Part shown: positions 1-64,000 of the stretch, one piece after another
Position numbering within the stretch: the stretch's first letter is position 1
How the letters are laid out: every line of letters begins with the position of its first letter
NCBI GenBank assembly: GCA_039929125.1
Contig: JBDSRV010000073.1
Coordinates: forward strand, 16,639 to 80,638
From: Sphingomicrobium sp.
GTDB lineage: Bacteria > Pseudomonadota > Alphaproteobacteria > Sphingomonadales > Sphingomonadaceae
Length of the DNA stretch: 64,000 nt
Direction of reading: 5' to 3'
The notes under the pieces: model-generated
What the model was told of the DNA's origin: nothing
Seen by the model: only the letters and a program-made list of their open reading frames with translations
The model's database searches: none
Program-made: the position numbers and the translations under genes

Positions 1-1
1 G

Positions 2-127
2 CCCGGCACCGGGCTCGGCCTCGCCATCGTCCGCGACGTCGCCGAAATTTACGGCGGTAAGGTCGCCCTGACCGAGAGCGAGGATCTTGGCGGGCTGATG
101 GTCACGCTGAGCCTGCCGGTCGCCTGA
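2..127 (+). CDS. 3' end of sensor histidine kinase (HATPase_c), partial
   Basis: Manual translation PGTGLGLAIVRDVAEIYGGKVALTESEDLGGLMVTLSLPVA*; G2 box GxGLGL. Confidence 0.85.
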   Translation, partial: PGTGLGLAIVRDVAEIYGGKVALTESEDLGGLMVTLSLPVA

Positions 128-204
128 CCGCCGGTCGAAAACCGCCTTGCCGATACGACTACCGCTCTTAAGGTCGCCGCCACATCTTCCAGGGAGAATC
201 ACCC

Positions 205-2283
205 GTGCGTAGCCATGCCCTCCTGCTCGCCGGCTCGTGCCTCGCCGCCTGCGCCACCACCCCGCCGGTTCAGCAGGCCGCGACCCCGACTCTGACCGTT
301 ACCCCGGTGACGGTCGCCGCCGCGCCGGTGCCGAAGTTCGCGCCGTGGGGCGTCGACCTCACCGCCGCCGATGCGACGGTCAAGCCGGGCGACGACTTCT
401 TTGAGTTCGTCAACGGCAGCTGGAACAAGCGCACCGACATCGCCCCCGACCGCAGCTTCGCCGGCATCGATTCGGTCCTCAACGACCAGATTGAGAAGGA
501 CGTCCGCTCGATCATCGAGGACCAGGCCGCCGATCCCGTGGCCAATGGCCTGCTCGGCCGCCAGATCGGCGATTTCTACGCCAGCTTCATGGACGAAGGC
601 GCCATCGAGGCCGCCGGCACCGTGCCGCTCGCGCCTTATCTGCAGCGCATTGCCGCGGCCAGCACCCGCTCCGATCTCGCCACCTTGTTCGGCACGCCCG
701 GGTACAACTCCCCGATCGGCATGTTTTTCTCGCCCAACCCCGACGATCCCAACCGCTATGCGGTATTCGCCACCCAGTCCGGGCTGGGCATGCCGGGGCG
801 CGATTATTATTTGCTGCCGGGCGCCAAGTATGACGGCTTCCGCAAGGCCTATCGCGACTATGTGATCAAGGTTCAGACGCTGGCCGGCATCCCCGACGCC
901 GCCGCCAAGGCCGACCGCATCATCGCGCTCGAGACCGCCATCGCCCGAGTCCACTGGACGCCCGAGCGCGCCCGCGACACCAAGGCCACCACCAACCCGA
1001 TGACGCTTGCCCAGCTGAAGGCGTATGCGCCGCAGCTCGACTGGACCCGCTTCCTCGCCGCCCAGGGGCTGACCAATCCGGGCACCATCATCGTCCAGGA
1101 AAAGAGCGCCATCGCCGACGAGGCCAGGCTGGTCGCCAGCCAGCCGATCGGCCTGTGGAAGGATTACCTCGCATATCATTTCGTCAGTGACGCCGCGCCA
1201 TACCTGCCGGCGGCGTTCGACCAGGCGCGGTTCGATTTCTTCTCGAAGACGCTGCGCGATGTACCGACCCAGCGGCCGCGGTGGAAACGCGGGGTCGACC
1301 TCGTCGACGGCGCGCTCGGCGAAGGCGTCGGGCGGATCTATGTCGAGCGCCATTATCCGGCCGAAAGCGACCGCCAGATGGGCGAGCTGATCACGGACAT
1401 CCGTGCATCGCTACACGACAAGATCGAGAACAACAGCTGGATGGATGCGGCGACCAAGAAGGAGGCACTGGTCAAGCTCGCCAGCTTCGACCCGCGCACC
1501 GGCCATCCGGCGAAATACATCGACTATTCGACGTTGGACGTGAAGCGCGGCGACCTGCTCGGCAATGTCATCCGCGCCGGGGAGTTCGAGCAGAAGCGCC
1601 AGTTGTCGCTGTTCCCCAACCCGGTCGACCGCGCCCAGTGGGGCATGCTGCCGCAGACCAACAACGCGTATTACGACCCGTCGACCAACCAGATCACCTT
1701 CCCGGCGGCGATCCTCCAGCCGCCGTATTTCGACCCCGCCGCCGATCCAGCCGCCAATTACGGATCGATTGGCGCGACCATCGGCCATGAAATCGGCCAC
1801 GGCTTCGACGACCAGGGCCGCCTCTACGACGCCACCGGGCGGCTGCGCGACTGGTGGACCCCCGCCAGCGCCAAGGCTTACGGCCTCCACACCACCGTGC
1901 TGGCGCGCCAATATGATGGCTATGAGCCCATCCCGGGCGTCCACATCAAGGGCGAGTTGACGCTGGGCGAGAATATCGGCGACCTTGGCGGGCTGGAGGT
2001 CGCCTACGCCGCGTACCGCCGCTTCATCGCCAAGCATGGCGAGCCGCCGGTCATCGGCGGGCTGAACGGCGACCAGCGCTTCTTCATTGCTTACGGCTAT
2101 TCGTGGCAGACCAAGCAGCGCGAGGGGGTCACCCGCGCCCAATTGCTGACCAACCCGCATTCACCGGCGAAATATCGCGTCAACGGCGTCGTCCGCAACA
2201 TGGCCGAATGGTATAAGGCGTTCAGCGTGCAGCCGGGCGACAAGCTGTACCTGCCGCCCGATCAGCGGGTCACGATCTGGTAA
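205..2283 (+). CDS. M13 family (neprilysin/PepO-like) zinc metallopeptidase, probable lipoprotein
   Basis: VNAYY-like TNNAYY, HEIGH zinc motif, GENIGDLGG; lipobox-like LAAC after hydrophobic N-terminus. Confidence 0.93.
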   Translation: MRSHALLLAGSCLAACATTPPVQQAATPTLTVTPVTVAAAPVPKFAPWGVDLTAADATVKPGDDFFEFVNGSWNKRTDIAPDRSFAGIDSVLNDQIEKDVRSIIEDQAADPVANGLLGRQIGDFYASFMDEGAIEAAGTVPLAPYLQRIAAASTRSDLATLFGTPGYNSPIGMFFSPNPDDPNRYAVFATQSGLGMPGRDYYLLPGAKYDGFRKAYRDYVIKVQTLAGIPDAAAKADRIIALETAIARVHWTPERARDTKATTNPMTLAQLKAYAPQLDWTRFLAAQGLTNPGTIIVQEKSAIADEARLVASQPIGLWKDYLAYHFVSDAAPYLPAAFDQARFDFFSKTLRDVPTQRPRWKRGVDLVDGALGEGVGRIYVERHYPAESDRQMGELITDIRASLHDKIENNSWMDAATKKEALVKLASFDPRTGHPAKYIDYSTLDVKRGDLLGNVIRAGEFEQKRQLSLFPNPVDRAQWGMLPQTNNAYYDPSTNQITFPAAILQPPYFDPAADPAANYGSIGATIGHEIGHGFDDQGRLYDATGRLRDWWTPASAKAYGLHTTVLARQYDGYEPIPGVHIKGELTLGENIGDLGGLEVAYAAYRRFIAKHGEPPVIGGLNGDQRFFIAYGYSWQTKQREGVTRAQLLTNPHSPAKYRVNGVVRNMAEWYKAFSVQPGDKLYLPPDQRVTIW

Positions 2284-4261
2284 GCTCGCCGACCAAGGCG
2301 ACGAGGCTGTCGCTGTCGAATGGCTTCTTGAGGATCGGCGTGTCGGGCGCGGCGAGCGCGATGGCGTCGCTGTCCGAATAGCCGGTGACGATCAGGAAGC
2401 GTACCCCGGCGCGGATGTCGCCGGCGCGGCGGATAATTTCGGCGCCGTCCATGCCCGGCATGGCGAAATCGACCAGCACCAGGTCGAACGCGCGCTGGCC
2501 GATCGCCGCCAGCGCGGTCGGCCCGTCGCTGACCGCGTCGACGATATGCCCCGCCTCCTCAAGCGGGCGGGCGATCGCCGAGCGCACCTCGGCGTCGTCA
2601 TCGACCACCAGCAGACGTAGCGGCGCCGCGGCCGCGCCGGCGTCGCTCGCAGCCCGGGCGGCGCGGCGCTCGGCCCCCCGGCAGCGGCGCAGGCTGAGCG
2701 CCACCGTGGTGCCCCTGCCGGGCGCGCTATCGATCGAAACCTTGCCGCCCGACTGCGCCGCCATGCCGAACACCTGGGCCAGGCCAAGGCCGGTGCCGCT
2801 GCCCTGCGGCTTGGTGGTGAAGAACGGCTCGAACGCCCGGCGGCGCGTATCCTCGTCCATCCCGCTGCCTTCGTCGCGGACCGCGATATGGATTGTGCCG
2901 GCGCCCGGATCGCCATCAGCGCTGACCTCGATGCGGATCAGGCCGCCCGGGGGCGACGCGTCGCGGGCGTTGAGAGTCAGGTTGAGCAAAGCCAGCTCAA
3001 GCTGATTATGATCGCCAAGCGCGCATAGTCCGTCGTCGTCCTGGAGCACTTCGAAGCGGTAGGAATCGCCGACCGACTGGTGGAACAGGCCGGACATTTC
3101 GTCGAGCATGCCGGCGATGTTGATCGGCTCGATCAGCAATTTCTGCCGGCGGGAGAAGGCCAGCAGTTGCGCCGTCAGCTTGCCCGCCCGCTCGGCCGAG
3201 CTCAGCGCCCCCGCCGCCAGGCGTTTGCCACGCGCATCGAGCGTCGGGTTCTTGCCGATGAAGTCGAGCGCGCCGACGATCGGGGTCAGCAGATTGTTGA
3301 AGTCGTGGGCGATGCCGCCGGTCAGCTGGCCGAGCGCCTCGAGCTTTTGCGCCTGCTGCATATGCTCGGTGATCCGCCGTCCCTGCGCGACCTGGCGCAG
3401 CGCGAACCAGATCAGCACCGCGGCGAGCAGCAGCGACAGCAACGCCGCCAGCCCGATCGACGTCAGGAACTGCTGCGCCTTGGTATCGATCGTCGCCGAC
3501 CCCAAGGCGACGTGCGCCGACAGGCCGCTGAACGGCGATCGGGTGAACGCCGTGTAATTTTCGAACCCTTCGAGCGTCACGCCGCGATAGATGCCATGCA
3601 TCGCGGTCGACGCGATTGCGGCGCGAACATATTTCGAACCCGGCGTTGCGAAGCGGGTTTCGGGATCGAGCGAGCGGGCGATGAAGCGGCCGTCGCGGCT
3701 GACCAGCGCGCTGACCTTGTACTGGCTCGTCGACAACGGCAGCAATGCGGTGAACGCCCGCGTGTCGATGATCAGCCTGACCGTCCAGTCGGTGCCGGCG
3801 GGCGAGGCGGCGCGCCGGTCGAGCAGCAGGCACGGGCAGTCCGGGCCGCGCACGAACCCGGCAAGGCGCGGCGTGTCGCCAGGCCTGCCGAGCGTGGGGT
3901 CGAGGATCGGGTAGCTGCCGCCCGAGCCGACCGAGACGAGTGTGCGGCCGGTCACCTGATCGACCAATTCAGCCCCGACCCATCCTTCAAGGCCGCGAAG
4001 CTCCTCTGCGCGGGCGCGGAACCCCGGCACATCACCGCGATGGATCGCGCCCGCGGTCGCCAGCGCGGTCAGCGCCGCCCAGTGGCGCTTCACTTCGCCA
4101 TCGGCGCCCAGCATGATCGATTCGCTCTTGGCCAGCGCCGCGGTTTCAGTCGCGCGCCGTTGCTCGCGCGCGCTGAACGCGCTTTGCAAGGCGAGGAACA
4201 GCAGCAGCGGAACAAGAGCCGCAGCGGCCACCAGCCAAGCCGATCGTCGCAGGCTCTCCAT
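2270..4261 (-). CDS. Hybrid sensor histidine kinase/response regulator
   Basis: Two TM segments around a sensor domain, HDFNNLL H-box, NLTLNARDA N-box, GTGLGL, C-terminal receiver (VVDDD, LVDFAMP, KKPF); start trimmed to ATG 4261. Confidence 0.92.
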   Translation of the reverse strand: MESLRRSAWLVAAAALVPLLLFLALQSAFSAREQRRATETAALAKSESIMLGADGEVKRHWAALTALATAGAIHRGDVPGFRARAEELRGLEGWVGAELVDQVTGRTLVSVGSGGSYPILDPTLGRPGDTPRLAGFVRGPDCPCLLLDRRAASPAGTDWTVRLIIDTRAFTALLPLSTSQYKVSALVSRDGRFIARSLDPETRFATPGSKYVRAAIASTAMHGIYRGVTLEGFENYTAFTRSPFSGLSAHVALGSATIDTKAQQFLTSIGLAALLSLLLAAVLIWFALRQVAQGRRITEHMQQAQKLEALGQLTGGIAHDFNNLLTPIVGALDFIGKNPTLDARGKRLAAGALSSAERAGKLTAQLLAFSRRQKLLIEPINIAGMLDEMSGLFHQSVGDSYRFEVLQDDDGLCALGDHNQLELALLNLTLNARDASPPGGLIRIEVSADGDPGAGTIHIAVRDEGSGMDEDTRRRAFEPFFTTKPQGSGTGLGLAQVFGMAAQSGGKVSIDSAPGRGTTVALSLRRCRGAERRAARAASDAGAAAAPLRLLVVDDDAEVRSAIARPLEEAGHIVDAVSDGPTALAAIGQRAFDLVLVDFAMPGMDGAEIIRRAGDIRAGVRFLIVTGYSDSDAIALAAPDTPILKKPFDSDSLVALVGELTRS

Positions 4262-4359
4262 CGCCCCTCTGTGGCAGCGCGCGGCGCACTCCACAAGCCG
4301 CCGCTCAAGCGCGCACAGCGATGCTTGCCCTCCCGGCCCGCCATGCCTAGTGCATTGGC

Positions 4360-5373
4360 GTGACCGCGACTGTTCATCCGCTCGGCGAGCATCGCGCGCC
4401 TTCGCTCGACCCGTTGGTCGCGCTCGTCGCCGCCGACATGAACGCGGTCAACGCCGTCATCCTCGACCGCATGCAGTCCAAGGTCGCGCTGATCCCCGAG
4501 CTCGCCGGCCACCTCATCGCCGGCGGCGGCAAGCGCTTGCGGCCGATGCTGACGCTGGCGAGCGCGGCGCTGCTCGGTTACCCCGGCACCCGCCACCACC
4601 GGCTCGCCGCCGCGGTCGAGTTCATCCACACCGCCACCCTGCTCCACGACGACGTCGTCGACCTCAGTGAAATGCGCCGCGGCAAGCGCACCGCCAACCT
4701 TATCTGGGGCAATCCGGCGAGCGTCCTGGTCGGCGATTTCCTGTTCAGCCGCGCGTTCGAACTGATGGTCGAGGACGGCAGCCTGAAGGTGCTCAAGATC
4801 CTGTCGGGCGCCAGCGCCGTGATCGCCGAGGGCGAGGTCGACCAATTGACCGCCCAGCGCCAGGTCGAGACCAGCGAGAAACATTACCTCCACATCATCG
4901 GCGCCAAGACCGCGGCGCTGTTCGCCGCCGCCTGCCGCATCGCGCCGGTAGTGGCGGAGGCCGGCGAGGAAGCCGAGGACGCGCTCGAGGCGTTCGGCCG
5001 CAACCTCGGCATCGCCTTCCAGTTGGTCGACGACGCGATCGATTATTCGTCGGACGAAGCGACCATGGGCAAGGGCCGCGGCGACGATTTCCGCGACGGC
5101 AAGATGACCTTGCCCGTGATCCTCGCCCACGCCCGCGGCTCGGAGGCCGAGCGCGCCTTCTGGGCCGCGGCGATGCAGGGCGAGCGCACCAGCGACGACG
5201 ACCTCGCTCACGCCACCCGCCTGATCCGCTCGACCGGGGCGCTGGCCGACACCATGGAACGCGCCCGCCATTACGGCCGGCGCGCGGTCGACGCCCTCGC
5301 CGCTTTCCCGGCCGGCCGCGCCCGTTCGGCGATGACCGAAGCGGTCGAATTCGCGGTCTCGAGAGCGTTTTGA
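4360..5373 (+). CDS. ispB: Long-chain polyprenyl diphosphate synthase
   Basis: GGKRLRP, LLHDDVVD and QLVDDAID aspartate-rich motifs. Confidence 0.9.
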   Translation: MTATVHPLGEHRAPSLDPLVALVAADMNAVNAVILDRMQSKVALIPELAGHLIAGGGKRLRPMLTLASAALLGYPGTRHHRLAAAVEFIHTATLLHDDVVDLSEMRRGKRTANLIWGNPASVLVGDFLFSRAFELMVEDGSLKVLKILSGASAVIAEGEVDQLTAQRQVETSEKHYLHIIGAKTAALFAAACRIAPVVAEAGEEAEDALEAFGRNLGIAFQLVDDAIDYSSDEATMGKGRGDDFRDGKMTLPVILAHARGSEAERAFWAAAMQGERTSDDDLAHATRLIRSTGALADTMERARHYGRRAVDALAAFPAGRARSAMTEAVEFAVSRAF

Positions 5374-5374
5374 T

Positions 5375-6385
5375 TTGAAGGACGACCTCGACTGGCTGCT
5401 GCCCAGCGCGCTGCTGACCTTCGGGCTCGGGTTCGTCGCGATGATCGGCATTTCGCCGCTCAAGGGAAGCCCGGACCTGTGGCTTCCGCTGTGGAGCTGG
5501 ACGGCCTTTGGCGGGGTTTTCCTGATCCTGTGGTCGGCGGTTTACCTCGTCGTCCTGGCGGTCAAGGGCGTGCGCTCGCCGGCGCGCGCGTTCGCCGACC
5601 GTGCCAGGCAATTGCGCGCGCGCTGGCCAGCGGTCGCCGCGGGCATCGCGCTGGCCGGGCTCGACCTCTATTTCTTCATGTGGCTCAAGCCGCAGTTGAA
5701 CGCGGTTGAGCCGTTCTGGGCGGACTCGCGGCTGGCGGGCCTCGGCAAATTCCTGTTCGGCCAGGATGCGTGGCGCTTCCTCACCTTCCTGCTCCACGAA
5801 TGGGTCGGCATTCTGTACACGCCGGTGTGGTTCATCGCGTTGGTGGCGACGCTTTATTACGTCCTGCTGAAATCACCGTCCGAGCGCCGCTCCCGGCTGA
5901 TGATCACCTACTTCCTGCTGTGGTCGCTGTTCGGGCCGCTCGGCCAATATCTGCTGCCGTCGGGCGGGCCGATCTTTTACGAACGCATCTATGGCAATCA
6001 CCGCTACGACGATTTGATGGTGCAGCTGCCGCGCGTCACCCGGCTCGCGTCCGATTATTTGTGGGACGCCTATCAGCGCAAGGTGCTGGTCTATGGCGCG
6101 GGCATTTCGGCCATGCCGTCGCTCCATGATGCGTCGGTGACGTGGGCGATCATCGCCTTCAACCGCGAGCATTGGGCCCTGCGCCTGGTCGTGTGGGTGT
6201 TCGCTTCGTTCGTCCTCCTGTCCTCGGTTGCGCTGGGCTGGCATTTCTCGGCCGATGGAATCGTCGCGGTGGTCGGAACCATCCTTTGCTACTGGCTGTC
6301 TGATCCGATCCGCAGGCTCGCCGCCCGACTAGCCGGCGTCAAGACTCGCCAGGCGACTGCAACATGGAAGGAAAGTGCGGCATGA
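5375..6385 (+). CDS. PAP2-superfamily membrane protein (Aur1/IPC-synthase-like subfamily)
   Basis: Multiple TM helices, PSGGP, AMPSLH and WHFSADG motifs; TTG start; stop overlaps gnd start. Confidence 0.75.
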   Translation: MKDDLDWLLPSALLTFGLGFVAMIGISPLKGSPDLWLPLWSWTAFGGVFLILWSAVYLVVLAVKGVRSPARAFADRARQLRARWPAVAAGIALAGLDLYFFMWLKPQLNAVEPFWADSRLAGLGKFLFGQDAWRFLTFLLHEWVGILYTPVWFIALVATLYYVLLKSPSERRSRLMITYFLLWSLFGPLGQYLLPSGGPIFYERIYGNHRYDDLMVQLPRVTRLASDYLWDAYQRKVLVYGAGISAMPSLHDASVTWAIIAFNREHWALRLVVWVFASFVLLSSVALGWHFSADGIVAVVGTILCYWLSDPIRRLAARLAGVKTRQATATWKESAA

Positions 6386-7365
6386 AGATCGGGATGATCG
6401 GGCTTGGCCGGATGGGCGCCAACATGGCGCGGCGGCTGATGCGCGGCGGGCACCATATCGTCGCCTATGACCGCGACGACGCGGCGGTCGCCGACGTCGT
6501 CAAGGACGGCGCCACCGGCGCGACGTCGCTCGCCGAAGTCGCGGCCAACCTCGATTCGCCGGGCGTGTGGTGGGTAATGCTCCCGGCCGGCGCCGTGACC
6601 GAGGGCGTGATCGGCGACATCGCCGCCATCGCCAAGTCCGGCGACATGATCGTTGATGGCGGCAACAGCTTCTGGAAGGACGACATCCGCCGCGCCAAGG
6701 CGCTCGCCGAAAAAGGCCTCCATTATCTCGACGTCGGCGTGTCGGGCGGGGTGTGGGGCCTCGATCGCGGATATTGCATGATGATCGGCGGTCCGCTGGA
6801 GGCGGTAGCTGCGCTCGACCCGGTGTTCATCACCCTGGCGCCCGGTCTCGGCAGCATCCCGCGCACCGTCAATCAGCGCGTCAAGGCGGGCGAGTGGCGC
6901 GCCGAAAACGGCTATGTCCACGCCGGTCCCGCCGGGTCGGGCCACTTCGTCAAGATGGTCCACAACGGCATCGAATATGGCATGATGCAAAGCTATGCCG
7001 AGGGCTTCGACGTGCTTCGCCAGCGCTCGCTCGACACCTTGCCCGAACACGAGCAATTCGATTTGAACCTGTCCGACGTCGCCGAAGTGTGGCGCCGCGG
7101 CAGCGTCATTTCGTCATGGCTGCTCGATCTCATCGCCTCGGCCCTGGCGCAGGACGACAAGCTCCAGCAATTCTCCGGCCGGGTCGCGGATTCGGGCGAA
7201 GGCCGCTGGACGATCGACGCGGCGATGGAAGAATCCGTGCCGGTCGACGTCCTCGCCGCTTCTTTGTTCGCGCGCTACCGCAGCCGCATCGAGGAAAGCT
7301 TCGCCGACCAATTGCTGTCGGCGATGCGCTACGGCTTCGGCGGCCACGTCGAGATGCCGCAATAG
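6382..7365 (+). CDS. gnd: 6-phosphogluconate dehydrogenase (decarboxylating, short form)
   Basis: IGLGRMG Rossmann motif, VDGGNS, GHFVKMVHNGIEYG, DSGEGRW. Confidence 0.93.
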   Translation: MKIGMIGLGRMGANMARRLMRGGHHIVAYDRDDAAVADVVKDGATGATSLAEVAANLDSPGVWWVMLPAGAVTEGVIGDIAAIAKSGDMIVDGGNSFWKDDIRRAKALAEKGLHYLDVGVSGGVWGLDRGYCMMIGGPLEAVAALDPVFITLAPGLGSIPRTVNQRVKAGEWRAENGYVHAGPAGSGHFVKMVHNGIEYGMMQSYAEGFDVLRQRSLDTLPEHEQFDLNLSDVAEVWRRGSVISSWLLDLIASALAQDDKLQQFSGRVADSGEGRWTIDAAMEESVPVDVLAASLFARYRSRIEESFADQLLSAMRYGFGGHVEMPQ

Positions 7366-7367
7366 GC

Positions 7368-7973
7368 CTAGTTCACGGGCACCATCAGGTGCGCGTAGGG
7401 CGTTCCGCCGAACATCACCGACGGCGCCTTGGTATCGGGCGCGTCGCCGCCTTTGAACTGGGCGTTCAGTGTCGGCGCGTTGAGCACCATGACGTGCGGC
7501 CCGGTGCGGATCCAATCCGTGCCCGCGGCCGGGGTCTTGGCCGCCGGGTCGGTGTTGCTGGCGTCGATCCCGCCGGCCAGCATATAGGCCAGGCCAACGC
7601 CTTCCGGCGGGGTCTTGCCGCTCATCCACGCCATCGCCCATTTGACGGCATTGCCGTCAAGACACATTGGGTCCGGGCCCGGGGTCGCGGGATTGTCGGG
7701 CATGCAGGTCCAGCCGTTGGTGCCCGCGCGCAAGGACTTCATCGTCCCGTCGGCCTGCGGCGCGACGATCGCGGCGGCGCTGGCGATCGAGGCCGGCCCG
7801 GCCGACATCGCACTGGCGACCGGGTCGCTTGGCGCGGCGGCAGGCGTCGCGGTTGCGGGCGCGGCGGCATTGGCCTCGGGCGCCGCGGCGGGCGCATCGG
7901 GTTTCTTTTCGCAGGCGGCAAGCGTGACGAGGCTTGCGGTCACCATCAGGATCATCGAACGACGCATAGTCAT
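7368..7973 (-). CDS. Hypothetical lipoprotein with Ala/Pro-rich linker
   Basis: RBS GGAGG, MTMRRSMILMVTASLVTLAAC lipobox; 3' part of the spurious 692-aa track ORF. Confidence 0.75.
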   Translation of the reverse strand: MTMRRSMILMVTASLVTLAACEKKPDAPAAAPEANAAAPATATPAAAPSDPVASAMSAGPASIASAAAIVAPQADGTMKSLRAGTNGWTCMPDNPATPGPDPMCLDGNAVKWAMAWMSGKTPPEGVGLAYMLAGGIDASNTDPAAKTPAAGTDWIRTGPHVMVLNAPTLNAQFKGGDAPDTKAPSVMFGGTPYAHLMVPVN

Positions 7974-8048
7974 AAAGCCCTCCATTCCCTGTCGAGACCC
8001 GGGATATAGCATGTTGCACATCAACTTTCCCGCGGATTTTAGCGGCCG

Positions 8049-10502
8049 GTGAGTCCCGGCGCGCCCTTGCCGATCGACGAGGTCTTGCCCGACTTGCTGG
8101 CCGCGCTGCGCACCGGCCCTCGGGCGCTGCTGGTGGCGCCGCCGGGCGCGGGCAAGACGACCCGGGTTGCCCCGGCCTTGCTCGCCGAGCCTTGGTGCGC
8201 AGGCCAAGTCCTGCTGCTCGTCCCCCGCCGTCTCGCCGCCCGCGCGGCGGCCGAGTTTATGGCGCGCGAGGCCGGCGAAGCGGCGGGCGCCACGATCGGC
8301 TACCAGACACGGCTCGACAGCAAGGTCGGCAAGGCGACGCGGGTCATCGCCATGACCCACGGCGTGTTCCTCGCCCGGCTTCAGGCCGACCCCGAACTGG
8401 CCGGCGTTTCGGCGGTGCTGTTCGACGAGGTCCATGAGCGCAGCCTCGACAACGACCTCGCGCTGGCCCTCGCGCTCGACGCCGCGGCCGAGCTTCGTCC
8501 CGACCTCAGGATCCTCGCCATGTCGGCGACCCTCGACGGGGAGCGGTTCGCGCGCCTGCTCGGCGATCCCCCGCGCATCGTCAGCGAAGGCAAGAGCTTC
8601 CCGCTGACCCTGGTCCAGGCCGGCCGCGACCCGGCGGCGCGGATCGAGCCGCAGATGGCCGCCGCCATCCGCCGCGCGCTCGGCGACCACGACGGCTCCT
8701 TGCTCGCCTTCCTCCCTGGAGTCGCCGAGATCGAGCGTACCGCCGAAGCGCTTGGCGCCCTGCCGCCGGGGGTGGTGTTGCACAAGCTTCACGGCGGCAT
8801 CGACCCCGCCGCCCAGCGCGCCGCGCTGGCCCCACCCGCGCCGGGAACGCGCAAGCTGGTGCTGGCGTCGTCGATCGCCGAGACCAGCCTGACCCTCGAC
8901 GACGTCCGCATCGTCGTCGATTCGGGCCTCGCCCGGCGTCCTCGCTACGAGCGCGGCGCCGGCCTCACCCGACTGGTCACCGAGCGCGCCAGCCGCGCCG
9001 CCGCCACCCAGCGCGCCGGTCGGGCCGCGCGCCAGGGGCCGGGCGTCGCCATCCGTTTGTGGGAGGAAGCCGCCAACGCCGCTTTGCTCGCCCACGACCC
9101 GCCCGAAATCCTCGACGCCGATCTGTCGAGCTTGGCGCTGACCTGCTTGCTGTGGGGCGAGGCCAACGCGGCGCGACTGCCTTTCCTCGATCCGCCGCCC
9201 GCCGCCGCGCTGGCCGAAGCGCGCGAGCGGCTGACCCGGCTCGGCGCGCTCGACGAGGATGGCCGCCTGACCGCCCACGGCCGCGCCATCGCCGCCATCC
9301 CGCTCGACCCGAGCCTCGCCCACATGCTGATCGAGGCAAAGGCTCGCGGCTTCGCCCGGTCCGCCGCCGACGCCGCCGTCCTCCTCACCGAGCGCGGGCT
9401 TGGCGGCAACGACCCCGACCTCGAGCTCCGTCACCGCCGCTGGCACAGCGAACGCGGCCCCCGCGCCGAAGGGGCCAGACGGATGGCCGCGCGCTGGGCA
9501 GGCTCATCGGCCCCTGACGTAAACATAAACCAGAGCCACCTCGATCTTGCCATCGCCCTCGCCTTCCCTGAACGCCTCTCCCGCCGCCGCGATTCATCGG
9601 GCGAGCAGTGGCAATCGGTTGGCGGTCGCGGCTTCCGCCTCGATCCCGCCAGCCCCCTCGCCCGCAGCGAATGGCTGGCGGTGGCCGAAGTCGCCGGCGC
9701 TGCGTCTGGCGCGCGCATCCTGTCCGCCGCGGCGATCACGCTGGGCGACATCGAAAGCCTGTTCGGCGACCGCATCGAGGCGTTCCGCGAGGTGCGCTTC
9801 GACCCCGCCAGCGGCGCGATGACCGCCACGCGCGGCCGCCGCCTCGGCGCCATCCGCCTGTCCTCCGCGCCCGACCCGAAACCCGACGCGGCGGCGATCG
9901 AGGCCGGGTTGATCGAGGCCGTCCGCCGCCACGGCCTCGCCGTCCTGCCATGGCCCGGCAGCGCCGCCGCGCTGCGCCAGCGCGCCGCCTTCGCCAGGGT
10001 TCATGACGATACGATCGAAGACCTATCGGATGCCGCGCTGATCGCCCGCCTCGACCAATGGCTCTCCCCGCTCGTCGCCGGCAAGCGCCGCCTCGACGCG
10101 ATCGACCCCGGCGCCCTCCGCCACGCGCTCGACGCTTTGCTCGGTTATGACGGGCAGCGCGCGGTCGATCGCCTCGCCCCGACCCACTTCACCTCGCCCG
10201 CCGGATCGGCCCACCCGATCGACTATGCCGCGCCCGGCGGCCCGGCCGTCGAAGTCCGCGCCCAGGCGCTATACGGCCTCAAGGCACATCCCATGGTCGG
10301 CGGCGGGCGGGTGCCGCTGACGCTGGCGATCACCTCGCCCGCCCACCGCCCGATCCAGACCACCAGGGATCTTCCCGCTTTCTGGGCCGGCAGCTGGCGC
10401 GACGTCGCCAAGGACATGCGCGGCCGCTACCCCAAGCATCCGTGGCCCGACGACCCCGCCGCCGCCCCGCCGACGCTGAGGACGAAGCGCGCCGGGCCTT
10501 GA
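8049..10502 (+). CDS. hrpB: ATP-dependent helicase HrpB
   Basis: PPGAGKTT, FDEVHER, MSAT, QRAGRAAR; C-terminal FWAGSWRDVAKDMRGRYPKHPWP. Confidence 0.95.
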   Translation: MSPGAPLPIDEVLPDLLAALRTGPRALLVAPPGAGKTTRVAPALLAEPWCAGQVLLLVPRRLAARAAAEFMAREAGEAAGATIGYQTRLDSKVGKATRVIAMTHGVFLARLQADPELAGVSAVLFDEVHERSLDNDLALALALDAAAELRPDLRILAMSATLDGERFARLLGDPPRIVSEGKSFPLTLVQAGRDPAARIEPQMAAAIRRALGDHDGSLLAFLPGVAEIERTAEALGALPPGVVLHKLHGGIDPAAQRAALAPPAPGTRKLVLASSIAETSLTLDDVRIVVDSGLARRPRYERGAGLTRLVTERASRAAATQRAGRAARQGPGVAIRLWEEAANAALLAHDPPEILDADLSSLALTCLLWGEANAARLPFLDPPPAAALAEARERLTRLGALDEDGRLTAHGRAIAAIPLDPSLAHMLIEAKARGFARSAADAAVLLTERGLGGNDPDLELRHRRWHSERGPRAEGARRMAARWAGSSAPDVNINQSHLDLAIALAFPERLSRRRDSSGEQWQSVGGRGFRLDPASPLARSEWLAVAEVAGAASGARILSAAAITLGDIESLFGDRIEAFREVRFDPASGAMTATRGRRLGAIRLSSAPDPKPDAAAIEAGLIEAVRRHGLAVLPWPGSAAALRQRAAFARVHDDTIEDLSDAALIARLDQWLSPLVAGKRRLDAIDPGALRHALDALLGYDGQRAVDRLAPTHFTSPAGSAHPIDYAAPGGPAVEVRAQALYGLKAHPMVGGGRVPLTLAITSPAHRPIQTTRDLPAFWAGSWRDVAKDMRGRYPKHPWPDDPAAAPPTLRTKRAGP

Positions 10503-10533
10503 TTTGGCGCCGCGCCTGCGCCATCGCCGCGCC

Positions 10534-10815
10534 ATGGCCATTGCCCGCATCGTCGAGGAACAGCGCAACACCACCCAGTCGGGCAAGGCCCGCCAGGGCC
10601 GCTGGCTGCTCGATTACGAGCGGACCGAGCCGCAGCGCCCCGATCCGCTGACCGGCTGGTCGGGGTCGGGCGATACCGACACCCAGATCCGGTTGAGCTT
10701 CGACAGCAAGGAGGAGGCCATGGCCTTCGCCGCGCGAAAAGGGCTGGAGGTTCACCTCGTCCCATCGGCCCCCGTGTCGCTGAAGCTGCAGGCCTACGCC
10801 GACAACTTCCGCTAG
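10534..10815 (+). CDS. ETC complex I subunit conserved-region protein (NDUFS4-like)
   Basis: TQSGKA, DPLTGWSGSGDT, LSFDSKEEA, YADNF signature. Confidence 0.85.
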   Translation: MAIARIVEEQRNTTQSGKARQGRWLLDYERTEPQRPDPLTGWSGSGDTDTQIRLSFDSKEEAMAFAARKGLEVHLVPSAPVSLKLQAYADNFR

Positions 10816-10820
10816 GCGGC

Positions 10821-11705
10821 TCAGCCCGTGCCGCGTTCTTCAATGAAATCGCGGATCATCGGCTGCAGGCTGGTATTGTAATTGGCCAGCACGTGGCGCG
10901 TCTCGGCGACGTCGAAATGGGTCAGCAGCCGCTCGCCGTTCCAGAAATGAAGCGCGAACGCCGGCGCGGTGCCAAGGATCAGCGCGCGCCCATCGGGCTT
11001 GGCCGGATCGATCGTGTCGAGATCGAGCGCCAGCCACGGCGCGGTCGATGCGCATACGACCAAAGTCTTGCCCGCGAAGCTGGTCGCGATCGGGCGGTGG
11101 ACGTGGCCCGACAGCATGCCGACGATCTGCGTCGCCGGCTCGATCACGGCGTGCAGCCGCTGGACCCATTGCTCGCATGACAAGGCGCTCATCCAGTCGA
11201 TCCCGGTGTCGACCGGCGGATGATGGAGGATGATGACGGTCGGATCGTCGGGCCGCTCGGCCAGCCTTTGCTCGAGCCAGCCGATGCGCTGCTCGCACAG
11301 CATCCCGCCGTGGCGCCCGGGATCAAGCGTGTCGAGGACGATGAAGCGCAGCCCGCCATGGTCGGTTTCATGCTGGATGAAGCCATTGGGGTCGGTCGGC
11401 ACCTCGGGCAGGACGGTGCTGAAATTGGCGCGGTCGTCGTGGTTGCCGACGGCCCAGATCAATTTGCCCGGCCAGCGCGCGACCAGCGCCCGCACATGGC
11501 GATAAGCGTCCAGATCCTCGCCATTCTCGACCAAGTCGCCGCTGACGATCAGCAGCTCGGGCCGCGGGCTCATCTTGACCAGCTCGTCGATCGCCATGTT
11601 GAGGCGCCGAACGTTCAATTCGGTCGGATTACCGGGATCAAAGCCGATATGGAGATCGGTGATCTGCGCCACCAGCAGGTCGCGCTGCGGAACAGCTTTC
11701 GGCAA
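10821..11705 (-). CDS. Icc/CpdA-like metallophosphoesterase (cyclic nucleotide phosphodiesterase family)
   Basis: DLH, SGDL, GNHD, HHPP, GHVH calcineurin-like motifs. Confidence 0.88.
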   Translation of the reverse strand: MPKAVPQRDLLVAQITDLHIGFDPGNPTELNVRRLNMAIDELVKMSPRPELLIVSGDLVENGEDLDAYRHVRALVARWPGKLIWAVGNHDDRANFSTVLPEVPTDPNGFIQHETDHGGLRFIVLDTLDPGRHGGMLCEQRIGWLEQRLAERPDDPTVIILHHPPVDTGIDWMSALSCEQWVQRLHAVIEPATQIVGMLSGHVHRPIATSFAGKTLVVCASTAPWLALDLDTIDPAKPDGRALILGTAPAFALHFWNGERLLTHFDVAETRHVLANYNTSLQPMIRDFIEERGTG

Positions 11706-11750
11706 TACCCTCTCCCCAGAGGCTCAATCGAATGGGACTGAGGCGCGCGC

Positions 11751-12959
11751 TTGTCAAAGGCTTTTGGGCGCCCGCTTGCGCCGCGCCGTGGTTGCGTCCA
11801 TTCTGGACTTGCCGAGCTAGGGGGAAGGCTGTCCCAGCCAGAAATTGCGATTGTCATCGGGACCCGTCCCGAAGCGATCAAGCTTGCGCCTGTCATTCAC
11901 GCCCTCGACCGTGCGGCTGCGCGGCCTGTCGTCATGCTGACCGGCCAGCACCCGGGGCTGGTGCTGACCGAGCATGGCCTTGGCGCCGTTCGCGCGACGC
12001 CGCTGCGCGAATCCGGGCTGCCCGACCCGCTTGAGCATGTCGATCGCGTGGCGCAGGCGCTGGCCCGCGCCTGGCGCATGCATTCGCCGGACCTGGTGCT
12101 GGTGCAGGGGGATACGTCGAGCGCGCTCGGCGGGGCGCGGGCGGCGGCCGCGCTTGGCCTGCCGCTCGGCCATGTCGAGGCCGGCCTGCGCACCCATGAC
12201 CCGGCCCAGCCGTGGCCCGAGGAAGGGTTCCGGGTCGAAATCGACGCCCTCGCCGATTTGCTGTTCGCGCCGACCGCAGTAAGCGCCGCCAACTTGCGGT
12301 CCGAGGGCTGCGGCGGGGACATCCACGTTACCGGCAACACCGCCATTGATGCGCTGCTCGCGGCGGGCGCGCTGGCCCCGCGTCCGCGCCGCCGCTTTGC
12401 CCGCCGTGCCGCGCCGCTCAAACTGGTGGTGACCTGCCACCGCCGCGAAAGCTGGGGCGCCGGTTTCACGCGGGTCGCCGAAGCGCTCATCGCGCTGGCA
12501 GCGGACGACACGGCGCAGGTGGATGCGCTGCTCCATCCCAATCCAGCAGTCAGCGAAGCGATCGCACTCCTGCTTGGCGGCATTCCCGGCATCCGCCTGC
12601 TGCCCGCGCTGTCGCACGCCGCGATGCTCGACGCGATGCGCGGCGCCGACCTGCTGTTGAGTGACAGCGGCGGGGTGCAGGAGGAAGCGCCGGCGCTCGG
12701 CATTCCGTTGCTTGTCCTGCGCGACAAGACCGAGCGGCCCGAGGCCATCGCTTGCGGCAACATGCGGCTGGTCGGGACGCGCACGGCGCGCATCGTCGCC
12801 GAGGTTCGGCGGCTGGCCAACGACCGGGTGGCGCTCGCCGCGATGGCCCGCCCGGCGCTGCCTTATGGTGACGGCCATGCGGCGCCGCGCATTGCCGCGC
12901 TCAGCCTCGACTGGCTGGCCGGGCGCGGTTCACTCGGGTTCCGGGTGTTGAGCGCCTGA
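11751..12959 (+). CDS. wecB: UDP-N-acetylglucosamine 2-epimerase (non-hydrolysing)
   Basis: GTRPEAIKLAP, QGDT, HVEAGLR, DSGGVQEE, TERPE, YGDG; true start uncertain. Confidence 0.9.
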   Translation: MSKAFGRPLAPRRGCVHSGLAELGGRLSQPEIAIVIGTRPEAIKLAPVIHALDRAAARPVVMLTGQHPGLVLTEHGLGAVRATPLRESGLPDPLEHVDRVAQALARAWRMHSPDLVLVQGDTSSALGGARAAAALGLPLGHVEAGLRTHDPAQPWPEEGFRVEIDALADLLFAPTAVSAANLRSEGCGGDIHVTGNTAIDALLAAGALAPRPRRRFARRAAPLKLVVTCHRRESWGAGFTRVAEALIALAADDTAQVDALLHPNPAVSEAIALLLGGIPGIRLLPALSHAAMLDAMRGADLLLSDSGGVQEEAPALGIPLLVLRDKTERPEAIACGNMRLVGTRTARIVAEVRRLANDRVALAAMARPALPYGDGHAAPRIAALSLDWLAGRGSLGFRVLSA

Positions 12960-12988
12960 TTGACTCATCCGCCCCCGCCAAGCATAGG
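12960..12988 (+). promoter_or_regulatory. Probable sigma70 promoter of tRNA-Glu
   Basis: TTGACT followed by a GCATAG -10-like element just upstream of the tRNA. Confidence 0.5.
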
Positions 12989-13006
12989 CCCGACGCGCTG
13001 CCGCAC

Positions 13007-13081
13007 GGCCCCTTCGTCTAGCGGTTAGGACGTCGCCCTCTCACGGCGAAAACACGAGTTCGATTCTCGTAGGGGTCACCA
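13007..13081 (+). tRNA. tRNA-Glu (anticodon CTC)
   Basis: Acceptor GGCCCCT/AGGGGTC, anticodon arm TCGCC-CTCTCAC-GGCGA, GTTCGATTC T-loop, encoded CCA. Confidence 0.96.
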
Positions 13082-13087
13082 GCCTGG

Positions 13088-13810
13088 CTATCCGCCGAGC
13101 GCGTCCACCAACTCCAGCGCATTGACCGTCGCCGCGGATGACGCGGTATTATCGAACATGCACCAGGCGTCGGTTCCCGCCGGCAGCGCACGAATAGCCT
13201 CGGCATAAGCCGCGATCGCGAGCGGTTCATAGGGTGACCGATAGATGCGCGGCGACCCATGCAGCCGCCGATAGGCAAGCTGCCTTGCCCCGCCTGGCCG
13301 CGCCGCCGCCGGGCACAGCGCCGGGTCGGCCGCGACCCGCGCGATCCGGCGCGCGGCCAGCCACTCGTCGACCGCCTCATCGAACCAGCTCGCGTGGCGC
13401 GGCTCGCAGGCCACCGCGGCGCGGCTGCCCGTGACCAGCCGATCGAGCAATGGGCCGGCGACCGCGGCGTCGAATGCCAGGCTTGGCGGCAGCTGGACGA
13501 GGACCACCGCCAGCTTCGACCCAAGACCCTCGGTCTCCGCGAGGAACGCATCGGCCAATGCCTCGCAGCCGAGCAGCCGCGCCTGGTGGGTGATCGTCTT
13601 GGGCAGCTTGGCGGCGAAGCGGAATTCGGCGGGCACCGCCTCGGCCCACGCCGCCCAGGTCGCCGACCGGTGGCTGCGGTGGAACGACGAGTTGATCTCG
13701 ACCCCGTTGAATCGCGTGGCATAGCGCGCCAGGTTCGACGCGCCCTCGCCAAAGTCGCCCCGCACCGCGGCCGGCAACGCCCAGCCAGCGGTCCCGATCG
13801 TCGCCTTCAC
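13088..13810 (-). CDS. DUF72 family protein
   Basis: IGTAGW, VEINSSFHR, FAAKLPKTITH, LVQLPPSL, CEPRH, RLHG, WCMFDN. Confidence 0.9.
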   Translation of the reverse strand: MKATIGTAGWALPAAVRGDFGEGASNLARYATRFNGVEINSSFHRSHRSATWAAWAEAVPAEFRFAAKLPKTITHQARLLGCEALADAFLAETEGLGSKLAVVLVQLPPSLAFDAAVAGPLLDRLVTGSRAAVACEPRHASWFDEAVDEWLAARRIARVAADPALCPAAARPGGARQLAYRRLHGSPRIYRSPYEPLAIAAYAEAIRALPAGTDAWCMFDNTASSAATVNALELVDALGG

Positions 13811-14544
13811 CCGCTACTCACGCCGGGCGCGGCGAAGCTCCCGATCCCGCCATCGGTGCCGCAGAGCCGGTCCCAGTGGCGGAAATAGAGACCGTAGTTG
13901 CAACGGTACTTGCGGTGATGGAGCTCGTGGTGGCTGGCGGTGATCAGCCAGCGCCCCGCCCGCCCGTCGACCAGCCAGCGCGGAAACAGCTCCCACCCCA
14001 TGTGATTGGTGACGCCCATCAGCGTCATGATGCCCAGCACCAGCCCCAGCACCGCGACATGGATCGGCACCACGAACACCAGCGCCGGAATCACCACCGC
14101 GCCCGACAGCGCCTCCCACGGCGAAAAACTCATCGCCGCCCAGGCGGTCGGCGGGCGGCTGGCGTGATGCACCGAATGCATCGCCTTGTACCACCACGGC
14201 CTGTGCATCAGCCGGTGCGTCCAATAGAACCAGGCGTCATGCAACAGCAGGTAGAGGAGCAACGAGGCGGGCAGCCACCACCAGGGATATGCGTCAACAT
14301 CGCCGTAGATCCGCGTCCAGCCGCGCTGCTGCCAGCCCCAGGCGACGACCCCCGCCGGCACGCCATAGATTGCCGCCGAGGCAAGGCTCCAGCCGATTTC
14401 GCGCCGCACTTGCTTCGACTGCCTCGCCAGCCGGCCCGGATAGCGCCGCGCGGTCAGCGCTGCGAAGAGGCCGCTCGACGCGACATAACGCAGCGCGACG
14501 ATCAGGCTCATGGCCAGCGCGGACAGAATGACGGCGGACATCAT
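13807..14544 (-). CDS. crtG: Carotenoid 2,2'-beta-hydroxylase (sterol desaturase superfamily)
   Basis: His boxes HDAWFYWTHRLMH, HSVHH, HHELHH, NYGLYF; N-terminal SLIVALRY resembles CrtG as recalled; divergent from crtY. Confidence 0.8.
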   Translation of the reverse strand: MMSAVILSALAMSLIVALRYVASSGLFAALTARRYPGRLARQSKQVRREIGWSLASAAIYGVPAGVVAWGWQQRGWTRIYGDVDAYPWWWLPASLLLYLLLHDAWFYWTHRLMHRPWWYKAMHSVHHASRPPTAWAAMSFSPWEALSGAVVIPALVFVVPIHVAVLGLVLGIMTLMGVTNHMGWELFPRWLVDGRAGRWLITASHHELHHRKYRCNYGLYFRHWDRLCGTDGGIGSFAAPGVSSG

Positions 14545-14590
14545 CGCGCCAGACTAGGCGCGCACCGCCGCTGCGGCTAGAGCGCGGGCG

Positions 14591-15718
14591 ATGCCAGCTA
14601 AGCGCCCCGACCTGATCATACTCGGCGGCGGGCTGGCCGGCGGACTGACCGCGCTGGCACTGCGGCGGGCGCGTCCCGACCTGGCGCTGATCATCGTCGA
14701 GCCGGGGGAGCGGATCGGCGGCAATCATTTGTGGAGCTATTTCGCCAGTGACATCCACGAGGCCGACCGGTGGCTGGTCGATCCGCTCGCGGCGCATCGC
14801 TGGCCCGGCTACCGCGTGCGCTTCCCGGCGCATGAGCGGCGCATCGCCGAACCCTATCGGACGATCGAGAGCGAGGCGCTCGACGCGGCGGTGCGGGCGA
14901 GCGGCACGACCGTCATCCGGGCTCGCGCGACGAATGCCACGCCGACCGAAGTCACGCTCGACGATGGCAAGGTTCTCGCCGCCGGCGCGGTACTCGACAC
15001 GCGCGGCCTGACCCAGGTACCCGCCGGGCTCAGCTGTAGTTGGCAGAAATTCGTCGGGCAGTTGCTCGACGTGCCCGCCGGTCACGGCCTTGCCAAGCCG
15101 CTGGTGATGGATGCCCGGGTCAACCAGGCGGACGGCTATCGCTTCGTCTACTGCCTGCCCTTTTCGCCGACGCGCGTTTTTGTCGAGGACACCTATTACG
15201 CGGACACGCCGGACCTCCACCAGGCCGAACTCACCGCGCGCATCGCCGCCTACGCCTCGGCACAAGGCTGGGCCGTGGCCGCCATCAGCCGCACCGAAAG
15301 CGGTGTCCTTCCGGTCGTCACCGGGGGCGACTTCGACCTCTTCTGGCCGGCCGCCGATATCCTTGCCCGCGGCGGGGTGCGCGCCGGGCTGTTCCATCCG
15401 CTGACCAGTTATTCGCTGCCCGACGCGGTGCGCTTCGCCGCCGCGTTCGCGGCCGATCCCGCGCTCGACACGCGGAGCTATGCCAAGGCGCACTGGCGGC
15501 GCGGCAGGTTCGACCGGCTGCTGGCGACAATGCTGATGGAGGCCGCCGACCCGCCGCAGCGCTACCGCGTGCTCGAGCGCTTCTACCGCCTCCCCGCCCC
15601 GCTCATCGCCCGCTTCTATGCCGGCCGCTCCACTTTTTTCGACCGCGCGCGCATCCTCGCCGGGCGCCCGCCCGTATCGCTGGCGCGGGCCGTCCGCGCC
15701 ATCAGGGGGACCAAGTGA
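14591..15718 (+). CDS. crtY: Lycopene beta-cyclase
   Basis: GGGLAG, NHLWSYF, VEDTYY, FHPLTSYSLPDAV. Confidence 0.93.
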   Translation: MPAKRPDLIILGGGLAGGLTALALRRARPDLALIIVEPGERIGGNHLWSYFASDIHEADRWLVDPLAAHRWPGYRVRFPAHERRIAEPYRTIESEALDAAVRASGTTVIRARATNATPTEVTLDDGKVLAAGAVLDTRGLTQVPAGLSCSWQKFVGQLLDVPAGHGLAKPLVMDARVNQADGYRFVYCLPFSPTRVFVEDTYYADTPDLHQAELTARIAAYASAQGWAVAAISRTESGVLPVVTGGDFDLFWPAADILARGGVRAGLFHPLTSYSLPDAVRFAAAFAADPALDTRSYAKAHWRRGRFDRLLATMLMEAADPPQRYRVLERFYRLPAPLIARFYAGRSTFFDRARILAGRPPVSLARAVRAIRGTK

Positions 15719-17181
15719 AGTCAGCCATCGTCATCGGCTCGGGGTTCGGCGGTTTGGCGCTCGCCATCCGCCTCCAGTCTGCCGGCGTGCAAACGACCAT
15801 CGTCGAGGCGCGCGACAAGCCTGGCGGCCGCGCTTACCATTGGCAACGCGACGGCCATACGTTCGACGCCGGGCCGACGGTCATCACCGATCCCGACTGC
15901 CTCAAGCGGTTGTGGGCGATCAGCGGGCACACCATGGCAGCCGACGTCGAGCTGGTCCCAGTGATGCCATTCTACGCGCTCGACTGGCCCGACGGGACGC
16001 GGTTTGATTATTCGAACGACGACGAACAATTGTTCGCGCAGATCGAGGCGCTCAACCCGGCCGACGTCGCCGGCTACAAGCGCTTCCTGGCTTACGCGGC
16101 GGGCGTCTATGAAGAAGGCTATGTCAAGCTGGGCGCCAAGGCGTTCGAAAGCCTGAGCGACATGCTCAAGGCGGCGCCCGCGCTGGCCCGCTACCAGGCG
16201 TGGCGGTCGGTCTATTCCGTGGTTTCAAGCTTTGTGAAGAACGAATATTTGCGGCAAGCACTCAGTTTTCACACGCTACTGGTCGGCGGGAACCCGATGA
16301 CCTGCTCGTCGATCTACGCGCTCATCCACAAGCTCGAGCGCGACGGCGGCGTGTGGTTCGCGATGGGCGGCACCAACAAGCTCATCGCCGGCATGGTCGC
16401 GCTGTTCGAGCGACTGGGCGGGACGCTGCGCCTCAACGATCCCGCCGTGGCGATCGAAACGCAAAACCACCGCGCCACCGCCGTCCGCACCGCTTCGGGC
16501 TGGCGCGGGACGGCTGACGCGGTCGCCAGCAACGGCGATATCGTCGCCAGCTATGGCTTGATCGAGGGCGACCGGCGCGGGCCCTCGCGGGTTCGGTCGC
16601 TCAAGCGCAAGCGCTACTCGCCGTCCTTGTTCGTGCTTCACTTCGGGCTGGAAGGGACGTGCCCGGACATTCCCCACCACATGATATTGTTCGGCCCGCG
16701 CTACCGCGAGCTGCTCGGCGACATTTATGACCGGGGCAAGCTCGCTACCGATCCCGCGCTCTATCTCCATCACCCGACCGCAACCGACCCGTCGATGGCG
16801 CCGCCGGGCTGCTCGACCTTTTACGCGCTGGCGCCGGTGCCGCACCTCGGCAAGGCCGATGTCGACTGGAACGAGGAAGGGGAACGCTATGCCAAGATCA
16901 TCCTCGACACGATCGAGGCTCGGCTGATCCCGGACATCAGGTCTCGAATCCGGACTCAATTCCATTATGCGCCGAGCGATTTCCAGTCGGACCTGTTCGC
17001 CCACCTTGGCAGCGCCTTCAGCCTGGAGCCGATCCTGACCCAGTCGGCGTGGCTGCGGCCGCACAACCGCGACGACGTCATCAAGAACCTCTACTTCGTA
17101 GGGGCCGGCACGCACCCCGGCGCCGGCATTCCGGGCGTGGTCGGTTCGGCCGAGGCGACCGCGGGCCTGATGCTGGCATGA
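15715..17181 (+). CDS. crtI: Phytoene desaturase
   Basis: GTG start overlapping crtY stop; IGSGFGG, FDAGPTVI, LYFVGAGTHPGAGIPGV. Confidence 0.95.
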   Translation: MKSAIVIGSGFGGLALAIRLQSAGVQTTIVEARDKPGGRAYHWQRDGHTFDAGPTVITDPDCLKRLWAISGHTMAADVELVPVMPFYALDWPDGTRFDYSNDDEQLFAQIEALNPADVAGYKRFLAYAAGVYEEGYVKLGAKAFESLSDMLKAAPALARYQAWRSVYSVVSSFVKNEYLRQALSFHTLLVGGNPMTCSSIYALIHKLERDGGVWFAMGGTNKLIAGMVALFERLGGTLRLNDPAVAIETQNHRATAVRTASGWRGTADAVASNGDIVASYGLIEGDRRGPSRVRSLKRKRYSPSLFVLHFGLEGTCPDIPHHMILFGPRYRELLGDIYDRGKLATDPALYLHHPTATDPSMAPPGCSTFYALAPVPHLGKADVDWNEEGERYAKIILDTIEARLIPDIRSRIRTQFHYAPSDFQSDLFAHLGSAFSLEPILTQSAWLRPHNRDDVIKNLYFVGAGTHPGAGIPGVVGSAEATAGLMLA

Positions 17182-18212
17182 CCGCCGACCGCCAGCGGCT
17201 GGTCGAGGAGGCGCAGCGAACCATCGCCGCGGGGTCGAAGAGCTTCCGCTTCGCCAGCCAGATCTTCGACCTCAAAACCCGCGAGCGCAGCTGGCTGCTC
17301 TACAGCTGGTGCCGGGCGTGCGACGACGTCACCGACGGCCAGACCCTGGGCCATGACGCGCAGGTCCCGGGCGACCCCGCCGCGCGGATCGCCTTCCTTA
17401 CCGGGATGACCGACGCCGCCTTGGCCGGGCGGACGACCGGCATCGCCCCGTTCGACGCCCTCGCCGCGGTCGCCGCCGAGACCGCTATCCCCGCCGATCT
17501 GCCGCACGATCATTTGGCCGGATTCGCCCGCGACGCCGCCGGGTGGAGCCCGGCCAACGCAGAGGAACTGCTGAGCTATTGCTACCAGGTGGCCGGCGCG
17601 GTGGGGGTGATGATGGCCCATGTGATGGGCGTCGACCCCGGCGTTTCCGACCCTTTGGCTGGCGACACGATGAACCGCGCATCCGACCTTGGGATCGCCT
17701 TCCAGCTCGCCAATATCGCGCGCGACATCGTCGACGATGCCCGGGTCGGGCGCTGCTACCTCCCCGCCGACTGGCTGGCGGCCGAAGGGCTGACCGGCGC
17801 CGACCTGACCGATCCGCGCCACCGCCCGGCGCTCTCCCGGGTCACGCGCCGTCTCGCCGATTTGGCCGATGCCTATCGCCGGTCGAGCAAGGTCGGCGCC
17901 GCCCGGCTGCCGTTCCGCAGCCGCTGGGCAGTGCTGTCGGCGGCCGGCATCTATGGCGAGGTCGCGACCCGCGCGGTGGCGCTCGGCCCGCGCGCCTGGG
18001 ACCGGCGCATCAGCATTTCAAAGGCGGAGAAATTCGCGCTGGTGATCGAAGCGTTCGGCGAGGCGCTGATGCCCGCCCCCAAACTCAGCCGCGAAGGGCT
18101 GTGGACTCGGGCGTTGCCGTCGGGTTCGGCGCCCGCAGCCGACCGGCCTCGCCGGTCGCCAAAGCGGCCTTCAGCCGATCGACCGGCGGCGACCACAGGA
18201 AGCCGAAGCTGA
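17178..18212 (+). CDS. crtB: Phytoene synthase
   Basis: GSKSF, WCRACDDVTD, YCYQVAGAVG, LGIAFQLANIARDIVDD; ATG overlaps crtI stop. Confidence 0.93.
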   Translation: MTADRQRLVEEAQRTIAAGSKSFRFASQIFDLKTRERSWLLYSWCRACDDVTDGQTLGHDAQVPGDPAARIAFLTGMTDAALAGRTTGIAPFDALAAVAAETAIPADLPHDHLAGFARDAAGWSPANAEELLSYCYQVAGAVGVMMAHVMGVDPGVSDPLAGDTMNRASDLGIAFQLANIARDIVDDARVGRCYLPADWLAAEGLTGADLTDPRHRPALSRVTRRLADLADAYRRSSKVGAARLPFRSRWAVLSAAGIYGEVATRAVALGPRAWDRRISISKAEKFALVIEAFGEALMPAPKLSREGLWTRALPSGSAPAADRPRRSPKRPSADRPAATTGSRS

Positions 18213-18618
18213 CCGTGCCCAAGCGGCTTTCAACCGCGTGGTGGAGCCGGTGGGCCTGGACGATCCGCTTGAAATAGGCCGAGCGCGGCACGACCCGGTG
18301 GGCGACGCGGCGGTGGACGATGACGTCGTGGAAGCCGACATAAATGGCGCCATAGGCGGCGATCCCGGCCCCGACCCAGGCCGCCCACGCCCCCCAGTCG
18401 CCCTGCACGCCCTGATAGAGCAGGAAGATCGACGGCAAGGCGAAGATCACGCCGTACAAATCGTTGAGTTCGAACCGCCCGGCGCGGGGGCGGTGGTGGC
18501 TCTTGTGGAGCGTCCAGCCGAGGCGGCCATGCATCACCCAGCGGTGCATGACGTAGGCGAAGCCTTCCATGAAGGCGACCGTCAGGACGAACAGGACGAG
18601 GCCGGAAATCAGGGACAT
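18085..18618 (-). CDS. crtZ: Beta-carotene 3-hydroxylase
   Basis: MEGFAYVMHRWVMHG, HKSHH, FELNDLY, HDVIVH, HRLHH, SFGFL. Confidence 0.93.
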   Translation of the reverse strand: MSLISGLVLFVLTVAFMEGFAYVMHRWVMHGRLGWTLHKSHHRPRAGRFELNDLYGVIFALPSIFLLYQGVQGDWGAWAAWVGAGIAAYGAIYVGFHDVIVHRRVAHRVVPRSAYFKRIVQAHRLHHAVESRLGTVSFGFLWSPPVDRLKAALATGEAGRLRAPNPTATPESTALRG

Positions 18619-18636
18619 ACAGCCCCTATACACCGA

Positions 18637-18930
18637 TCATTGCGGCTCGGACAGGAAACGCATCAGCTGCGCCAGGGTCGCTTCCATCTGGTCCTGCATC
18701 TGGGTGATCAGCTCATTTTCCCGCATGCCTTCATGGTCGAGCGGCTTCGAGTAGCTGTCCGAAAAGGCCTGGAGGTCTTCCTTGTCGAAGATGCCCTTGG
18801 CGACCAGCTTGGCGAGGATCACGAGCAGGCCGTTGGTGTTGGCGATGTTGCCCGCGACCAGCGCCTCGTCGACCATCGACAGATTGGCGTCTTCATCCTC
18901 GTCGTCGAGGTCGTCGATGATCTCGTCCAT
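18637..18930 (-). CDS. Small acidic hypothetical protein (97 aa)
   Basis: MDEIIDDLDDEDEDANLSMVDEALVAGNIANTNGLL...; host-like codon usage; start abuts upstream stop. Confidence 0.7.
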   Translation of the reverse strand: MDEIIDDLDDEDEDANLSMVDEALVAGNIANTNGLLVILAKLVAKGIFDKEDLQAFSDSYSKPLDHEGMRENELITQMQDQMEATLAQLMRFLSEPQ

Positions 18931-19445
18931 TAGCCCATAGTGCCGCTTTTGCGGGCCAGTGCAAGCGGCCCCAGCACCGCCCAGCGCGCCGCCTTTTGGG
19001 CGAAGGCGAACGTGTAGGCCGGGCTCGACGACGGCAGATCGACCAGCGCCAGGCCCGGCGCCTGCCCAAGCGCCGCCCGCCCGATCCTGGCCGCGGTCTG
19101 GCCGTTGAACGCGACCGCCGCGAGCCGCGGATGGCGGGCAGCGAAATCGGCCAGCGGGTTGGCGCGGGCGCCGCGGATCGCCCCGTCGAGGCTGCCCTCG
19201 CGATGTGCCTCCGCGACCACATCCCACAGCGCAATCCCGCGTGCCGCCAGCCGATCGAGCCGTGCGTCATAGTCAAGCGCGGCGAGCGGCTCGCCGATCG
19301 CGTCGCCGAGCAATCGCCAGAACTGGTTTTGCGGATGGGCATAATAACGTTGCGCGGCGAGCGACGCCTCGCCCGGCAGGCTGCCGAGCAGCAGCAACAC
19401 CGCATCTTGCGCGCCAACCGGCGCCATCGAGGACTTGCGTTCCAT
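18930..19445 (-). CDS. Uracil-DNA glycosylase superfamily protein (DNA-deoxyinosine glycosylase type)
   Basis: LLGSLPG, YYAHPQNQFW, LWDV, FNG, LPSSSPA. Confidence 0.88.
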   Translation of the reverse strand: MERKSSMAPVGAQDAVLLLLGSLPGEASLAAQRYYAHPQNQFWRLLGDAIGEPLAALDYDARLDRLAARGIALWDVVAEAHREGSLDGAIRGARANPLADFAARHPRLAAVAFNGQTAARIGRAALGQAPGLALVDLPSSSPAYTFAFAQKAARWAVLGPLALARKSGTMG

Positions 19446-19498
19446 CGCCCGCCATTAGCGCGACGGTTGCCCGACCGCATCCGCTTTGGCTAAGGCCG

Positions 19499-20674
19499 AT
19501 GGCCATGACGCCCGACGCGCTCCGCATTGCCCTGTTCTCGGGCAATTATAACTATGTCCGCGACGGTGCGAACCAGGCGCTCAACCGGCTGGTCGGTTTC
19601 CTGCTGCGGCAGGGCGCGCATGTCCGGGTCTATTCGCCGGTGGTCGAGCATCCGGCGTTTCCGGCGACCGGCGACTTGGTCGGCGTGCCGTCGCTGGCAA
19701 TCCCCGGGCGCGACGAATATCGCGTGCCGCTGGCGCTGACGCGGGAGGTGCGGCGCGACCTTGCCGCCTTCGCGCCGAACATCGTCCATATCGCCAGCCC
19801 CGACATCGTCGCCCATCGCGCGGTCAGCTGGGCGCGGGCGCGCGGCATCCCCGCGGTCGCATCGGTCCACACAAGGTTCGAGACCTATTTGCAATATTAC
19901 CACCTGCAGACGCTCGAGCCGGCGGTGCGCGCCATCCTGCGGCGGCTGTACCGGCGCTGCGACGCGATCGTCGCGCCGGCCGAATCGACCGCCGCGATCC
20001 TCCGCGCCCAGCGGATGAACCGCCACATCTCGATCTGGTCGCGCGGGGTCGACCGCGAGCAGTTCAACCCCGAGCGGCGCAGCGCCGAGTTCCGCCAAGC
20101 GCACGGCATCGGCGACGACGAGATGGCGGTCGCCTTCCTTGGCCGCCTGGTGCTCGAAAAGGGCCTGGACGTGTTCGCCGACGTGATCGACGCCGGCCGG
20201 GCGGCGGGGGTGCCGATGAAGGTGCTGGTGATCGGCGACGGCCCGGCGCGCGGCTGGTTCGCCGAGCGGATGCCGGGCGCGGCGTTCACCGGGCAGCTGA
20301 CCGGCGCCGAGCTGGCGACCGCTTTGGCCTCCGCCGACGTGTTCCTCAACCCATCGATCACCGAGGCGTTCGGCAACGTCACCCAAGAAGCGATGGCCTG
20401 CGCGCTGCCGGTCGTCGCCGCCGCCGCGACCGGCGCCAACAGCCTGGTCGTCGACGGGGTCAGCGGCATGCTGGTTCAGCCCGACGACCTTGACGGCTTC
20501 GCCGAGGCGCTGGCGACCTATCAGCGCGACCCGGAATTGCGCACGCGCCACGGCGCCGCCGGCCTCGCCTTCGCCAAAACCCGCGACTGGGACGAGATCA
20601 ACGGCGCCGTGATGCGCTTTTACCAGCAGGTCATCGCCCGGCGCGAACGGCTCCAGCGCAAGCTCGGGCGCTAG
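19499..20674 (+). CDS. GT4 family glycosyltransferase
   Basis: FSGNYNYVRDGA, SVHTRF, GRLVLEKG, EAFGNVTQEAMA. Confidence 0.9.
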   Translation: MAMTPDALRIALFSGNYNYVRDGANQALNRLVGFLLRQGAHVRVYSPVVEHPAFPATGDLVGVPSLAIPGRDEYRVPLALTREVRRDLAAFAPNIVHIASPDIVAHRAVSWARARGIPAVASVHTRFETYLQYYHLQTLEPAVRAILRRLYRRCDAIVAPAESTAAILRAQRMNRHISIWSRGVDREQFNPERRSAEFRQAHGIGDDEMAVAFLGRLVLEKGLDVFADVIDAGRAAGVPMKVLVIGDGPARGWFAERMPGAAFTGQLTGAELATALASADVFLNPSITEAFGNVTQEAMACALPVVAAAATGANSLVVDGVSGMLVQPDDLDGFAEALATYQRDPELRTRHGAAGLAFAKTRDWDEINGAVMRFYQQVIARRERLQRKLGR

Positions 20675-21306
20675 CTGCCGAGCCGCTCGATCCGCTGCGC
20701 CGCCTCATCGAGGATGGCGGTGACTTCATGGACCGCCTTCTCGCTCCAGCCGTCACCCCGGACTCGGTTGCGCATCGCCTCGCGCAGATTGTTCATCGCG
20801 CGATGGATCGGACGATAGCCGGTTTCGGTCTCGGCCGGCCGGGCCGCATCGAGCCGGGCAAGCAGGCTCGCCACCTCGTCCTCATGCTCGGCCAGGTGCG
20901 CGGTTCCGGCGTCGGTCGCAGCGTAAGCCTTGCGCGCGCCTTCGGACGCTTGCTCCTCGATCAGCCCCATGTCCTGGAGCAGGGTCAACGTCGGGTAGAT
21001 GACGCCCGGGCTGGGCGCATAGTCGCCGCCGGTCAGCTCCTCGATGGCGCGGATGAGGTCATAACCGTGGCGCGGTTCGTCGGCGATCAGCCTGAGCAGC
21101 ACCAAGCGAAGCTCGCCCGAGCCGAACATCCGCCGCCGTCCGCGTCCGCCGCCACCGCCGCCGCGCCCGCGCCCGCCGCGATGCCCGCCGAACGGGAAAT
21201 CGCCGGCGTCGCCGAAGCCCGGGCCGAAGCCCTGCCACCCGCGCCCTGCGTGAAAGCCGTCGCCCGAGCGGTCGCGCGGCCGGCAATGTGAAAAATGAAA
21301 TCGCAT
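20671..21306 (-). CDS. PadR family transcriptional regulator (YqjI-like) with Gly/Arg-rich N-terminal arm
   Basis: GELRLVLLRLI, HGYDLI, PSPGVIYPTL winged helix; RBS AGGA before ATG 21306. Confidence 0.88.
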   Translation of the reverse strand: MRFHFSHCRPRDRSGDGFHAGRGWQGFGPGFGDAGDFPFGGHRGGRGRGGGGGGRGRRRMFGSGELRLVLLRLIADEPRHGYDLIRAIEELTGGDYAPSPGVIYPTLTLLQDMGLIEEQASEGARKAYAATDAGTAHLAEHEDEVASLLARLDAARPAETETGYRPIHRAMNNLREAMRNRVRGDGWSEKAVHEVTAILDEAAQRIERLGS

Positions 21307-21326
21307 GGTGAATCCTTTATGTTTCA

Positions 21327-21351
21327 TAAGATAGCACTCGGATATATCTTA
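21327..21351. promoter_or_regulatory. Inverted repeat TAAGATA-N11-TATCTTA, probable PadR operator
   Basis: Exact 7-bp inverted repeat in the AT-rich padR/rarA divergent gap. Confidence 0.55.
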
Positions 21352-21405
21352 ACTAGTGCGTTTACAAGGGGGATACAGTTTCCCCGGCGGCGGTTAAGAC
21401 CAGGC

Positions 21406-22719
21406 ATGGCCGACTTATTCGCCCCCGAACCGTCGACGGAAGCCGAAGCGGCGGCCGGCTCGCCGCTCGCCGACCGCATCCGCCCGCGCTCGCTAAGCGA
21501 GGTCGTCGGACAGGAGCATCTGACCAGTGCCGACGGCGCGATCGGGCGGATGGTGGCGGCGGGAAAACTATCGTCGATGATCCTGTGGGGCCCGCCCGGC
21601 ACCGGCAAGACGAGCATCGCCCGGCTGCTCGCGGACGCGGTCGGGATGCGGTTTGTTGCGCTGTCGGCGGTGTTCTCGGGCGTCGCCGATTTGAAGAAGA
21701 TCTTCGCCGAGGCGCGTCAGATGGCCAAGGCCGGGCAGCGCACCTTGCTGTTCGTCGACGAAATTCACCGCTTCAACCGCTCGCAGCAGGACGGCTTCCT
21801 GCCCTATGTCGAGGACGGCACCATCACCCTGGTCGGGGCGACGACTGAGAACCCCAGCTTCGAATTGAACGCGGCGTTGCTGTCGCGCTGTCAGGTGCTG
21901 ATCCTCAACCGGCTCGACGCGCAGGCGCTGGGCCGGCTGATCGAGCGCGGCGAGGCTTTGGCGGGGCGGCCGATGCCGCTGACCCCCGACGCGCGCGACG
22001 CGCTCATCGCCAGCGCCGACGGCGACGGGCGGTTCGTCCTCAACCAGGCCGAAACTCTGCTCGATTTGAAACTTGACGCCGCGCTCGATCCGGCCGGGCT
22101 GGCGCAGCTGCTGCAGCGGCGGTTGGCGGTCTATGACAAGGACCGCGAGGGGCATTACAACCTCATCTCGGCGCTCCACAAATCGATCCGCGGGTCGGAC
22201 CCGCAGGCCGCTCTGTATTATCTCGCGAGGATGCTCACCGCGGGGGAGGAGCCGCTGTTCCTGCTGCGCCGGCTGGTCCGCGCCGCGGTCGAGGATGTCG
22301 GGCTCGCCGACCCCCAGGCGCTGGTCCAGTGCCTCGCCGCCAAGGACGCCTACGACTTCCTCGGCAGCCCCGAAGGCGAGCTGGGAATAGCCCAAGCCTG
22401 CCTCTACCTCGCCACCGCCCCCAAATCGAACGCCGTCTATGTCGCGCAGAAGGAGGCGTGGCGATCGGCCAAGGAGACCGGCTCGCTGATGCCGCCGATG
22501 AACATCGTCAACGCGCCGACCAAATTGATGAAGCAGATCGGCTACGGCCAGGGCTACGACCACGACGCCGAGGGCGGCTTTTCGGGCGCCAATTACTGGC
22601 CCGACGATCTGCCCCCGCAAACCTACTACCGCCCCACCGACCGCGGCTTCGAAGCCAAGGTCAGGGAACGGCTAAAGTGGTGGGAAGCGAGGCGCGCAGA
22701 TCGTGCGGGGCACGATTGA
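21406..22719 (+). CDS. rarA: Replication-associated recombination protein A (MgsA)
   Basis: PLADRIRP, GPPGTGKT, FVDEIHRFN, GATTENP, ISALHKSIRGSD. Confidence 0.95.
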   Translation: MADLFAPEPSTEAEAAAGSPLADRIRPRSLSEVVGQEHLTSADGAIGRMVAAGKLSSMILWGPPGTGKTSIARLLADAVGMRFVALSAVFSGVADLKKIFAEARQMAKAGQRTLLFVDEIHRFNRSQQDGFLPYVEDGTITLVGATTENPSFELNAALLSRCQVLILNRLDAQALGRLIERGEALAGRPMPLTPDARDALIASADGDGRFVLNQAETLLDLKLDAALDPAGLAQLLQRRLAVYDKDREGHYNLISALHKSIRGSDPQAALYYLARMLTAGEEPLFLLRRLVRAAVEDVGLADPQALVQCLAAKDAYDFLGSPEGELGIAQACLYLATAPKSNAVYVAQKEAWRSAKETGSLMPPMNIVNAPTKLMKQIGYGQGYDHDAEGGFSGANYWPDDLPPQTYYRPTDRGFEAKVRERLKWWEARRADRAGHD

Positions 22720-22802
22720 GCATCTTGCTCGGCGCAAGGAACGGCGGGGGGACGAGTGAGCGCATCGCGCGGTGCCGAGCGCAAAAACACTTTTAACGAC
22801 CA

Positions 22803-22836
22803 TTGATTCATTACCGTGAGTGTGTATGATGCGCAC
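22803..22836 (+). promoter_or_regulatory. hicAB promoter (TTGATT-N16-TATGAT) overlapped by imperfect palindrome GTGTGTATGATGCGCAC
   Basis: Motifs read directly; the -10 lies 7 nt before the hicA ATG. Confidence 0.55.
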
Positions 22837-22837
22837 G

Positions 22838-23017
22838 ATGAAGAGTGCGGATCTCATCCGGGAGGTGCAGTCCGCTGGATGGCTGCTCGATCGGGTTCGC
22901 GGTTCGCATCATGTGTTCAAGCATCCCGATCGCCCTGGCCACGTGGTCGTACCGCACCCGAAGAAGGATCTCGGCCCCGGATTGATCGCCGCCATCCGCA
23001 GGCAAGCGACGCGATAG
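22838..23017 (+). CDS. hicA: HicA mRNA interferase toxin
   Basis: GWLLDRVRGSHHVFKHP, VPHPKKDL; 59 aa. Confidence 0.92.
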   Translation: MKSADLIREVQSAGWLLDRVRGSHHVFKHPDRPGHVVVPHPKKDLGPGLIAAIRRQATR

Positions 23018-23026
23018 GAAACCGAC

Positions 23027-23431
23027 ATGCGCTACCCAATTGCAATTGAGTCTGGCACGGAAACGACTGCCTTTGGTGTGGTTGTTCCCGATTTGCCCGG
23101 ATGTTTTTCCGCTGGCGACAGTCTTGATGAAGCGCTCGCTGGCGCCGAGGAGGCCGCCGCCGCCTGGGTCGATGCCGCGCTCGACGCGGGCGACGCGATC
23201 CCTGCACCATCGAGCCTCGACGCGCTCCGGCAGAACCCGGATTTTTCCGGTTGGACGTTCGGCGTCATCACCCTCGACCCTGCATCGCTCGACGACACTA
23301 CCGAGCGAGTCAACATCACCCTCCCCCGCCGAGTGCTCAAGCGCCTTGACGCCTTGGCCCGGGCCGCCGGAGAAAGTCGCTCAGGCTATATCGCGCACCT
23401 CACCCTGGAAGAACCTCGCCGGGCGGCTTAG
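23027..23431 (+). CDS. hicB: HicB antitoxin with C-terminal ribbon-helix-helix
   Basis: YPIAIE, VPDLPGCFSAGDS, RVNITLP, ESRSGYI. Confidence 0.92.
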   Translation: MRYPIAIESGTETTAFGVVVPDLPGCFSAGDSLDEALAGAEEAAAAWVDAALDAGDAIPAPSSLDALRQNPDFSGWTFGVITLDPASLDDTTERVNITLPRRVLKRLDALARAAGESRSGYIAHLTLEEPRRAA

Positions 23432-23449
23432 GCCCTGCCCGCTGGTTGG

Positions 23450-23477
23450 GTTAATGCCTCACGCGTGCGGCATTAAC
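23450..23477. repeat. Near-perfect 28-bp palindrome downstream of hicB
   Basis: GTTAATGCC-T-CACGCGTG-C-GGCATTAAC; one mismatched pair. Confidence 0.8.
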
Positions 23478-23619
23478 GAAGAGGCGAATCACCATGATCC
23501 CTCGGGTCGATGACACGGCCTCCTAAATGAATCGCCCTTTGGCGCGAGATGATTTTGGGCGGTTGAGGGCGGCGCAATAAGGGGTAGAGTGGCGCTACCA
23601 TTTCAAAAGGGACGCCTTT

Positions 23620-24921
23620 ATGTACCAGACCCAGCCCCCCGCCCAATATTGGCAAGCCCAGCTCGTCGAGTGGGGGCCGCGCGTGCTGTTCGCCGTCCTC
23701 ATCCTCGTCGCCACCCACTTCGTCGCCAAGGCGGTGCAGTGGGCGGTGTCGCGGCTGATCGACAAGATGCCGATCCTCAAACGCCACCCCGACGTCGGCG
23801 GCGACAGCGTCGGCAAGGAATTGGGCCGCCTCGCTTACTGGCTGGTGTGGCTGGTCGGGCTGATCGCGGCGCTCCAGCCGCTCGGCCTGTCGGGCGTGCT
23901 GACTCCGGTCACCAGCATGACCAACGAGGTGTTTGCGTTCCTGCCGCGCCTGCTCGGCGCCGGGCTGTTCTTCTTCGCCGGGCTGATCCTGGCGCGGATC
24001 GTCCGCCACATCATCGAGGCGGCGCTGGGCGCGCTCAACCTCGAGAAATTACTCGGCCGAGCGGGCCTCAGCGTCGGCGATGCCCCGCTCAGCGTCGACA
24101 GCGCCGGCACCGCCGCGCCGGGGACCGTGCCCGCGCGCAACTCGATCGCCCGCGCGGTCGGGGTCACGGTGTCGGCGGTGATCATCATCTTCGCCTCGAT
24201 CGGCGCGTTGCAGATCCTCCAGATCTCGGCCATCTCCGACCCGGCGACATCGATGCTCAACACCATCGCCACCGCCATCCCCAACGTGCTGGCGGCGCTG
24301 ATCATCCTCGCCATCGCCTTCTTCATCGGGCGCTGGGTCAAGACGCTGATCGAAACCGTCCTGCCAAGCCTCAACTTCGACAATAGCGTGCGCGCGCTCG
24401 GCATCATGCCGGCGGGGACGACCCCGTCGCGGGTGGTCGGGTCGATCGCCTTCACCGCGGTGCTGATCGTCGGGCTGATGGAGGCGGCGCGCAAGATCGG
24501 CGGCGATTCGAGCGCGGCCCTGCTGTTCCAGATCACCGAGCTTGGCGGCAAGGTGATCTTCGGCACGGTGATCATCGTCGTCGGGCTGTTCCTGGCGCGG
24601 ATCCTCGCCGGGCTGGTCGGCTCCTCGACCGGCGAGGCGGGCTATGCCCAGACGGTCGTCAAATATGCCATCATCGCCTTGTTCACCGCGATCGGGCTGA
24701 CCTTCATGGGGCTGGCCGACCAGATCGTGATGATGGCGTTCGGGCTGATCCTCGGCTCGGCCGCGATCGCCACGGCCCTGGCGTTCGGGCTCGGCGGGCG
24801 CGACGCCGCCGCGCGGATGCTCGAGGATTGGCAGCGCGGCAACGGCAGCATGGCGCCGCCGCCGCCGCCGCGGCTGAAGAAAGCCAACCCCGCCGACGAC
24901 AACCAGCCGCCCTTGGTCTGA
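23620..24921 (+). CDS. Multi-TM protein with repeated conserved TM-helix modules (CmpX/mechanosensitive-channel-associated family)
   Basis: Repeats of type FLPRLLGAGL / AIPNVLAALIIL; C-terminal ALAFGLGGRDAA. Confidence 0.75.
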   Translation: MYQTQPPAQYWQAQLVEWGPRVLFAVLILVATHFVAKAVQWAVSRLIDKMPILKRHPDVGGDSVGKELGRLAYWLVWLVGLIAALQPLGLSGVLTPVTSMTNEVFAFLPRLLGAGLFFFAGLILARIVRHIIEAALGALNLEKLLGRAGLSVGDAPLSVDSAGTAAPGTVPARNSIARAVGVTVSAVIIIFASIGALQILQISAISDPATSMLNTIATAIPNVLAALIILAIAFFIGRWVKTLIETVLPSLNFDNSVRALGIMPAGTTPSRVVGSIAFTAVLIVGLMEAARKIGGDSSAALLFQITELGGKVIFGTVIIVVGLFLARILAGLVGSSTGEAGYAQTVVKYAIIALFTAIGLTFMGLADQIVMMAFGLILGSAAIATALAFGLGGRDAAARMLEDWQRGNGSMAPPPPPRLKKANPADDNQPPLV

Positions 24922-24923
24922 CC

Positions 24924-25274
24924 ATGCGACTGGGGTCGTGGGACGACGTGGCCGCGTTCGCCCTGACGCTGCCGGGAACCGAGATGTCGACTTACTACGG
25001 CGGCCCGGCGATCAAGGTCGCGGCCAATGGCCGTCCGCTCGTCTCGCCGTCGCGCGAGCCGGACTCGTTCGTCCTGCATATCGACGGCGATACCAAGGCG
25101 ATGCTGATCGAGACCGACCCCGCGACCTTCTGGCAAACGCCGCATTATGACGGTTGGCCCGGCCTGCTGGTGCGCTACGGCAGCGCCGATCCCGAGCGGG
25201 TCGAAGCCATGATCGAGCGCGGTCGCACCCAGGCTGCCGCCAAACGCCCCGCCGCCCCGCGCAAGAAAAAATGA
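24924..25274 (+). CDS. MmcQ/YjbR family protein
   Basis: ALTLPG, YYGGPAIKV, FWQTPHYDGWPGLLVR. Confidence 0.78.
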   Translation: MRLGSWDDVAAFALTLPGTEMSTYYGGPAIKVAANGRPLVSPSREPDSFVLHIDGDTKAMLIETDPATFWQTPHYDGWPGLLVRYGSADPERVEAMIERGRTQAAAKRPAAPRKKK

Positions 25275-26122
25275 CGCCGCACTTTGCCGGAACCGTCGCC
25301 ATCGACTGGTCAGGCGCCAAGGGCACAAGGCACAAGGGGATTGCGGTTGCCGAGGCGCGTGGCGGGGAGGCGCCGCGGCTGGTGCGGGCCGGCCACGTCT
25401 GGTCGCGCAGCGAGGTGCTCGACTGGCTGATCGAGCGCGCCGCCGCCGAACCGACCCTGTTCGGGTTCGACTTCAGCTTCGCGCCGCCGTTCATCGAGCG
25501 CGGTGCCTATTTGCCAGGTGAAACCGGCGTGCCCGACCATGCCCGCGCCTTCTGGGCCTATGTCGACGCCCGCGCGCCCGACGAGGACCTTGGCGCGGCG
25601 AGCTTCCTTGAGACCGTCCACCGCAAGCATTTCTATTTCGGCATCGCCGACGGGGCGAAGGCCGACTTCGTCCATTTCCGCACCTGCGACGCGGCGTTGA
25701 ACGCCCAGGGCGGGCGCAAGACCGCATCGGCCTATAACGCGATCGGCGCAGCGCAGGTCGCCAAGGCGAGCTTCGCCGGGATGCGCCTGCTCCACCGGAT
25801 CGACGGCCGGGTCGCGATCTGGCCGATGGACCCGCTCCCCGCGCACGGCAGCGCGGTGGTCGAAATCTACACCCGCATTGCGATCCGCAACGCCGGCCTG
25901 CCCGGCAAGAAGATCCGCACCGCCGAAGAGCTCGATCTCGCCCTCGCCGCGCTGGGCAGCAAGCCGGCCCGGCTGGCCCACGTCCCGAGCGACCACCAGA
26001 CCGACGCGCTGATCACCGCCGCCGCCATGCGCGCCCACCTGACGCACCCCGCCGCCTTCGCGCCCGCCGACCTGTCGCCCGAGATTGCCCGCACCGAAGG
26101 CTGGACGTTCGGCATCGTCTGA
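25271..26122 (+). CDS. Hypothetical protein, predicted RNase H-like nuclease fold (DUF429-like)
   Basis: VAIDWSG, GFDFSF, VEIYT, HQTDA acidic motifs; ATGA overlap with upstream gene. Confidence 0.55.
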   Translation: MTPHFAGTVAIDWSGAKGTRHKGIAVAEARGGEAPRLVRAGHVWSRSEVLDWLIERAAAEPTLFGFDFSFAPPFIERGAYLPGETGVPDHARAFWAYVDARAPDEDLGAASFLETVHRKHFYFGIADGAKADFVHFRTCDAALNAQGGRKTASAYNAIGAAQVAKASFAGMRLLHRIDGRVAIWPMDPLPAHGSAVVEIYTRIAIRNAGLPGKKIRTAEELDLALAALGSKPARLAHVPSDHQTDALITAAAMRAHLTHPAAFAPADLSPEIARTEGWTFGIV

Positions 26123-26157
26123 CCCATGCTCGCCGCTCCGCCAGCGGGGAGACGAAC

Positions 26158-26862
26158 ATGGCCTTGTCCCACGTCCATCCCGAGCGCCATCTGGTGGCGC
26201 GGATCGGCTGGCTTCGCGCCGCGGTGCTCGGTGCCAACGACGGAATCGTCTCGACCGCCAGCCTGATCGTCGGGGTCGCCGCCGCCGCTTCGTCGCGCGG
26301 GGAGATATTGCTCGCCGGAGTCGCCGGGCTGGTGGCGGGCGCGATGTCGATGGCGGCCGGCGAATATGTCTCGGTCAGCTCGCAGGCCGACACCGAGCGC
26401 GCCGACCTTGCCCGCGAAACCGCCGAGCTGGCCGCCGACCCGGCGTTCGAACAGCGCGAGCTGGCCGCGATTTATGCCGCGCGCGGGCTCGACCAGGCGA
26501 CCGCGGAAACGGTCGCGGCGCAGCTCATGGCCGGGGACGCGCTCGGCGCCCATGCCCGCGACGAGCTGTCGATCACCCACGTCTCCACCGCCCGCCCGGT
26601 GCAGGCGGCGCTGACGTCGGCGGCGACCTTTACCACCGGCGCGGCGCTGCCGCTGGCGGCGGCGTGGCTGTCTCCGCCCGGCCAGGCGATGATCGTCGCG
26701 GTATCGGTGGCGTCGTTGCTGTTCCTCGCCGTGCTTGGCGCGGTCGGCGCCCAGGCGGGCGGCGCGCCGGTCGGCCGCGCCACGCTGCGGGTGGCGTTCT
26801 GGGGGGCGCTGGCGATGGCGGCGACGGCGGCCATCGGGCGGCTCGCGGGCGCGGCGGTGTGA
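26158..26862 (+). CDS. VIT1/CCC1 family Fe/Mn transporter
   Basis: LRAAVLGANDGIVST, GAMSMAAGEYVSVSSQ, HARDEL. Confidence 0.92.
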   Translation: MALSHVHPERHLVARIGWLRAAVLGANDGIVSTASLIVGVAAAASSRGEILLAGVAGLVAGAMSMAAGEYVSVSSQADTERADLARETAELAADPAFEQRELAAIYAARGLDQATAETVAAQLMAGDALGAHARDELSITHVSTARPVQAALTSAATFTTGAALPLAAAWLSPPGQAMIVAVSVASLLFLAVLGAVGAQAGGAPVGRATLRVAFWGALAMAATAAIGRLAGAAV

Positions 26863-26911
26863 CAGGTCTGGACGGGCCGCACCTGCTGGCGATAGAGGGC
26901 GTGCGCGGATG

Positions 26912-26984
26912 GCCGGTTTAGCTCAGTTGGTAGAGCAGCGGTTTTGTAAACCGAAGGTCGCGGGTTCGACTCCTGCAACCGGCA
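26912..26984 (+). tRNA. tRNA-Thr (anticodon TGT), CCA not encoded
   Basis: GCCGGTT/AACCGGC acceptor, AGCTCAGTTGGTAGAGC D-arm, TTTGTAA loop, GGTTCGACTCC T-arm; followed by CCG. Confidence 0.95.
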
Positions 26985-26999
26985 CCGCAGCGCCCAGCC

Positions 27000-27194
27000 T
27001 TATCCCCGATGGCCGCGCTTTTCCTCGGACATTTGCTGCCCGCGCGCCTTCATCGACTGCTGGAGCAACCGGTCGGAGGTTTCGGCGGCAGCTTCGGGGC
27101 TGAGCTTGACGTCGACCGAGTCGGGTCCAGTGACCGTGACATGTCCGTCTTCGGCGCCGACGTCGCTCGGCTCATCATAAATCTTGTCATCCAT
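27000..27194 (-). CDS. Small acidic hypothetical protein (64 aa)
   Basis: MDDKIYDEPSDVGAEDGHVTVTGPDSVDVKLSPEAAAETSDRLL...; host-like codons. Confidence 0.7.
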   Translation of the reverse strand: MDDKIYDEPSDVGAEDGHVTVTGPDSVDVKLSPEAAAETSDRLLQQSMKARGQQMSEEKRGHRG

Positions 27195-27293
27195 GAAGCA
27201 TGGAAAACCCTTCGCCGGATATTGGTTCCGCACCGCCCTCCGGCCCAAGCATCAATATTCTGAATAAAAACGAAAACTATTTTCATTCGCGCC

Positions 27294-27318
27294 GGAACCA
27301 ACCGCGTAGCCCGCCGTT
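27294..27318 (+). promoter_or_regulatory. EcfG/RpoE2/SigT-type general stress promoter
   Basis: Exact GGAAC-N16-CGTT, intergenic, with an AT-rich tract upstream. Confidence 0.7.
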
Positions 27319-27323
27319 ATGTC

Positions 27324-27391
27324 AGCGTGGTTCACTTCTTCGGAAGCGAACCATGGAACCCCGGCAACTTCGGTTGCCGGGGTTTACTTTT
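27324..27391 (+). ncRNA. Candidate ~65-nt small RNA with two C(UUCG)G hairpins
   Basis: Downstream of the promoter motif; hairpin 27327-27354, perfect 12-bp hairpin 27357-27384, then TACTTTT; no credible ORF. Confidence 0.6.
27357..27391 (+). terminator. Intrinsic terminator
   Basis: AACCCCGGCAAC-TTCG-GTTGCCGGGGTT followed by TACTTTT. Confidence 0.75.
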
Positions 27392-28295
27392 ATCGCCACG
27401 GCGCCGCGTCCGAGCGCTCGACCTGGATGGTCGAATGGCTGATCTCGAACAATTGGTGGACATAGGCATTGGCCTGACGGATGACGCGGTCGCCGTCGGC
27501 GCCGGCGTCGACCACCAGGTGCACCGTGAGCGCGGTCTCGGTCGTGCTCAATGACCAGATGTGCAGGTGATGGACGTCGCAGACGCCGCCGAGCGTCTTC
27601 AGCGCTTTCTCGACCAGTGACGGATCGACCCCCTTGGGCACGCCGGCCAAAGTCATCGACGTCGCTTCGGCCAGCAACCCCCAGCAGCTCCACAGGATCA
27701 CCCCCGCGACCGCCAGGCTGGCGACCGGGTCGATCCAGTCTTTGCCGGTGACAATGATCAAATAGCCGGCGACCACCACCGCCGCCGATACCGCCGCGTC
27801 GCCGACCATGTGGAGGAAGGCGCCGCGGATGTTGAGGTCGCTCGACCGCCCGCGCGCGAACAGCCAGGCGGTCACCGCATTGACGAGGATACCAATGCCG
27901 GCGACGACCATGATGGTCGATCCGTTCGACGGGGTCGGTTCGGCCAGCCGGCGGATCGCCTCGGCGATGATCGCGCCGGTCGCGGCGAACAGCAGCAGCC
28001 CGTTGAACAAGGCCGCCAGGATCGAGCTTTTCTTGAGTCCGTAAGAGAAGCGCGGGCTGGGGCGCCGCTTGACCAGCACCGCCCCGGTCCACGCCGCCGC
28101 CAGCCCGAGCACGTCCGACAGATTATGCCCGGCGTCGGCCAGCAGCGCCATCGAGTGGGCGGCCAGGCCATAGCCCGCCTCGACCGCGACGAACCCGCTG
28201 TTGAGCAGGATGCCGACCAGAAATGCTTTGCCGAAATCCGCCGGCGCATGGGCATGGGCGTGGGCGTGGCCCGAATGGTCGTCCGCAACTGACAT
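27390..28295 (-). CDS. Cation diffusion facilitator (CzcD/ZitB-like) metal exporter
   Basis: His-rich N-terminus HSGHAHAHAH, LADAGHNLSD, AFLHMVGD, HHLHIWSL, HSTIQVE. Confidence 0.92.
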   Translation of the reverse strand: MSVADDHSGHAHAHAHAPADFGKAFLVGILLNSGFVAVEAGYGLAAHSMALLADAGHNLSDVLGLAAAWTGAVLVKRRPSPRFSYGLKKSSILAALFNGLLLFAATGAIIAEAIRRLAEPTPSNGSTIMVVAGIGILVNAVTAWLFARGRSSDLNIRGAFLHMVGDAAVSAAVVVAGYLIIVTGKDWIDPVASLAVAGVILWSCWGLLAEATSMTLAGVPKGVDPSLVEKALKTLGGVCDVHHLHIWSLSTTETALTVHLVVDAGADGDRVIRQANAYVHQLFEISHSTIQVERSDAAPWR

Positions 28296-28386
28296 CGCGA
28301 CCAGGCATAGCCGCGAAGCGCCGCCCGTCCATCCTCTGTTTTGGGCGGTTCGTCGAACAGCGGGGGACCGGGCGGTGACTAGGGCT

Positions 28387-28401
28387 TGTGATATTATATC
28401 G
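28387..28401. promoter_or_regulatory. Probable Zur/Fur-family box
   Basis: TGTGATATTATATCG with palindromic core GATAT-T-ATATC, 32 nt before a ZnuD-like gene. Confidence 0.55.
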
Positions 28402-28433
28402 TCTGATTAAGGGGCGTCGGGAACGGAGAATCC

Positions 28434-30512
28434 ATGCGCCTCACTTCCCTTTGCCTGGCAGGCCTGGTCCTGCCTGTGTCCGCCGTGTCCGCGCAGGCCG
28501 CGCCGGCGCCGCCCGCTGAGCCGGCTGCCCAAAGCCCGCCCGCCGACGACGCCGGCACGATCGTTGTCACCGCGCGCCACCGCAACGACGACATCCTGGG
28601 CGATGTCGCGGTGCTTGGGGGACAGGAGCTCGCGTCGCAGGTTCGCTCGACAATTGGTGAGACGCTGGCCAAGCAGCCAGGAGTCACCGCGTCGGGCTCC
28701 GGCCCCAACGTGTCGAAGCCGGTGCTGCGCGGCCTGTCGGGCGACCGCATCCGCATCCTCGTCGACGGCATCGGCAGCCTCGATGTCTCGTCCTCGTCGA
28801 GCGACCATGCGGTGGCGATCAACCCGCTTACCGCCGACAGCATCGAAGTGCTCCACGGCCCGGCCGCATTGCTGTTCGGATCGTCGGCCATCGGTGGCAT
28901 CGTCAATGTCGTCGATTCGCGCATCCCGCGGGTGATCCCGGATTCGCCGCTGAGCGCTTCCGGCACGCTTGGCTACGCCACCGCCGCGCACGAGAAGTTA
29001 GCGAATGGTGAGGTCAATCTGCCGCTGGGCGGCGGCTTTGTCGCCCACGCCGACGCCGGCTGGACCAGCAATGACGACTTGATGACGGGCGGATACATCC
29101 TGTCCGCGCCACTGTGGCAGGAGGCGGCGGCGAGCGGCGATCCCGCCATCCGCGCCCTCGCCGCTCTCAAGGGCCGTCTGCCCAACAGCGACGGCCGCAC
29201 TTTTGAAGGCGCGGGCGCCCTCGCATATATCGACGGGGGGTTCAACGTCGGCCTTTCGGTCACCCGCCACACCGCATTCTACGGGGTACCGGTGCGCTTT
29301 TCGCTGGACCCGTCGATCGAAGCCGAACGAACGCATATCGATGTCGCTCAAACCCGTTATGATGCGCGGGCTGAAATTCCGTTCGAAGGGCTGTTCAGCG
29401 CATTGAAGCTGCGCGGCGGGTACAGCGATTATCAGCACCAGGAGATTGCTGCTGACGGCGCCGTCGGCAGCACCGTCATTTCCAAGGGCGGCGAGGCCCG
29501 CGCCGATCTTCTTCAGCGCGATCGCAGCGGCTGGGGCGGGATCAGCGGCGTCCAACTGCTCGACGTCCGCCAGCGGATCGACGGGGACGAGCAATTCCTG
29601 CCCCCGAGCCGGGCGATCGACTTGGGGCTGTTCACTGTCCAGCACATCGATTTGGGCCCGTTACGCCTCGCGGCTGGCGCAAGAGTCGAGAGTGCGCGCC
29701 ACAGCGCCGATGCCAGTGAAGTCGTCGGCAACCCCGCTTTGTCACGGCATTTCACCACCGTCTCGCTATCGGCCGGTGTCAATTACTCGCTGACTTCGCA
29801 ATGGAAGGTCGGCCTCAACGTCGCCCATTCGCAACGCGCGCCGTCGGTCGAAGAGCTTTACGCGAACGGCCCGCACGGCGGCAACGCGAGCTTCGAGCTT
29901 GGCGACCCCAACCTCACGCTCGAACGGAGCCTTGGCGTCGAGGCGACGATCAGCCATCAAGCGCGCGCGATTGATTTGAACGGCACGCTTTACGCCAGCC
30001 ATTACGGCAACTTCCTCTACCAGGTGCCAACGGGCGAAGTACGGAACAATCTGCCGGTCTACGCCTTTCGCCAGGGCCGGGCCGATTACCTTGGGTTCGA
30101 ACTGTCGGCCCAGGTCCCCATGGGCACGCTCGGCGGCATCTCGTGGGGCTTGGAAGGGAGCGCCGACGCGACCCGCGCGACGATCCGGAACTTCGGCCCA
30201 GCGCCGCTGATCCCGCCGCTGCGCCTCAATGGCGGCATCACCGCCGAGCGCGGGCCGGTGTCGGGGCGGGTCGAGGTTGAGCATGACTTCGGTCACAGCC
30301 GCATTGCCCCGTTAGAAACCGTCACCCCCGGCTTCACCCTGGTCAACGCCTCGGCCGACTGGAAGCCGCTCGCCGAGCGGCCCGAGCTGACCCTGACGCT
30401 GGCGCTCAACAACATCTTCGATGCCGAGGCGCGGCGCTCGACCAGCCTGCTCAAGGACTATGCCCCGCTCGCCGGCCGTGACCTCAGGCTGACCGCCCGC
30501 TTCGCTTATTGA
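28434..30512 (+). CDS. TonB-dependent receptor, ZnuD-like
   Basis: Signal peptide, TIVVTA TonB box, IGETLAKQPGV, SSSSSDHAV plug motif, GPAALLFG, terminal F-A-Y. Confidence 0.88.
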   Translation: MRLTSLCLAGLVLPVSAVSAQAAPAPPAEPAAQSPPADDAGTIVVTARHRNDDILGDVAVLGGQELASQVRSTIGETLAKQPGVTASGSGPNVSKPVLRGLSGDRIRILVDGIGSLDVSSSSSDHAVAINPLTADSIEVLHGPAALLFGSSAIGGIVNVVDSRIPRVIPDSPLSASGTLGYATAAHEKLANGEVNLPLGGGFVAHADAGWTSNDDLMTGGYILSAPLWQEAAASGDPAIRALAALKGRLPNSDGRTFEGAGALAYIDGGFNVGLSVTRHTAFYGVPVRFSLDPSIEAERTHIDVAQTRYDARAEIPFEGLFSALKLRGGYSDYQHQEIAADGAVGSTVISKGGEARADLLQRDRSGWGGISGVQLLDVRQRIDGDEQFLPPSRAIDLGLFTVQHIDLGPLRLAAGARVESARHSADASEVVGNPALSRHFTTVSLSAGVNYSLTSQWKVGLNVAHSQRAPSVEELYANGPHGGNASFELGDPNLTLERSLGVEATISHQARAIDLNGTLYASHYGNFLYQVPTGEVRNNLPVYAFRQGRADYLGFELSAQVPMGTLGGISWGLEGSADATRATIRNFGPAPLIPPLRLNGGITAERGPVSGRVEVEHDFGHSRIAPLETVTPGFTLVNASADWKPLAERPELTLTLALNNIFDAEARRSTSLLKDYAPLAGRDLRLTARFAY

Positions 30513-30516
30513 GCGC

Positions 30517-30552
30517 AAAAAAAGGCGGCCCGGCTGGACTGACCGGGCCGCC
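30517..30552 (-). terminator. Intrinsic terminator of the psp operon
   Basis: GGCGGCCCGG-N9-CCGGGCCGCC stem with an A7 run on + (T7 on -). Confidence 0.85.
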
Positions 30553-30587
30553 GCGGCGGGACAGGCTGGGGAGGTCCCGGCGGTGGG

Positions 30588-30821
30588 TTAGAGGTCGATG
30601 CCGGCGGCGATCGCCTCAAGCTTGCGGACGCGTTCCTTCAAGTCGGCGAGTTCGATGCGCCCGCCGGCCGGGCTGAACTTGATCTCGCCCGAATGGCTCG
30701 CCAGCTCCAGCCGTTTGTAATCGAGCCATTCGCGCCAGCCCTTGAGCGCGGCCCACGAGGCGGCGGCGATGGCGACAATCACGGTGCTGCCAATCAGCGC
30801 GGTGGTGATCGGGTCGATCAT
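30588..30821 (-). CDS. Small single-TM protein of the psp operon
   Basis: TM helix then LKGWREWL and ELADLKERVRKLEAIA coiled coil; overlaps pspC stop. Confidence 0.75.
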   Translation of the reverse strand: MIDPITTALIGSTVIVAIAAASWAALKGWREWLDYKRLELASHSGEIKFSPAGGRIELADLKERVRKLEAIAAGIDL

Positions 30822-31207
30822 TGCTTTTCCCCCCGCAATGCCTCGATTTCGCGCGCCAGGTCATCGTTCTGGGTGTGGAGGTGATGGTCGATGGCCATCA
30901 ACCGCCGGCCGTTGACGTCGAGGTTATTGCGCAGATCGTGGACCGAGGTGCGGGTGCGGCGGTCGATGTCCTCCATCCGCTCCAGGTCGCTCGGGCGGCC
31001 GTTGCGGCGGATCGCGTCGCGCCGCGCCATGTGCAGGTACAGCCCGGCGGCGATGTAGCCGATGACCGCCAGTTTCCAGCTGATCAGGATGGCGACGGCG
31101 ACGAAACCGATGCGGATGAACGTCGGGTCGATGTTGAACACTTCGCCAAGGGTCGAGGTGACCCCGGCCAGCTTCTTGTCCCGGCGGTTGAGCGAATATC
31201 GCGTCAT
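30818..31207 (-). CDS. pspC: PspC domain protein
   Basis: DKKLAGV...IDPTFIR PspC N-terminus, TM, C-terminal LAREIEALR. Confidence 0.85.
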   Translation of the reverse strand: MTRYSLNRRDKKLAGVTSTLGEVFNIDPTFIRIGFVAVAILISWKLAVIGYIAAGLYLHMARRDAIRRNGRPSDLERMEDIDRRTRTSVHDLRNNLDVNGRRLMAIDHHLHTQNDDLAREIEALRGEKQ

Positions 31208-31223
31208 ATCCCTGTTCCCCTTC

Positions 31224-32012
31224 TTAGTCTTGGCGCGCTGCGAGCGCGGCTTTCATGGCGCCGAGTTCGGCATCGACCGCTTCGGCGGTGCGCAGCTCGG
31301 CGAATTCTTCCTCGAGGCTCTTCGGCGCGGCCAGGCCGAGCGCGTCGGCATGGCCCTCGGCGAGGTCGGCGCGGCGCTCGAGAATCTCGAACCGCGCGAA
31401 CGCTTCCTCGGTGCGGTGGCCGTGGACCAGCTCGCTCGCCTTGGCGCGGCTGATCGCGCTTTCCATCCTCAGTGCGATCGACTGCTGGCGGGCGCGGGCC
31501 TCGGCCAGCTTGGTCTGGAGCCGCTGGATATCGGCCTCGTAACCGCGCAGCACGGCCTCGATCTGCGCCATTTCGGCGTGCAGCCCTTCGGCCAGTTCGA
31601 CGATCTTCTGTTTCTCGCCAAGCGCGGCACGGGCCAGGTCCTCGCGGCCCTTTTCCAGCGCCAGCCCAGCTTTCTCGGCCCAGCCATGCTGCATGTCGTC
31701 GAGCCGGTTGCAGGCGCGGCGCATTTCCTTGATGTCGGCGATCGAGCGGGCGGCGGTGGCGCGCACTTCGACCAACGTCTCTTCCATCTCGACGATGATC
31801 ATCCGGATCATCCGCACCGGGTCTTCCGAGCGGTCGAGCAGATCGGTCATGTTGGCGGCGATGATGTCGCGGGTGCGGGTGAAGATCGGGCCGGACAGCA
31901 GCCCGGCGAGCGGGGCGAAGCGGACCGACGGCGTATCGGCCTCGACCGCTTCGTCGCTCGCCCGGGGCATGCGGACGGGGGCCCGCGCCACGATCGGTTC
32001 AAGCTCAAGCAT
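31224..32012 (-). CDS. pspA: Phage shock protein A (PspA/IM30) with N-terminal extension
   Basis: IFTRTRDIIAAN, EDPVRMIRMIIVEMEE, EDLARAAL, FEILERR, SLEEEFAEL. Confidence 0.9.
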   Translation of the reverse strand: MLELEPIVARAPVRMPRASDEAVEADTPSVRFAPLAGLLSGPIFTRTRDIIAANMTDLLDRSEDPVRMIRMIIVEMEETLVEVRATAARSIADIKEMRRACNRLDDMQHGWAEKAGLALEKGREDLARAALGEKQKIVELAEGLHAEMAQIEAVLRGYEADIQRLQTKLAEARARQQSIALRMESAISRAKASELVHGHRTEEAFARFEILERRADLAEGHADALGLAAPKSLEEEFAELRTAEAVDAELGAMKAALAARQD

Positions 32013-32145
32013 AGGTCACGATTTCCGTCTGCACGGGGGCCGCCGAGACCTGGCTCGGGGCGATGGCCGCACCGACCGCGATCGAGCTCATCAGCAGCGA
32101 CACGAAGGCCGCGAGCAGATGGTTCTGGAACGACTGACCAAACAT
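32005..32145 (-). CDS. Unannotated 46-aa hydrophobic protein at the head of the psp operon
   Basis: MFGQSFQNHLLAAFVSLLMSSIAVGAAIAPSQVSAAPVQTEIVTYA*; RBS GGGAG; stop overlaps the pspA start by 8 nt. Confidence 0.65.
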   Translation of the reverse strand: MFGQSFQNHLLAAFVSLLMSSIAVGAAIAPSQVSAAPVQTEIVTYA

Positions 32146-32202
32146 TCTCATTCTCCCTTTTCGAACCGGCCAACCTGGCAGCGCGGTTCATGTCCCCTTC
32201 AT

Positions 32203-32219
32203 TTCACGGCCCGTGCCAA
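32203..32219 (-). promoter_or_regulatory. Possible sigma54 promoter of the psp operon
   Basis: TTGGCAC-N5-GTGAA: good -24, degenerate -12. Confidence 0.45.
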
Positions 32220-32267
32220 TTGAAGTTTTCGGGGAAAAACCGGGGAAGTTGCAGCGGAAGCACGACG

Positions 32268-32288
32268 AGGTGGCGGGATTTCCCACCT
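32268..32288. promoter_or_regulatory. Inverted repeat AGGTGG-N9-CCACCT, possible enhancer (UAS) site
   Basis: Palindrome about 50 bp upstream of the -24 element. Confidence 0.4.
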
Positions 32289-32404
32289 TGAGTTGGGACG
32301 CAGCGCCAACTGCTGCGCCAGATGCCGGGCCGGATGCTGGAGCGGAACCGCGCGGCGCTTCGCGCTTTCTTCCCCCACACGAATTTCGGTTGAGAGGATG
32401 GCGT

Positions 32405-32623
32405 ATGTTGGGACGGATTTTGGGTGCGATCGCCGGCGAGAAACTGGCCGGCCGCAACAACGGCGCCAAGGGTGCGCTGATCGGCGCGGCGATCCCGATG
32501 ATCGCGCGGCGCGGGCTTGGCCCGATCAGCCTGTTGCTGGGTGCCGGCTGGCTGGCGAAGAAGCTCTACGACCGGCGTTCGGGCGCGGCGCCTCAGGCCC
32601 CGTCGGTGTCGCCGCTGTCCTGA
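32405..32623 (+). CDS. Small Gly-rich membrane-associated hypothetical protein (72 aa)
   Basis: MLGRILGAIAGEKLAGRNNGAKGALIGA...; RBS GAGGA. Confidence 0.65.
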   Translation: MLGRILGAIAGEKLAGRNNGAKGALIGAAIPMIARRGLGPISLLLGAGWLAKKLYDRRSGAAPQAPSVSPLS

Positions 32624-32904
32624 TCGGCCACGGCGCCATCCGGGAGTCCCTTCAGGTAAGGTTCGACCTTGCCCTTGAGCTTGACCGTCATCGGCTGCCC
32701 GTTGCGGTCGAGGCTGCGGCCGGCGGCGACGCGGATCCAGCCTTCGGACATCGAATATTCCTCGACGTTGACCTTTTTGGCGCCGTTGAACTTGATACCG
32801 ATGCCCTGCGCCAGCAGCTCTTCGTCGAAGAACGGGCTGCGCGGGTCGAGCGACAGGCGGTCGGGGAGCGGCTTGGCGGCGGGGGCTTTGGCTTTGTCGG
32901 GCAT
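32593..32904 (-). CDS. DUF3297 family protein
   Basis: LPDRLSLDPRSPFF, IGIKFNG, VEEYSMSEGWIRV, KLKGKVEPY. Confidence 0.82.
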   Translation of the reverse strand: MPDKAKAPAAKPLPDRLSLDPRSPFFDEELLAQGIGIKFNGAKKVNVEEYSMSEGWIRVAAGRSLDRNGQPMTVKLKGKVEPYLKGLPDGAVADQDSGDTDGA

Positions 32905-32983
32905 GGCCGTGCCCCTAGCCTTGCTCACGCCCACGCGTCAAACAGTTGCCGCTGGGCGCGCCCCGCACTAAGCGCGTGAGCCA

Positions 32984-34270
32984 ATGAGCGAGACACCTTC
33001 CCCCCGCCGCAACCGGCCGGCGCTGGCGCTGCATGTGCCCGAGCCGACCTACCGTCCCGGCGACACGCCCGATTTCTCCGCCATCCGCGTCCCCGCCGCG
33101 GGCGAGGCGCCGCGGCCAGACGTCGCCGCGCCAGCGGTCGACACGCATCTGCTGACGACGCATCTGGTGCGGGTGCTCGACGATGCCGGCAAGGCAGTCG
33201 GCCCGTGGGATCCCAAGCTCGACCCCGACACGTTGCGCAAGATGTACAAGGACATGAAGACCGTCCGCGTGTTCGACGACCGGATGTACCGCGCCCAGCG
33301 CCAGGGCAAGACCAGCTTCTACATGAAATGCACCGGCGAGGAGGCGATCGCCGTCGCCGCCACCACCGCGCTCGACGCCGAGGACATGCACTTCCCGACC
33401 TATCGCCAGCAGGGCCTGTTGGTCGCCCGCGGCTATCCGCTCAAAGACATGATGTGCCAGATCTATTCGAACCGCGGCGACAAGCTCAAAGGCCGTCAGC
33501 TGCCGATCATGTATTCGGACAAGAAGCACGGCTTCTTCTCCATCTCGGGCAACCTCGGCACGCAATATCCGCAGGCCGTCGGCTGGGCGATGGCGAGCGC
33601 GATCAAGGGCGACAGCCGCATCGCCATGGGCTGGATCGGCGAGGGCGCGACCGCCGAGGGCGACTTCCATTCGGCGCTGACCTTCGCCGCGGTCTACCAG
33701 GCGCCGGTCATCCTCGCGGTGGTCAACAACCAGTGGGCGATCAGCAGCTTCTCCGGCATTGCCGGGGCCGAGCAGGCGACCTTCGCCAGCCGCGCCGTCG
33801 GCTATGGCATCGCCGGCATGCGGGTCGACGGCAATGACGCGCTGGCGGTGGTTGCCGCGGTGCGCTGGGCGGCCGACCGCGCCCGCTCTAACAAGGGCCC
33901 GACGCTGATCGAATTCTTCACCTACCGCGCGGAGGGCCATTCGACCTCCGACGACCCGACCGGCTACCGCCCCGCCGGCGAAGCGCAGGAGTGGCCGCTG
34001 GGCGACCCGATCGCGCGGCTGAAGGCGCACCTCGTCGCGCTTGGCGAATGGGACGACGAGCGCGACGCCGGCCAGGACAAGGACATCGACGCCACCGTCC
34101 GCGCCGCGCAGAAGGAGGCCGAGAAACTCGGCATCCTGCCGCAACAGGGGTTCGAGGACATCGGCTCGATGTTCGAGGACGTCTATGCCGACACCCCGTG
34201 GCACCTCGCCGAGCAGCGCGAGGAAGCCTTCGCCGAGGCCCGCGACTTCCTGGGGCGCGACCCGAAATGA
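32984..34270 (+). CDS. bkdA1: Branched-chain 2-oxoacid dehydrogenase E1 alpha
   Basis: LHVPEP, RQGKTSFY, GEGATAEGDF...NNQWAIS TPP motif, HSTSDDP. Confidence 0.93.
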   Translation: MSETPSPRRNRPALALHVPEPTYRPGDTPDFSAIRVPAAGEAPRPDVAAPAVDTHLLTTHLVRVLDDAGKAVGPWDPKLDPDTLRKMYKDMKTVRVFDDRMYRAQRQGKTSFYMKCTGEEAIAVAATTALDAEDMHFPTYRQQGLLVARGYPLKDMMCQIYSNRGDKLKGRQLPIMYSDKKHGFFSISGNLGTQYPQAVGWAMASAIKGDSRIAMGWIGEGATAEGDFHSALTFAAVYQAPVILAVVNNQWAISSFSGIAGAEQATFASRAVGYGIAGMRVDGNDALAVVAAVRWAADRARSNKGPTLIEFFTYRAEGHSTSDDPTGYRPAGEAQEWPLGDPIARLKAHLVALGEWDDERDAGQDKDIDATVRAAQKEAEKLGILPQQGFEDIGSMFEDVYADTPWHLAEQREEAFAEARDFLGRDPK

Positions 34271-35280
34271 CGGTGCGCAACATGATCCAGGCGATCAACG
34301 ACGCCCACCGCGTGATGATGGAGCGCGACCCCGACGTCGTCGTCTATGGCGAGGATGTCGGTTTCTTCGGCGGCGTGTTTCGCGCCACCGAGGGGCTGCA
34401 GAAGCAGTTCGGGAAAACGCGCGCCTTCGACGCCCCGATCTCCGAAGGCGGCATCGTCGGCACCGCGGTCGGCATGGCGGCGTATGGCCTGAAGCCCGTG
34501 ATCGAGATCCAGTTCGCCGATTACATCTACCCGGGCTACGACCAGATTGTCTCCGAAGTCGCCAAGATCCGCTACCGCACTGCCGGCGAGTGGACGATGC
34601 CGATGGTCATCCGCTCGCCCTATGGCGGCGGCATTTTCGGCGGGCAGACGCACAGCCAGTCGCCCGAGGCTTTATTCACCCATGTCGCGGGGCTGAAGAC
34701 CGTCATCCCGTCCAATCCCTATGACGCCAAGGGCCTGCTGATCGCCGCCATCGAGGACCCCGACCCGGTCGTGTTCTTCGAGCCCAAGCGCATCTACAAC
34801 GGCCCGTTCGACGGCCACCACGACCGCCCCGTCACCCCGTGGGCCAAGCGCGCCGAGGCCGAAGTGCCCGATGGCCATTACGCCGTCCCGCTGGGCAAGG
34901 CGGCGATCGTCCGCCCGGGCGAGGCGCTGACCGTGCTGGCCTATGGCACGATGGTCCACGTCGCCCGCGCCGCGGTCGAGGAAAACGGCATCGACGCCGA
35001 GGTCATCGACCTGCGCACGTTGCTGCCGCTCGACATCGAGACGATCGAGGAGAGCGTCAAGAAGACCGGCCGCTGCCTGGTCGTCCAGGAAGCCACCCGC
35101 ACCTGCGGCTATGGCGCCGAGCTGGTGGCGCTGGTGCAGGAGCGCTGCTTCTATCATCTGGAAGCGCCGGTGATCCGCGTGGCCGGCCCCGACACGCCTT
35201 ACCCGCACGCCTATGAGTGGATTTATTTCCCCGGGCCGATCCGGTTGAAGAACGCGCTCAAGAAGGTCATGGAGTCGTAA
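34267..35280 (+). CDS. bkdA2: Branched-chain 2-oxoacid dehydrogenase E1 beta
   Basis: GEDVGFFGGVFR, EIQFADY, GGQTHSQSPE, FFEPKRIY. Confidence 0.93.
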   Translation: MTVRNMIQAINDAHRVMMERDPDVVVYGEDVGFFGGVFRATEGLQKQFGKTRAFDAPISEGGIVGTAVGMAAYGLKPVIEIQFADYIYPGYDQIVSEVAKIRYRTAGEWTMPMVIRSPYGGGIFGGQTHSQSPEALFTHVAGLKTVIPSNPYDAKGLLIAAIEDPDPVVFFEPKRIYNGPFDGHHDRPVTPWAKRAEAEVPDGHYAVPLGKAAIVRPGEALTVLAYGTMVHVARAAVEENGIDAEVIDLRTLLPLDIETIEESVKKTGRCLVVQEATRTCGYGAELVALVQERCFYHLEAPVIRVAGPDTPYPHAYEWIYFPGPIRLKNALKKVMES

Positions 35281-36602
35281 TGGGGACTTACCAGTTCAAG
35301 CTGCCCGACATCGGCGAAGGCATCGCCGAGGCGGAGATCGTCACCTGGCACGTCAAGGTCGGGGACGTCATCGCCGAGGACCAGCAGCTGGCCGACATGA
35401 TGACCGACAAGGCCACCGTCGAAATGGAATCGCCGGTCGCGGGCAAGGTCACCAAGCTGGCCGGCGAGGTCGGCGACCAGATCGCGATCGGCAGCGTGCT
35501 GGTCGAGATCGAGACCGACGGCGAGGCAGCGGCGGTGGACAGCAAGGCCGAGCAGCCGCTGGCCGATGGCGCGGTCAAGGCGACCGAGGCGATGGCGGAA
35601 GAACTGCCGGTGACGGCGACGGAGAACCCCCTCCCGCCAGAGCGGGAGGGGAAGAGCGCGAAGCGCGAAGGGGAGGGCAAGTCTACGGTCTCGAATCCGA
35701 CAGGGACAAGCCCTCCCCTGGCCCCTCCCGCTCCGGCGGAAGGGGGACAGAAAACCCTCGCCTCCCCCGCCGTGCGCCAGCGCGCCCGCGACCTCGGCAT
35801 CGACCTTGCGTCGGTCAAGACCGCCGGCGACCGCATCCGCCACGCCGACCTCGACGCTTTTCTGCTCTACAATGGCGGGACGGTCAGCCACGGCGCCGCG
35901 CCGCGCCGCGCCGACGAGACCATCAAGGTCGTCGGCCTGCGCCGCAAGATCGCCGAGAACATGGCTGAGGCCAAGCGCCGCATCCCGCATTTCACGCTGG
36001 TCGAGGAGTTCGACGTTACCGAGCTCGAGGACACGCGGGCGATGATGAACGCCGACCGCGGCGACAATCCCAAGCTGACCCTGCTGCCGTTCCTTATCGC
36101 CGCGATGGGGAAGGCGCTCAATGACTGGCCGATGCTCAACGCGACCTTCGACGACGACAATATGCAGCTCACGCGCCACGGCGCGATGCACCTCGGCATG
36201 GCGACCCAGACCCCCGGCGGGCTGATGGTCCCGGTCATCCGCGACGCCCAGTCGAAGTCGGTGTGGCAATTGGCCAAGGAGGTCGCGCGGCTCGCCGAGG
36301 CCGCCAAGTCGGGCAAGGCGTCACGCGAAGAACTCAGCGGATCGACCATCACCTTGTCGAGCCTCGGGCCGATGGGCGGCGTCACCTCGACCCCGGTCAT
36401 CAACCGCCCCGAAGTCGCGATCATCGCGGTCAACAAGGTGCGCGAAATGCCGGTCATCGTCGACGGCGAGCTGGAAGCGCGCAAGCTGATGAACCTCAGC
36501 CTCAGCTGCGACCACCGCGTCGTCGACGGCTGGGACGCGGCCAATTTTCTCCAGACGATGAAAAGCTACATCGAGCACCCGCTGCGGTTGCTGAGCGCCT
36601 GA
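35280..36602 (+). CDS. bkdB: Dihydrolipoamide acyltransferase E2
   Basis: MTDKATVE lipoyl motif, ASPAVR peripheral-subunit domain, DHRVVDG. Confidence 0.93.
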   Translation: MGTYQFKLPDIGEGIAEAEIVTWHVKVGDVIAEDQQLADMMTDKATVEMESPVAGKVTKLAGEVGDQIAIGSVLVEIETDGEAAAVDSKAEQPLADGAVKATEAMAEELPVTATENPLPPEREGKSAKREGEGKSTVSNPTGTSPPLAPPAPAEGGQKTLASPAVRQRARDLGIDLASVKTAGDRIRHADLDAFLLYNGGTVSHGAAPRRADETIKVVGLRRKIAENMAEAKRRIPHFTLVEEFDVTELEDTRAMMNADRGDNPKLTLLPFLIAAMGKALNDWPMLNATFDDDNMQLTRHGAMHLGMATQTPGGLMVPVIRDAQSKSVWQLAKEVARLAEAAKSGKASREELSGSTITLSSLGPMGGVTSTPVINRPEVAIIAVNKVREMPVIVDGELEARKLMNLSLSCDHRVVDGWDAANFLQTMKSYIEHPLRLLSA

Positions 36603-36604
36603 AC

Positions 36605-37618
36605 GTGCGGTGGTGGCTGCTGACGCTGACGGCGTTGGCCGCCCGGGCGGAAGCTGCGCCGGTGCTGAGCGGATCGGCGGGCGACGCGCGTTGCGCCGAA
36701 GCGCTGGACCTCGGCCGGGCCGCGTTCAACGCCACCGGCGACACCTTGCTCTGGCCGATAGCCAAGCCGGCCAACCCCGACATCCGCATCGCCATCGCGC
36801 AGAACGGCCTCGACATCAGCGCCGGCCACGGGGTCGATGCCGATCCCGCCCTGTTCGACACCGTGTCGCGCGAGCCGACCAAGATCGTCTTCGTCCAGCG
36901 CCGGGCCACGGGCGGCGGCCGAATGATCCTCGTCGAGACCGGCTATGGCTGGCGTGGTGATTTCTATGAAGTGCTGCTCGCGGAACCGGCCGAGACGGCT
37001 GAGCAGGCGATCACCCGTTTGAGGCAATCGCCGGGGACGTCGGCGATCGACGCTGGCCTGACCCCGCCACTGATCTTTCACAGTCGGCGCGCCAATGCGA
37101 TGTGGCTGATCGATCGCGGCCAGCGCTTCGAGCCATTGCACGAATGGACGGTCATGGTGCCGACCGGCGGCAAGCTTGCGCGCCTTTGCCAAATCCGGTT
37201 CGGCACGTCCGACGGGCTCGCCTTGTTGCCGCGCCCGGTGCGTCGGCTCGCCGCCTTGCTCGACGAAGCGCTCGGCCCCGGCGCGGACGAAGGCACCCTT
37301 CAGCAAACCGCGCGGCGCCGGATCATGGTCGCCCAAGGCTGGGCCAACGCCGCCAGCCGGCCGTGGGCGGTGACCGGCAATCCCTACGCGCAAAGCGTGG
37401 CGACGATCGACCAGGGGCTGGCCTCATGGTCGCGGCACAATATCAAGCGAACGCAGGTGGTGACATCGATCCACGCCCTGCGGCGTCCGGCGGAACGTGC
37501 CCTCGGCGATTATCTCGCGAGGCGCTTCTCTGGGCGGGCGGGCGCGCCGCGGAGCGACGCCCATGCGATCATCGAGCGCATGAGCCGGAGCTACTTCGCC
37601 TTCCCGGGCGGCGGCTGA
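36605..37618 (+). CDS. Exported hypothetical protein
   Basis: GTG start, signal-like WWLLTLTALAARAEA; no family recognised. Confidence 0.6.
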   Translation: MRWWLLTLTALAARAEAAPVLSGSAGDARCAEALDLGRAAFNATGDTLLWPIAKPANPDIRIAIAQNGLDISAGHGVDADPALFDTVSREPTKIVFVQRRATGGGRMILVETGYGWRGDFYEVLLAEPAETAEQAITRLRQSPGTSAIDAGLTPPLIFHSRRANAMWLIDRGQRFEPLHEWTVMVPTGGKLARLCQIRFGTSDGLALLPRPVRRLAALLDEALGPGADEGTLQQTARRRIMVAQGWANAASRPWAVTGNPYAQSVATIDQGLASWSRHNIKRTQVVTSIHALRRPAERALGDYLARRFSGRAGAPRSDAHAIIERMSRSYFAFPGGG

Positions 37619-37621
37619 TCC

Positions 37622-37864
37622 CTAACCCTTCCCGATCTCGCGCCAGCTTCTCTCGCTGACCTCGACATCATACTTCTTCGCCGCCGCCTTGATCCGCGTC
37701 CACGCCGCGTCGCGCTCGGCGTCGCTGACGTCCTTGACCTGGTTGAAGCGGGCGATGGCGTTGCGGACGTGGGCCGCATTCTCGAGCGGCTCCTTGCGCT
37801 CGTCGGGAAAGGCGAAGGCGCCCGTGTCGAGGTGGTTGCGGGCGTCGGTCGACAATTTGGTCAT
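37622..37864 (-). CDS. DUF6582-like small protein
   Basis: FAFPDERKEPL...AHVRNAIARFNQV; RBS GGAGG. Confidence 0.75.
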   Translation of the reverse strand: MTKLSTDARNHLDTGAFAFPDERKEPLENAAHVRNAIARFNQVKDVSDAERDAAWTRIKAAAKKYDVEVSERSWREIGKG

Positions 37865-37893
37865 GGCAGCCTCCTTCAAGGTTACCCGCCGAC

Positions 37894-37918
37894 AACGCTC
37901 CAGGCGACCGGCCGCTCC
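37894..37918 (-). promoter_or_regulatory. EcfG-type promoter of the DUF6582-like gene
   Basis: GGAGC-N16-CGTT (one mismatch to consensus). Confidence 0.5.
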
Positions 37919-38395
37919 CTAGCGCGGTGGCCCGCCGGGCTGGACCAGGCAGGTGGCGTTCGAGGCATGGAGGTCGGGGTTCGGCGGCGGGCCGGGGTCG
38001 TCCTGCTTCGGCCCGAGCGCGGCGGGGTCGCCCATCCCGCCGACCTTGACCGCATGAAGGTCGGGGCTCGGCGGTGGCCCGGGGTCGTCCTGCTTGGGGC
38101 CGAGCGCGGCGGGATCGCCAATCCCGCCGACCTTGACCGCATGGAGGTCGGGGCTCGGCAGTGGGCCGGCGTCGTCCTGCTTGGGGCCGAGCGCGGTCGG
38201 GTTGTCGGTGCCGGGGCGGTCTGGCCCGCCGATCGCCGGCAGCGGCGCGATGCCGCCCTGGACGATGATGTGGGTCGACGGCACGACATGCCCGGCCGAG
38301 TCGCAGTGGGCACGGAGCCGCGGGCCATGGAACGTTGGCGGCGGCGAGGCCGCGATCAGCGCCACCGCGCCCAGGGTGATTGCCAGATGCCGCAT
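37919..38395 (-). CDS. Exported Pro/Gly/Asp-rich repeat protein (158 aa)
   Basis: Signal-like MRHLAITLGAVALIAA; ALGPKQDD repeated three times. Confidence 0.7.
   Translation of the reverse strand: MRHLAITLGAVALIAASPPPTFHGPRLRAHCDSAGHVVPSTHIIVQGGIAPLPAIGGPDRPGTDNPTALGPKQDDAGPLPSPDLHAVKVGGIGDPAALGPKQDDPGPPPSPDLHAVKVGGMGDPAALGPKQDDPGPPPNPDLHASNATCLVQPGGPPR
37965..38200. repeat. 87-bp tandem repeat, about 2.7 copies
   Basis: GCATG(G/A)AGGTCGGGG recurs at 37965, 38052 and 38139. Confidence 0.92.
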
Positions 38396-38532
38396 TGCCG
38401 CTCTCCCTTTAGTCGCCGTCAGCATATGCCTGCCGCGGCGATTGGGCGAATCGGCCCGGCGGCGGCTTGGCGTCCGGTACGGGCGGGAGCGACCCGCCCG
38501 GACGCCGCTCGGCAGTCCGCGGGCGCCGGACC

Positions 38533-39075
38533 CTATGCCGCCAGCCGTTCGACCTCGCCCAGACCGTTGACGATTCCCGCCTCGCGCTGTTCGGGGCCGA
38601 TGGCGATGCCGTCGGCGTGGACGAAGGTGGGGATGATGCCGAGGAAGCCGAGCACGCCCGTCAGATAGGTTTCGACATGCTCCATCGCCCCGCCCGCTTC
38701 ATAGAAACCGCCGCGCGAGATGGCGACGATGACGCGCTTGGCGCCGGCCAGCCCTTCGGGGCCCGCGGCGGTGTAGCGAAACGTCTTGCCGGCGATGGCG
38801 ATGCGGTCGATCCACGCCTTCAACTGGCTCGGCACCCCGAAATTATACATTGGCGCCCCGATCACGACGGTGTCGGCGGCAAGGAATTCGTCGAGCACGT
38901 CAGCGTCGGCGAACGCGGCCAAAGTGATGTGGTCGAGCGGCGCGGCAGCGAGGTCGCGGGTAGTGACCGTCGCGCCCGGCTGCTCGGCGACCAACTGGTC
39001 GAGGATGGCAGAGGTGAGCTGGCGGCTGACGCTGGCGTCGCCGGTGATGCTGCTGTCGATCTTGAGGATGGTCAT
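38533..39075 (-). CDS. azoR: FMN-dependent NADH-azoreductase
   Basis: ILKIDSS, SVSRQL, PMYNFGVPSQLKAWID, SRGG. Confidence 0.92.
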   Translation of the reverse strand: MTILKIDSSITGDASVSRQLTSAILDQLVAEQPGATVTTRDLAAAPLDHITLAAFADADVLDEFLAADTVVIGAPMYNFGVPSQLKAWIDRIAIAGKTFRYTAAGPEGLAGAKRVIVAISRGGFYEAGGAMEHVETYLTGVLGFLGIIPTFVHADGIAIGPEQREAGIVNGLGEVERLAA

Positions 39076-39126
39076 CATCTGGTCCTTGGTATTGATTTGT
39101 TACCGGGACACTTTAAATAACCCCGT

Positions 39127-39564
39127 ATGGACACGCATCAAGACGGCATATTTTTGTCACCAAGGCACAGCAATGTGACCGCCCCCCAACCGCCCGCCCA
39201 GGGTGACCTGCAGCATGCCGGGTGCCGCAATGTGGCGCCGGTGCTCAACCGCGTCGGCGACAAATGGAGCATGCTGATCGTGATGATCCTGAGCGATGGA
39301 TCGAAGCGCTTTTCGGAATTGAAGCGCGCCATCGACGGCATTTCGCAGCGCATGCTGACGCTGACCCTGCGCGGGCTCGAGCGCGACGGGCTGGTGACGC
39401 GGACGGTCACGCCGACCATCCCGCCGCGGGTGGATTATGAGCTGACCGAGCTCGGCATTTCGCTGCGCCAGCCGGTCAAGGCGCTCGGCGAGTGGGCGAT
39501 CGAGCATATCGGCTGCATCCGCGCCGCCCAGGAACGTTTCGACTCGGCGAAAGACGCGCTCTAG
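39127..39564 (+). CDS. HxlR/DUF24 family transcriptional regulator with N-terminal Cys
   Basis: GCRNV...[32 protein letters not shown]; start may be GTG 39175; divergent from azoR. Confidence 0.88.
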
Positions 39565-40391
39565 ACCCCCATGATCCGGTGGACGGTTGCATGCCACCAC
39601 GGCTTGTCCCACGCCGCCTGAACCAGGATCGCGAACGGCAAGTTGAGCGCCAGAAACCACCAATATGCGCGGTGCACGCGGTGATTGCGGATGACGTCCC
39701 ACACGAACATCGGCGCAACCGCCAGCAGCGGATATAAGGTCGCCGATATCGAACTCGCCGGGAAGGTCGTCGGCAGCCAGGTGATCCGGTCGAACGCCGC
39801 CGGAAGCGCCATCGCGGGCCCGAGGATCATCATCCGTTTATGGAACCCGGCGTCGCGTCCGCGCGTCATCAGCCCAAGGATAACGAATAGCGGAAACAGC
39901 AGCCCGATCCGGATTTGCAACAGCATGATGTTGTCGAGCCTCAGGCTCAAGTCCTGCATCGCTGGCCGTGCCGCCAAAGGAGCATGCTGCGCCCCGTCCC
40001 AGACCGACAGATAGATGGTCGGAATGAGGATGAAGCCGACGATTACCAGCAGCGGAATGAATACCATCGCCACCGGGCCGACCCGGCGGTGAAGCGCCAG
40101 CTTGCCGGTCGCCGTCAACCACGTTTGCACCAGCAGCAGCAACAGATACGACCCCATCAGCACCGCATGGACATGCAGGATGATCGGGAATGGCGGGCGC
40201 TGGCCAGCGTTGACCATTGCGATCTTCATCGCCGAATCGGGGATGAATCCGGCCAAGGTGATGACGATGAACAAGACCGCGGTGAAGACGTAGATCCAAC
40301 GGTCGATCAGCCCGGCGCGCGGAGTCCCGGATAAGACGTCGATGTCGCGATCGGCCTCCACTGGTGTGTGCATGATTGTGGCCATGGCCAT
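39561..40391 (-). CDS. Hypothetical integral membrane protein
   Basis: About six TM helices; LHVHA, LHRRVG and FHKRMM His motifs. Confidence 0.7.
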
Positions 40392-40457
40392 CCCCCCTCA
40401 GGTCAAGCAGCGACCAGGGCCATAGCAGTGATTGACCGGCGGTGAAACGAGCCTCGC

Positions 40458-40724
40458 TCAGTTTCCCGCCCGCTCCTTGGCTTTCTCGGCGATCGTCAGG
40501 TCGCGCAGCAGGGCGTCGACGCTGGCCGTCAGTTCGGGCAGGAAATCGACCTGGTGGCGGGCGCCACGATAGCTTTCGACCATCAGCAAGGCGTCGATCA
40601 GGATCGGCACGACCAGGCCCTCGGGATCGTCGAGCTCGGCCAGCCCGCGCAGCTTGGCCAGCGCCTTGGCCCGCGCCGCGACGGGGTTGGCCAATGCCGC
40701 CGTCCGTCCGATCATCCACGCCAT
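40458..40724 (-). CDS. Hypothetical protein (88 aa)
   Basis: Host-like codon usage from ATG 40724; GGAG upstream. Confidence 0.45.
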   Translation of the reverse strand: MAWMIGRTAALANPVAARAKALAKLRGLAELDDPEGLVVPILIDALLMVESYRGARHQVDFLPELTASVDALLRDLTIAEKAKERAGN

Positions 40725-40870
40725 GACTTCATCACTCCACCCAAAGCCGGGAGAATAGAGCAGCGCCGCCGCGAAGGAAGTTCCGGCGAGCGCGTAGAAG
40801 GTTCGGCTCGGCGTTACCGGCGATGAATGCACCGATTTGCGTCGCCGCGAACAGGCGCTAGGGCAAGGCC

Positions 40871-43222
40871 ATGCCAAAGCCTGTTTCGCCCGATCTCGAC
40901 GCCCTGCGCACCCTCGACGACAAGCTCCGCTTCCTGTCGAGCTGGACGATCCACCACGCCAACCACGTCCGCGACTCCAGCGACGGGCTCAAGGTCGGCG
41001 GGCACCAGGCGAGCTGCGCGTCGATGACCGCGATCATGGCCGCGCTCTACTTCCGCGCGCTCGGCCCCAACGACCGGGTGGCGGTCAAACCGCACGCCGG
41101 ACCGGTGCTCCACGCCATCCATTATCTGCTCGGCAGCCAGAGCCTCGAGCAGCTCCAGAATTTCCGCGGCTTCGGCGGCATGCAAAGCTACCCGAGCCGG
41201 ACCAAGGACAAGATCCCGGTCGACTTCTCGACCGGATCGGTGGGCTTGGGCGTGGCGATCACCGCCTTCGCCAGCCTCGTCCAGGACTACCTCACCGCCC
41301 ACGGCCTGATGGACGAAGCCGACCGCGGGCGGTTCGTCGCGCTGATCGGCGATGCCGAATTGGACGAGGGCAATATCTACGAATGCCTGATCGAGGCCTA
41401 CAAGCACAACATCCGCAATTGCTGGTGGATCGTCGATTATAATCGCCAGAGCCTCGACGCGACCTCGGCCGACCGCATGTTCGAACGGTTCGACGAGATT
41501 TTCGCAAGCTGCGGCTGGCGCACGGTCGAGCTACGCTACGGCAAAAGGCTGAGCGCCGCGCTCGACAAATATCCCGCCGTCCGTACCTGGCTCAACCAGC
41601 TGCCCAACGCCGATTCCGCCGCGCTGCTTTATCAGGGCGGCACGGCATGGCGGGCGCGGCTGACGGCCGACCTCGGCAAGGCGGCCGCTCCGTTCCTCAA
41701 GGGCCTCGACGATGCCGCGCTAGGCACCCTGATGAGCGACCTCGGCGGGCATTGCATGGCAACGCTCGTCGAGGCGTTCGACGCCGCCCAGGACGACGTG
41801 CCGACGCTGTTCGTGGCGTGGACGGTCAAGGGCTTCGGGCTGCCGTTCGCCGGCCACAAGGACAATCATTCGGGCCTGATGAACCCGACCCAGGCGCACG
41901 CCATGCGCGACGCCATGGGCATTGCCGAGGGCGACGAATGGACGCCGCTCGCCGGGATCGGCGCCAACGCCCGCGCCGGGGTCGCGGCGCTGCTCGATCG
42001 CTCGCGCATCGCCCGCACCAAGCGCGACCGCAGCTTCGGCGCGATTGGCATCCCCGACATCCCCGCCCCAAGCGGTGACGAGCAGGCCACCCAGGCCGCG
42101 TTCGGGCGCATCCTGCTCGACCTCAGCCGCGCCGGCGGCGACCTCGCGAACCGCATCGTCACCACCTCGCCCGACGTCACCGTGTCGACCAACCTCGGCG
42201 CCTGGGTCAACCAGCGCGGACTCTACAAACGCCGCGCCATGGCCGACGCTTTCGCGCTCGCAAAGATTCCCTCTGCGCAAAAGTGGGCGGCGACAAATAA
42301 GGGCCAGCACATCGAGCTCGGCATTGCGGAATCCAATCTTTTCCTGATGTTGGCCGCGCTCGGGCTGGCCGGCGATCTGTTCGGCCAGCGGCTGGTGCCG
42401 ATCGGCACGCTCTACGATCCGTTCATCGCGCGCGGCCTCGATAGCCTCAATTACGCTTGCTACCAGGACGCCCGCTTCCTCCTCGTCGCCACCCCGTCGG
42501 GCATCACGCTGGGGCCGGAAGGCGGCGCCCACCAGTCGATCAACCCGCCGCTGATCGCGCTCGGCCAGCCCGGCCTGCGCCACTACGAACCGGCCTTCGC
42601 CGACGAGCTGGCGGCGATGATCGCCGAAGCCTTCCGGCTGATCGACGACCCCGCCGGCGAATCGACGTACCTGCGCCTTTCGACTCGCGCCATCGCCCAG
42701 GTCGAGCGTACGGGCGATGAGTGGAAAGCGGGCGCGATCGCCGGCGGCTATTGGCTGCGCGAGCCCGGGCCGAATGCCGAAGCGGCGATCGTCGCGATGG
42801 GCGCCATCATGCCAGAGGCGCTGGCGTCGTTGGAGGCACTTTCCACCGACCTTCCGGGCATCGGCCTGCTCGCGGTCACCTCCCCCGACCTGCTCCACCG
42901 CGGCTGGATGGCGGCGCAGGCCGGGCGCTGGGCGGGGTCGGCGCAAAGCCTGTCCGGGGGGCAGGCGAGCGCCGACCGCCGGCCGAGCCACGTCGAAACC
43001 CTGCTGTCCGTCCTCGCCCCCGGCGCCGGCCTCGTCACCCTGTGCGACGCCGCCCCCACCTCGCTGTCGTGGCTCGGCGGCGTGCTTGGCCACCGCGTCG
43101 CGCCGCTCGGCGTCGACCGGTTCGGACAGACCGGCAGCCTTGGCGACCTCTACGCTGCCTACCGGCTGGACGGCGCCGCGGTGACCGAGGCGATCGCCGA
43201 GCTGCTGCTCACCGCTTCTTAA
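40871..43222 (+). CDS. TPP-dependent transketolase-like / homodimeric pyruvate dehydrogenase E1 (AceE-like)
   Basis: KVGGHQAS, TGSVGLG, GDAELDEG...NRQSLD TPP motif, EGGAHQS. Confidence 0.82.
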   Translation: MPKPVSPDLDALRTLDDKLRFLSSWTIHHANHVRDSSDGLKVGGHQASCASMTAIMAALYFRALGPNDRVAVKPHAGPVLHAIHYLLGSQSLEQLQNFRGFGGMQSYPSRTKDKIPVDFSTGSVGLGVAITAFASLVQDYLTAHGLMDEADRGRFVALIGDAELDEGNIYECLIEAYKHNIRNCWWIVDYNRQSLDATSADRMFERFDEIFASCGWRTVELRYGKRLSAALDKYPAVRTWLNQLPNADSAALLYQGGTAWRARLTADLGKAAAPFLKGLDDAALGTLMSDLGGHCMATLVEAFDAAQDDVPTLFVAWTVKGFGLPFAGHKDNHSGLMNPTQAHAMRDAMGIAEGDEWTPLAGIGANARAGVAALLDRSRIARTKRDRSFGAIGIPDIPAPSGDEQATQAAFGRILLDLSRAGGDLANRIVTTSPDVTVSTNLGAWVNQRGLYKRRAMADAFALAKIPSAQKWAATNKGQHIELGIAESNLFLMLAALGLAGDLFGQRLVPIGTLYDPFIARGLDSLNYACYQDARFLLVATPSGITLGPEGGAHQSINPPLIALGQPGLRHYEPAFADELAAMIAEAFRLIDDPAGESTYLRLSTRAIAQVERTGDEWKAGAIAGGYWLREPGPNAEAAIVAMGAIMPEALASLEALSTDLPGIGLLAVTSPDLLHRGWMAAQAGRWAGSAQSLSGGQASADRRPSHVETLLSVLAPGAGLVTLCDAAPTSLSWLGGVLGHRVAPLGVDRFGQTGSLGDLYAAYRLDGAAVTEAIAELLLTAS

Positions 43223-43246
43223 CGAACCCCGCTATATCGACGGGCC

Positions 43247-43507
43247 ATGGGCCGCCCGATCAACGAACTCGACCATCGTCTTGCCGCCGAGCTCGACCAT
43301 GCCCGCGACATGCTGATGTTGATGGGCGACGATCTGTCGACCGACTTCGCGGTCGTCTCGCGCCACGGCGTGTCGTTGCAGGCGGTCGACATCGTCGGCC
43401 AGATGCTCGGCCACATCGCCAGCGTCATCCGCGCCGATGACCGCGCCGCCGCGGTCGGCCGCATCGGCATGTGCGAGCTAAAGACGAAACTGTCCCGCGC
43501 CGCTTGA
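43247..43507 (+). CDS. Hypothetical helical protein (86 aa)
   Basis: Clean ORF with host codon usage; no family recognised. Confidence 0.65.
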   Translation: MGRPINELDHRLAAELDHARDMLMLMGDDLSTDFAVVSRHGVSLQAVDIVGQMLGHIASVIRADDRAAAVGRIGMCELKTKLSRAA

Positions 43508-43538
43508 GACAATCCGCGCCCTCGCCTAGAGCAAGGCC

Positions 43539-43991
43539 ATGGCAGGACGCTATTTCGACGAGTGGCAGGTCGGCGACACCGTCGCCCATGCCGTCACCCG
43601 CACCGTCACCGAGACCGACAATGTCTTGATTTCGGCGCTGACCCACAACCCGCAGCCGCTCCACCTCGACCATGAAGCCGCCGCCGCGTCGGAGTTTGGG
43701 CGCCCGCTGGTCAACTCCATCTACACCTTCGGGCTGATGATCGGCGTGTCGGTCGCCGACACCACGCTCGGCACCCTGGTCGCCAATCTCGGCTACAACG
43801 ACCTCAATTTCCCGGCCCCGGTGTTCATCGGCGACACGCTGCGCTCCGAGACCGAGTGCACCGCGGTGCGCGAGTCGAGGTCGCGTCCCAACTCCGGGAT
43901 CGTCACCTGGCTTCACCAAAGCTTCAACCAGCGCGGCGAACTGGTGTGCCGCTGCACCCGCTCGGCGCTGCTGCTCAAGTCGCCGGCATGA
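43539..43991 (+). CDS. MaoC family dehydratase
   Basis: [28 protein letters not shown] hot-dog hydratase motif. Confidence 0.9.
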
Positions 43992-44821
43992 CCCCGCCGA
44001 GCCCGCGCAGCTGGCTGTTCGTCCCCGCCGACAGCGACAAGAAGATCGCCAAGGCCATCGCCAGCGACGCCGACGCCTTGATCTTCGACCTTGAGGACAG
44101 CGTCGCGCTCGACCGCAAGCAGCACGCCCGTGACCTCCTCAAGACGCTCAAGCGCAGCGACGGCCCGCGCTGGTGGGTGCGGATCAACCCGCTGCGCACC
44201 GAGCATCACAAGAAGGACCTCGAGATCTTCGCCTCGGCCGATTTCGAGGGCGTCGTGCTGCCCAAGGCGGAAGGCGGCGCCGACGTCGCCGAGCTTGCCC
44301 ACCGCACCGGCCATATGCCGATCCACGCCATCGTCACCGAAACCGCGGCCAGCCTGTTCGGCCTCCTCAGCTACCGCGACGCCAAGTCGCCGCTGGCGGC
44401 GATGAGTTGGGGCGCCGAAGACCTCTCCGCCGCGCTCGGCGCCGCGTCCAAATATGAGGCCGATGGCGAGCTTGCCTTCACCTATCGCCTGGCCCGCTCC
44501 TTGTGCCTTGCCGGCGCGGTTGCCGCCGGGGTCCAGCCGGTCGACGGCGTATTCGCCGATTTCCGCGACGAACATGGGCTGATGATCGAAGCCCAGGCCG
44601 CGGCGCGCGAGGGCTTCACCGGCAAGCTCGCCATCCACCCCGCCCAGGTCGGCCCGATCAACGCCGCCTTCACCCCGACGCCCGAGGACGTCGCCCACGC
44701 TTTGGCGATCGTCGCCGCCTTTGCCGCCGATCCCTCGGCTGGCGTGTTGTCTGTCGGCGGCCGCATGGTCGACCGTCCCCATTTGATCCAGGCCCAGGGG
44801 GTCCTCTCCCGCATCCGATAG
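43988..44821 (+). CDS. CitE/HpcH family CoA-ester lyase
   Basis: [40 protein letters not shown]; ATGA overlap with MaoC. Confidence 0.9.
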
Positions 44822-44833
44822 GAGTCTTCGACT

Positions 44834-45883
44834 ATGCCGACCGCAGCCAAGGGATGGGGCACCGACGCCGCCGACCAGCCATTGAAGCCGATGGAGTTCG
44901 AGCGCCGCGACCTGCGCCCCGACGACGTGGCGATCAAGATCAGCCACGCCGGCATTTGCCACTCCGACCTCCACACCTGCCGCAACGATTGGGGCGGGAC
45001 TCGCTATCCGGTCATTCCGGGCCACGAGATCGTCGGCACCGTCACCGAAATCGGCAATGAAGTGACCCGCCACCGGGTCGGCGACACCGTCGCGGTCGGC
45101 TGCATGGTCGACAGCTGCATGGAGTGCGACCAGTGCCTGGAAGGGTGGGAAGTGTTCTGCCGCCAGGGCTGCATCCAGACCTACAACAGCCCCGATCGCC
45201 ACGACAAGACGATCAGCAAGGGCGGCTACACAGACCATATCGTGGTGCGCGACCACTTCGTCCTCAAGGTGCCCGAGGGCATGGACGTGGCCCGCGTCGC
45301 GCCGTTGCTGTGCGCCGGAATCACAACGTACTCGCCGCTGCGCCAATATAAGGTCGGCCCGCAGACCAAGATGGCGGTGATCGGGCTGGGCGGCCTCGGC
45401 CACATGGGCGTCAAGCTCGGCGCCGCTTTGGGCGCGCACGTGACGATGATCACCACCACCCCGGAAAAGGCCAAGGACGCGCGCGAGCTTGGCGCCCACG
45501 ATGTCATCGTCTCGACCGACGCGGCGGCGATGAAGGCCGCGGCGACCCGCTTCGACTTCATTCTCAACACCGTGCCCGTCAGCCACGAAATCGACCCTTA
45601 CCTCAACCTGCTCGGGCGGTCGGGGCGGATGGTGATCGTCGGCGCGCTGACGCCGATGCCCGGCTTCACTGGCTTCAACATCATCTGGTGGAACCGGGCG
45701 GTCGGCGGGTCGGCCATCGGCGGCATCCCCGAGACCCAGGAAATGCTCGATTTCTGCGCCGCCAAGGACATTTACCCCGACTGCGAGATGATCGCCATGA
45801 ACGAGGTCAACACCGCTTATGAGCGCCTGCTCAAGAACGACGTCCGCTATCGCTTCGTGATCGACATGGCGCGCGGCCTATGA
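44834..45883 (+). CDS. Zn-dependent NAD(P)H alcohol dehydrogenase (cinnamyl alcohol dehydrogenase family)
   Basis: GICHSD, GHEIVG, CxxCxxC...C structural Zn site, GLGGLG. Confidence 0.92.
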
Positions 45884-47811
45884 GCGCCAGCGTCCACCCC
45901 GTCCCGCCCGGCTATGACGCCCGCATCGGCCCGGCCGAACTGGCCGAATTGCGCGCGCGGTTCGCCGACGATCCGGACGGCTTCTGGCTCGACCAGGCGA
46001 AGCGGCTCGACTGGGTGAAACCGCCGAGCGAGGCCGGCGACTGGAGCTTTGCGGCCGATGATTTCCACGTCCGCTGGTATGCCGACGGGACATTGAACCT
46101 CGCCGCCAACTGCCTCGACCGCCACCTCGCGGCGCGCGGCGACAAGGTCGCGTTGATCTTCGAAGGGGACGAACCCGGCGAGGGTCGCACCCTCACCTAT
46201 CGCCAGCTCCACGACCTGACCGGCCGCTTCGCCAACCTCCTCAAACGCGAGGGCGTGGCGCGCGGTGACCGGGTGATGCTGTACCTGCCGATGATCCCCG
46301 AAGCGGCGGCTGCAATGCTTGCCTGCGCGCGCATCGGCGCGGTCCATTCGGTGGTGTTCGGCGGCTTCTCGCCCGAAAGCCTGGCGGGACGGATCGAGGA
46401 TTGCGGCGCGCGCATCGTCATCACCGCCGACGAGGGGCTGCGCGGCGGCAAGCGCATCCCGTTGAAGGCCAATGTCGATGCCGCCTGCGCCATGGCCGGC
46501 GGCGCGGTCGAGCGGGTCATCGTCATCACCCGCACCGGCGCCGACATCGCCTGGCACCCGCAGCGCGACCTGCGCTGGGACGACGAGCGCGATAGCCTGT
46601 CGCCCGACTGCCCGGCCGAACCCATGGCCGCCGAGGATCCGTTGTTCATCCTCTACACCTCGGGGTCGACCGGAAAACCCAAGGGGGTGGTCCATACCGT
46701 CGGCGGCTACGCCGTCTGGGCAGCGACGACGTTCGACTGGATCTTCGGCGCGACAGACGACGACATCTTCTGGTGCACCGCCGACATCGGCTGGATCACC
46801 GGCCACAGCTACACCGTCTACGGCCCGCTGATGAACGGCGCGACCAGCGTGATGTTCGACGGCATCCCCAACTACCCCGACGCGGGCCGCTTCTGGGAGA
46901 CGTGCGACCGGATGGGCGTGACCATTTTCTACACCGCGCCGACCGCCATCCGCGCGCTGATGCGCGACGGCGACGCGCCGGTGAAGGCCCACAGCCGCGC
47001 CTCGATCCGCTTGCTCGGCACGGTCGGCGAGCCGATCAACCCCGAGGCGTGGGAATGGTATTGGCGCGTCGTCGGCGATGAGCGCTGCCCGGTCATCGAC
47101 ACCTGGTGGCAGACCGAAACCGGCGGCATCCTGATGTCGCCCTTCCCCGGCGCGACGCCGATGAAGCCGGGCTCGGCGACCCACCCATTGCCCGGCATCG
47201 AGCCATTGCTGGTCGACGCCGAAGGCCGCGAGCTCGATGGCGCGGCGAGCGGCAATCTGTGCCTGCGCTCGTCCTGGCCGGGGCAGATGCGCGCCGTGTG
47301 GGGCGACGACGATCGCTTCTTCAAGACCTATTTCACGGCCTACCCCGGCCTCTATTTCACCGGCGACGGCTGCCGCCGCGACGCCGATGATTATTACTGG
47401 ATCACCGGCCGCGTCGACGATGTCATCAACGTCTCCGGCCACCGCGTCGGCACCGCCGAGGTTGAAAGCGCCTTGGTTGCCCATCCGCGCGTCGCCGAGG
47501 CGGCGGTGGTCGCGGTGCCGCACGAGCTGAAGGGCCAGGGCATCTACGCCTTCGTCACCCTGAACGCCGGCGACGAAGGCGACGCCGCGCTCAAAGGCGA
47601 GCTCAACCAGGAGGTGCGCAAGCATATCGGCGCGCTCGCCACGCCCGAGGCGATCCAGTTCGCGCCGTCGCTGCCCAAGACCCGCTCGGGCAAGATCATG
47701 CGCCGCATCCTGCGCAAGGTCGCCGAGGGCGTGACCGAAGGGCTGGGCGACATTTCCACCCTCGCCGACCCGTCGGTGGTCGAGGCGTTGGTCAAGGGTC
47801 GCGGCGCTTAA
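45880..47811 (+). CDS. acs: Acetate--CoA ligase
   Basis: [45 protein letters not shown]. Confidence 0.95.
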
Positions 47812-47845
47812 GGGACACAAAGCGGGCGCCTGCCGTTACATCGTC

Positions 47846-48340
47846 ATGCGAACCCTTGCCCTTTCCACCGTCATGCTGGCCGTCACCGCCTGCGGCTCCG
47901 CCGAACCGGCCCCCGGCGCGCCGCTTGACCCGCTCGCCTTCTTCTCCGGCAAGAGCCATGGCGAGGCGACCTTGAGCCAAGTCTTCACCGCCGACCGTCA
48001 CGTCAGCGTCGACAGCGTCGGCTACCCGCAGCGCGACGGGACGCTCATCCTGACCCAGTCGGTCGCCGTCCAGGGCAAGCCGCCCAAGGCGCGCGAATGG
48101 CTGCTGCGGCGCGACCGTCCGGGCCATTATTCGGGGACGCTGACCGAAGCCACCGGCCCGGTCGAGGCCGACCAGGTCGCCGACGCGGTGCGCATCCGCT
48201 ACAAGATGAAGGGCGGCCTCAAGGTCGAACAATGGCTCGCCCCGCTGCCCGGCGGCAAGGCGATCGACAACCAGCTCAAGGTGACCAAGCTCGGCGTCAA
48301 GGTGGCCTTCCTCCACGAGGTCATCCGCAAGCTGGACTGA
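47846..48340 (+). CDS. DUF3833-like lipoprotein
   Basis: Lipobox VTAC, LDPLAFFSG, beta-rich sequence. Confidence 0.65.
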   Translation: MRTLALSTVMLAVTACGSAEPAPGAPLDPLAFFSGKSHGEATLSQVFTADRHVSVDSVGYPQRDGTLILTQSVAVQGKPPKAREWLLRRDRPGHYSGTLTEATGPVEADQVADAVRIRYKMKGGLKVEQWLAPLPGGKAIDNQLKVTKLGVKVAFLHEVIRKLD

Positions 48341-48386
48341 CGCGCCGGCGCTGCTACCTTCCCCCACAAAAGTTCGGGGGAGTGCA

Positions 48387-50024
48387 ATGTCTCAGACCAA
48401 GCCCTGGTCGATGGTCCGTGTCGTCACCGCCTCGTCGGCCGGCACCGCGTTCGAATGGTACGACTTCTTCATCTTCGGATCGCTGACCCCGGTCATCGCC
48501 AAAGTGTTCCTGGCGGGCCTCGACCCGAACGCGGCGTTGGTCGCCGCGCTGGCTTTGTTCGCGGTCGGGTTCGCGTTCCGGCCACTGGGCGCGATCATCT
48601 TTGGCGCGATGGGCGACCGCATCGGCCGCAAGGCGACCTTCCTCATCACCGTCAGCCTGATGGGCGGCGCGACCTTCCTCATCGGCCTGCTGCCGACCTA
48701 CGCCCAGGCCGGGATCCTGGCCCCGATCCTGCTGATATTCCTGCGCATCTGCCAGGGCACCGCGCTCGGCGGCGAATATGGCGGCGCGGCGATCTACGTC
48801 GCCGAGCACGCCCCCGACAACCGCCGCGGCACCATGACCGGATGGATCCAGTCGACCGCGTCGTTGGGGCTGCTTGCCGCCTTGCTGATCATCTTCGCCA
48901 CCCGCACCTGGCTTGGCGAGGAAGCCTTCGGCGCCTGGGGCTGGCGCATCCCGTTCCTCGCCTCGGCGGTGTTGCTGGCGATCTCGGTCTACATGCGCGC
49001 CAAGCTCGCCGAGAGCCCCCACTTCGCCCAATTGCGCGAGGAGGGCGCGACCAGCAAGGCGCCGCTGCGCGAGGCGTTCGCCGAGCGCGACAACCTCAAG
49101 CGCGTCCTCACCGCCTTCTTCGCGATCATGTGCGCGCAAGGGGCGGTGTGGTATTTCACCTTCTTCTATCTGCAGGTGTTCCTCGAAAAGTCGCTCGGGC
49201 TGCCCGGCGCGACCAAGGACCTGCTGCTGATCGTCATGACCCTGGTCAGCGCGCCGCTCTACGTCTTCTTCGGCTGGCTTAGCGACCGCGTCGGCAGGAA
49301 GCCGGTGATGCTCGGCGGGATGCTGCTCGCGCTCGCGCTTTACTTCCCCGGCTCGCACTGGATTGCCGAGGCCGCCAACCCGGCGCTGGTCGCCGCGAGC
49401 CAAGCCACCCCGGTCGCGGTCGAGACCGACTCCGCGACCTGCACCAGCCAGTTCGACCCGACCGGCACCGTCAAGTTCACCAGCGCCTGCGACATCGCCA
49501 AGGGCAATCTGGTGATCAAGGGCATCAGCTACACCACCCGCGCCAGCGCGGACGGCACGACGCGCGTCGTCGCCGGCGCGCAGACCGTCCAAGTGGTCGG
49601 CGGCGAGGGCCTGTCAGGCGCGGACCTGAAGGCGCTCAAGGCCAAGACCGGCGAGGCGATCGGCGCCGAGCTTCAGGCCGCGGGCTATCCCAAGGGCGCC
49701 GACCCCAACAAGGCCAAGATGCCGATGCTGATCGCGGTGCTGCTGGCGTTCGTCGTCGCCGCGACCGCGCTCTACGGCCCGCAGGCGGCGGCGCTGGTCG
49801 AGATGTTCCCGACCCGCATCCGCTACACGGCCTTGTCGCTGCCCTATCACCTGGGCACCGGCTGGGTCGGCGGGTTCCTGCCCGTCACCAGCTTCGCGAT
49901 CGTCGCGCTGACGGGGAATATCTACGCCGGCCTGTGGTACGCGGTGGCGTTTACGGCGATCTCGGTGGTGGTGACGGTGGTGTTGCTGAAGGAGACGCGG
50001 GGGCGGCCGTTGGATACGATTTGA
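48387..50024 (+). CDS. MFS transporter (metabolite:H+ symporter family)
   Basis: GTAFEWYDF, FRPLGA, GDRIGRK, GGEYGGA, WGWRIPFL. Confidence 0.93.
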   Translation: MSQTKPWSMVRVVTASSAGTAFEWYDFFIFGSLTPVIAKVFLAGLDPNAALVAALALFAVGFAFRPLGAIIFGAMGDRIGRKATFLITVSLMGGATFLIGLLPTYAQAGILAPILLIFLRICQGTALGGEYGGAAIYVAEHAPDNRRGTMTGWIQSTASLGLLAALLIIFATRTWLGEEAFGAWGWRIPFLASAVLLAISVYMRAKLAESPHFAQLREEGATSKAPLREAFAERDNLKRVLTAFFAIMCAQGAVWYFTFFYLQVFLEKSLGLPGATKDLLLIVMTLVSAPLYVFFGWLSDRVGRKPVMLGGMLLALALYFPGSHWIAEAANPALVAASQATPVAVETDSATCTSQFDPTGTVKFTSACDIAKGNLVIKGISYTTRASADGTTRVVAGAQTVQVVGGEGLSGADLKALKAKTGEAIGAELQAAGYPKGADPNKAKMPMLIAVLLAFVVAATALYGPQAAALVEMFPTRIRYTALSLPYHLGTGWVGGFLPVTSFAIVALTGNIYAGLWYAVAFTAISVVVTVVLLKETRGRPLDTI

Positions 50025-50037
50025 GCATCCTAGCGCG

Positions 50038-50092
50038 AATGTCCGCTTTAGACCCTTAGCGGCCAGTCCACATCCGACCCAAAGCGGGCATT
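50038..50092. repeat. Left palindromic repeat element (two subunits)
   Basis: AATGTCCGCTTT...AAAGCGGGCATT terminal inverted repeat (11/12); first subunit matches the right element at 23/26. Confidence 0.85.
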
Positions 50093-50126
50093 AGCCGATT
50101 GCTATTGAACGATAGATTCCGCATTA

Positions 50127-50152
50127 GGAAAGCCTCAGGAGCACCCGCCGTT
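50127..50152 (+). promoter_or_regulatory. Possible EcfG-type promoter of the receiver pair
   Basis: GGAAA-N17-CGTT, 28 nt before ATG 50181. Confidence 0.35.
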
Positions 50153-50180
50153 GGTCGGTTCAAGTCAGGGGACGCTTTCA

Positions 50181-50582
50181 ATGAAGCCATGTTCGTCCCT
50201 GCCTGGCAAAAACCCATCCCGCGCATGCATACTGGTTGCTGAGGACGAGCTGCTCCTCCGGATGATGATCAGCGACGAACTTCGCGACGCTGGCTATGAC
50301 GTGATCGAGGCATTCAGCGCTGATGAAGCAGCGGCCATATTGCGATCCGGCGCTCAGGTTGACTTGGTCCTTAGCGATGTTCGTATGCCCGGCTCGCTTG
50401 ACGGCTTGGGCCTTCTTACGATCGTAAAAGGAATGTCCCCCGACCTTCCGGTAATTATTATGTCAGCACATCTCCAGCCAAGCCTCGCTGCGTCGGACGG
50501 CGCAGCACAATTCTTAGCTAAGCCCTTCACGATGAGCCGAGTTGTGGAGGCCGTTGGAACCGAGTTATCGAAGATATCATGA
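50181..50582 (+). CDS. Single-domain response regulator
   Basis: LVAEDE, LSDVRMPG, IMSA, LAKPF; all canonical residues present. Confidence 0.88.
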   Translation: MKPCSSLPGKNPSRACILVAEDELLLRMMISDELRDAGYDVIEAFSADEAAAILRSGAQVDLVLSDVRMPGSLDGLGLLTIVKGMSPDLPVIIMSAHLQPSLAASDGAAQFLAKPFTMSRVVEAVGTELSKIS

Positions 50583-50986
50583 CGGCTGAAATTGCTAGCG
50601 GCAAAGTTGCTTCATCGATCTTAATTGTCGATGGCGACATTATCTCGCGGCATGTCATTGCAGATTACCTAAGGCACTGCGGATACAGCGTCGTGGAGGC
50701 TGCCAACGCAGAGGAAGCCTATGCTGGTTTGCAGGAGCCGACCCTCTCGATCGATGTCATCGTATGCGACGTAGCCGGGCTGGGTCCCAAGACCAGCTTC
50801 GAACTGGCAACCTGGGTACGAGCCAATCGTCCTGAGCTGGAGGTTAAGCTCGCCGGTGGCGTTGAGATGGCTGCTCAAACCGCAGCAGACCTTTGCGAGA
50901 ACGGACCCCGTCTAGCGCGGCCGTATGAACCCGAAGCTGTTATTGATTACATCAAACGATTGCGAGCGAGCCGCGACCGCAGCTGA
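50579..50986 (+). CDS. Atypical single-domain response regulator
   Basis: LIVDGD, VIVCD; LAGG replaces the S/T site and ARPY replaces the KP motif. Confidence 0.78.
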   Translation: MTAEIASGKVASSILIVDGDIISRHVIADYLRHCGYSVVEAANAEEAYAGLQEPTLSIDVIVCDVAGLGPKTSFELATWVRANRPELEVKLAGGVEMAAQTAADLCENGPRLARPYEPEAVIDYIKRLRASRDRS

Positions 50987-51200
50987 CCGGTCACTCCTTA
51001 CGGACCTCTTGTGACCCGCAATACCGTTCACCTCCGGCGATTGAAGAAGCGCTTCGAAAGGCTGCCCGCGATTGCAGCCCAGAGGTGTCATGACCGTTTC
51101 CAGGTTTTCGTTGCTCGTTCCGTTGCCGCGGAAGCACTGGACTCTGGACGGACACGAGGCCAATCTGCGCTTAAGTGATTGACGCAAAAGGATTCGTAGC

Positions 51201-51419
51201 ATGCATAGGTTCCAGCTCAAGTGCCAGGAGTGTGGCAACTCCGACTTCACCCTCCCCCAAGACGGAGCTGAAAGCATGCGGATCATTTGCAATAAATGCG
51301 GGACGTTTTTTGCGACGCTCGGTGAGCTCAGGACTGAAATGTCGGGGCAAGCTGCTGTGACCCGTCAGAGCGACATCGATAGCGCGGCCTGGATGAAGCG
51401 AGCGAGGTCTGGAGAGTAA
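51201..51419 (+). CDS. Small CxxC...CxxC putative zinc-binding protein (72 aa)
   Basis: CQEC and CNKC; AGGA upstream. Confidence 0.6.
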   Translation: MHRFQLKCQECGNSDFTLPQDGAESMRIICNKCGTFFATLGELRTEMSGQAAVTRQSDIDSAAWMKRARSGE

Positions 51420-51597
51420 TCAGGCGCTCCGATATTCCCTCTATCAGAGGGATTCCGCACCTTTCGTATAAACTGCGCACTCGTCAGTCCTTATGCGCCT
51501 ACTCCCCGAAGCCGGCCGTCCGCGGCTGCTAAGTGTTTGTTTCTACTTGCTATTGCGCCGCCACCCTCTACCCCTGTTGCGACAACGGGGAAGCAAA

Positions 51598-51807
51598 ATG
51601 ACATTACAGGAAAGCGTTTGGGCATTTCTTATCCAACGCGCCCCGAGACCTATTTGTGACCTTTGTATCTCTGACTACCTGGCAATAAGTCGCCTTCAGG
51701 TCGTTACAGCCGTCAGGTTCGCACAAAGCCGAGGGGCCGACCGCTTTACCGGACGCTGTTCGGGTTGCTGCACTCACCGGAAGGTGTCGGTGTTGTTTCA
51801 GGGCTGA
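51598..51807 (+). CDS. Small CxxC...CxxC putative zinc-binding protein (69 aa)
   Basis: ICDLC and RCSGCC; GGGGAAG upstream of ATG 51598. Confidence 0.55.
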   Translation: MTLQESVWAFLIQRAPRPICDLCISDYLAISRLQVVTAVRFAQSRGADRFTGRCSGCCTHRKVSVLFQG

Positions 51808-51842
51808 CGAGATTTTGCCGCAGCTCGCCCCGCATCGCGTGC

Positions 51843-51874
51843 GACTGTCCGCTTTCCACCCTTAGCGGACACTC
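51843..51874. repeat. Right palindromic repeat element
   Basis: GACTGTCCGCT-N10-AGCGGACACTC. Confidence 0.85.
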
Positions 51875-51995
51875 CCTTCCCCCCATGATCGTCCCCCCGT
51901 TCGTCGGTTGGCGGCGCCTGGGAGTCGATTGGTCGAACCCCGCTGGCCCCGCCCGTTCCAATCGCCAACAGGGCCCGCAAAGGGGTTCATTGTCG

Positions 51996-54080
51996 ATGTC
52001 GACTGCGCGTTTTCACCGCCTGGCGCTGCTCGCCGGGATTGCCTGGCTGATGCCGTTGCCGGCTGTCGCCCAGACGGCGCCCGCCGCTGCGCGGGCGCCC
52101 AAGGCGGCGACGGCCGCCCGCAAAATCTTCACGCCGGCCGATTTCGCCCGCTTCTCGCCGACCACGGCGTTCGACATGCTGGCCAACGTCCCCGGCTTCA
52201 CCATCCAGTCCGCCGACCAGGAGCGCGGGCTTGGCCAGGCGTCGGAGAATGTGCTGATCAACGGGCAGCGCGTCGCCAACAAGTCGGGCGGCGCGATCGA
52301 CCAGTTGCGCAAAGTGGCCGCCGCCAACGTCGAGCGGATCGAGATCGCCGACGCCGCGGGCCTCGGCATCGCCGGCCTGTCGGGCGAAGTCGCCAACGTC
52401 ATCGTCCAGGCCGGCGCCAAGGGCAGCGGCCAGTTCGAATGGCGGCCCCAGTTCCGCATCCATTACGCCCACCCCAACTGGTTCAAGGGATCCGCCAGTT
52501 ATTCCGACAAGGTCGGCCCGGTCGATTACACGATTGGCATCGACAATGGCTCCAACCGCGGCGCCTTTGGTGGCCCGGTCTCGATCTTCGACCCGCTTGG
52601 CACCCGCTTTGAAGTCCGCAACCAGATTTCCACCAGCGATTTCGACCAGCCCAAGATGACCGCCCGGTTCAAGCTCGACGCGCCGGGATCGTCGGTCGCC
52701 AACCTGACGCTCGGCTACGGCCCTTATTGGTACAGCGGCAACACGCTCGAGCGCCGCGTGCGCACCGACGGCGACGATCGGACGCGCCTGACCCGGCAGA
52801 TCCAGAACGGCTATATGGTCGATTTCAACGGCGACTATGAATTCGCCCTCGGGCCGGGCCGGCTGAAGCTGATCGGCCTGCGCCATTTCGAGCATGAGCC
52901 GACCGTCACGACCCAGACCACCACGTTCGACAGCGGCGCCGACGCCCAGGGTATCCGCTTCACCCGCGACGCCCGCATCGGCGAGACCATCGGCCGCGCC
53001 GAATATGGCTTCAGGAGCGGCAAGAACGACTGGCAGCTGACGCTTGAGCGGGCCGACAACAAGCTTGCCCAGCGCGGTCGCCTGTTCGCGCTGTCGCCGT
53101 CGGGCACGTTTAACGAAATGCCGTTCCCCGAAGGCAGCGGCACGGTCGCCGAGACCCGCTACGAAGCCACCGGCACGCTCAGCCGCGCTTTGTCGTCGAA
53201 GCTCGACCTGCAATTGGTCGTGGGGGCCGAGGTGTCGAAGCTCGACCGCGTCGACGGCGACTTGCCGCCGCGCAAATTCTTCCGTCCCAAGGGCAGCCTG
53301 ACGCTCGGCTGGCGCCCGGCCAAGGGGTGGGACGCCAGCTTCAAGCTGCGCCGCCGGGTCGGGCAGATCAGTTTCTACGACTTCCTCGCCCAGCCCAATC
53401 TGCAGCAGGACCGCGAGAATAGCGGCAACCCCGACCTCGTCCCGCCGCAGAGCTGGGAGGCCGAGCTTGAGGCCGGCCGCGACCTTGGCGCGTGGGGCAA
53501 GACCCGGCTGAAGGTCTACGGCCACCGCATCGACGACATCATCGACATCATCCCCATCGGCGACGATGGCGAAGCGGTCGGCAACCTGCCCCGCGCGACC
53601 CGTTTTGGCCTGGTCTCGACCAGCACCATCCAGTTCGACCCGATCGGCTGGCGCGGGGCCAAGCTCGACCTCACCGTCGAAGCGTTGCAGACCAGCGTCC
53701 GCGATCCGCTGACCGGCCGCAAGCGCTCGATCAGCGACACGCAGGACCGCTCGGTCCAGCTATCGCTGCGCGACGACATTCCGCACAGCAAGATCGCCTG
53801 GGGCGCCGAGGTCAACTACAGCCACAACGGCAAAAGCTATTTCCTCAGCGAGATCGGGCGCGGTTGGGAAGGCCCGGTGTTTGCCAACCTCTACGTCGAG
53901 CACAAGGACGTATTCGGGTTCGACGTGACCTTGATCGCCGCCAATTTGCTCAACGCCCGCCACCATTTCAACCGCACGGTTTACGACGGCCGCCGGGAGC
54001 GCGACCCGGTGCGGTTCAGGCAGACGAGCGACGGGCTGATCGGGCCGATCTTCGCGGTCAAGGTCAAGGGCAGCTTCTAA
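51996..54080 (+). CDS. TonB-dependent receptor
   Basis: Signal peptide from ATG 51996, AFDMLANVPGF plug, GNPDLVP, NLLN, terminal GSF. Confidence 0.88.
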   Translation: MSTARFHRLALLAGIAWLMPLPAVAQTAPAAARAPKAATAARKIFTPADFARFSPTTAFDMLANVPGFTIQSADQERGLGQASENVLINGQRVANKSGGAIDQLRKVAAANVERIEIADAAGLGIAGLSGEVANVIVQAGAKGSGQFEWRPQFRIHYAHPNWFKGSASYSDKVGPVDYTIGIDNGSNRGAFGGPVSIFDPLGTRFEVRNQISTSDFDQPKMTARFKLDAPGSSVANLTLGYGPYWYSGNTLERRVRTDGDDRTRLTRQIQNGYMVDFNGDYEFALGPGRLKLIGLRHFEHEPTVTTQTTTFDSGADAQGIRFTRDARIGETIGRAEYGFRSGKNDWQLTLERADNKLAQRGRLFALSPSGTFNEMPFPEGSGTVAETRYEATGTLSRALSSKLDLQLVVGAEVSKLDRVDGDLPPRKFFRPKGSLTLGWRPAKGWDASFKLRRRVGQISFYDFLAQPNLQQDRENSGNPDLVPPQSWEAELEAGRDLGAWGKTRLKVYGHRIDDIIDIIPIGDDGEAVGNLPRATRFGLVSTSTIQFDPIGWRGAKLDLTVEALQTSVRDPLTGRKRSISDTQDRSVQLSLRDDIPHSKIAWGAEVNYSHNGKSYFLSEIGRGWEGPVFANLYVEHKDVFGFDVTLIAANLLNARHHFNRTVYDGRRERDPVRFRQTSDGLIGPIFAVKVKGSF

Positions 54081-54094
54081 GCCGCCCCGGCCGC

Positions 54095-54796
54095 TCACGC
54101 CCGCCAGTGGATGTCGATCGGCTGGTCGCACTCGGCCAGCAGGCGGCCGATCGGCAGCTTGCTGCTCTGGCCGTCCGCGATCGCCTGTTCGATGGCCTCG
54201 CGCTTCTTCTGCCCGGTGATGGCGATCAGGATCGTCCGCGCCGACAGGATCGCGGCCCGGGTCAGCGTCACGCGCGCCACCGGCGCATTGGCCGGCAGCG
54301 GGTCGGGCATGACGCCGACCGCGCGGCGGGCCTTGGGCGCGTTCATCGCATCCTCAAGGTCGGGCCCGGGGAACAGCGACGCGGTATGCCCGTCCTCGCC
54401 CATGCCGAGCCAGACGAGGTCGGGCGGCCACGGCAGGTCCTGCAGCCGGGCGTCCGCGCCATTGCCCGCCAGCCGGTAATCGGGAATGTCCGCGGCGATC
54501 GGGAAGATCCGCGCACCGGTCTTGATGAAATGGCTGGCGATCAGGCGTATGTTACTGAGTTCGCTATCCATTTTGACCAGCCGGTCGTCGGTCGGGATGA
54601 TCGTCACGCGCTTCCAGTCGAGCTTCATTTGCGCGAGCTTGGCGAAGATCGGCCCCGGCGTTTCGCCGCCCGGCAGCGCGATCAGCGCGGCGCCGCGCGC
54701 CTCGATCGCGCTGTCGACGATGAAGCCGACATCGCCCGCCACCGCGTCCGCCATCTCCTCGGCGCTGTCATAATCCCAAAATTCCGCTTCAATCAT
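54095..54796 (-). CDS. pgl: 6-phosphogluconolactonase
   Basis: LPGGETP, PTDDR, LGMGEDGHTASLFP. Confidence 0.93.
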   Translation of the reverse strand: MIEAEFWDYDSAEEMADAVAGDVGFIVDSAIEARGAALIALPGGETPGPIFAKLAQMKLDWKRVTIIPTDDRLVKMDSELSNIRLIASHFIKTGARIFPIAADIPDYRLAGNGADARLQDLPWPPDLVWLGMGEDGHTASLFPGPDLEDAMNAPKARRAVGVMPDPLPANAPVARVTLTRAAILSARTILIAITGQKKREAIEQAIADGQSSKLPIGRLLAECDQPIDIHWRA

Positions 54797-56246
54797 GCCA
54801 TTCCACTCCGTTGCGCCGGGTCAGCTCCGCGGCCGCCGCGGGCCCCCAGCTGCCGGCGGGATAAGGCAGCGGCGCCGCGCCGGTCTTGGCCCAGGCGGCG
54901 CGCACCCCGTCGATCCATTGCCATTGCGCCTCGACCTCGTCGCGCCGGACGAACAACGTCGGATCGCCCTCGATCAGGTCGAGCAGCAAGCGCTCATAGG
55001 CGATCCGCCGCCGATGATCGGCAAAGGCGTTGGCCAGCCCGATGTCGAGCGGCACTTCACGCAGCCGAATGCCGTCGCGATCGAGGCCGGGCGTCTTGGC
55101 CATCACCCGGAACTCGATATTCTCGTCCGGCTGGATCGAGATGATGAGCTTGTTCGGCGCGGTCTTGGCCCCGCGCTTGGCGAACATCGAATGCGGCACG
55201 CATTTGAACTGGATGTAGATCTCGGTCTGCCGCTCAGGCAGCCGTTTGCCGGTGCGCAGGTAGAAGGGCACGCCGGCCCAGCGCCAATTGTCGACCTCGG
55301 CCTTCAACGCCACGAACGTCTCGGTCGCCGACGGCTGGCCAAGCTCGGTGACGTAGGCGGGGACCTCGCCCTCCTCGGTCTTGCCGGCAGCATATTGCCC
55401 GGCGACATAATGGGTCGGGATCGCCTTGGCGGTCATCGGCTTCAACGATCGCAGCACCTTGACCTTCTCGTCGCGGATTTCGGTAGCGTCGAAGTCGGCC
55501 GGCGGCTCCATCGCCACCAGCGCGAGCAGTTGCAGCATGTGGTTCTGGACCATGTCGCGCAGCGCCCCGGCGCCGTCGTAGTAACCGGTGCGGCCTTCTA
55601 GCCCGACGGTCTCCGCCACGCTGATCTGGACATGGTCGATGTGCGACGCATTCCACAGCGGCTCGAACATCGAATTGGCGAAGCGCAAGGCGAGCAAATT
55701 CTGGACGGTTTCCTTGCCGAGATAATGGTCGATGCGGAACGTCCGCTCCTCGGGAAAGGCGGCGGCGACGGCGTCGTTAATCTCCCGGCTTGAGGCGAGG
55801 TCGCTGCCAAGGGGCTTTTCGAGCGCGAGGCGGACCTTGTCGCCGGTCAGGCCGGCCGACGTCAGCCCGGCGATGGTCGGTTCGAACAGCGATGGCGCGG
55901 TCGACAGGAAGATGGCGACGCCCTTCGCCGGGTTGATCTTGTCGGCCAATTTGGAAAAGCCCGCCGGCTGGGTCGCGTCGAGCGTGACGTAGCTCATCCG
56001 CTCGACGAACGCGGCGGCGACCTTCGCATCGAAGAAGTCGGCGGGGACGTGCTCGCCGAGCGCCTCGAGCGCGCTGGCGCGGTAGCCGGCGTCGTCGAAT
56101 TCGCTGCGCGCCGTCGCGACGATCTTGAGACCGTCAGGCAGCAGCCCGTCGGCGTGGAGCCCGTAGAGCGACGGCAGCAGCATGCGGTGGGCAAGGTCGC
56201 CGGTCGCGCCGAACAACAAAAGGGTCGAGACTTTTTCGCGGATCAT
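54789..56246 (-). CDS. zwf: Glucose-6-phosphate 1-dehydrogenase
   Basis: FGATGDLA, RIDHYLGKETVQN, MVQNH, GVPFYLRTGK, YERL. Confidence 0.96.
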   Translation of the reverse strand: MIREKVSTLLLFGATGDLAHRMLLPSLYGLHADGLLPDGLKIVATARSEFDDAGYRASALEALGEHVPADFFDAKVAAAFVERMSYVTLDATQPAGFSKLADKINPAKGVAIFLSTAPSLFEPTIAGLTSAGLTGDKVRLALEKPLGSDLASSREINDAVAAAFPEERTFRIDHYLGKETVQNLLALRFANSMFEPLWNASHIDHVQISVAETVGLEGRTGYYDGAGALRDMVQNHMLQLLALVAMEPPADFDATEIRDEKVKVLRSLKPMTAKAIPTHYVAGQYAAGKTEEGEVPAYVTELGQPSATETFVALKAEVDNWRWAGVPFYLRTGKRLPERQTEIYIQFKCVPHSMFAKRGAKTAPNKLIISIQPDENIEFRVMAKTPGLDRDGIRLREVPLDIGLANAFADHRRRIAYERLLLDLIEGDPTLFVRRDEVEAQWQWIDGVRAAWAKTGAAPLPYPAGSWGPAAAAELTRRNGVEWHD

Positions 56247-56312
56247 GGGCGCCCTCCTAGCGTGATGAAGCGCGCCGCGCGATGGCCCTGTGCGCCCAAT
56301 TTTCGGCACGGC

Positions 56313-57059
56313 TCAGCGCTCAAACTGCCCGACGTCGCTCTGGACGTAGCCGAACCAGGCGGCGATCGGCTTGCCGCTGGCGTCGGTCGCCGGGCGGAAG
56401 GCGGCGCGTTGCAGGACCAGCGAGCAGGTCCACTGATCGGTCATCGAATCGCCGAACGAGCGCATCACGTCGCACTGGCTGATCCGCCCGTCGGGCTGGA
56501 CTCGGACGCGCACGAAGACGCGCCCGCCGCGCGGCCAATTATGCTGGATCGCGGGCGGATAGTCGCGGTTGGTGATGCCGCGGATCAGCCTGACGCCGGT
56601 TCCACCGCTTCCTCCACCCCCGCTGCCGTTGCCCGAGCCGCCGCTGCCGGTGCCCGTCCCCGCGCCGCCCGCCCCGGTGCCGGGCCCGACGACGTTCGAC
56701 GCGCCCTGGGTCGGCTTCGTGCCGGTGTTGGGGGTCGGCGAGGTGACGATCTTGGGCGGAGTCGGCACGATCCCCCGCGGCTTGGGCCGCATCACCGGGG
56801 TCGCCTTGCTTTCCAGATTCTTGGCCGAAGCGGCGCCCTCCTCCTTCTTCGGCTTCGCCTTCTGCTCCTTGACGACCTCCACCACTGGCGGCGGCGGCGG
56901 GGGCACGGTGATGTCGAAGATCTGAAGGTTGGATTGTGGCGGCGTCAGGTGGAGATTGCCGCTCAGGTTGAGCAAGGCAAGGCCGAGCCCGACGTGGATC
57001 AGGATCACGACAAGGATGGTCGCGGCGCGGTCGCGCGGGCGGATGGCGGGGCGGTACAT
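56313..57059 (-). CDS. tonB: TonB-family energy transducer
   Basis: N-terminal TM with His, Pro/Lys-rich then Gly-rich linker, C-terminal DYP...GRVFVRVRV...FRPA domain. Confidence 0.85.
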   Translation of the reverse strand: MYRPAIRPRDRAATILVVILIHVGLGLALLNLSGNLHLTPPQSNLQIFDITVPPPPPPVVEVVKEQKAKPKKEEGAASAKNLESKATPVMRPKPRGIVPTPPKIVTSPTPNTGTKPTQGASNVVGPGTGAGGAGTGTGSGGSGNGSGGGGSGGTGVRLIRGITNRDYPPAIQHNWPRGGRVFVRVRVQPDGRISQCDVMRSFGDSMTDQWTCSLVLQRAAFRPATDASGKPIAAWFGYVQSDVGQFER

Positions 57060-57069
57060 CGGCCAAGTG

Positions 57070-57096
57070 AACGCTGTTTGGCGTCCCGAAGTTTCC
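57070..57096 (-). promoter_or_regulatory. Possible EcfG-type promoter of tonB
   Basis: GGAAAC-N17-CGTT ending 10 nt before the ATG. Confidence 0.35.
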
Positions 57097-57267
57097 TCGC
57101 CGGAACGAGTTTGACCGGCGAGGATGCCGAGTCGTTTCGGGCAGCACGTCCGCGCACCCCTTGCCATCATCAGGAAATGCGGGGGAAAAGTGGTTAATTT
57201 CGTGTTTAATTTGACTTATATTAAAAATATAGCGAATTTAACGGGCTTCATAGGTGGGGAATTCGAC

Positions 57268-58827
57268 ATGGAAGCTACAGCCTCGAATCAGCGTCGTTAT
57301 CTTGCGTCCGCGGCAATCGTGCTTGCCGTTGCAGCCGGAGCGTACACTATCGGCCGCGTCTATCCGCCGCTCGGGCCGTCCGCAGGGACGATTGCCCCGG
57401 CCGACCGCTACGTCGAGGCGCAGATCGGTGCCGATGATGTCAACCTTGGCGACACGTCGATCCCGCAGCTGATGCAGACCGACGCGTTCGAAGTCATTTC
57501 GAAGAACCCTGATTTCCGCAACATGGCCAATGACCCGGGCTTCTCCGCGCTGTTGGCCAACGGACCGGCGATGGCCGCCATTGCCGCCAACCCCGGTGCA
57601 TTCAGCGCCATCTCAAGGGATCCCAAGGCGTTCGCCGAAATGGCCAGCGTCGCGGCGCTCGCCAAGGCGCGAATGGTCGACATGCAGGCCCAGACCGGGG
57701 CCATGGCATCGGTTATCGCGACCCACGCACAGACCTTCTCCTACATGGCCGACAAGCATCCGCAGGCACTCGCTTCGATGATGGCCAATGCGGCGCAGCT
57801 CGGGGTGATCGCCAAGGATCCCAAAGCCCTCGACACGGGTGCGCTGGCCAGTGCCATCTCCCGCGGCCCGGGCGGCCCACAGGCTGCGCAGCAGCTGATG
57901 GCCGACGCCAACGCTATGCAGCGGCTCAAGGCCGATACCGGGATGCTGGCGTCAATGGCCGACCATGCCGCCGCGTTTAAAGGGATTGCAGGCAATGCTC
58001 AGCTGATGGCCGCGGCTGTCAAGCAAGGTGAAGCAATGAGCCGCATCGGCGTCAGCGGTCAGGCCATGGGCGACCTTGCGTCGCTGATGTCGACCCATGC
58101 CGCCGCACTGAATGCGCTTGGGACCGAGCCCAAGGCGCTGGCCTCAATCGCCCAGCACGCCGCTTTCTACAAAGCGATGACTGAGCACGCCGCGGCGAGC
58201 CAGGCGTTGCTGGCCACCGGCATGGCTGTGAAATGGGCGCGCGATCCGGGCGCCTTCGCCACGAATGCGGCGAACATCCCGCAAATGGCCGCGCATGCCG
58301 CCGACCTCAAGGCGATGGCCGCCGACGCGAGGCTGCAAGCGGCGATGCGATCCGACACCGGCGCCCTCGCGTCGATGGCGGCCAGTGCCCAGTCGCTTCA
58401 AGCGATCGCCAGCAACGCGGCGCTGTTCAATACCGGGATGAGCCAGCGGGCCCTGGCTTCGATTGCGGCCAATTCGTCGATGCGCGTGGTCGGCGCTCGG
58501 CCGATGGACCTGGCAATGGCGGCCCGCGCGGCGATGTCGCTCAACGCCATCTCCAGCGCTGCCAGTCTCGCCGCGAATAGCCAGATCAGCGCCGCTGCGG
58601 CGTCGAAGATCGCGGTCAATTCGCAGGCCTTCGCGCAAATGGCGAATTCGCCCGGCGCGTTCGCCAAGCTTGCGAGCAACGGCTCTGCCATGGCCTCGCT
58701 CGCCGCGAATACCGGGATGATGGCCCGTCTGGCCTCGATCAACGGCGCGATGGCGATGATGAGCAACCCGGCGCTGGCACAGGCGATGCAGCAGATGGCC
58801 GTCACCGGGATACGTTCGCGCGAGTAG
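57268..58827 (+). CDS. Ala/Met-rich decapeptide-repeat protein with N-terminal membrane/signal segment (519 aa)
   Basis: RRYLASAAIVLAVAAGAY segment; ~10-residue periodic repeats; no family recognised. Confidence 0.85.
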   Translation: MEATASNQRRYLASAAIVLAVAAGAYTIGRVYPPLGPSAGTIAPADRYVEAQIGADDVNLGDTSIPQLMQTDAFEVISKNPDFRNMANDPGFSALLANGPAMAAIAANPGAFSAISRDPKAFAEMASVAALAKARMVDMQAQTGAMASVIATHAQTFSYMADKHPQALASMMANAAQLGVIAKDPKALDTGALASAISRGPGGPQAAQQLMADANAMQRLKADTGMLASMADHAAAFKGIAGNAQLMAAAVKQGEAMSRIGVSGQAMGDLASLMSTHAAALNALGTEPKALASIAQHAAFYKAMTEHAAASQALLATGMAVKWARDPGAFATNAANIPQMAAHAADLKAMAADARLQAAMRSDTGALASMAASAQSLQAIASNAALFNTGMSQRALASIAANSSMRVVGARPMDLAMAARAAMSLNAISSAASLAANSQISAAAASKIAVNSQAFAQMANSPGAFAKLASNGSAMASLAANTGMMARLASINGAMAMMSNPALAQAMQQMAVTGIRSRE

Positions 58828-58836
58828 TCGGTAATG

Positions 58837-58858
58837 GGGGCCGCGTCCGCGCGGCCCC
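58837..58858 (+). terminator. Intra-operon hairpin (weak terminator or RNA stabiliser)
   Basis: GGGGCCGCG-TCCG-CGCGGCCCC perfect 9-bp stem followed only by TTAAG. Confidence 0.55.
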
Positions 58859-58875
58859 TTAAGCTTGGGGGGCTG

Positions 58876-61800
58876 ATGAGGAAACCAGTTGTTCGCGGCC
58901 ACGCCGCGACGGCCTGTGCGTTGGGACTCCTGCTTGGCGGCACGTCCAGCCTTGCCTGTGCGCAGACCCAGCCTGCACCGCCGCCGCCCAACCCTTCGAC
59001 CACGATCAGCGAACCGACGCCGGCCCCGGACGAGACGCCGCCCGCGACCACGCCAAATTCCGAGCGCAAGCTGCCCGAACACGTCCCGCAGGACGCGTCG
59101 GGGATCGACCTGTCGACGCTCGAGACCAACGATTTCAAATTGCTCTATTTCGACCCGGTGCAGACCTATCTGACGCCCTATGTCGCCCGGGCGCTGACCA
59201 ATTCGCTGCGGTTTCACGAGGAAAAATTCCATTGGAAGCAGTGGGATCGCTCGACCATCCTGCTCAAGGACTTCGGCGACTATGGCAACGCCGGCGCGCG
59301 CTCGTCGCCCAACAACGCCGTGCTGCTCGACGTCGCGCCGCTCAGCCAGACAATGGAGACGTTCAGCCCGGGCGAACGTTTCTTCACGCTGTCGAACCAC
59401 GAGCTGGCACACGTCGCGACGATGGACGTGTGGAACAACACCGACGCCTTCTGGCGCAGGCTGTTCGCCGGCAAGGTGCAGCCGATCCAGGAACATCCCG
59501 AATCGATCCTCTACAACTTCCTCGTCACCCCGCGGGTCAACGCCCCGCGCTGGCAGCTGGAGGGCACGGCCGTGTTCTTCGAGACGTGGATGGCCGGCGG
59601 GCTCGGACGCGCCCAGGGCGGCTATGACGAGATGGTGTTCCGGGCGATGGTCCGCGACCACGCCAAATTCTACTCGCCGCTGGGCCTCGAATCCGAAGGC
59701 ACGGCGATCGACTTCCAGGTCGGCGTCAACGACTATCTCTATGGCACCCGGTTCGTGTCGTACCTGGCGCTCAAATATGGCCCGGACAAGGTCCTCCAGT
59801 GGCTCCGCCGCGACGAGGATAGTGCCGGCTATTACGCCAGCCAGTTCCACCGCGTGTTCGGGCAGAAGCTCGACCGCAGCTGGGCCGACTGGATCGGCTT
59901 CGAGCACGAGTTCCAGGCGAAGAACCTCGCCGCTTTGAGCCAATATCCGCTGACCGAGGTCCAGCACCTCACCCCACGTGGCCTCGGCTCAGTGTCGCGA
60001 ACCTATTACGACGCCAAGACCAACAGCCTGGTCGGCGCCTTCAAATATCCCGGCGTGATCGCTTATGTCGGCACGCTGTCGCTGGCCGACGGCAAGCTCC
60101 ATCACCTTGCCGACCTCAAGGGTTCGATGCTCTACCGGGTCACCAGCATCGCCTTCGATCCCGACGCGCGCACTGCTTATTACACCGAGGACAACCACGC
60201 CTTCCGCGACCTCGTTGCCCTGAACATCGACACCGGCAAGAAACGCCGCCTGCTGACCGATGCGCGCATCGGCGACCTGGTCATCAACCCGCGCGACAAG
60301 TCGATCTGGGGCATCCGCCACCAGAACGGCTATGCCACCATCGTCCGTATCCCGGCGCCCTATGCCGGGTTCAACCAGATCAATACGTTCGACTATGGCC
60401 AGATCCCGTTCGACCTCGACATTTCGGCCGACGGGTCGATGGTCTCCGCGTCGTTCGGCGAGGTTGACGGCAAGCAATCGGTCCGGGTGTGGCGCGCCGA
60501 TCAGTTCGAGCAAGGCGGCGGGCCCAACGAAATCGCCCGCCTCGACATGCCGCCGTCGACTCCGGAGGGGTTCGTCTTCGCGCCCGACGGCAAGTCGCTG
60601 GTCGGCACCAGCTACTACACCGGCGTGTCCAACGTCTTCCGCTTCGATATCGCCAGCGGGAAATATGAAGCGCTGACCAATGCCTCGACCGGCTTTTTCC
60701 ACCCGATGGTGTGCCCCGACGGCAGCCTGTTCGTCCAGGAATTCACCGGCGAGGGGCTGACGCCGTCGATCATCAAGCCGCAGGTGCGCGAGGATCTAGG
60801 CACCGTCAGCTTCCTCGGCACGCAGGTCATCCACGCCCATCCGGAACTCAAGAGCTGGGGGGTGGGATCGCCGGCCAAGATCGACCTTGAGCCGCTGATC
60901 ACCGCGCGCAGCCACTACAAACCCGGCAAGGAGATGAAGCTGGCCGCCGCCTTCCCGATCGTCGAAGGCTATCTCGGCCGCCCGACGTTCGGCTATTATT
61001 TCCACTTCGAAGACCCGCTGCAATTCCGCCAGCTGAGCGGGTCGTTCAGCGCGTCCCCGTTTGGCCACGGCCGTCTCAGCGACCGGCTCCACGCCGACGT
61101 CGAGTATAAGACGCTCGACTGGAAATTCCGCTATTGGCACAACGACGCCGACATTTACGACCTCGCCGGGCCGATCAAGCGCAGCCGCAAGGGCGACGCG
61201 GTCATCGCCAGCTACAACAAGACCAAGATTTACGATCCCCCGCGCCAGCTCGACGTGTTCGGCAGCGTCGCCGGCTATTTCGGCCTCGAGCAGCTGCCCG
61301 CGGCGCAAAACATCCTCAGCCCGAAGAATATCTTCTCTTCCGAGTTCGGCACCCGTTATACCAACACCGTCAAGTCGCTCGGCGGCGTCGACCATGAGAA
61401 GGGGTTTGCCGCGCGGCTTATCGGCGGGCTCGACTGGGCAGATCGCCATGCCTTCCCGCACCTTTCGGGCGGGGTCGATTATGGCATCCCGCTGCCGATC
61501 GCCAACAGTTCGGCGTGGATTTACGCGCACGGCGGCATCGTCGGCGGCGACCGCAGCAGCCCGCTCGGCGCCTTCTACTTCGGGTCGTTCCGCAACAACT
61601 ATGTCGATAACCGGCCGGAGAAACGCTACCGCGAGCTCGAAAGCTTCCCCGGTTTCGACATCGACCAGATCGTCTCGCGCAAGTTCGCCAAGGTCACCGG
61701 CGAAATCAATTTGCCGCCACTGCGCTTCGCCGAAATTGGCACGCCGGCCTTTTACCTGAGCTATGCGCGCCCGGCCTTGTTCGCCGGGACGATGCTGACC

Positions 61801-61974
61801 CAGTCGCCCGGCCGGCGCAATTACCGCCTGTCCAATATCGGCGCGCAGGTCGACCTGGCGTTCACCGTGGCGCTGCGTCTGCCGATGATCTTCTCATTCG
61901 GGATTGCCAAAGGCTTTGGCGACAAGGATATCGATGGCAACACCGAATTCCTCACGTCGCTCAAAATCATGTAG
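58876..61974 (+). CDS. Outer-membrane protein: zincin-like peptidase + TolB/PD40-like beta-propeller + C-terminal beta-barrel
   Basis: Signal peptide, HELAH plus WQLEGTA, repeated SADG/APDG/CPDG blades, alternating-pattern C-terminal strands. Confidence 0.75.
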   Translation: MRKPVVRGHAATACALGLLLGGTSSLACAQTQPAPPPPNPSTTISEPTPAPDETPPATTPNSERKLPEHVPQDASGIDLSTLETNDFKLLYFDPVQTYLTPYVARALTNSLRFHEEKFHWKQWDRSTILLKDFGDYGNAGARSSPNNAVLLDVAPLSQTMETFSPGERFFTLSNHELAHVATMDVWNNTDAFWRRLFAGKVQPIQEHPESILYNFLVTPRVNAPRWQLEGTAVFFETWMAGGLGRAQGGYDEMVFRAMVRDHAKFYSPLGLESEGTAIDFQVGVNDYLYGTRFVSYLALKYGPDKVLQWLRRDEDSAGYYASQFHRVFGQKLDRSWADWIGFEHEFQAKNLAALSQYPLTEVQHLTPRGLGSVSRTYYDAKTNSLVGAFKYPGVIAYVGTLSLADGKLHHLADLKGSMLYRVTSIAFDPDARTAYYTEDNHAFRDLVALNIDTGKKRRLLTDARIGDLVINPRDKSIWGIRHQNGYATIVRIPAPYAGFNQINTFDYGQIPFDLDISADGSMVSASFGEVDGKQSVRVWRADQFEQGGGPNEIARLDMPPSTPEGFVFAPDGKSLVGTSYYTGVSNVFRFDIASGKYEALTNASTGFFHPMVCPDGSLFVQEFTGEGLTPSIIKPQVREDLGTVSFLGTQVIHAHPELKSWGVGSPAKIDLEPLITARSHYKPGKEMKLAAAFPIVEGYLGRPTFGYYFHFEDPLQFRQLSGSFSASPFGHGRLSDRLHADVEYKTLDWKFRYWHNDADIYDLAGPIKRSRKGDAVIASYNKTKIYDPPRQLDVFGSVAGYFGLEQLPAAQNILSPKNIFSSEFGTRYTNTVKSLGGVDHEKGFAARLIGGLDWADRHAFPHLSGGVDYGIPLPIANSSAWIYAHGGIVGGDRSSPLGAFYFGSFRNNYVDNRPEKRYRELESFPGFDIDQIVSRKFAKVTGEINLPPLRFAEIGTPAFYLSYARPALFAGTMLTQSPGRRNYRLSNIGAQVDLAFTVALRLPMIFSFGIAKGFGDKDIDGNTEFLTSLKIM

Positions 61975-61983
61975 GCAGACGCT

Positions 61984-63024
61984 ATGGCAGTGGCTGAAAT
62001 CCTGAACTGGTCGATCGCGCTCGTCCCGGTGCTGGCAATGGTCGCGTTGTTCGTGTGGCTCGACATCTTCAAGCTGATGAGCCTGAGCGAGCTGCTCGTC
62101 CTGCTGCTCGCGGGTGGCGTCGTCGCCATCATCGCCTACCCCATCAGCGGCCAGCTGATCGACGTCCTGCCGCTCGGCTTTTCCTATTACAGCCGGTTCA
62201 TTGCGCCGTGGATCGAGGAGTCGCTCAAGGCGCTGGCGGTGATCAGCCTCTTCTACTTCAACCGCATCGGCTACAAGCTCGACGCGGTGATCTCCGGCTT
62301 CGCTATCGGCGCCGGCTTCTCGGTGGTCGAAAATATCCTCTATCTGATGCGCTTTCCCGACCTCGCGCCGACGGTGTGGATGGTGCGTGGCCTTGGCACG
62401 GCGTTGATGCACGGCGCGACCTGCGCGACGCTCGCCGCCATCGCCCACGAGCTTGCCGAGCGCGAGAATCGCGAAGCGGCGTCGGACTTCAACTTCAACC
62501 CCTTGTGGGTCGTCCCCGGGCTGATCGTCGCGGCCGCGATCCACACCTTGTTCAACCAGTTCCCCGACCAGCCGATGACCGCCATGCTCGGCGCCCTGGT
62601 CGGCACGCCGTTGCTGTTGATGGGGATCTTCCAGTTCGGGTCGACCGAGGCACGCGGCTGGTTGCTTGAGGAAAGCGCCGACCACCGCGCCGCGCTTGAC
62701 GCGCTCGAAGCCGGGCGCTTCCCCGATACAGCCAGCGGGCGCCGTATCGCGGCGCTGGCCGACCGCGTCGGCGGTGCCCAGGCCGAGCGCATCCGCGACT
62801 ATCTGACCACCGCCATGCGGCTGACCGTCGCCGCGGAGGAGAAACTGCTCGGCAAGCCGGTGCCGCCCAAGGACGAGCTTGAGGCCGCCTTCACCCACCT
62901 CGAGCAGTCGCGCGAGGCGATCGGTCGCACGGGTTTCTCGGCGCTCGAGCCGCTGCTGCCCTTCAGCCGCAACGATTTGTGGGAAGTGAAGGAGCTGCGC
63001 GAGGACTTGCGCAAGGACGGTTAG
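61984..63024 (+). CDS. prsW: PrsW family intramembrane metalloprotease
   Basis: APWIEESLK, GAGFSVVEN, LMHG, IHTLFN motifs; multiple TM helices. Confidence 0.85.
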   Translation: MAVAEILNWSIALVPVLAMVALFVWLDIFKLMSLSELLVLLLAGGVVAIIAYPISGQLIDVLPLGFSYYSRFIAPWIEESLKALAVISLFYFNRIGYKLDAVISGFAIGAGFSVVENILYLMRFPDLAPTVWMVRGLGTALMHGATCATLAAIAHELAERENREAASDFNFNPLWVVPGLIVAAAIHTLFNQFPDQPMTAMLGALVGTPLLLMGIFQFGSTEARGWLLEESADHRAALDALEAGRFPDTASGRRIAALADRVGGAQAERIRDYLTTAMRLTVAAEEKLLGKPVPPKDELEAAFTHLEQSREAIGRTGFSALEPLLPFSRNDLWEVKELREDLRKDG

Positions 63025-63070
63025 CCGCGCATTTGAGCCGCCAACGACCCGTCACGGAAAGGCAAGCGCG

Positions 63071-64000
63071 ATGAGCATCGCCGCGGACAACCCCTTGGGC
63101 CTGGATGGCTTCGAATTCTGCGAATTCACGTCGCCCGATCCCGCCGCGCTCGAAGCGCAGTTCCGGGCGCTGGGTTTCGTGCCCTCGCATCGCCACCCGG
63201 CCAAGGACGTGCTGCGCTTCGTCCAGGGCCGCATCAACCTGTTGCTCAACCGCGAGACATCGGGCCAGGCGGCCGAGTTCCGCGCCGCGCACGGTCCTTC
63301 GGCGAGCGGCATGGCGTTCCGCGTCGCCGATGCCCGCGCCGCCTTCGACCATGCCGTCACGGAAGGCGCCAGGCCGGTCGACGCGGCCCGCGGCACCCTC
63401 GGCGAGGGTAGCTTCGTCATCGAGGGGATCGGCGGTTCGAACCTCTATCTGGTCGACCGTCACGGCGACCATGGCGGACTCTACGACGACTGGATCGAGA
63501 TCGAAGGCTGGCGCGAGGAGTCGGCCGCCAACGCCGTCGGCCTCGACCTGCTCGACCACCTCACCCACAATGTCCGGCGCGGCGAGATGCGTACCTGGTC
63601 AAGCTTCTATGGCCGCTTGTTCGGCTTCGAAGAGCAGAAATATTTCGACATCAAGGGGCAGGCGACCGGCCTGTTCAGCCAGGCGATGATCGCCCCCGAC
63701 AAGGCCATTCGCATCCCCCTCAACGAGAGCCAGGACGACCACAGCCAGATCGAGGAATATTTGCGCGAATATCAGGGCGAAGGCATTCAACACCTTGCCC
63801 TGACCACCCCCGACATCTTCGGCACGGTCGAGAAATTGCGCGCCCGCGGGGTCAAGCTGCAGGACACGATCGAGACCTATTACGAGCTGGTCGACAAGCG
63901 CGTTCCCGGCCACGGCGAGGATTTGGAGCGGCTGCGCAAGAACCGCATCCTGATCGACGGCAACGTCGGCGACGAAGGCATTTTGCTGCAGATTTTCACC
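63071..64000 (+). CDS. hppD: 4-hydroxyphenylpyruvate dioxygenase (partial; runs off the window)
   Basis: NPLGLDGFEFCEF, LDHLTHNV, RIPLNE, GEGIQHLAL, LLQIFT. Confidence 0.95.
   Translation, partial: MSIAADNPLGLDGFEFCEFTSPDPAALEAQFRALGFVPSHRHPAKDVLRFVQGRINLLLNRETSGQAAEFRAAHGPSASGMAFRVADARAAFDHAVTEGARPVDAARGTLGEGSFVIEGIGGSNLYLVDRHGDHGGLYDDWIEIEGWREESAANAVGLDLLDHLTHNVRRGEMRTWSSFYGRLFGFEEQKYFDIKGQATGLFSQAMIAPDKAIRIPLNESQDDHSQIEEYLREYQGEGIQHLALTTPDIFGTVEKLRARGVKLQDTIETYYELVDKRVPGHGEDLERLRKNRILIDGNVGDEGILLQIFT

Follow-up and report, generated by a model that had tools for sequence, protein, structure and literature searches.

In FecR/FecA signalling, an outer-membrane barrel transducer works with a single-pass inner-membrane anti-sigma protein that reaches it and with an ECF sigma factor, and activation is proteolytic. 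In a second class of systems, the anti-sigma factor RsiW receives its site-1 cut from PrsW (PMC3482391). A structural precedent comes from phage CDHS-1, whose Gp22 contains a superhelix with three short helices per turn, helices of 5–14 residues and loops of 1–3 residues (10.1101/2021.07.05.451159). We analyzed a window of 64,000 nucleotides of Sphingomicrobium sp. DNA that encodes a repeat protein, REP. REP has a 10-residue periodicity, a membrane anchor and a conserved juxtamembrane module; it belongs to a conserved gene cassette, and relatives occur in forms fused to, or split from, anti-sigma and ECF sigma partners.

The sequence-only reading of this DNA had described a 519-aa open reading frame free of Cys. 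We observed that the frame and every peptide string quoted from it are present, and that Cys is absent. The gene and its upstream signals are:

57211–57216, + strand: TTGACT hexamer, a promoter-like motif upstream of REP, read from the sequence
57253–57259, + strand: REP ribosome-binding site GGTGGGG, read from the sequence
57268–58827, + strand: REP (repeat protein gene), 519 aa plus stop, Cys-free product

The start at 57268 is supported by the upstream GGTGGGG, by AT-rich non-coding sequence and by the matching first residue of orthologues. Orthologous loci carry GGGGG-rich sites at the place corresponding to GGTGGGG. An AT-rich palindrome (TATATTAAAAATATA) lies downstream of the hexamer, and TTGACT-N4-5-GTTAA(C) recurs ~55–65 nt before the start codon in most sphingomonad REP loci; a consensus sigma-70 scan upstream of REP did not call the TTGACT motif as a promoter. 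A divergent TonB-like gene is also located upstream. The protein contains 145 Ala (28%), 39 Met (about 7.5–7.9%), 12 Phe, 6 Tyr and 1 Trp, and Cys was found in 0 of 68 REP orthologues. The REP protein of the window matched no family in Pfam, NCBIfam, PHROGs or PADLOC. A spurious GC-rich open reading frame was ruled out, as REP is conserved and its length is held in 67 complete orthologues. The Met-richness noted earlier holds for the window REP (7.9%, second of 68) but not for the family (mean 3.9%), and is a trait of the window's lineage. A copper-binding Met-rich protein was rejected on this lineage specificity and on the lack of an MxxM/His pattern.

Three features make up the N-terminal part of REP:

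57268–57297, + strand: short cytoplasmic tail, residues 1–10 (MEATASNQRR), with Arg-Arg preceding the hydrophobic stretch
57298–57354, + strand: hydrophobic signal-anchor/transmembrane helix, residues 11–29 (YLASAAIVLAVAAGAYTIG)
57355–57537, + strand: conserved juxtamembrane module, residues 30–90 (RVYPPLGPSAGTIAPADRY…DVNLGD…LMQTDAFEVISKNPDFRNMAN)

Judged from its sequence, REP is an N-in signal-anchor protein with its C-terminus out and its bulk in the periplasm. AlphaFold2 (AF2) modeled a helix at residues 4–31, and the anchor aligns with the internal transmembrane helix of anti-sigma-type relatives. Over 107 residues covering the transmembrane helix and the module, identity to these relatives was 29–58%. 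Alternatively, the hydrophobic N-terminus could be a signal peptide cleaved between AGA and Y. The cytoplasmic tail carries no anti-sigma domain, with only 10 residues before the membrane helix and no Pfam or NCBIfam match; REP relatives have 100–250 extra residues N-terminal to this helix. The module has the signature GTIAPAxRY…DVxLGD…LMQTDAF, with invariant columns P33, P34, G40, T41, I42, R47, Y48, Q52, D57, V58, L60, Q70, D72 and F83. This N-terminal segment is the sole part conserved throughout the wider REP family, and most of 328 distant matches cover only residues ~5–130. AF2 pLDDT was <50 for residues 1–68, and AF2 could not fold the segment on its own. The earlier suggestion that it serves for recognition or cleavage is partly supported.

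The remainder of REP is dominated by short repeats, in the following segments:

57538–57651, + strand: first run of 10-residue helix units, residues 91–128, with units at 97, 107 and 117
57703–58026, + strand: internal duplication copy A, residues ~146–253, from self-alignment
58075–58446, + strand: internal duplication copy B, residues ~270–393, from self-alignment
58585–58797, + strand: C-terminal run of 10-residue units, residues 440–510 (NSQAFAQMAN-SPGAFAKLAS-NGSAMASLAA…)

The 10-residue periodicity that had been proposed from the letters was borne out against 1000 shuffles at lag 10, both for hydrophobic positions (z = 5.7) and for turn-type residues (z = 4.8). Residue identity at lag 10 also exceeded shuffles (z = 5.4–5.9), with smaller peaks at lags 20 and 30 and none at 9 or 11. 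A position matrix from orthologues gave the unit [A/S/G/R]-[N/D/Q/H]-[P/A/S]-x-A-[F/M/L]-x-A-[L/I/M]-[A/S]. By this matrix the window REP contains 12 strong units vs 0.7 ± 0.8 (max 5) in shuffles, and its orthologues ~29 units each. The window REP is the most degenerate repeat array of its alignment set (lag-10 identity z = 5.4, compared to z = 7–14 in eight full-length orthologues). Tandem Repeats Finder did not find a DNA-level tandem repeat in the REP gene. The larger internal duplication, ~125 aa, was likewise confirmed: copy A aligned with copy B at z = 7.9, and the same comparison in orthologues gave z = 20–31.

AF2 modeled REP as an array of 7–9-residue helices (pLDDT 73, pTM 0.68), including helices at 90–96, 99–107 and 109–116 in the first run and at 442–450, 452–460, 462–469, 472–480 and 482–489 in the C-terminal run. 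The model suggests a periplasmic array of ~45 short helix-turn units of 9–10 residues, capped by N/D-P, and the unit core of the proposed superhelix would be A-[F/M/L]-x-A-[L/I/M]-A. We observed that the REP family profile matches the right-handed alpha-helical superhelix of Gp22 (PDB 7QLR; E = 3.7e-10). Gp22 scored 43.3 bits with this profile vs −5.8 ± 3.6 (max 4.3) for 300 shuffles of the target, and the matched Gp22 fragment is itself periodic (z = 7.0/5.7/5.9 at lags 10/20/30). A solenoid fold is likely for REP because the family profile matches a superhelix with the same periodicity, and the alpha-solenoid idea of the sequence-only reading is supported by this match together with the AF2 short-helix array. 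A phmmer search of the window REP alone against the PDB found nothing. Foldseek searches with the REP AF2 model returned no PDB or BFVD entry below E = 0.2, with 7QLR not matched either; the three-helices-per-turn geometry of REP therefore rests on sequence-profile similarity. A right-handed superhelix is proposed on the same basis. Bumps at lags 30/60 were weak, present in some relatives and absent from the window REP.

Two genes on the same strand follow REP:

58834–61974, + strand: BIG partner gene (1046 aa), with signal peptide, Pro/Thr linker, HExxH peptidase, TolB-like beta-propeller and C-terminal beta-barrel
61984–63024, + strand: PrsW-family intramembrane protease gene (346 aa; Pfam PF13367, E = 2.6e-20), two genes downstream of REP

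BIG is predicted to be an outer-membrane protein with peptidase, propeller and barrel domains (AF2 pLDDT 81.8, pTM 0.81; domains 93–370, 376–650 and ~690–1046). Foldseek matched BIG to TolB (E = 4e-9), and the catalytic motif HELAH (H189/E190/H193) is invariant in 32 homologues. A search with a 5-sequence module alignment gathered 80 genome loci from Sphingomicrobium and Sphingomonas; the order REP, BIG, PrsW is kept in every sufficiently long locus, and flanking genes differ. REP orthologues occur in 16 of 24 same-genus genomes, and across the 24 the three genes are present or absent together with one exception (G007), whose BIG open frame is truncated at its beginning. Between-species identity was 33–45% for REP, 60–70% for BIG and 50–60% for PrsW; REP, which opens the cassette, evolves fast.

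The REP family is patchy in its distribution. When 400 genomes sampled from the phylum were searched with the module, the source genome itself was the only one to match. A word-indexed protein search returned 8 REP relatives, a small yield that probably arose because the search was swamped by low-complexity words; three of the eight were frameshifted calls from error-prone assemblies, in Arg-rich alternative frames. Exact look-up in the protein collection found none of ten orthologue sequences predicted from eight genomes of named strains, and ten distant relatives had either no public name or ‘hypothetical protein’. BIG has >5,000 homologues and REP hundreds of relatives, the cassette is abundant in soil bacteria, and our literature search found no paper describing it.

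Relatives connect REP to sigma factor control. Ten metagenome loci carry the genes as ECF sigma, REP, BIG, PrsW, and Pfam confirms the sigma and PrsW genes. These ECF-linked loci come from soil metagenome contigs, with peptidase proteins labelled Burkholderiales/Usitatibacter and other MAGs. Five REP proteins are fused to an anti-sigma-like N-domain: P0126 matches zf-HC2 with 22.1 bits, marginally below the cut-off of 22.2 bits, and three others (P0008, P0108 and P0280) match weakly. Weak DUF4880 (FecR N-terminal) matches were also seen among the fused relatives. In locus L095 the stop of the sigma gene overlaps the REP start, and in L157, one of the ten, REP is unfused and lies behind a separate anti-sigma protein of 254 aa. 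REP and the periplasmic portions of ECF anti-sigma factors are homologous.

The window REP shares with such factors a single transmembrane helix and an extracytoplasmic domain homologous to that of members. Neither a cytoplasmic anti-sigma domain nor a cognate sigma gene immediately upstream was found, and no ECF sigma gene is adjacent. The four ECF sigmas of the source genome are ≤36% identical to cassette sigmas (best 33–36%). With no anti-sigma domain, no adjacent sigma gene and only distant genomic ECF sigmas, REP therefore has no defined signalling output in the source genome. Sigma-less REP is the form present in the sphingomonad loci covered here, and several other lineages have it too.

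On balance, we think it probable that REP is the sensor or tether of the cassette, a superhelical rod docked on or cut by BIG and/or PrsW. REP would span the envelope, with its rod extending toward the periplasmic domains of BIG and the membrane-proximal conserved module serving as a docking or cleavage site. Contact with BIG may be followed by cutting by the BIG peptidase and/or by PrsW, as a site-1-type protease. Wherever REP carries an anti-sigma domain, cleavage would free the sigma factor. The Sphingomicrobium REP is sigma-less, and the output of cleavage here would therefore not be direct sigma release; cleavage may instead release the rod or lead to its turnover, or may control BIG. REP would then be a sigma-less version of an anti-sigma-type periplasmic tail, and the cassette a previously undescribed form of PrsW/RsiW-type regulated proteolysis.

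A more specific form of the sensor reading, which we consider unlikely, treats the rod as a length-calibrated trans-envelope probe. The rod would just reach the peptidase/propeller of the Omp85-type BIG barrel, and trimming by BIG, dependent on spacing or outer-membrane state, would license a PrsW cut at the module, with the repeat number setting the set-point. The superhelix would have ~15 turns and measure ~15 nm. Repeat number would vary in 9–10-residue units and in 125-residue blocks to tune the set-point, and in sigma-less lineages such as this one the output of the device would be non-transcriptional.

Length also bears on an alternative to which we give a similarly low chance, that REP is a passive spacer or scaffold: a rigid, fixed-length rod that would keep the periplasmic domains of BIG at a given distance from the inner membrane without being a protease substrate, with PrsW acting elsewhere. 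The REP periplasmic length is tightly held at ~480 residues (IQR 479–492, n = 67) despite 33–45% identity, and orthologue length classes differ by ~120 residues, which is one duplication block. The predicted rod-like fold and the occurrence of sigma-less forms in several lineages are also consistent with a spacer. However, tail length ranges from ~180 to 550 residues in the wider family, and the anti-sigma fusions, together with the invariable pairing with a PrsW site-1-type protease, argue for proteolytic signalling.

The sequence-only reading had proposed STI1 likeness and a periplasmic holdase role. In such a role, Met/Phe-lined grooves of the short-helix array would cradle hydrophobic segments, for example of unfolded outer-membrane proteins or lipoprotein tails, and REP would pass them on to the Omp85-type barrel or the peptidase of BIG. 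We observed Pfam matches to STI1-HOP_DP (PF17830) in 5 of 12 family members at E ≤ 0.01 (best E = 7.8e-9) and to XPC-binding (PF09280) in 6 of 12 (best E = 1.9e-8). Relatives P0113 and P0127 also match STI1-type models, P0113 reaching 31.8 bits with STI1-HOP_DP vs a gathering cut-off of 29.1, where no single stretch passes by itself. The high Met content of the lineage and weak Omp85_2 matches of the BIG barrel point the same way. The window REP, however, matches neither Pfam model, and the matches in relatives reflect the repeated NP/DP-capped helix, so that the STI1 likeness of the family is real only at the motif level. Met-richness is not family-wide, the near-perfect and rapidly changing repeat arrays would be unusual in a client-binding chaperone, and no link to energy or co-chaperones was seen. 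A holdase is required by none of our findings, and we regard it as improbable.

Still less probable is that REP acts in trans as an inhibitor or pro-segment, masking the HExxH site or propeller of BIG until removed by PrsW. Removal of REP would in that case regulate a degradative outer-membrane peptidase. The strict adjacency of REP and BIG (a gap of 6 nt in the window, and short gaps elsewhere), the gene order common to all loci and the invariant BIG catalytic motif agree with this proposal. Nothing specific speaks for it, and fast repeat evolution argues against a tight specific interface, with the module as a possible exception. The least credible proposal is a phage-derived fibre or tape-measure-like protein, or the polymerising surface fibre raised by the sequence-only reading. 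In its favour are the profile similarity to the receptor-binding protein Gp22 and the match of one REP orthologue to phrog_7809, a tail fibre family (8e-13). However, the Gp22 match is limited to the repeat region, REP has no counterpart of the Gp22 beta-sandwich head, PHROGs had no match for the window REP, and 50,697 phage records searched by tblastn with an orthologue yielded none. The neighbours are chromosomal, with no phage genes nearby, and gene context largely refutes a phage origin. A fibre or polymer role is unsupported because REP is anchored N-terminally in the inner membrane, sits in a strict chromosomal cassette with two proteases conserved across many loci, and is homologous to an anti-sigma periplasmic part.

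Sensing or tethering by REP would give a function to the POTRA-less ‘WD40-Omp85’ proteins, and would constitute an unstudied route that passes envelope information across two membranes. The cassette joins an outer-membrane peptidase-barrel to PrsW, a protease of the inner membrane, and in many lineages also to an ECF sigma/anti-sigma pair; its proteins, where publicly named, are mostly ‘hypothetical protein’, with a few ‘TolB family protein’. A length-calibrated probe, if real, would mean that signals can cross the Gram-negative envelope by a new principle. Through the REP repeat, a large bacterial family also appears to gain a rare fold, the alpha-superhelix with three helices per turn that is known from a single phage receptor-binding protein. 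Because carriers are available in culture (Sphingomonas rhizophila, S. edaphi, S. hankyongi and others), the hypothesis is directly testable.

Among described systems, the cassette resembles the B. subtilis sigma-W/RsiW/PrsW (site-1)/RasP (site-2) system in encoding a single-pass protein with an extracytoplasmic tail together with a PrsW-family protease, and this pairing of protease and candidate membrane substrate was found in all long loci. REP relatives are RsiW-like in having an anti-sigma domain and in their location after an ECF sigma gene, whereas the window REP has neither a sigma factor nor an anti-sigma domain. Unlike that of RsiW, the REP tail is a long rod of 9–10-residue helical repeats with a conserved module. 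The cassette also differs in always including a third member, the outer-membrane HExxH peptidase/propeller/barrel protein, and in having diderm hosts. By analogy, the pairing of the BIG barrel with an inner-membrane anti-sigma-type protein may follow the logic of FecR/FecA; however, BIG lacks a TonB-dependent transducer domain, REP lacks the FecR periplasmic domain, and the protease is PrsW. Gp22 shares with REP the 10-residue period and a unit of the type N-x-x-A-[F/M]-x-x-[I/L/V]-A, and its helix and loop lengths agree with the AF2 secondary structure of REP. Gp22 differs in being soluble and part of the virion and in having a dimerising hairpin as well as a beta-sandwich head at its C-terminus, and it lacks REP's membrane anchor, juxtamembrane module and gene context. 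STI1 and XPC-binding domains share with the REP family short NP/DP-capped helices that place Met/Phe/Leu at i and i+4. An STI1 domain is one cytosolic eukaryotic module of five to six helices, whereas REP is predicted to comprise ~45 units in the periplasm.

Translation of the plus-strand reading frame at 57268-58827 gave a protein of 519 residues, here called REP, and recovered every peptide that the sequence-only reading had quoted from it. REP contains 145 Ala, 39 Met, 12 Phe, 6 Tyr, 1 Trp and no Cys. The 10-residue period that had been claimed held against 1000 composition-preserving shuffles: we observed lag-10 signals for hydrophobic positions (z = 5.7), residue identity (z = 5.9) and turn-type residues (z = 4.8), with weaker echoes at lags 20 and 30 and no signal at lags 9 or 11. 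A position matrix built from eight orthologues gave the unit [A/S/G/R]-[N/D/Q/H]-[P/A/S]-x-A-[F/M/L]-x-A-[L/I/M]-[A/S], with 12 strong units in the window's REP (shuffles, 0.7 ± 0.8) and ~29 units in each orthologue. The proposed larger internal duplication was also borne out; residues ~146-253 align with ~270-393 (z = 7.9), and the equivalent self-comparison in orthologues reached z = 20-31. The window's array is the most degenerate of its alignment set (lag-10 identity z = 5.4 vs 7-14 in eight full-length orthologues), and a scan of the gene found no remaining DNA-level tandem repeat. The description of the repeat as Met-rich fits this protein (7.9% Met, rank 2 of 68) but not the family (mean 3.9%): Met-richness is lineage-specific, with Met in place of Phe at the core position.

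The chain of REP is laid out as follows.
Residues 1-10: polar, with Arg-Arg
Residues 11-29: hydrophobic stretch
Residues 30-90: juxtamembrane module, near-invariant in relatives
Beyond residue 90: repeat array broken by four longer helices

The positive-inside rule gives a predicted N-in signal anchor at residues 11-29; alternatively, the hydrophobic N-terminus may be a signal peptide cleaved between AGA and Y. Invariant columns of the module are P33, P34, G40, T41, I42, R47, Y48, Q52, D57, V58, L60, Q70, D72 and F83. AlphaFold2, run on a 12-sequence alignment, returned a model with mean pLDDT 73 and pTM 0.68 (residues 1-68 below 50), in which residue 68 is followed by a chain of 7-9-residue helices and long helices at 119-152, 264-285, 298-316 and 412-436. 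Of the modelling and fold search that the sequence-only reading had proposed, the first thus yielded a short-helix monomer and the second, Foldseek against the PDB and BFVD, noise only.

The family profile matched one solved structure, 7QLR_A (residues 160-499, E = 3.7e-10), which is Gp22, the receptor-binding protein of phage CDHS-1 (host Clostridioides difficile). The matched stretch is periodic like REP (z = 7.0, 5.7 and 5.9 at lags 10, 20 and 30) and scored 43.3 bits against the profile (300 shuffles, −5.8 ± 3.6, maximum 4.3). This region forms a right-handed alpha-helical superhelix in which each turn holds three parallel helices; the helices are 5-14 residues long and the loops 1-3 (10.1101/2021.07.05.451159). 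It is the closest structural analogue of REP. In some REP relatives, minor further peaks appear at lags 30 and 60. With the short-helix array and this match, the alpha-solenoid suggested earlier, in a Gp22-like form, is the most likely fold; the likeness could reflect either common descent or convergence. On this model, ~45 helices at 3 per turn would make ~15 turns and a rod of ~15 nm.

Two genes lie directly downstream of REP.
58834-61974, plus strand: BIG, 1046 aa, starting six bases past the REP stop
61984-63024, plus strand: PrsW-family protease, starting ten bases past BIG (Pfam PF13367, 2.6e-20)

BIG begins with a signal peptide and a Pro/Thr linker and carries a HELAH (HExxH) motif whose H189, E190 and H193 are invariant in 32 homologues. 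Its AlphaFold2 model (pLDDT 81.8, pTM 0.81) contains a helical/mixed peptidase domain (93-370), a beta-propeller (376-650) that matches TolB (Foldseek, 4e-9), and a C-terminal barrel of ~16 long strands ending in a conserved SLKIM. BIG homologues give weak Omp85_2 Pfam matches and number more than 5,500 in metagenomes, the named ones mostly as 'hypothetical protein'. BIG is reminiscent of the 'WD40-Omp85' cluster described by Heinz and Lithgow (PMC4104836). The PrsW protein has an EESLK motif, conserved His residues and a C-terminal soluble extension of ~120 residues, and its gene is always directly 3′ of BIG.

Related REP loci come from Sphingomicrobium/Sphingomonas, with S. rhizophila KACC 19189, S. 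hankyongi, S. edaphi, S. caseinilyticus, S. chungangi and S. alba among the cultured carriers; the window's own assembly is 2.0 Mb in 73 contigs. Genomes of the genus carry all three genes or none, the sole exception being one (G007) in which the open frame of BIG is truncated at its start. Wherever the contig was long enough, REP-BIG-PrsW was collinear (80 genome loci), with varying flanks that include G6PD, TonB and HPPD. Identities of 33-45% for REP, 60-70% for BIG and 50-60% for PrsW show that REP evolves much faster than its partners. Despite this, its periplasmic length is held (median 482 residues, IQR 479-492, n = 67). Loci L013-L092 fall into classes of ~360, ~480 (the main one) and ~520-550 residues; the shortest lacks roughly one copy of the duplicated ~120-125-residue block and the longest adds 40-60 residues, which suggests block-wise gain and loss under a length constraint. 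Homologues P0005, P0006 and P0007 (loci L001 and L002, ENA assemblies) shift into Arg-rich frames, PTRRRSRRWP being the +1 frame of ANAQAFEALA, and their neighbouring genes are fragmented too, suggesting frameshift errors of long-read assemblies rather than biology.

Orthologues start at the residue equivalent to the start codon at 57268, which is preceded by GGTGGGG and AT-rich non-coding DNA. A TTGACT-N4-5-GTTAA(C) motif recurs ~55-65 nt upstream of REP (L013-L092; window 57170-57267), often within a longer inverted repeat, GACTC…GAGTC; in the window it is followed by the AT-rich palindrome TATATTAAAAATATA. The motif may act as a −35 element of sigma-70 type, as an operator, or in both roles. 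Directly upstream lies a divergent TonB-like gene (56313-57170, minus strand; TonB_C E = 4e-8). Such adjacency, with the TonB homologue ending within ~300 nt of the REP start, occurs in a minority of related loci (for example L013, L014, L016-L018, L043, L044, L047, L051, L065 and L072). Further upstream, a 771-aa frame (51765-54080, plus strand) with only a Plug domain match is a tentative candidate for a divergent TonB-dependent receptor, preceded by two small response-regulator receiver frames at 50151-50986 (plus strand).

Exhaustive phmmer found 328 REP relatives, most matched over residues ~5-130 only (anchor, module and first repeats). In many, the match begins ~100-160 residues into the protein. 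These N-terminal extensions (MHAVLDGxATPxE…) look like anti-sigma domains; Pfam gave borderline zf-HC2 or DUF4880, and gene contexts confirmed the reading. In L095 an ECF sigma gene (Sigma70_r2/r4_2) overlaps the REP start, and in L093 a fused REP precedes a BIG homologue with 48% identity across 823 residues. The order ECF sigma, REP, BIG, PrsW recurs among 80 metagenome loci and is complete in L097, L116, L118, L121, L130, L136, L147, L154, L157 and L173; in L157 the sigma gene is followed by an anti-sigma protein of its own (254 aa) and then by a REP that lacks the fusion. The cassette thus comes in fused, split and sigma-less forms, built around a constant REP-BIG-PrsW core. In the four-gene form, BIG homologues go by 'hypothetical protein' in MAGs of Burkholderiales, Usitatibacter, Myxococcales and Gemmatimonadota. 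None of 400 other sampled genomes of the phylum matched the module, so the family is patchily distributed.

The L157 relative (9968-11263) has a tail of ~40 near-perfect nine-residue repeats (LLGNAQFAE), and such arrays recur in L130, L141, L154, L164, L165, L171 and L175. Across the family the period is 9 or 10, and the regularity of the arrays spans near-perfect to degenerate; units vary in length and sequence by lineage while the module stays constant. Only four ECF sigmas are encoded in the window's genome; each shares 30-36% identity with a cassette sigma, compared with 45-71% identity of cassette sigmas to the reference cassette sigma used as query. Its cassette is genuinely sigma-less. 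The window's REP lacks both defining anti-sigma features, having neither an anti-sigma domain nor a cognate sigma gene, yet shares homology with the extracytoplasmic region of proteins that have both.

The anti-sigma factor RsiW is cleaved in its extracytoplasmic part by PrsW, its site-1 protease (PMC3482391). The membrane-proximal module, which AlphaFold2 could not fold alone, is the only part of REP conserved family-wide. From this conservation, the fused and split anti-sigma forms and the constant adjacency of PrsW and an outer-membrane peptidase, we infer that REP may belong to a proteolytic device and serve it as periplasmic sensor or tether. The rod would reach toward the periplasmic domains of BIG, the module would serve as docking or cleavage site, and cleavage would free the sigma factor where one is attached. 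Because the window's cassette is sigma-less, its output must be something other than sigma release and might be rod turnover or release, or control of BIG.

On balance, we think it somewhat more likely than not that BIG and PrsW cut REP or dock on it. A non-cleaved periplasmic spacer would share the rod and its held length and is unlikely beside the anti-sigma fusions and ever-present PrsW. An STI1-like holdase feeding BIG is more doubtful still: Pfam matched STI1-HOP_DP in 5 and XPC-binding in 6 of 12 family members, but neither in the window's REP. The STI1 likeness proposed earlier thus stands for part of the family, not for this protein, and resides in the recurring helix motif with its NP/DP cap. 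That REP inhibits BIG, its constant neighbour, in trans seems improbable. A phage-type fibre is highly improbable: although an orthologue with cleaner repeats matched the tail fibre family phrog_7809 (8e-13), tblastn of a REP orthologue against 50,697 phage records gave no match.

A full-text literature search found no paper on the cassette or the repeat family. For docking or cleavage of REP by its partners, the closest mechanistic analogue is sigma-W/RsiW/PrsW/RasP, from which the cassette differs in its tail fold and outer-membrane partner, both new. By this analogy, the cassette would belong to the class of regulated proteolysis of membrane anti-sigma-type proteins.
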